NCBI GenBank assembly: GCA_003056265.1
Contig: NBVN01000012.1
Location: 1-8,542 of the forward strand
Length of the DNA stretch: 8,542 nucleotides
Direction: 5' to 3'
Source of the DNA: Zestosphaera tikiterensis
GTDB lineage: Archaea > Thermoproteota > Thermoprotei_A > Sulfolobales > NBVN01
Shown here: in pieces, positions 1 to 8,542 of the stretch
How positions within the stretch are numbered: position 1 is the first letter of the stretch
Layout of the letters: every line of letters starts with the position of its first letter
Program-made: the position numbers and the translations under genes
The notes under the pieces: model-generated
Told to the model about the DNA's origin: nothing
The model's database searches: none
What the model saw: the letters and a program-made list of their open reading frames with translations, nothing else

Positions 1-1704
1 CTCTTAAACGAACATTCGACGGTTCTGGTATTCGACGACTTCCACGATGTCAACAAGCAGGTCAAGGAATACATATTATCCCTAGTTGAGAGGATCGAAT
101 ACCCTGCGAGGGTCTTCATAATATCGAAGTTAAAAGAGAGGGAACTCCCCTACTGGAAAGGAAAAGTACTGGATATAGAGGTCAAGCCACTTCCCTCCAA
201 TGAAGCAATAGAGCTGACGAGGAAGCTCTCAAAGGACTTGAGCACTAATCTATCCCAGCACGACATCTTGCAAATAGCCAAGCTGAGCGGGGGGATACCG
301 CTTCTCATACACAGCATATTAAACCTGTATAAGTCAGCAGGACTACCTCTAACAGAATGTGTAAACAGGGTTGTGACATCCTACTATGAGTCGAAAATTG
401 GGGAGGTAATGGATGAGAACGACAAGCTCATACTTGAACTGTTAATCGCCGGCGGTGGGGTACTTCCTATTGAGATACTCTGCAATATACTCTCCCTAAG
501 GCAAACTGCTTGTTTAAAGCGCTTAAATATGCTTGAAAGATTAGGCTTTATAGAGATACTAGGTGAAGATGTTAAGGTTAGGGAGGGGATAGAGGGGCTC
601 CCCAAAGTTGCAAACAAGCCGAGACTAAAGCACCTAGTAGAACTGGTAGCTCTCGCGCTTAACCAGCACCCGGATATCAGGCAGAGGATGCAGGGTCTTC
701 TACTAATGGCCGATAACTGCCTTATAAAAGACGCCATCCCAATCATAGAGAAACGTCTTCTTCATGGTTCGAGCTGGATGACCTGCTGTTTCGGCCTCTA
801 CCATAGCGTACTTGAGAAACTCCAACAATGTGAGGGTCTAACTACACAGCAAAAATCCCTGCTTACAATAGAAAAAACATTAGTAGAAATCACAACTAAA
901 GAAATAGACCTCCGAAAGGGCGTTGATGTAATAAAAAAGCACCTGGTTAGCTTGAGATCCAACAGGTTCCTATATACGAGGGTCGCAGCCCTACTAGCAG
1001 GTATGCTCATGAAGATCGGAAATTTGGACGAGGGAAGAAAGATATTAGAGGAATCAAAATCCTTATTCCAGAAGCTACCACCCGAACTGAAGAAGAAGAT
1101 AGAACCAACTATACTTGCAAGCGATACAATACTGGCATTCTACGAAAACGACATGGAGAGGGCGTTGGATAACTCGATGAGAGAAGCTCAACTTGAGTTA
1201 GAGAAAGATGATTTCGGCAACTACGCTGTCGCATTAGTCCATATAGGCGTTATGCAAGCCTACATAGGTAGAATAAGCGATTTAAAGAAGACACTTGAGG
1301 AAATAGAGGAGGTTTCAGACCTGCTACCAGGAGATCTAAGGGATACCATCAAAGCCCAAGCCTCACCCCTCTCCATATTTACCTCACTATTGGAAGGAGA
1401 TCTTAAGGCAGCTAAGACCAAGCTGGAAGAAGCAAAAAGAAACAAATTCTCGGACACCGTAAAGGGCGACCTCTTTTGGGAAGAGGTCGTCTTAGACTAC
1501 CTCATGGGTAACATAGAATCAGCAAGGGAGAAAGCAAAACAAGCTATCGAAGGAAACTACAAAGGAATCAGCAATGAGGAGCTAGCTCTAATGAAGGCAA
1601 TCCTTGGAAATAAGCTACGTAAAAATGAAGTCGAAAAACTCCCACAAGGCATGAGGTTGCTCTACCAGATAATAGAGTCGTATGGAATCACTGATAGGGA
1701 TTAA
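1..1704 (+). CDS. STAND-type P-loop NTPase (5' end outside window) with C-terminal TPR-like helical repeat array
   Basis: Frame 1 is open from base 1, so the listed TTG at 238 is internal. Bases 1-237 translate to LLNEHSTVLVFDDFHDVNKQVKEYILSLVERIEYPARVFIISKLKERELPYWKGKVLDIEVKPLPSNEAIELTRKLSKD. A Walker-B-like hhhhDD lies at 22-39 (VLVFDD), followed by an RVFIISK strand and a PLPSNEAIEL segment. GGIPLL (289-306) corresponds to the GxP motif of NB-ARC/MalT-type STAND ATPases. A winged-helix-like LKRLNMLERLGFIE follows. About 350 aa of helical repeats then show a recurrent G-[ND]-[LI]-x-x-[AG]-x-x-x-L-E-E pattern (GNLDEGRKILEE, NDMERALD, GRISDLKKTLEE, GDLKAAKTKLEE, GNIESAREKAKQ). Stop TAA at 1702-1704. 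Confidence 0.75.
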   Translation, partial: LLNEHSTVLVFDDFHDVNKQVKEYILSLVERIEYPARVFIISKLKERELPYWKGKVLDIEVKPLPSNEAIELTRKLSKDLSTNLSQHDILQIAKLSGGIPLLIHSILNLYKSAGLPLTECVNRVVTSYYESKIGEVMDENDKLILELLIAGGGVLPIEILCNILSLRQTACLKRLNMLERLGFIEILGEDVKVREGIEGLPKVANKPRLKHLVELVALALNQHPDIRQRMQGLLLMADNCLIKDAIPIIEKRLLHGSSWMTCCFGLYHSVLEKLQQCEGLTTQQKSLLTIEKTLVEITTKEIDLRKGVDVIKKHLVSLRSNRFLYTRVAALLAGMLMKIGNLDEGRKILEESKSLFQKLPPELKKKIEPTILASDTILAFYENDMERALDNSMREAQLELEKDDFGNYAVALVHIGVMQAYIGRISDLKKTLEEIEEVSDLLPGDLRDTIKAQASPLSIFTSLLEGDLKAAKTKLEEAKRNKFSDTVKGDLFWEEVVLDYLMGNIESAREKAKQAIEGNYKGISNEELALMKAILGNKLRKNEVEKLPQGMRLLYQIIESYGITDRD

Positions 1705-1708
1705 CTAT

Positions 1709-1780
1709 GGGATGATCCAAGGCTCAGCTATCTCCACTCTCCTCGGTAAAATAAGCAATTTAAAGAAAACACTTGCTTAA
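1709..1780 (+). pseudogene. Relic out-of-frame copy of one helical repeat unit of the upstream STAND/TPR gene
   Basis: 1745-1775 (ggtaaaataagcaatttaaagaaaacacttg) matches 1267-1297 inside the gene (ggtagaataagcgatttaaagaagacacttg) at 28/31 positions. All three differences are G/A transitions. In frame 2 it reads G-MIQGSAISTLLGKISNLKKTLA-stop, versus GVMQAYIGRISDLKKTLEE in the gene. Confidence 0.45.
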
Positions 1781-1963
1781 TCTCTTAATCTTCGACACCC
1801 CTCCGACTATATAGGGTAGAAATAACGTGATGTCAGTCCCTAGGGTAGTAAATACTAGTCTCCTTGTAAGACAGCATATATATCTAGTAGTATCAACCGG
1901 ATTTTAAATGAAGCGATTGTTACTAATTCCCAATATACCTCCCTAAATGCCAAGGAATGTATA

Positions 1964-2002
1964 TGGTGAGCCCGCCGGGGTTTGAACCCAGAACCTCTAG
2001 CT
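1964..2002 (-). other. Orphan tRNA 3'-half (positions ~38-76 including encoded CCA); no matching 5'-half in the window
   Basis: The minus strand reads a-GCTAG-AGGTT-CTGGG-TTCAAAC-CCCGG-CGGGCTC-A-CCA. These are the 3' anticodon-stem strand, a 5-nt variable loop, a T-arm with a canonical TTCAAAC loop (5 bp, one G-U), the 3' acceptor strand, discriminator A and CCA. No G[AG]G[CU][CU][CU]G acceptor partner and no CTAGC anticodon-stem partner occurs in the ~150 nt upstream on that strand. Confidence 0.7.
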
Positions 2003-2127
2003 TCATGGGCTGTAACCCATATCACTCTGTCACATGAAGTCAAGTAGAATCTGCAACATTTTAGGAGGTATGATAAGAAATTCTATAATAGTAAACTTAT
2101 TCTATTGCAACATGTTTTAATCTCAAA

Positions 2128-2140
2128 ATTATATATAATA
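2128..2140 (+). promoter_or_regulatory. TATA-like box for the vapBC cassette (probably a leaderless transcript)
   Basis: ttatatataata is centred about 22-25 nt upstream of the GTG at 2156. No Shine-Dalgarno motif lies in between. Confidence 0.4.
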
Positions 2141-2155
2141 CTTGGGTGTAGTTGG

Positions 2156-2353
2156 GTGTCTAAGGTCATACGTGTACGTTATGAGAATGGTGCTCTCAAA
2201 CCTCTAGAACCAGTAGATCTAGAGGAGGGAGAGGAGGTCCTAATCGCTATTAGACGTGATATAAGGAAAATACTCAAGAAGTATCGAGGGATTTTAGGAA
2301 GGTCATCGATTAAGGAGTTACTAGAGATCGAGGAGGAGGCTCATATTCAATGA
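2156..2353 (+). CDS. vapB: AF2212/DUF104-family antitoxin (VapB-like)
   Basis: From the GTG at 2156 the product is (M)SKVIRVRYENGALKPLEPVDLEEGEEVLIAIRRD... This is the characteristic N-terminus of the small archaeal AF2212-like antitoxins (consensus roughly xxIxAxYENGVxKPLExVDLxEGxxV). The ORF-track start at TTG 2105 adds 17 hydrophobic, non-conserved residues and overlaps the TATA box. The stop overlaps the next gene's ATG (ATGA at 2350-2353). Confidence 0.8.
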   Translation: MSKVIRVRYENGALKPLEPVDLEEGEEVLIAIRRDIRKILKKYRGILGRSSIKELLEIEEEAHIQ

Positions 2354-2802
2354 GGCTAGCTTACATTGATACTAGCTTCATACTCAGCATTCTACTCGAA
2401 ACCGAGAAGAGTGACTTAGCTGAGCAAATCTTAGAAGCATATAGCGACTCACATTTTATGATTTCGGGGATCGCAATTAATGAAGCCCTATATGTTGCTA
2501 CGTATGAGTATTATAGACAGAAAGGCATAGTTAAGGGAGGGTATAGTTTAAGGAGATTAATTTCAAAACAGGGGTATCCTAGGGAAGTAATAGACGCAAT
2601 AGATTCTTTCCTAAAAGACTTGAATACTAAGATAATAAATGATTACTTTGACTACGATGAATATCTTCAAATAATTCAAAATTTTAAGCTACTTCCTAAT
2701 GATGCACAAATAGCTTTAACATGTAAGCACTACGGCATAAACACTATTCTGACTTTCGACGAGGACTTCAAGAGGATTCCTTGGCTAAGAGTTGCACCCT
2801 AG
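2350..2802 (+). CDS. vapC: PIN-domain ribonuclease toxin (VapC family)
   Basis: The PIN acidic residues are all present: MRLAYIDTS (Asp7), INEAL (Glu), LLPNDAQIAL (Asp) and LTFDEDF (Asp). It has a 4-bp ATGA overlap with the upstream antitoxin gene, the classic type II TA architecture. Confidence 0.85.
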   Translation: MRLAYIDTSFILSILLETEKSDLAEQILEAYSDSHFMISGIAINEALYVATYEYYRQKGIVKGGYSLRRLISKQGYPREVIDAIDSFLKDLNTKIINDYFDYDEYLQIIQNFKLLPNDAQIALTCKHYGINTILTFDEDFKRIPWLRVAP

Positions 2803-2925
2803 ACCGTCAATATTATCTGCTAAGATAATCAGTGATGAAGCTGGAATCAACCTAGTTCTTGTCAGAACTATAAGTCACGGCCTTACCTAGAGAAAGGGGG
2901 AATATTCATATAGGGGGTATTTATG

Positions 2926-3003
2926 TGGCGGGCCCGCCGGGATTTGAACCCGGGACCTCCGGCTCCGGAGGCCGGCACCCTATCCTGGCTAGGCCACGGG
3001 CCC
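2926..3003 (-). tRNA. tRNA-Arg (anticodon CCG), CCA encoded, no intron
   Basis: The minus strand reads GGGCCCG-TG-GCCT-AGCCAGGATA-GGGT-G-CCGGC-CTCCGGA-GCCGG-AGGTC-CCGGG-TTCAAAT-CCCGG-CGGGCCC-G-CCA. It folds as a full cloverleaf with a 7-bp acceptor stem, 5-bp anticodon stem, loop CU-CCG-GA and a canonical T-arm. Confidence 0.93.
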
Positions 3004-3026
3004 CATTCCATATTCTTTCATGTTCG

Positions 3027-3034
3027 TTAATTAA
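3027..3034 (-). promoter_or_regulatory. TATA-like box for tRNA-Arg
   Basis: The palindromic ttaattaa is centred about 27 nt upstream of the tRNA 5' end (3003). It sits in the 39-bp gap after the stop of the KaiC-like gene. Confidence 0.4.
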
Positions 3035-3042
3035 GTTATTGT

Positions 3043-4455
3043 TTATTTCGTTAAGGCTCTTATTTTTATTTCGTTATGTAGCTTACTCGCTAGTTTTTCA
3101 AGGCATGCGTTGATTTGTTCTTCGGTGATGAGTTTGGGTGTGTCTCCTCTGTTCCAGACGTATACCTTATGTTTTATGTTTCCGTTTTCTTCTGTTGTGT
3201 GGAATCTATATATTACGTCTGATAACGACGCGTAGACGTTATATGTTTCGCTGTCGTAAGAGCCTGCCCTAACTACTACAGTACCTAGTTTTTTAAGGTT
3301 TAACATCTCATTGATTAATCCGTTCCAGTAGCTTTCCTCTCTTGATATCCTCTCAAGCTTTGCTAGAATGTCTACGCCGTGGAATATCACCATCCCCGGC
3401 TTATACTTATCTATGAGTTCGTACTCAACCATCCCTAACTGTACGTAGCTCAGCCCACATGGATTTAAACTTTTGAAGACTACGTTATCGTTGTTAAGTA
3501 GGTTGTTAATTAGATCCTCGTTTAAACCGGCTTTAATTAAGCTATTGACTATGAATTCCTTAAGCTCCTCAGGCGGGCTTTTATAGCTTATTATAAGCAC
3601 CCTCAACTTATTTAACAACGCAACGCCAACCATAAACGCAATCATGTGCTTAGGCCTGAAGTCCGGAGGATAAGTAACGTAGATTATATTACCCTTAAAT
3701 ACGGTACCTAAATCTAAACATGGAAGTTCCAACTTATCGCGGATTCGCGACGGTATCTCCTCAAGAACCGTAGAAGGTAAAAACTTTAAACCAACGCCGG
3801 AAGCTATAGTATAAGGCATCCTAGCTACGGAAACCTCAGCGTTTCTAACCTTACCAACCTCAAGAGTTCTACTAATGAAATCCCTCTCAAGCCCAACCTT
3901 TAAAAACAACACCACATCAGCAACGAACTCTAACTCACCTAAATCAACTTCATTAACATGCCTAGGCACCTCAACCAACAAAACAACAACTCCGTTAATG
4001 AGGTGAGGGATTTCAGCAAAGAAGTTCTGCAGGAACGCCCTCTCACTAACTTTACCTCCGAAGACCTTAAGTAAGGGCGTTATAGAATCAACAACTACTA
4101 CTTGAGGCTTTACCTCAGCTATCTTTGTAGAGATAGACTCAACTACGTCGGACACGGAATCCGCCTCAGCTATTAAAGGTAGCTTAACGAAGTGAAGTAA
4201 ACCCCTACCCTCAATCCCCTCTAAATCTATACCTAAATTCCTCATGTTAGCGTAAAGTTTTAATTTATCCTCCTGTAGGGAAACGTATAAACACTTCAAA
4301 CCTGCTAAAGCGTTCGCATAGCAAATACTTGAAGCTAAGGTTGTTTTACCAGCGCCAGCATGCCCAGCTATAACAACTAAGGAGTTCGGAGTTAAAGCGT
4401 TATGAAGGATCTTATCAAGGTGTTCAACACCCCAAGAAAGGACTTTATTTGCCAT
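3043..4455 (-). CDS. Two-domain KaiC/RecA-superfamily ATPase: active N-terminal domain, degenerate C-terminal domain
   Basis: The preferred start is the ATG at 4455 (MANKVLSWGVEHLDKIL...). GGAGGTG lies 8 nt upstream (plus-strand cacctcc, 4464-4470), with A/T-rich TATA-like sequence beyond it. The N-domain has Walker A GHAGAGKT (4342-4365), a KaiC-like SLQED, Walker B VVVVDS and ELEFVADVVLFL. The C-domain (~aa 255-470) keeps the fold signatures (VIFHGVD, SLSDVIYRF). Where the P-loop should be it reads IIYVTYPPDFRPKHMIAF, with no GxxGxGKT. Confidence 0.85.
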   Translation of the reverse strand: MANKVLSWGVEHLDKILHNALTPNSLVVIAGHAGAGKTTLASSICYANALAGLKCLYVSLQEDKLKLYANMRNLGIDLEGIEGRGLLHFVKLPLIAEADSVSDVVESISTKIAEVKPQVVVVDSITPLLKVFGGKVSERAFLQNFFAEIPHLINGVVVLLVEVPRHVNEVDLGELEFVADVVLFLKVGLERDFISRTLEVGKVRNAEVSVARMPYTIASGVGLKFLPSTVLEEIPSRIRDKLELPCLDLGTVFKGNIIYVTYPPDFRPKHMIAFMVGVALLNKLRVLIISYKSPPEELKEFIVNSLIKAGLNEDLINNLLNNDNVVFKSLNPCGLSYVQLGMVEYELIDKYKPGMVIFHGVDILAKLERISREESYWNGLINEMLNLKKLGTVVVRAGSYDSETYNVYASLSDVIYRFHTTEENGNIKHKVYVWNRGDTPKLITEEQINACLEKLASKLHNEIKIRALTK

Positions 4456-4504
4456 GTACACAACACCTCCATATATAGATTTAAAAATAACATAAAAATT
4501 TTTC

Positions 4505-4537
4505 ACTCTTAACCTACTTAACATGTGGTTAAAGAGT
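4505..4537. promoter_or_regulatory. Imperfect inverted repeat in the divergent promoter region (candidate operator)
   Basis: actcttaacc (4505-4514), a 12-nt spacer (tacttaacatgt) and ggttaaagagt (4527-4537). The arms are complementary apart from one extra base. It lies in the 164-bp A/T-rich gap between the KaiC-like gene and the LuxE-like gene. Confidence 0.3.
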
Positions 4538-4619
4538 TGAAGGATAAAATAACTACGGCGATCGTTTAAATAAGTAAAAAATAAAAAGTCGAACTATAAT
4601 TACTCTTAGTAACTCGCCG

Positions 4620-5903
4620 GTGTTGAGAATGGGTGAGGTCTTACCTACGTTAGGTGAGATACTAGAGTTAGCTCAGAAGAGTAAGTTATTAAATGATCCA
4701 TACGTTAAGAGAGTCTACGAGCTTTCAAGCGATACGTCATTATTTAGTAAGTCTCCAGACTGGCTTGAATCATTGCGTAAGTCACTTTTAAGAGATGCCC
4801 TACAGTTCTTCACACGTCATAGCAGGTTTTACGAAGAACTCCTGAGGAAACTTGAGATAGATCCTAAAGCCGCTGAGTTGGAGGACCTTAAGAAATTAGC
4901 CGTACCTTCGGATATGCTGCGTGGTGAAGGATATAAGAAGTTCTTAATAGATGACGTTGATGAAGGTGGTAAGGTATTCTCATCCAGCGGCACCACAGGA
5001 AACACTCCAGTTAAGGTTTATAGAAGCCCTATAGAGTTAGCTATGATGACTAAAGCTAATACAGCCCTCTTTGAGTATGTCTACGGTGGGGAGCTTAAAG
5101 AAGGTCGTGGGCTTGCTTTATTCTTAGCCGCTGAAGAGTTAAGAAATAGGCTTAACTTCGTAGCGTTTGTTGATTTAGCACTTCAAGGTAAGAAGATAAA
5201 GCTACTCTATGGTATGGACTTAGTTGAGGGAAGTACGGGAGGTTCGCAGTGGCAGAAGTTAGTACCGAATAAGAAGAGGATCGTGGAATTCCTAAAGAGT
5301 AAGGAGGAACCTAAGCTACTTTTCACAGCTCCAGCTGGGGTCTACCTTCTAGCCAAGCAGTACGAATCTTTAAATGCGTTTTCAAGACTCCTATATAAGT
5401 TAATGACTGGAACACCGCCGGTAAACTTAGGCGCGGGAGGAACTATAGTGACTGGCGGAGGTAGTAAAGGCTTTAGCGACATACCACCCTACGATAAGAT
5501 CGTTGAAATCGCTAGGAAATGGTTTAAAGCATACGACGTAAACGGAGTTAAGGAAGTCCCCACACCCTTTATGGACGTGTTAGGCATGACTGAAACCCTC
5601 ACCGCCTTAATAGATAAGTATGGAGTAATGCATAAGATCCCACACCCACTACAGCATGTCTTCCTTCTAGATATGAAGACATACGACATCATAGATGCTG
5701 AAGGTAAGGAGGGGATACTAGCTATATACGATCCCCTAGCCATATCCTGGCTTGAGGTATTCATGCCCGGCGACGTCGTTAAATACGTGAATTCCGAAAG
5801 ATACTACGGTAAGGAATTCATCTATGTTCGCAGATTAACTCAAGAAGAGGGTTGGAGCCTTCAAAGAGCTTGCGGCGGGACTTTAGAGGAGATGATGCAT
5901 TAA
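4620..5903 (+). CDS. LuxE-family acyl-protein synthetase (adenylate-forming ANL-superfamily enzyme)
   Basis: FSSSGTTGNTP (4977-5009) is the adenylate-forming phosphate-binding loop. IVTGGGSKGF corresponds to LuxE ITGGGWK. VLGMTETL corresponds to the YGxTE/NQVELNT region. The C-terminal YVRRL...LQRACGG corresponds to LuxE RRV...KGCA. The start is ambiguous among GTG 4620, TTG 4623 and ATG 4629; a tataat-like box at ~4595-4600 would favour a near-leaderless ATG 4629. Confidence 0.75.
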   Translation: MLRMGEVLPTLGEILELAQKSKLLNDPYVKRVYELSSDTSLFSKSPDWLESLRKSLLRDALQFFTRHSRFYEELLRKLEIDPKAAELEDLKKLAVPSDMLRGEGYKKFLIDDVDEGGKVFSSSGTTGNTPVKVYRSPIELAMMTKANTALFEYVYGGELKEGRGLALFLAAEELRNRLNFVAFVDLALQGKKIKLLYGMDLVEGSTGGSQWQKLVPNKKRIVEFLKSKEEPKLLFTAPAGVYLLAKQYESLNAFSRLLYKLMTGTPPVNLGAGGTIVTGGGSKGFSDIPPYDKIVEIARKWFKAYDVNGVKEVPTPFMDVLGMTETLTALIDKYGVMHKIPHPLQHVFLLDMKTYDIIDAEGKEGILAIYDPLAISWLEVFMPGDVVKYVNSERYYGKEFIYVRRLTQEEGWSLQRACGGTLEEMMH

Positions 5904-5915
5904 AGGCGTTCAAAC

Positions 5916-7373
5916 ATGGATTTAGAACCTATATACCTAGGCAAAACCCGGTTAGAAGTTGAGGCAGTTAAGCTGTCGAACCTCACATATAAAGAACCAA
6001 CTATAGATTGGTTGAAGCGGTTCTTAAGCACGGGTGGTGACGTACAAAACAAGCTTTCAAACACTTCAGTTAAGGAAAGGCTTAAGCTAATCGATGAGTT
6101 AGGTAAGGTATGGAGGGAGAAGCTAAACTCGGGCAAGCTTGATCACTTAAAGAAAAACTTAGTTAAAACGACTGGATATAGCGAGAGACTCATAGATATG
6201 GAGTTCAGCCTAGTCTCTGAAGTTCTGAATAGTGAAAACCTCGTTAAATTGCTGGACGCCGGCTTAAAAGGTGGTTTAGCAAGTCTTGAAGGACCTTCCG
6301 AAATAGCTAGTAATGAATACTTAATGAACGTCCCCGCAGGCCCTGTGTTTATAATCAGCTCAGGTAACTCCGTAATCCCTCCTTTAATACCCACCGTAGT
6401 ATCTTTAGTTGTAGGCAATCAAACAATCCTTAAGCCCTCGATAAGCAATTACTTAGCAGTTAAGGAAGTGTTTGAAGGGTTTAAAGAAGTCTTGAATTCC
6501 TACGCTGATGCTTCAGCATATGCTGAAGCCTTACTCGTGAGTTACTTCTCACATAACAGTAAAGCCCTTCAATACCTACTTAAGGAAGCCCCCTTAGGAG
6601 TGGTTAATTACTGGGGTGGTGATCCAGGAAGGTTAACGGTATCTAAAGCCGTGGCTGAGAACTTAAACAAGCCTAAGTTAGTGGTTAACGGCCCCTTAAC
6701 GGGTTTTGCTATCGTGGATGAAGCCTCCGCTAATGAAGCAAACGCTGAAAAGCTAGCTTTTGATATAGTGCTTTACGATCAGCAATTATGTAGCTCCCCA
6801 ACCCAAGCGGCGTTCATAGGGAATTTCGATTCAGCAGTAAATTTCGCTAAACTACTTGGCAAGGCTTTAGATAGGGTTGGGTTGGAATTTAAAATCGATT
6901 TAAGCGAGGGCCATTTATATAACATAGTTAAGTTGAGAAGAGCTTTAGAATACGTTAGAACAACGCGGAATAAAGTACTGTATTCCACAGACCCTTCAAA
7001 TCCTTGGACGTTAGTTGTTAGTGAAGGTAGGTCTACCTTAGCCGAAGTAGCTTCATCTATAAACACCACCGTCTACGAAAGAAGAAGGTTTTTAGAACTC
7101 ATCACCGTAAACGACTTAGATCAGGCGGTGGATTTAATCCTTAATCTACGCGTTAACCCAGCCTTCACTGGAGTCGATAAAGTTCAGACCGTAGCTTTAG
7201 CTGTAAGTAAAGACTTAGAGCTTCAAGCCGTGAGGAAGTTATCGCGGGCAGGCGTATATAGGATCGTGCCCTTAGGTGAGACATACCTTAGAACACCTTA
7301 CGAACCTTACGACGGCTTTAGCCTCCCATCAGTCTTCACATACAGCGTTTACTTCAGGAGGGGATCAACCTGA
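5916..7373 (+). CDS. LuxC-family acyl-CoA (acyl-enzyme) reductase, ALDH-like fold
   Basis: The blocks are collinear with LuxC. FIISSGNSVIPPLIPTVVSLVVGNQTILKPS matches LLAGNVPLSG...IIKTS. NYWGGD matches VAWGGD. VVNGPLTGFAIV matches KFGPKKSLSII. LYDQQLCSSPTQ matches FYDQQACFSTQ and holds the acylated catalytic Cys, here Cys292 (TGT 6789-6791). SRAGVYRIVPLG matches ARSGVERIVESG. The gene starts 12 nt after the LuxE-like stop. Confidence 0.8.
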   Translation: MDLEPIYLGKTRLEVEAVKLSNLTYKEPTIDWLKRFLSTGGDVQNKLSNTSVKERLKLIDELGKVWREKLNSGKLDHLKKNLVKTTGYSERLIDMEFSLVSEVLNSENLVKLLDAGLKGGLASLEGPSEIASNEYLMNVPAGPVFIISSGNSVIPPLIPTVVSLVVGNQTILKPSISNYLAVKEVFEGFKEVLNSYADASAYAEALLVSYFSHNSKALQYLLKEAPLGVVNYWGGDPGRLTVSKAVAENLNKPKLVVNGPLTGFAIVDEASANEANAEKLAFDIVLYDQQLCSSPTQAAFIGNFDSAVNFAKLLGKALDRVGLEFKIDLSEGHLYNIVKLRRALEYVRTTRNKVLYSTDPSNPWTLVVSEGRSTLAEVASSINTTVYERRRFLELITVNDLDQAVDLILNLRVNPAFTGVDKVQTVALAVSKDLELQAVRKLSRAGVYRIVPLGETYLRTPYEPYDGFSLPSVFTYSVYFRRGST

Positions 7374-8365
7374 AGGTTCTGGTAACCGGCGCTTCCGGCT
7401 TCGTAGGAGGTCATTTAATTGAGGAATTGATTAGGAAGGGTTATGAAGTTCGTGGTATGGTACGTAAAACTAGTGACGTAAGCCTTTTAAAGCAGTTGGA
7501 TGTTGAGATAGCTTACGCAGATTTAACCCAGCCCGAAACCCTCGTTGAAGTAGTTAAGGGTGTTGATGCCGTAATACATTTAGCGGCTTACTACACGTTC
7601 TACGGTAAGAAAGAGCTTTATAGGCTGGTAAACGTTGAAGGAACTGAAAACCTAGCTAAGCTGTCTTTAAAGAACGGAGTTAAAAGGTTTATATACTGCA
7701 GCTCAACCGAAGCTATAGGCCCCGTTAAAAACCCACCCGGAGATGAGAACACAGAACCAAACCCGCAGTTTGAGTATGGAAGGTCTAAACTTCAGGCGGA
7801 GCTTAAGGTCAGGGAATTAAGTCGTTACGGATTAAAATACACTATAGTAAGGCCTTCAGGGATTTACGGTCCGCGAAACGTAGATGACGTCGCGTACTGG
7901 TTCATAACCACGTACGCTAAAGGGGGGTTAGCGTCGAAGATTATAGTTGGGTCTGGTACGAATTTAGTGCAGTTTGCCCACGTTAAAGACGTAGTTCAAG
8001 GGTTTACGCTAGTTCTGGAGAGGTGGGACGTTTCCGAAAATCAAACATATATCGTGAGTGAGGATAGGGCTTATACGTATTTAGAGGTTTACAAGATATT
8101 GTCTGAAATCTTAGGTAAGGAACCTCCTAAATATCACGTAAATCCTAAACTAGCTAAGGCCCTACTCCTCTTCGCTGAGGTCTACGATAGACTTAGAGGT
8201 GGTGAGAACTTCATGTATAGAGTTAAAGTGGTTGACGCCGTAACCAGTGATAGAGCGTATAGCGTAGAGAAAGCTAAGAGGGAGTTGGGTTATATGCCTA
8301 AATATGATTTAAGGAGAGGTCTTTACGAAACGATCGAATGGTACCGTAGTAATGGTTTCCTATAA
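7370..8365 (+). CDS. Extended short-chain dehydrogenase/reductase (NAD-dependent epimerase/dehydratase / aldehyde-reductase-like); start codon non-canonical or lost
   Basis: The frame-2 reading from 7370 gives (L)KVLVTGASGFVGGHLIEELIRKGYEV, with the TGxxGxxG Rossmann motif at 7385-7411. It continues with CSSTEAIG (catalytic Ser region), YGRSK (the YxxxK catalytic dyad) and VRPSGIYGP. The frame is open from 7322 but contains no ATG, GTG or TTG before the TTG at 7427, which lies after the Rossmann motif. GGAGG at 7357-7361 sits 8 nt before CTG 7370, which overlaps the LuxC-like TGA as CTGA. Confidence 0.8.
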   Translation: MKVLVTGASGFVGGHLIEELIRKGYEVRGMVRKTSDVSLLKQLDVEIAYADLTQPETLVEVVKGVDAVIHLAAYYTFYGKKELYRLVNVEGTENLAKLSLKNGVKRFIYCSSTEAIGPVKNPPGDENTEPNPQFEYGRSKLQAELKVRELSRYGLKYTIVRPSGIYGPRNVDDVAYWFITTYAKGGLASKIIVGSGTNLVQFAHVKDVVQGFTLVLERWDVSENQTYIVSEDRAYTYLEVYKILSEILGKEPPKYHVNPKLAKALLLFAEVYDRLRGGENFMYRVKVVDAVTSDRAYSVEKAKRELGYMPKYDLRRGLYETIEWYRSNGFL

Positions 8366-8374
8366 GATAATGCT

Positions 8375-8542
8375 TTAATCAGTTAGTACCTTAATCCACT
8401 TAATCTCCCTTAGGTATTCCTCCGGCGGTTTAGACGGTGCTCCAGTCATGGGGTCAGTCATCTCTTTAGTTTTCGGGAAGGCTATAACTTCCCTTATGTT
8501 GTCGTAGCCTAAAGCTATAGCTACAAGCCTATCCAAACCTAA
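8375..8542 (-). CDS. C-terminal end of a class II aminoacyl-tRNA synthetase with a bacterial-type AspRS-like tail (5' part outside window)
   Basis: The minus-strand frame open to the window edge reads [55 protein letters not shown]-stop (TAA = plus-strand tta, 8375-8377). It matches class II motif 3 and the bacterial AspRS tail pattern FGLDRLxMLLxGxDNIRDVIAFPKTxxxxxLMTxAPSxxxxxxLxELxI. It is convergent with the SDR gene, and the two stops are 9 bp apart. Confidence 0.65.

Follow-up and report, generated by a model that had tools for sequence, protein, structure and literature searches.

The tRNA-like fragment on the minus strand at positions 1964–2013 of the window, that is, of the whole of contig C5 (8.5 kb), is very probably (a probability of about 0.9) an attR-type scar of integration into a tRNA-Arg(CCG) gene, which bounds a cassette carrying a vapBC toxin–antitoxin operon. 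The fragment is a direct repeat, in the same orientation and downstream of an intact cognate tRNA gene; the repeat has its 5′ limit at the anticodon stem-loop (position 27 of the tRNA, compared to position 31 in a control element of the same genome); and the DNA between the repeats is accessory and varies in its presence, with an additional 10.3 kb in the allelic locus on contig C8 and a patchy distribution of VapC. The repeat, its target, the cargo, a stack of related units in the allelic locus and the control element with its integrase can all be read directly from the assembly. As such, the orphan fragment is a new instance of a well-known kind, the archaeal tRNA integration remnant, and should be counted neither as a tRNA gene nor as evidence on tRNA gene fragmentation.

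The target is an intact tRNA-Arg(CCG) gene with an encoded CCA at 2926–3003 on the minus strand (ARAGORN; Rfam tRNA model, 61.7 bits, E 7.9e-12), in which all four stems are fully paired and which would mark the attL side. It is located toward higher coordinates and in the same orientation as the orphan, with 918 bp between the two, exactly on the side where the original prediction expected a second copy of the 3′ half inside an intact tRNA. The element between them, a vapBC module, supports the first of the two explanations offered there, namely, that the orphan is an attR-type duplicate produced by an integrase that targets tRNA genes. Measured from repeat to repeat, the unit spans 962 bp and contains only two genes, vapB and vapC, both on the plus strand, with the operon reading away from the orphan. 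The 3′ end of the tRNA is separated from vapC by a proximal arm (2803–2925, minus strand); the C5/C8 alignments overlap at 2908–2952, and the first 18 nt after the tRNA CCA (2908–2925) recur together with the tRNA end at a further att copy, c, on C8. The vapC gene (2350–2802, plus strand) encodes a PIN-domain toxin (PF01850, E 4.5e-18) and overlaps by 4 nt the gene for the AF2212-like antitoxin, vapB (2156–2353, plus strand; PF01954, E 1.6e-22, residues 19–77 of an 82-aa ORF). The mechanically predicted vapB ORF starts at 2105, but the likely start, judging by the Pfam VapB match, which begins there, is the in-frame GTG at 2156. A putative TATA-like box of the vapBC operon, read from the sequence, is located at 2130–2138 on the plus strand, 18–26 nt before this GTG.

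The remainder of the unit, immediately upstream of the repeat, consists of an element-side arm, or ‘leader’ (2014–2104, minus strand), which is not tRNA-like; two copies on C8 have retained it along with the repeat, the allelic one being approximately 91% identical and copy b 75% identical over 142 nt (E 3.7e-19 to 3.7e-21). A genome-wide search with the arm yielded no further copies beyond those two. A motif scan identified one ATGTTGCA motif within the arm (2052–2059, minus strand) and a second one at 2106–2113 (minus strand), which is 54 nt away from the other and lies shortly before the TATA box of vapBC; two matches are found in the window against 0.08 expected, and none of 200 shuffled sequences reached two. 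The arm was not found in exact-pattern scans of viral, genome and metagenome collections, so that no intact parent element is known, and BLAST searches of the arm against 60 relatives matched only the T-arms of ordinary tRNAs.

No integrase, either intact or split, is present within the element, which is hence a remnant or an integrase-less cassette rather than a complete element: in the cassette and the rest of C5, as well as in the 56–71 kb region of C8, searches for PF16795 and PF00589 and tblastn searches with the integrase of this genome gave no match. An SSV-type integrase gene split through the repeat was considered and dismissed, given that the 62-aa ORF at 1855–2043 (minus strand) has no Pfam match and that tblastn searches with the genome's own integrase were blank on C5 and in the C8 island. 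Another candidate, a 446-aa protein of the C8 island, shows no similarity to the integrase encoded on contig C14 and no Pfam or PHROG match.

Read on the minus strand from 2001 to 1964, the orphan comprises the 3′ strand of the anticodon stem (GCTAG), a 5-nt variable loop and a T-arm in which all five pairs are retained (CTGGG/TTCAAAC/CCCGG), followed by the 3′ strand of the acceptor stem (CGGGCTC), the discriminator A and the CCA (1966–1964). In the ungapped register from the CCA end, 32 of the 39 nucleotides corresponding to positions 38–76 are identical to the neighbouring tRNA-Arg(CCG), in agreement with the original prediction, which had recognized this same succession of tRNA parts on this strand. 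Judging by the alignment, the tRNA 3′ portion at 1964–2007 (minus strand) is real, far above chance. The acceptor 5′ strand and the D-arm are absent upstream, also as predicted, with 11 of the 28 upstream nucleotides matching the tRNA 5′ part (null mean 6.5, sd 2.2; P ~0.04), an ambiguous excess. A complete tRNA spanning the locus, which a covariance-model search might have revealed, did not materialize: the Rfam model RF00005 gave no match at the orphan with E up to 10, including when the 221 bases at 1900–2120 were searched alone, and ARAGORN, intron mode included, called no tRNA there. An intron-containing or permuted tRNA was rejected, since neither the Rfam model, run both on the whole window and on the 221 bases alone, nor ARAGORN in intron mode gave anything at the orphan.

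What did not hold is the clean start at the boundary between the anticodon loop and stem and the lack of an anticodon-stem partner. The tRNA likeness also takes in the anticodon loop and the 5′ strand of its stem and reaches coordinate 2013, which corresponds to position 27; from 2010, i.e. from the last three bases of the 5′ strand, to the CCA at 1964, 36 of 47 nucleotides are identical to the tRNA, as counted by eye on the alignment, and the repeat is ~77% identical to tRNA-Arg(CCG). In the window copy, three of the five anticodon-stem pairs are retained. The 111-nt stretch consisting of the arm and the tRNA part has two more copies on C8, a (89% identical over 111 nt) and b (80%), and in both the stem is better preserved: copy a has the anticodon stem-loop CCAGC/CTCTGGA/GCCGG with 4/5 pairs and is 95% identical to tRNA-Arg(CCG) over 41 nt (E 1.6e-12), and copy b (CTAGC/CTCCGAA/GCTAG) has 5/5 pairs and an anticodon CCG that is still readable, along with a mismatch in the T stem. 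The perfect stem-loop with the CCG in copy b places the start of the repeat unit at the anticodon stem, at position 27. The Rfam tRNA model aligns positions 6–65 of copies a and b with 22.1 and 18.4 bits, respectively, below the 29-bit threshold.

The orphan differs from the tRNA at 13 positions; 11 of the changes are transitions and 11 are GC-to-AT. This pattern bears the signature of neutral decay, with changes that break pairs and do not preserve the structure. The apparently clean 37/38 break arose because GC-to-AT decay blurred the anticodon stem and loop; the orphan thus shows that decay can mimic such a break. The 7-bp helix which the original prediction had noted at the junction (2033–2039 with 2001–2007) does exist in the sequence, but a perfect stem of at least 7 bp arises in 54 of 500 shuffled sequences, neither sister copy has the helix, and it lies outside the minimum-energy fold; it is at chance level.

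The allelic locus on C8 provides a second view of the same site. Positions 1–2952 of C5 align with C8 70592–67675 at 94% identity, positions 8168–8542 align with C8 56912–56538 at 97%, and the counterpart of the window tRNA-Arg is found at C8 57256–57333. On these alignments, C5 is a second, allelic haplotype of the C8 locus within one MAG. The additional 10.3 kb of C8 sit exactly between the 3′ end of the tRNA and another copy of the tRNA end, repeat c, which covers approximately position 52 to the CCA plus 18 nt. Along C8, the parts succeed one another as follows: tRNA-Arg, islet 1, arm with repeat b, islet 2, repeat c, vapBC, arm with repeat a, chromosome. The islets contain mostly toxin–antitoxin genes, their content comprising UPF0175/DUF3368, MazE-like, HicAB, AF2212-like, PIN_2 and CAAX-protease-like genes and a GNAT fragment. 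A 39-nt tRNA-Ser fragment is also found in islet 2 (C8 63830–63868); it corresponds to positions 31–69, is 92% identical to tRNA-Ser(GGA) on C14 and adjoins an AF2212-like antitoxin gene, hinting at a cassette that formed first at tRNA-Ser and was then carried into the tRNA-Arg island.

The two haplotypes differ unevenly. Over 1940–2110, C5 and copy a differ at 16 positions, eight of which fall within 24 nt of the orphan (1990–2013), against a background of ~3–4 differences per 100 nt. In this segment, the copy a version equals the live tRNA, whereas the C5 version has GAAGCTAG in common with copy b, a distribution suggestive of gene conversion among the repeat copies. The intergenic region at 1705–1900 of the window, which follows a gene for a 567-aa HTH/ATPase-type protein, is far more diverged than its surroundings, with 74 C5/C8 differences in 200 nt compared to ~3–4 per 100 nt elsewhere. 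On the 5′ side of tRNA-Arg, C5 has 5.2 kb (3004–8167), encoding a KaiC-like ATPase, a 427-aa protein without a family match, a LuxC-like acyl-CoA reductase and an NAD-dependent epimerase, whereas C8 has only 343 bp (56913–57255). Given that the last ~200 nt of the epimerase gene remain in C8, the latter looks like a deletion on the 5′ side of the tRNA. Just upstream of the C8 tRNA-Arg (C8 56930–57045), there is a short repeat of ~70–110 nt, which is present in more than 25 copies with 75–91% identity on C2, C8, C12 and C14 and may be a MITE-like element or a small-RNA module. Finally, over the 40 nt that precede tRNA-Arg(CCG) on C8 and contain its promoter, the sequence is almost the same as that ahead of tRNA-Arg(GCG) on C2 (C8 57216–57333 versus C2 120505–120620, 95.7% over 116 nt) and differs from the upstream region of the C5 allele; this likeness suggests recombination between tRNA-Arg paralogues.

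Further scars of integration were found when every tRNA was compared with the genome by BLAST and the matches were inspected. As a positive control, on C14, tRNA-Thr(TGT) (286166–286239) is followed, 66 bp on, by a gene for an intact 432-aa SSV-family integrase with a PF16795 domain and a weak HTH, and an exact 44-nt copy of tRNA positions 31–74 is located ~32 kb away. C14 286166–318458 is an apparently intact 32-kb element integrated into tRNA-Thr(TGT). Two small overlapping ORFs by its attR (114 and 70 aa) have no credible family assignment, one lacking a Pfam match and the other having a sub-threshold one. At tRNA-Val(CAC), there is an exact 39-nt copy of positions 34–72 at a distance of ~1.1 kb, with a DUF433 gene in between, and at tRNA-Arg(TCG) (C19 196–270), a 37-nt copy is found 9.9 kb away, adjoined by a UPF0175/PIN-like pair. 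The C19 island (196–10140), in which no integrase was found, additionally encodes a 1593-aa protein with DUF7619 and a PIN toxin preceded by a small ORF without a Pfam match. Scars at several tRNA genes indicate that integration at the anticodon stem-loop, with a repeat of the tRNA 3′ part, is routine in this genome, and in the decayed cases, the genes left beside the distal repeat are of the toxin–antitoxin or antitoxin type. Two regions, C1 902–1120 and C12 76893–77118, are similar to the middle of the C14 integrase (65–85% identity, with a frame change in C12) and are probably remnants of other integrated elements.

The history of the locus could be reconstructed as follows. [quoted passage not shown] If the stem arms served as core sites and the loop as the overlap, this would explain why the repeat unit starts at the stem. 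An intact tRNA gene would have been re-formed at 2926–3003, and a second copy of tRNA positions 27–76 would have been left 962 bp away, at 1964–2013, joined to the element's own arm (2014–2104). The vapBC operon and its promoter would be the remnant of the element or, perhaps, its entire original content. The orphan, presumably free from selection as an RNA, would then have lost its anticodon loop and some of the stem to GC-to-AT transitions in the C5 haplotype. The repeat identity of ~77% implies that either the event is old or the att site of the element differed from the host tRNA. No fully empty site, in which the tRNA would directly adjoin the flank at 1963, was seen.

To judge by the adjacent aaRS gene, the nearest relatives are Desulfurococcales MAGs; at the two nearest of these loci with the neighbouring aaRS gene, there is no tRNA. 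VapC homologues with 60–84% identity show a patchy distribution across other families of the order, and within the window's own family, the best VapC match outside this genome is 46% identical. Many of the homologous vapBC operons lie between a tRNA-Arg gene (GCG, TCG or CCG) and an orphan tRNA-Arg 3′ part, or between two orphans, and the orphan parts in these related cassettes begin at the anticodon stem. The repeat-to-repeat distance is nearly constant in three genomes from three families, namely, 962 bp in the window, 965 bp in locus L057 and 965 bp in locus L073. In L057, the 49-nt repeat, read as exact, aligns to the 3′ part of the window tRNA-Arg(CCG), and its vapBC is collinear with that of the window (71% DNA identity). 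The ATGTTGCA pair is also found beside the orphan tRNA-Arg parts of L057 (55 nt apart) and L061 (54 nt apart), and other cassettes carry different repeated motifs at the same place (TGTCCCA/TGGGACA or GTTTCCA/TGGAAAC). Arms of the L062 type (L072, L073, L076, L077; L064, L071, L073), which precede orphan tRNA-Arg parts in other genomes, contain three or four copies of short motifs, direct and inverted, with TGTCCCA/TGGGACA in one set and GTTTCCA/TGGAAAC in another. These motifs resemble binding sites for proteins and differ from cassette to cassette.

The constant unit length, the exact repeat and collinear vapBC of L057 and the conserved ATGTTGCA spacing underlie a tentative proposal, to which we give slightly less than even odds, that the 962-bp unit (proximal arm, vapC, vapB, arm with two ATGTTGCA motifs 54 nt apart and tRNA-Arg att) is not the stump of a larger element but a self-contained, integrase-less integrative cassette, which would be moved between hot-spring archaea by tyrosine integrases acting in trans and stack at tRNA-Arg genes. 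SSV-family integrase genes at four loci from the same order (L083, L085, L089 and L092) adjoin orphan 3′ parts of tRNA-Arg CCG, TCG or GCG that start at the anticodon loop, indicating that integrases of the right specificity exist in this group. The pattern that emerges is one of fixed-size, one-operon toxin–antitoxin cassettes bounded by partial copies of tRNA-Arg and stacked at tRNA-Arg genes in several thermophilic archaeal families; in the literature searched, we found no description of fixed-size, integrase-less, single-operon toxin–antitoxin cassettes at tRNA-Arg. If such cassettes indeed combine their own att sites with borrowed integrases, this would explain the multiplication and spread of vapBC in such archaeal genomes. 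The scar itself is ordinary, and the possible family of trans-mobilized cassettes is the part worth following.

Three other origins of the orphan were weighed against an integration scar. A plain tRNA pseudogene, produced by local duplication or ectopic recombination of tRNA-Arg, with vapBC arriving independently, would account for the lack of an integrase, for the marginal tRNA likeness of the 28 nt upstream (11/28, P ~0.04) and for the alignment of positions 6–65 of the allelic copy to the Rfam model, albeit at 22 bits, below the threshold. We nevertheless consider this origin improbable, given that, in the C8 stack, one and the same non-tRNA arm is found ahead of two independent repeats and that the succession of tRNA-Arg, vapC, vapB, arm and tRNA-Arg 3′ part recurs in other genomes at different tRNA-Arg isoacceptors. 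Such a recurring architecture, in one case with an exact 49-nt repeat, points to site-specific insertion rather than random duplication. Some VapC toxins cleave tRNAs, and the tRNA-like piece could be imagined as a functional part of the vapBC locus, serving as a decoy or substrate mimic for the PIN toxin or as a terminator or insulator. Consistent with such a role, a toxin–antitoxin operon that reads away from the orphan piece adjoins it in the window and its allelic copy a, in copy b and at tRNA-Arg(TCG) on C19; at the tRNA-Ser fragment on C8, an antitoxin-type gene is close and in the same orientation, and at tRNA-Val(CAC), such a gene is located one small ORF further in. However, there is no promoter for the tRNA-like strand, the structure is not conserved among the copies, and the tRNA identity tracks the insertion target (Arg, Ser, Val) rather than the family of the toxin. 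That addiction modules outlast all other cargo explains the association. We consider a functional role highly improbable.

The remaining candidate, put forward in the original prediction as its second explanation, is a 3′-half gene of a trans-spliced split tRNA, the leader of which would pair with the trailer of a 5′ half, the halves being joined at 37/38 by the splicing endonuclease and a ligase. From position 38 on, the orphan still folds (T-arm, acceptor 3′ strand, CCA); split tRNAs are known in Desulfurococcales (PMC3218864), the group to which the nearest relatives by aaRS belong; and with the genome being 93% complete, the 5′ half could have remained unassembled. Characterized split halves have a strong promoter (BRE/TATA), a leader that is rich in G+C and complementary to the partner trailer, and a bulge-helix-bulge junction, and represent an isoacceptor that is otherwise missing (PMC3218864). 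The bulge-helix-bulge can be assessed only with a partner half, and no such half was found in the 1.8-Mb assembly (93% complete): none of the 77 genomic sites of the acceptor 5′ strand GAGCCCG resembles a tRNA 5′ half, and a looser 5′-half pattern with G-U pairs allowed returned only coding-sequence noise across the whole assembly. Likewise, the genome search for a 5′-half gene with a trailer complementary to the orphan leader gave only matches at chance level, the longest being 13 nt (E ≥1.2), and the leader, with a G+C content of 0.46, is not G+C-rich. The 48 tRNA genes of the genome are preceded by an A-rich BRE and a TATA box (CTTTTAA or CTTATAA) at approximately −38 to −28, whereas no such BRE/TATA is conserved among the three orphan copies (C5, C8a and C8b). 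The Arg tRNAs with the anticodons CCG, GCG, TCG, CCT and TCT are all intact, so that no isoacceptor is missing; the orphan is plainly derived from tRNA-Arg(CCG), anticodon loop included in the sister copies, and its changes break pairs instead of keeping them. Nor do the 37/38 break, a product of decay, and the chance-level 7-bp helix speak for a split tRNA. On these comparisons, a split tRNA is largely refuted and, as the least probable of the origins considered, was rejected in favour of the integration scar.

Among the known systems, the scar of tRNA-Arg(CCG) is closest to the integration products of archaeal elements. Most archaeal att sites are in tRNA genes, with the anticodon loop as the overlap region and the flanking stem as the core sites; they can reach toward the D-loop, and tandem integration at one locus occurs (PMC8371274). 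In Sulfolobus islandicus, many degenerate remnants are found at tRNA genes, some of them with vapBC (PMC3718332), and archaeal tRNA fragments resulting from element integration have been described by van der Gulik et al. (PMC9897764). The orphan shares with partial genes mis-listed as tRNAs its nature as a non-canonical fragment from archaeal element integration (PMC9897764) but differs from them in receiving no tRNA call from either ARAGORN or the Rfam model. With the split tRNA 3′ halves of Nanoarchaeum, Caldivirga, Aeropyrum, Thermosphaera and Staphylothermus (PMC3218864), it has in common a lone 3′ portion in a hyperthermophile and an apparent boundary near 37/38; unlike these, it lacks a promoter, a G+C-rich complementary leader and a 5′ half, there is no missing isoacceptor for it to supply, its cognate tRNA is 0.9 kb off, and it is decaying. 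The attL/attR sites of SSV- and pNOB8-type elements, by comparison, display the same direct repeat from the anticodon stem-loop to the 3′ end, the same reconstituted tRNA and the same foreign DNA in between (PMC8371274, PMC3718332), and remnants of such elements likewise are often degenerate, with several stacked at one tRNA and vapBC among the cargo. The cassette departs from SSV- and pNOB8-type elements in having neither an integrase nor a split int gene, in measuring only 962 bp with one toxin–antitoxin pair, and in a repeat identity of ~77%. Bacterial cis-mobilizable elements (CIMEs), such as those related to ICESt1, which undergo tandem accretion at tRNA genes, also are att-flanked, integrase-less and stacked, and are presumably moved in trans. 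Compared to CIMEs, the unit described here resides in an archaeal host, is much smaller, carries a toxin–antitoxin pair as its only cargo and is only putatively mobile; by analogy, the tRNA-Arg cassette may be an archaeal counterpart of the bacterial CIMEs.

Follow-up and report, generated by a model that had tools for sequence, protein, structure and literature searches.

The closest described counterpart of the genes analyzed here is the LuxC-LuxE pair of Photobacterium phosphoreum (PDB 7XC6; PF05893/PF04443), a two-protein system in which an adenylate-forming enzyme devoid of the ANL C-terminal subdomain works with a reductase of the ALDH fold, and whose substrate is myristate. Carboxylate activation by ATP, a thioester and NAD(P)H-dependent reduction to an aldehyde or alcohol are also features of CAR (A-PCP-R) and FAR (NAD_binding_4). 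PaaK has a compact ANL fold as well, but its C-terminal subdomain bears the catalytic lysine and it uses CoA. Among short-chain enzymes, Gox2253 of Gluconobacter oxydans (PDB 3WJ7) is reported to be an NADPH-dependent reductase of C7-C10 aldehydes (Yin et al. 2014). Finally, non-luminous bacteria also have pairs of LuxC and LuxE homologues, for example in the islands for flagellin glycosylation found in Aeromonas and Enterobacteriaceae (PMC7874193, PMC4875605).

The window, the whole stretch of DNA analyzed, comprises 8,542 nucleotides of a Zestosphaera tikiterensis contig. A preliminary description had proposed that it carries a LuxE-LuxC-SDR operon, and our ORF check recovered the same three packed, co-directional genes between positions 4620/4629 and 8365 of the forward strand, with every motif previously named (SSGTTG in gene 1, DQQLCSSP in gene 2, and TGASGFVGG, SSTEAIG and YGRSK in the SDR). 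Gene 1 (4620/4629-5903) is separated by the expected 12-nt gap (5904-5915) from gene 2 (5916-7373), and the SDR frame of gene 3 ends at 8365. Public gene calls selected the ATG at 4629 for gene 1, which has a GGTG 6 nt upstream and yields a protein of 424 aa (P0001), while an alternative GTG at 4620 would yield 427 aa. A candidate archaeal TATA-like box, TTTAAATA (4565-4572, + strand), was read from the letters of the 104-nt divergent intergenic region, approximately 57 nt upstream of the ATG. The KaiC-like gene on the other side of this region (3043-4524, - strand; PF06745, 1.5e-32) is indeed a divergent neighbor, but a lineage-specific one, found in four loci, all of one strain cluster. From these genes and the comparisons below, we consider that the trio probably constitutes a self-contained LuxE/LuxC-type carboxylate-reducing module, in which the SDR would convert the aldehyde into a primary alcohol. 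No publication on this archaeal module came up in our literature search.

The arrangement is conserved well beyond Z. tikiterensis. Among the 74 informative loci, which are those with enough downstream sequence, the LuxE-like and LuxC-like genes were adjacent in 70 and the complete E-C-SDR order was found in 65 (approximately 88 archaeal species), an arrangement far beyond chance. The triad is kept across at least four archaeal phyla, with hosts in the Sulfolobales/Desulfurococcaceae, Thermofilaceae, Methanomethylicia and Methanomassiliicoccales as well as in the Archaeoglobales and the Bathy-, Brock- and Odinarchaeia, and is common to many anaerobic archaea. In loci where the LuxE-like gene is unlinked, the LuxC and SDR genes still share a contig. 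Pairwise identity values for any one of the three proteins follow those for the other two (r = 0.82-0.88), and strain comparisons show purifying selection on each gene of the trio. As previously noted for the window, no LuxA, LuxB or LuxD was found there, nor in the related archaeal loci, and the module has no link to light emission. No neighbor is conserved beyond the triad in the archaeal loci examined, and the neighborhood gives no clue to the substrate.

The second gene encodes a 485-aa protein assigned to the LuxC-type acyl-protein/acyl-CoA thioester reductases (5916-7373, + strand; PF05893, 6.3e-36). Its PF05893 match spans residues 48-468 with 124.6 bits against 23 bits for Aldedh, which argues for LuxC rather than an ordinary ALDH. 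Its sole match in the PDB is LuxC itself (7xc6_A), at 1.6e-10, a value that falls to 1.3e-19 when the family profile is used. The motif DQQLCSSP (residues 288-295; 6777-6800, + strand) aligns with YDQQACFS of P. phosphoreum LuxC, and its Cys292 is the predicted equivalent of the acylated active-site cysteine of LuxC (Cys296 in 7XC6 numbering). In 16 of 16 LuxC-like sequences, Y287, Q289, Q290, L291, C292, S293, S294 and P295 are invariant.

The 424-aa product of gene 1 (4629-5903, + strand) is best described, from hhalign, the profile search against the PDB and the AF2 model, as a divergent archaeal acyl-protein synthetase of the LuxE type. Its phosphate-binding loop of adenylate-forming enzymes, SSGTTG (residues 119-124; 4983-5000, + strand), aligns with the SSGT motif of both LuxE and PaaK, and S119, S120, G121 and T122 are invariant in 16/16 LuxE-like sequences. 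The next element, GGGSKG (5454-5471, + strand), aligns with GGWK of true LuxE proteins; G276-G278, K280 and G281 are invariant in 16 diverse archaeal sequences, and Lys280 would correspond to Lys238 of the LuxE loop 234-GGGWK-238, for which a catalytic role has been reported (PMC9157457). Similarly, the invariant Arg401/Arg402 of VRRL (5826-5837, + strand), aligned to the VRRL of LuxE, are the putative counterparts of Arg354/Arg355, for which data on R354A and R355A mutants are available (PMC9157457). The C-terminal tail carries QRACGG (5862-5879, + strand), all six residues of which are invariant (16/16 sequences). Its cysteine, 10 residues from the C-terminus, aligns with the invariant cysteine of true LuxE proteins and probably corresponds to Cys364, the residue that carries the acyl group in LuxE (TRxxKGCxLS). 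The low pLDDT of this tail suggests that it is flexible. The overall layout is also that of LuxE: a lysine loop, approximately 120 residues, the arginine pair and a cysteine tail of approximately 20 residues, with no ANL C-terminal subdomain. Moreover, the LuxE-like and LuxC domains are joined in a natural fusion protein of 884 aa (P0130).

By homology, the LuxE-like protein would adenylate a carboxylic acid with ATP through its SSGT loop, Lys280 and Arg401/402, and the acyl group would then move to the invariant cysteine of the flexible C-terminal tail, with neither coenzyme A nor a carrier protein. From this tail the acyl group may pass to the LuxC-like protein, at Cys292, where NAD(P)H would reduce the thioester to a free aldehyde. 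This carboxylate-to-aldehyde reading, already put forward in the preliminary description, appears sound at the level of sequence: genes 1 and 2 fall with LuxE and LuxC, and the triad recurs in related genomes. In the last and most tentative step, the translationally coupled extended SDR might reduce the aldehyde to a primary alcohol.

The SDR (331 aa; 7370-8365, + strand) belongs to a Gox2253/HpnA-like group of extended SDRs (PF01370, 5e-49 from residue 3). Its catalytic set is intact, as had been claimed: SSTEAIG (7700-7720, + strand) contains the catalytic Ser/Thr112, which is S or T in 67/67 sequences, followed by Thr113-Glu114, and YGRSK (7775-7789, + strand) contains Tyr136 and Lys140, both invariant in the same 67. 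The residues T6, G7, A8, G10, F11 and G13 of the Rossmann loop are also invariant. The AF2 model (pLDDT 93) has Gox2253 (3wj7) as its best fold match, with a TM of 0.84 and 33% identity, and Gox2253 is the best match by sequence too, which fits the suggested aldehyde reductase role; however, NDP-sugar epimerases and dehydratases follow closely (TM 0.79). It is possible, although we consider it unlikely, that the LuxE/LuxC pair works as proposed and that the SDR modifies its substrate at a different functional group, either a keto or hydroxy group adjacent to the carboxylate (as for OleD and SdmB) or a sugar-like moiety, the end product being a modified aldehyde used by an unlinked enzyme. The NCBIfam matches of the SDR to HpnA (TIGR03466, 8e-54, below cut-off), SdmB (7e-37) and OleD (2e-33) would fit such a role, and gene order does not set the order of reactions. 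In addition, S111, T113 and E114 are invariant, and the T-E pair recalls the T-D/S-E of 4,6-dehydratases and decarboxylases, while Gox2253 has V-A after the serine (SSVAA); the SDR reaction could therefore be other than aldehyde reduction. On the other hand, the alignment is full-length (4-329, including the C-terminal substrate domain) with Gox2253 only, whereas sugar-nucleotide enzymes align over approximately 1-250. Beside the triad, the loci examined show no recurrent gene for a glycosyltransferase, an aminotransferase or sugar-nucleotide metabolism, and the tight translational coupling to LuxC suits the direct removal of a reactive aldehyde. Our leading guess for the substrate is a hydrophobic acid, fatty or isoprenoid, because the relatives of the SDR are lipid-oriented: Gox2253, OleD, SdmB, HpnA and, with weak similarity, thioester-reductase (male-sterility) domains (TIGR01746, 2.8e-24; PF07993, 3e-21).

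Could gene 1 instead encode an ordinary PaaK-like acyl-CoA ligase and gene 2 a CoA-dependent acyl-CoA reductase, with free acyl-CoA as the intermediate? Single-sequence searches are almost blind to the LuxE-like protein of the window: it had no Pfam match, only 1 of 16 relatives matched Pfam LuxE, and in NCBIfam FlxY and PaaK came marginally ahead of LuxE (PaaK 0.006, LuxE 0.027). The fold of the AF2 model (pLDDT 84) is an ANL fold of the PaaK/LuxE class (TM 0.58), and Foldseek placed PaaK-family ligases on top with LuxE 7xc6_E outside the top 50. Some members are labelled phenylacetate-CoA ligase by JGI, and LuxC is able to take acyl-CoA as well (PMC9157457). However, the NCBIfam matches span only the N-terminal 90 residues or so and are far under the cut-offs (15 vs 700 bits for the PaaK equivalog), while LuxE is a full-length match: the comparison of the family profile with that of bona fide LuxE by hhalign gave a probability of 99.7% (E 1e-26) over 350 columns, in which the SSGT loop, the lysine of GGGxK, the arginine pair and the C-terminal relay cysteine all line up. 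Searched against the PDB, the same family profile found LuxE 7xc6_E as its best match (2.8e-3, two collinear stretches) and PaaK at 0.25 over the N-terminus only. Bona fide Pfam LuxE was also the nearest other family among 1.84 billion representative proteins, in which the LuxE-like proteins form a separate and tight family of only 80 matches. Homologues from different archaeal phyla show 58-74% identity. The catalytic lysine lies in the LuxE-type GGGxK loop and not in a C-terminal subdomain, and the invariant tail cysteine aligns with Cys364 of LuxE. We thus regard the acyl-CoA route as improbable and retain the LuxE assignment.

The preliminary description had also proposed a 4-nt overlap between genes 2 and 3. 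This overlap is real in the family, with NTGA at exactly the luxC/SDR position in 36 of the loci examined (27 TTGA and 9 ATGA), but the window codon at 7370 is CTG rather than ATG, GTG or TTG, and the SDR start overlaps the luxC stop as CTGA. The first canonical start in this frame, a TTG at 7427, would remove the Rossmann dinucleotide-binding loop TGASGFVGG (7385-7411, + strand), and automatic gene calls in loci L001 and L002 shorten the SDR to 302 aa. Relatives have a comparable purine-rich GGAGG or GGTG at the same place before the SDR start. That the module is decaying in this organism, with the SDR start lost, the SDR not made and the aldehyde-forming pair alone functional, is very improbable. 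Although the stretch from the upstream stop to the Rossmann loop has no ATG, GTG or TTG, the ORF is in every other respect intact and retains its full catalytic set, CTG is one transition from TTG, the commonest start of the family, at the identical position, and a strong Shine-Dalgarno-like GGAGGGG (7357-7363, + strand) lies 6 nt upstream, within the last part of luxC. Three strains (98.7-99.6% identical) share the CTG, and between the SDR genes of the window and L002 the codon changes are 10 synonymous against 2 non-synonymous.

Compared with LuxC-LuxE, the archaeal pair keeps the two-protein organization, the adjacency of the genes and the mechanistic residues, from the SSGT loop to the LuxC acyl-cysteine. 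It differs by its archaeal and non-luminous hosts, its E-C gene order (C..E in Lux), the SDR included in the operon, a LuxE-like protein with approximately 50 extra residues, too divergent for PF04443 to detect, and a tail reading QRACGGT(L)EEMM. Non-luminous bacterial pairs likewise operate outside bioluminescence, presumably feeding an aldehyde or acyl group into biosynthesis, but they sit in larger glycan or fatty-acid islands, while the archaeal trio is autonomous and its LuxE-like proteins form a family apart. The archaeal protein shares with PaaK the compact fold and the N-terminal region with the SSGTTG loop, and departs from it by the internal lysine loop and cysteine tail. Like Gox2253, the SDR has the extended-SDR Rossmann fold with S/T-Y-K, but it and its archaeal relatives score under every NCBIfam equivalog cut-off. 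As for CAR and FAR, the overall chemistry would be the same, but the archaeal module has no phosphopantetheinyl carrier domain; its thioester would be held on protein cysteines and cleaved by a reductase of the ALDH fold instead of the SDR fold.

Three co-directional genes on the forward strand of the window (4629-5903, 5916-7373 and 7370-8365) encode a LuxE-like protein, a LuxC-like reductase and an extended SDR, and the 12-nt gap between the first two, the motifs and the coordinates agree with the preliminary description. From the protein sequences, the best-supported reading of this trio is a LuxEC-type thio-relay with a coupled SDR reduction to the alcohol. The relay, working without CoA, would convert a carboxylic acid to an aldehyde by spending ATP and NAD(P)H, and the SDR would then reduce the aldehyde to an alcohol. 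We infer the individual chemical steps, the cofactor, the order of the reactions and the substrate of this pathway.

A scan of GTDB r232, with one genome per species, revealed a close LuxE-like gene in 88 species, and all 80 loci among the matches listed were archaeal. The carrier lineages were Sulfolobales/Desulfurococcaceae, Thermofilaceae, Methanomethylicia, Brockarchaeota, Bathyarchaeota, non-ammonia-oxidising Nitrososphaeria, Conexivisphaerales, Odinarchaeia, Archaeoglobales, Methanofastidiosia and many Methanomassiliicoccales. The trio spans Thermoproteota, Thermoplasmatota, Halobacteriota and Asgard archaea, at 55-75% identity over about 88 species, and its cultured, enriched or complete-genome carriers include Infirmifilum uzonense (CP009961.1, about 670.7-674.4 kb), Methanosuratincola petrocarbonis, M. 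verstraetei and Odinarchaeum yellowstonii LCB_4. For the neighbourhood analysis, all ORFs of 90 loci were clustered. Among the 74 loci with enough downstream sequence, the LuxE-like and LuxC genes were adjacent in 70 and followed by the SDR gene in 65, so the triad that the preliminary description treated as one module is conserved across archaeal genomes. The pairwise identities of the three proteins also correlate (r 0.82-0.88), with means of 62% (LuxE-like), 45% (LuxC) and 55% (SDR); the three genes are genetically coupled. No gene beyond the trio was common to several lineages in the ORF clusters of the 90 loci. Luciferase (LuxAB) and LuxD were absent among the window ORFs, the annotated neighbours in 11 loci and the recurrent neighbour clusters, as had been noted at first for the window. 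A bacterial lux (bioluminescence) operon, which would carry LuxAB and LuxD, was rejected for the window and the related loci.

The lineage-specific neighbours of the trio are ordinary synteny or weak hints at best. In Methanomassiliicoccales (L007:13772-15696 and 17-19 other loci, e.g. L030 and L046), a co-directional gene for a MenA-like UbiA prenyltransferase comes after the trio, as does a convergent gene for a PTO1314-like radical SAM protein with a weak HpnH match, and a GrpB gene often lies ahead of the trio. These neighbours could reflect order-level synteny or hint at a prenylated product. Thioredoxin, glutaredoxin and FTR genes neighbour the trio in Methanomethylicia. In the complete genome of Odinarchaeum yellowstonii (L091:10474-13660, CP091871.1), the trio precedes a convergent gene for a 551-aa alpha/beta hydrolase and an HMG-CoA reductase gene. 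One Sulfolobales MAG carries the LuxE-like gene alone, flanked by a GH57 gene and by DUF58/MoxR genes (L011). Its LuxC and SDR genes lie on that contig at a distance of ~25 kb (L090:8001-13116), directly upstream of genes for aldehyde:ferredoxin oxidoreductase and a ThiS-like protein.

The layout of the window itself was obtained from an ORF listing and Pfam/NCBIfam scans. The KaiC-like ATPase gene on the reverse strand (3043-4524; PF06745, 1.5e-32), to which the trio had been linked at first, is a neighbour of the trio in this strain cluster alone according to the ORF clustering, and we did not retain the link. Its product has 493 aa from an ATG at 4524 or 470 aa from the publicly called start; the KaiC model covers only the first ~250 residues, and PADLOC gave weak matches (mad8, 3.7e-7). 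The PADLOC defence-system models returned nothing for the trio. Downstream lies the convergent C-terminal end of a class II (Asp/Lys/Asn) aminoacyl-tRNA synthetase (8375-8542, reverse strand; PF00152, 4.4e-6), with a counterpart in a sister strain (L001:6227-6613; PF00152, 5e-35). A tRNA-Arg(CCG) gene is found at 2926-3003 (reverse strand). At L001:1-760, the match to this strain (99.6% identity) breaks off sharply at window position 2908, 18 nt past the 3' end of this tRNA gene, and positions 1-2907 are missing from L001; hence this part is strain-variable, as expected for an integrated element. It holds a VapBC-type pair on the forward strand, namely an AF2212-like antitoxin (2105-2353; PF01954, 1.6e-22) and a PIN toxin (2350-2802; PF01850, 4.5e-18) whose genes share 4 nt, located between the tRNA-Arg and a fragment that looks like a tRNA 3' half (about 1960-2010, reverse strand). 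The fragment comprises a T-arm, an acceptor strand and CCA, is 82% identical over a 38-nt stretch to the 3' portion of the tRNA-Arg ~950 nt away, and was called as a tRNA by neither ARAGORN nor Rfam. It may be what is left of an att site that brackets the toxin-antitoxin pair. The ORF at 1-1704 (forward strand) encodes an HTH_24 winged-helix domain (3.9e-5) and a weak TPR match, with no PADLOC match; since it is open to the left window edge, translation probably does not begin at the listed TTG (238). The G+C content of the window is 38-45%, and with Zestosphaera and Desulfurococcaceae MAGs as the closest relatives, the context is archaeal.

The third gene encodes an extended SDR (PF01370, 5e-49) with the intact Ser/YxxxK set ascribed to it initially: the Rossmann loop (TGxxGxxG), Ser/Thr, Tyr and Lys are invariant in 67 of 67 sequences. 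Its structural model has a pLDDT of 93. The best match by both sequence and fold is Gox2253 of Gluconobacter oxydans (3wj7), with 33% identity and a TM of 0.84 over a full-length alignment, whereas sugar-nucleotide epimerases and dehydratases reach a TM of about 0.79 and align over the N-terminal ~250 residues only. NCBIfam matches to HpnA, SdmB, OleD and thioester-reductase domains were all under their cut-offs. Gox2253 is reportedly an NADPH-dependent reductase of C7-C10 aldehydes, which makes the SDR a plausible but not secure aldehyde reductase for the LuxC product, because the NDP-sugar SDRs are close behind and an invariant Thr113-Glu114 pair after the catalytic Ser/Thr (homologue alignment; window 7700-7720) is replaced by Val-Ala in Gox2253. 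The catalytic Glu of 4,6-dehydratases and UXS-type decarboxylases occupies the same position as this Glu, and the pair resembles the T-D/S-E of sugar 4,6-dehydratases and decarboxylases. Hence, the SDR may do more than simple carbonyl reduction. That it works on a different functional group of the relay substrate, as the Thr-Glu pair would allow, is possible if on the unlikely side, given the full-length match to Gox2253.

In the proposed relay, the LuxE-like protein would acylate itself at the expense of ATP and pass the acyl group to the LuxC-like protein. The product of the second gene matches PF05893 with 6.3e-36 (124.6 bits against a cut-off of 21) over model positions 2-392 of 401, compared with 3.5e-5 for the generic Aldedh model. 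The NCBIfam equivalog for LuxC of luminous bacteria gave 50 bits, below its cut-off of 750. The only PDB match was LuxC of Photobacterium phosphoreum (7xc6_A; 1.6e-10, and 1.3e-19 with the family profile), with DQQLCSSP, invariant in 16 of 16 sequences, aligned to DQQACFS and its Cys to the acylated Cys of LuxC. By these profiles and motifs, the protein is a LuxC with its acyl-accepting Cys and not an ordinary ALDH, as first proposed. LuxC has a long, hydrophobic, L-shaped cleft that accommodates a C14 acyl chain (PMC9157457); of the cleft residues, only the helix with L107, W111 and M114 could be mapped onto the window protein, which has M, L and E there.

The LuxE-like protein (424 aa from the ATG at 4629) is barely seen by single-sequence searches, and profiles were therefore needed to place it. 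Pfam gave no match at E<=10, PF04443 included, and the LuxE model NF052244 scored 13.4 bits against a cut-off of 550. NCBIfam matches to FlxY, PaaK and LuxE were weak and confined to the N-terminal ~90 residues, and phmmer against the PDB with the single sequence found PaaK alone (E 0.16). Its homologues, mostly annotated 'hypothetical protein', share 58-74% identity across very different archaea, and only one of 16 LuxE-like relatives matched PF04443 (2.9e-7). Searching 1.84 billion representative proteins with the gene 1 profile returned only 80 matches; these archaeal proteins are a tight, isolated family, beyond which the next family consists of proteins scoring 1e-36 to 5e-62 on Pfam LuxE. 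The profile of the 16 aligned homologues had LuxE of P. phosphoreum (7xc6_E) as its best PDB match (2.8e-3, in two collinear stretches), against an E of 0.25 for PaaK over the N-terminus only. Moreover, hhalign aligned it to five PF04443-positive proteins over 350 columns (99.7% probability, E 1.1e-26), with SSGT, GGG(S/W)K, RR and the tail Cys in the same register.

Every mechanistic residue of the trio is conserved, and for the LuxE-like protein the comparison with the luminous enzyme is a detailed one. By the cryo-EM study of LuxC-LuxE, LuxE differs from CoA ligases in a catalytic Lys238 within the internal loop 234-GGGWK, an Arg354/Arg355 pair, the absence of the ANL C-terminal subdomain, and a flexible tail of ~20 residues (TRxxKGCxLS) whose Cys364 ferries the acyl group >30 A to LuxC (PMC9157457). 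In the 16 archaeal homologues, S119 S120 G121 T122, G276-G278, K280, G281, R401 R402 and the tail Q412 R413 A414 C415 G416 G417 are invariant. The archaeal GGGSK and RR align to LuxE GGWK and RR, and the tail Cys, which in the window protein lies 10 residues from the C-terminal end, falls in line with the Cys that is invariant in LuxE proteins. A natural 884-aa fusion protein among the representative proteins consists of a LuxE-like domain (5-382), in which the tail Cys is kept as RPGCG, and a LuxC domain (422-754) with the motif EQKLCSSP. An AF2 model of the LuxE-like protein (pLDDT 84, low in the tail) predicted a compact PaaK/LuxE-class ANL fold with a TM of 0.58 to PaaK. A fold search with it recovered PaaK-family ligases, with 7xc6_E absent from the list; at the level of the model this confirms the ANL class, within which LuxE and PaaK cannot be told apart. 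Membership in the PaaK-type aryl/acyl-CoA ligases was rejected, as the PaaK equivalogs gave 10-15 bits against cut-offs of 646-700 over N-terminal residues only, and about 22 residues follow the RR pair in place of a Lys-bearing C-terminal subdomain. All of the profile-based evidence points LuxE-ward and makes the protein a divergent LuxE, as suggested at the outset, by a full-length match to LuxE proteins though below the curated PF04443/NF052244 cut-offs. A CoA ligase paired with an acyl-CoA reductase, in line with the PaaK matches from the single sequence and the fold search, is accordingly quite improbable beside the LuxEC relay. A carboxylic acid reductase (A-PCP-R) was also rejected, with no PP-binding domain within any of the three proteins.

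The 4-nt overlap between luxC and the SDR gene in the preliminary description stands, but without a canonical start codon: no ATG, GTG or TTG precedes the Rossmann loop in the SDR frame. Position 7370 instead carries a CTG that shares CTGA with the luxC stop and has GGAGGGG 6 nt upstream (junction 7357-7373). Across loci L004-L089, 36 relatives have NTGA at the same junction (27 TTGA, 9 ATGA); as the family start is mostly TTG, the CTG is one transition from the usual weak start. It is kept in the sister strains L001 (99.6% nucleotide identity) and L002 (98.7%). Decay of the SDR gene in this strain, which the missing canonical start might suggest, is highly improbable, as the 10 synonymous and 2 non-synonymous codon changes relative to L002 indicate purifying selection. 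The SDR is most likely translated from CUG, perhaps through coupling to luxC termination. The TTGA, ATGA and CTGA junctions suggest termination-reinitiation coupling, with a CUG start here in an archaeon.

The main question raised by the trio is its substrate, which can be approached in vitro. We dropped 7-oxoheptanoate for coenzyme B, since non-methanogens carry the trio too, as well as butanetriol tetraether backbones and a route like aspartate/glutamate semialdehyde formation, both of which fit the taxonomic spread poorly. An electron-sink role was dropped because the ATP cost argues against it; the strong conservation of such a costly module implies a specific, important product. A tentative reading, which we hold to be rather unlikely as it stands, is a dedicated archaeal pathway to a long-chain (fatty or isoprenoid) aldehyde or alcohol, serving as a new lipid or cofactor building block in anaerobic archaea, among them Odinarchaeia (Asgard), Bathyarchaeia and methyl-reducing methanogens. 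Identifying the product could expose a missing archaeal lipid or cofactor precursor, and the trio could supply thermostable, carrier-free acid-to-alcohol enzymes for biocatalysis.

To our knowledge, LuxC/LuxE chemistry is the only well-understood reduction of free acids via protein-cysteine thioesters, and we know of its study almost only in luminous bacteria. The trio places this mechanism in a new setting, as a sharply defined and widespread archaeal version with a third reductase, the first enzyme of which is almost everywhere annotated 'hypothetical protein'. Homologues of LuxC and LuxE are already known beyond luminous bacteria, flagellin glycosylation islands being one example (PMC7874193, PMC4875605), so the enzymology is of a known kind; in the literature searched, we found no description of the archaeal family, the fixed trio or its product. 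The one characterised archaeal fatty-alcohol route in the literature searched, FcrA of haloarchaea, is derived from HMG-CoA reductase (PMC11948995), and the trio is unrelated to it. If the long-chain reading were true, the trio would be a third archaeal fatty-alcohol route besides FcrA, independent of CoA and ACP, and would bear on the extent of acyl-derived lipid use in archaea (the 'lipid divide').
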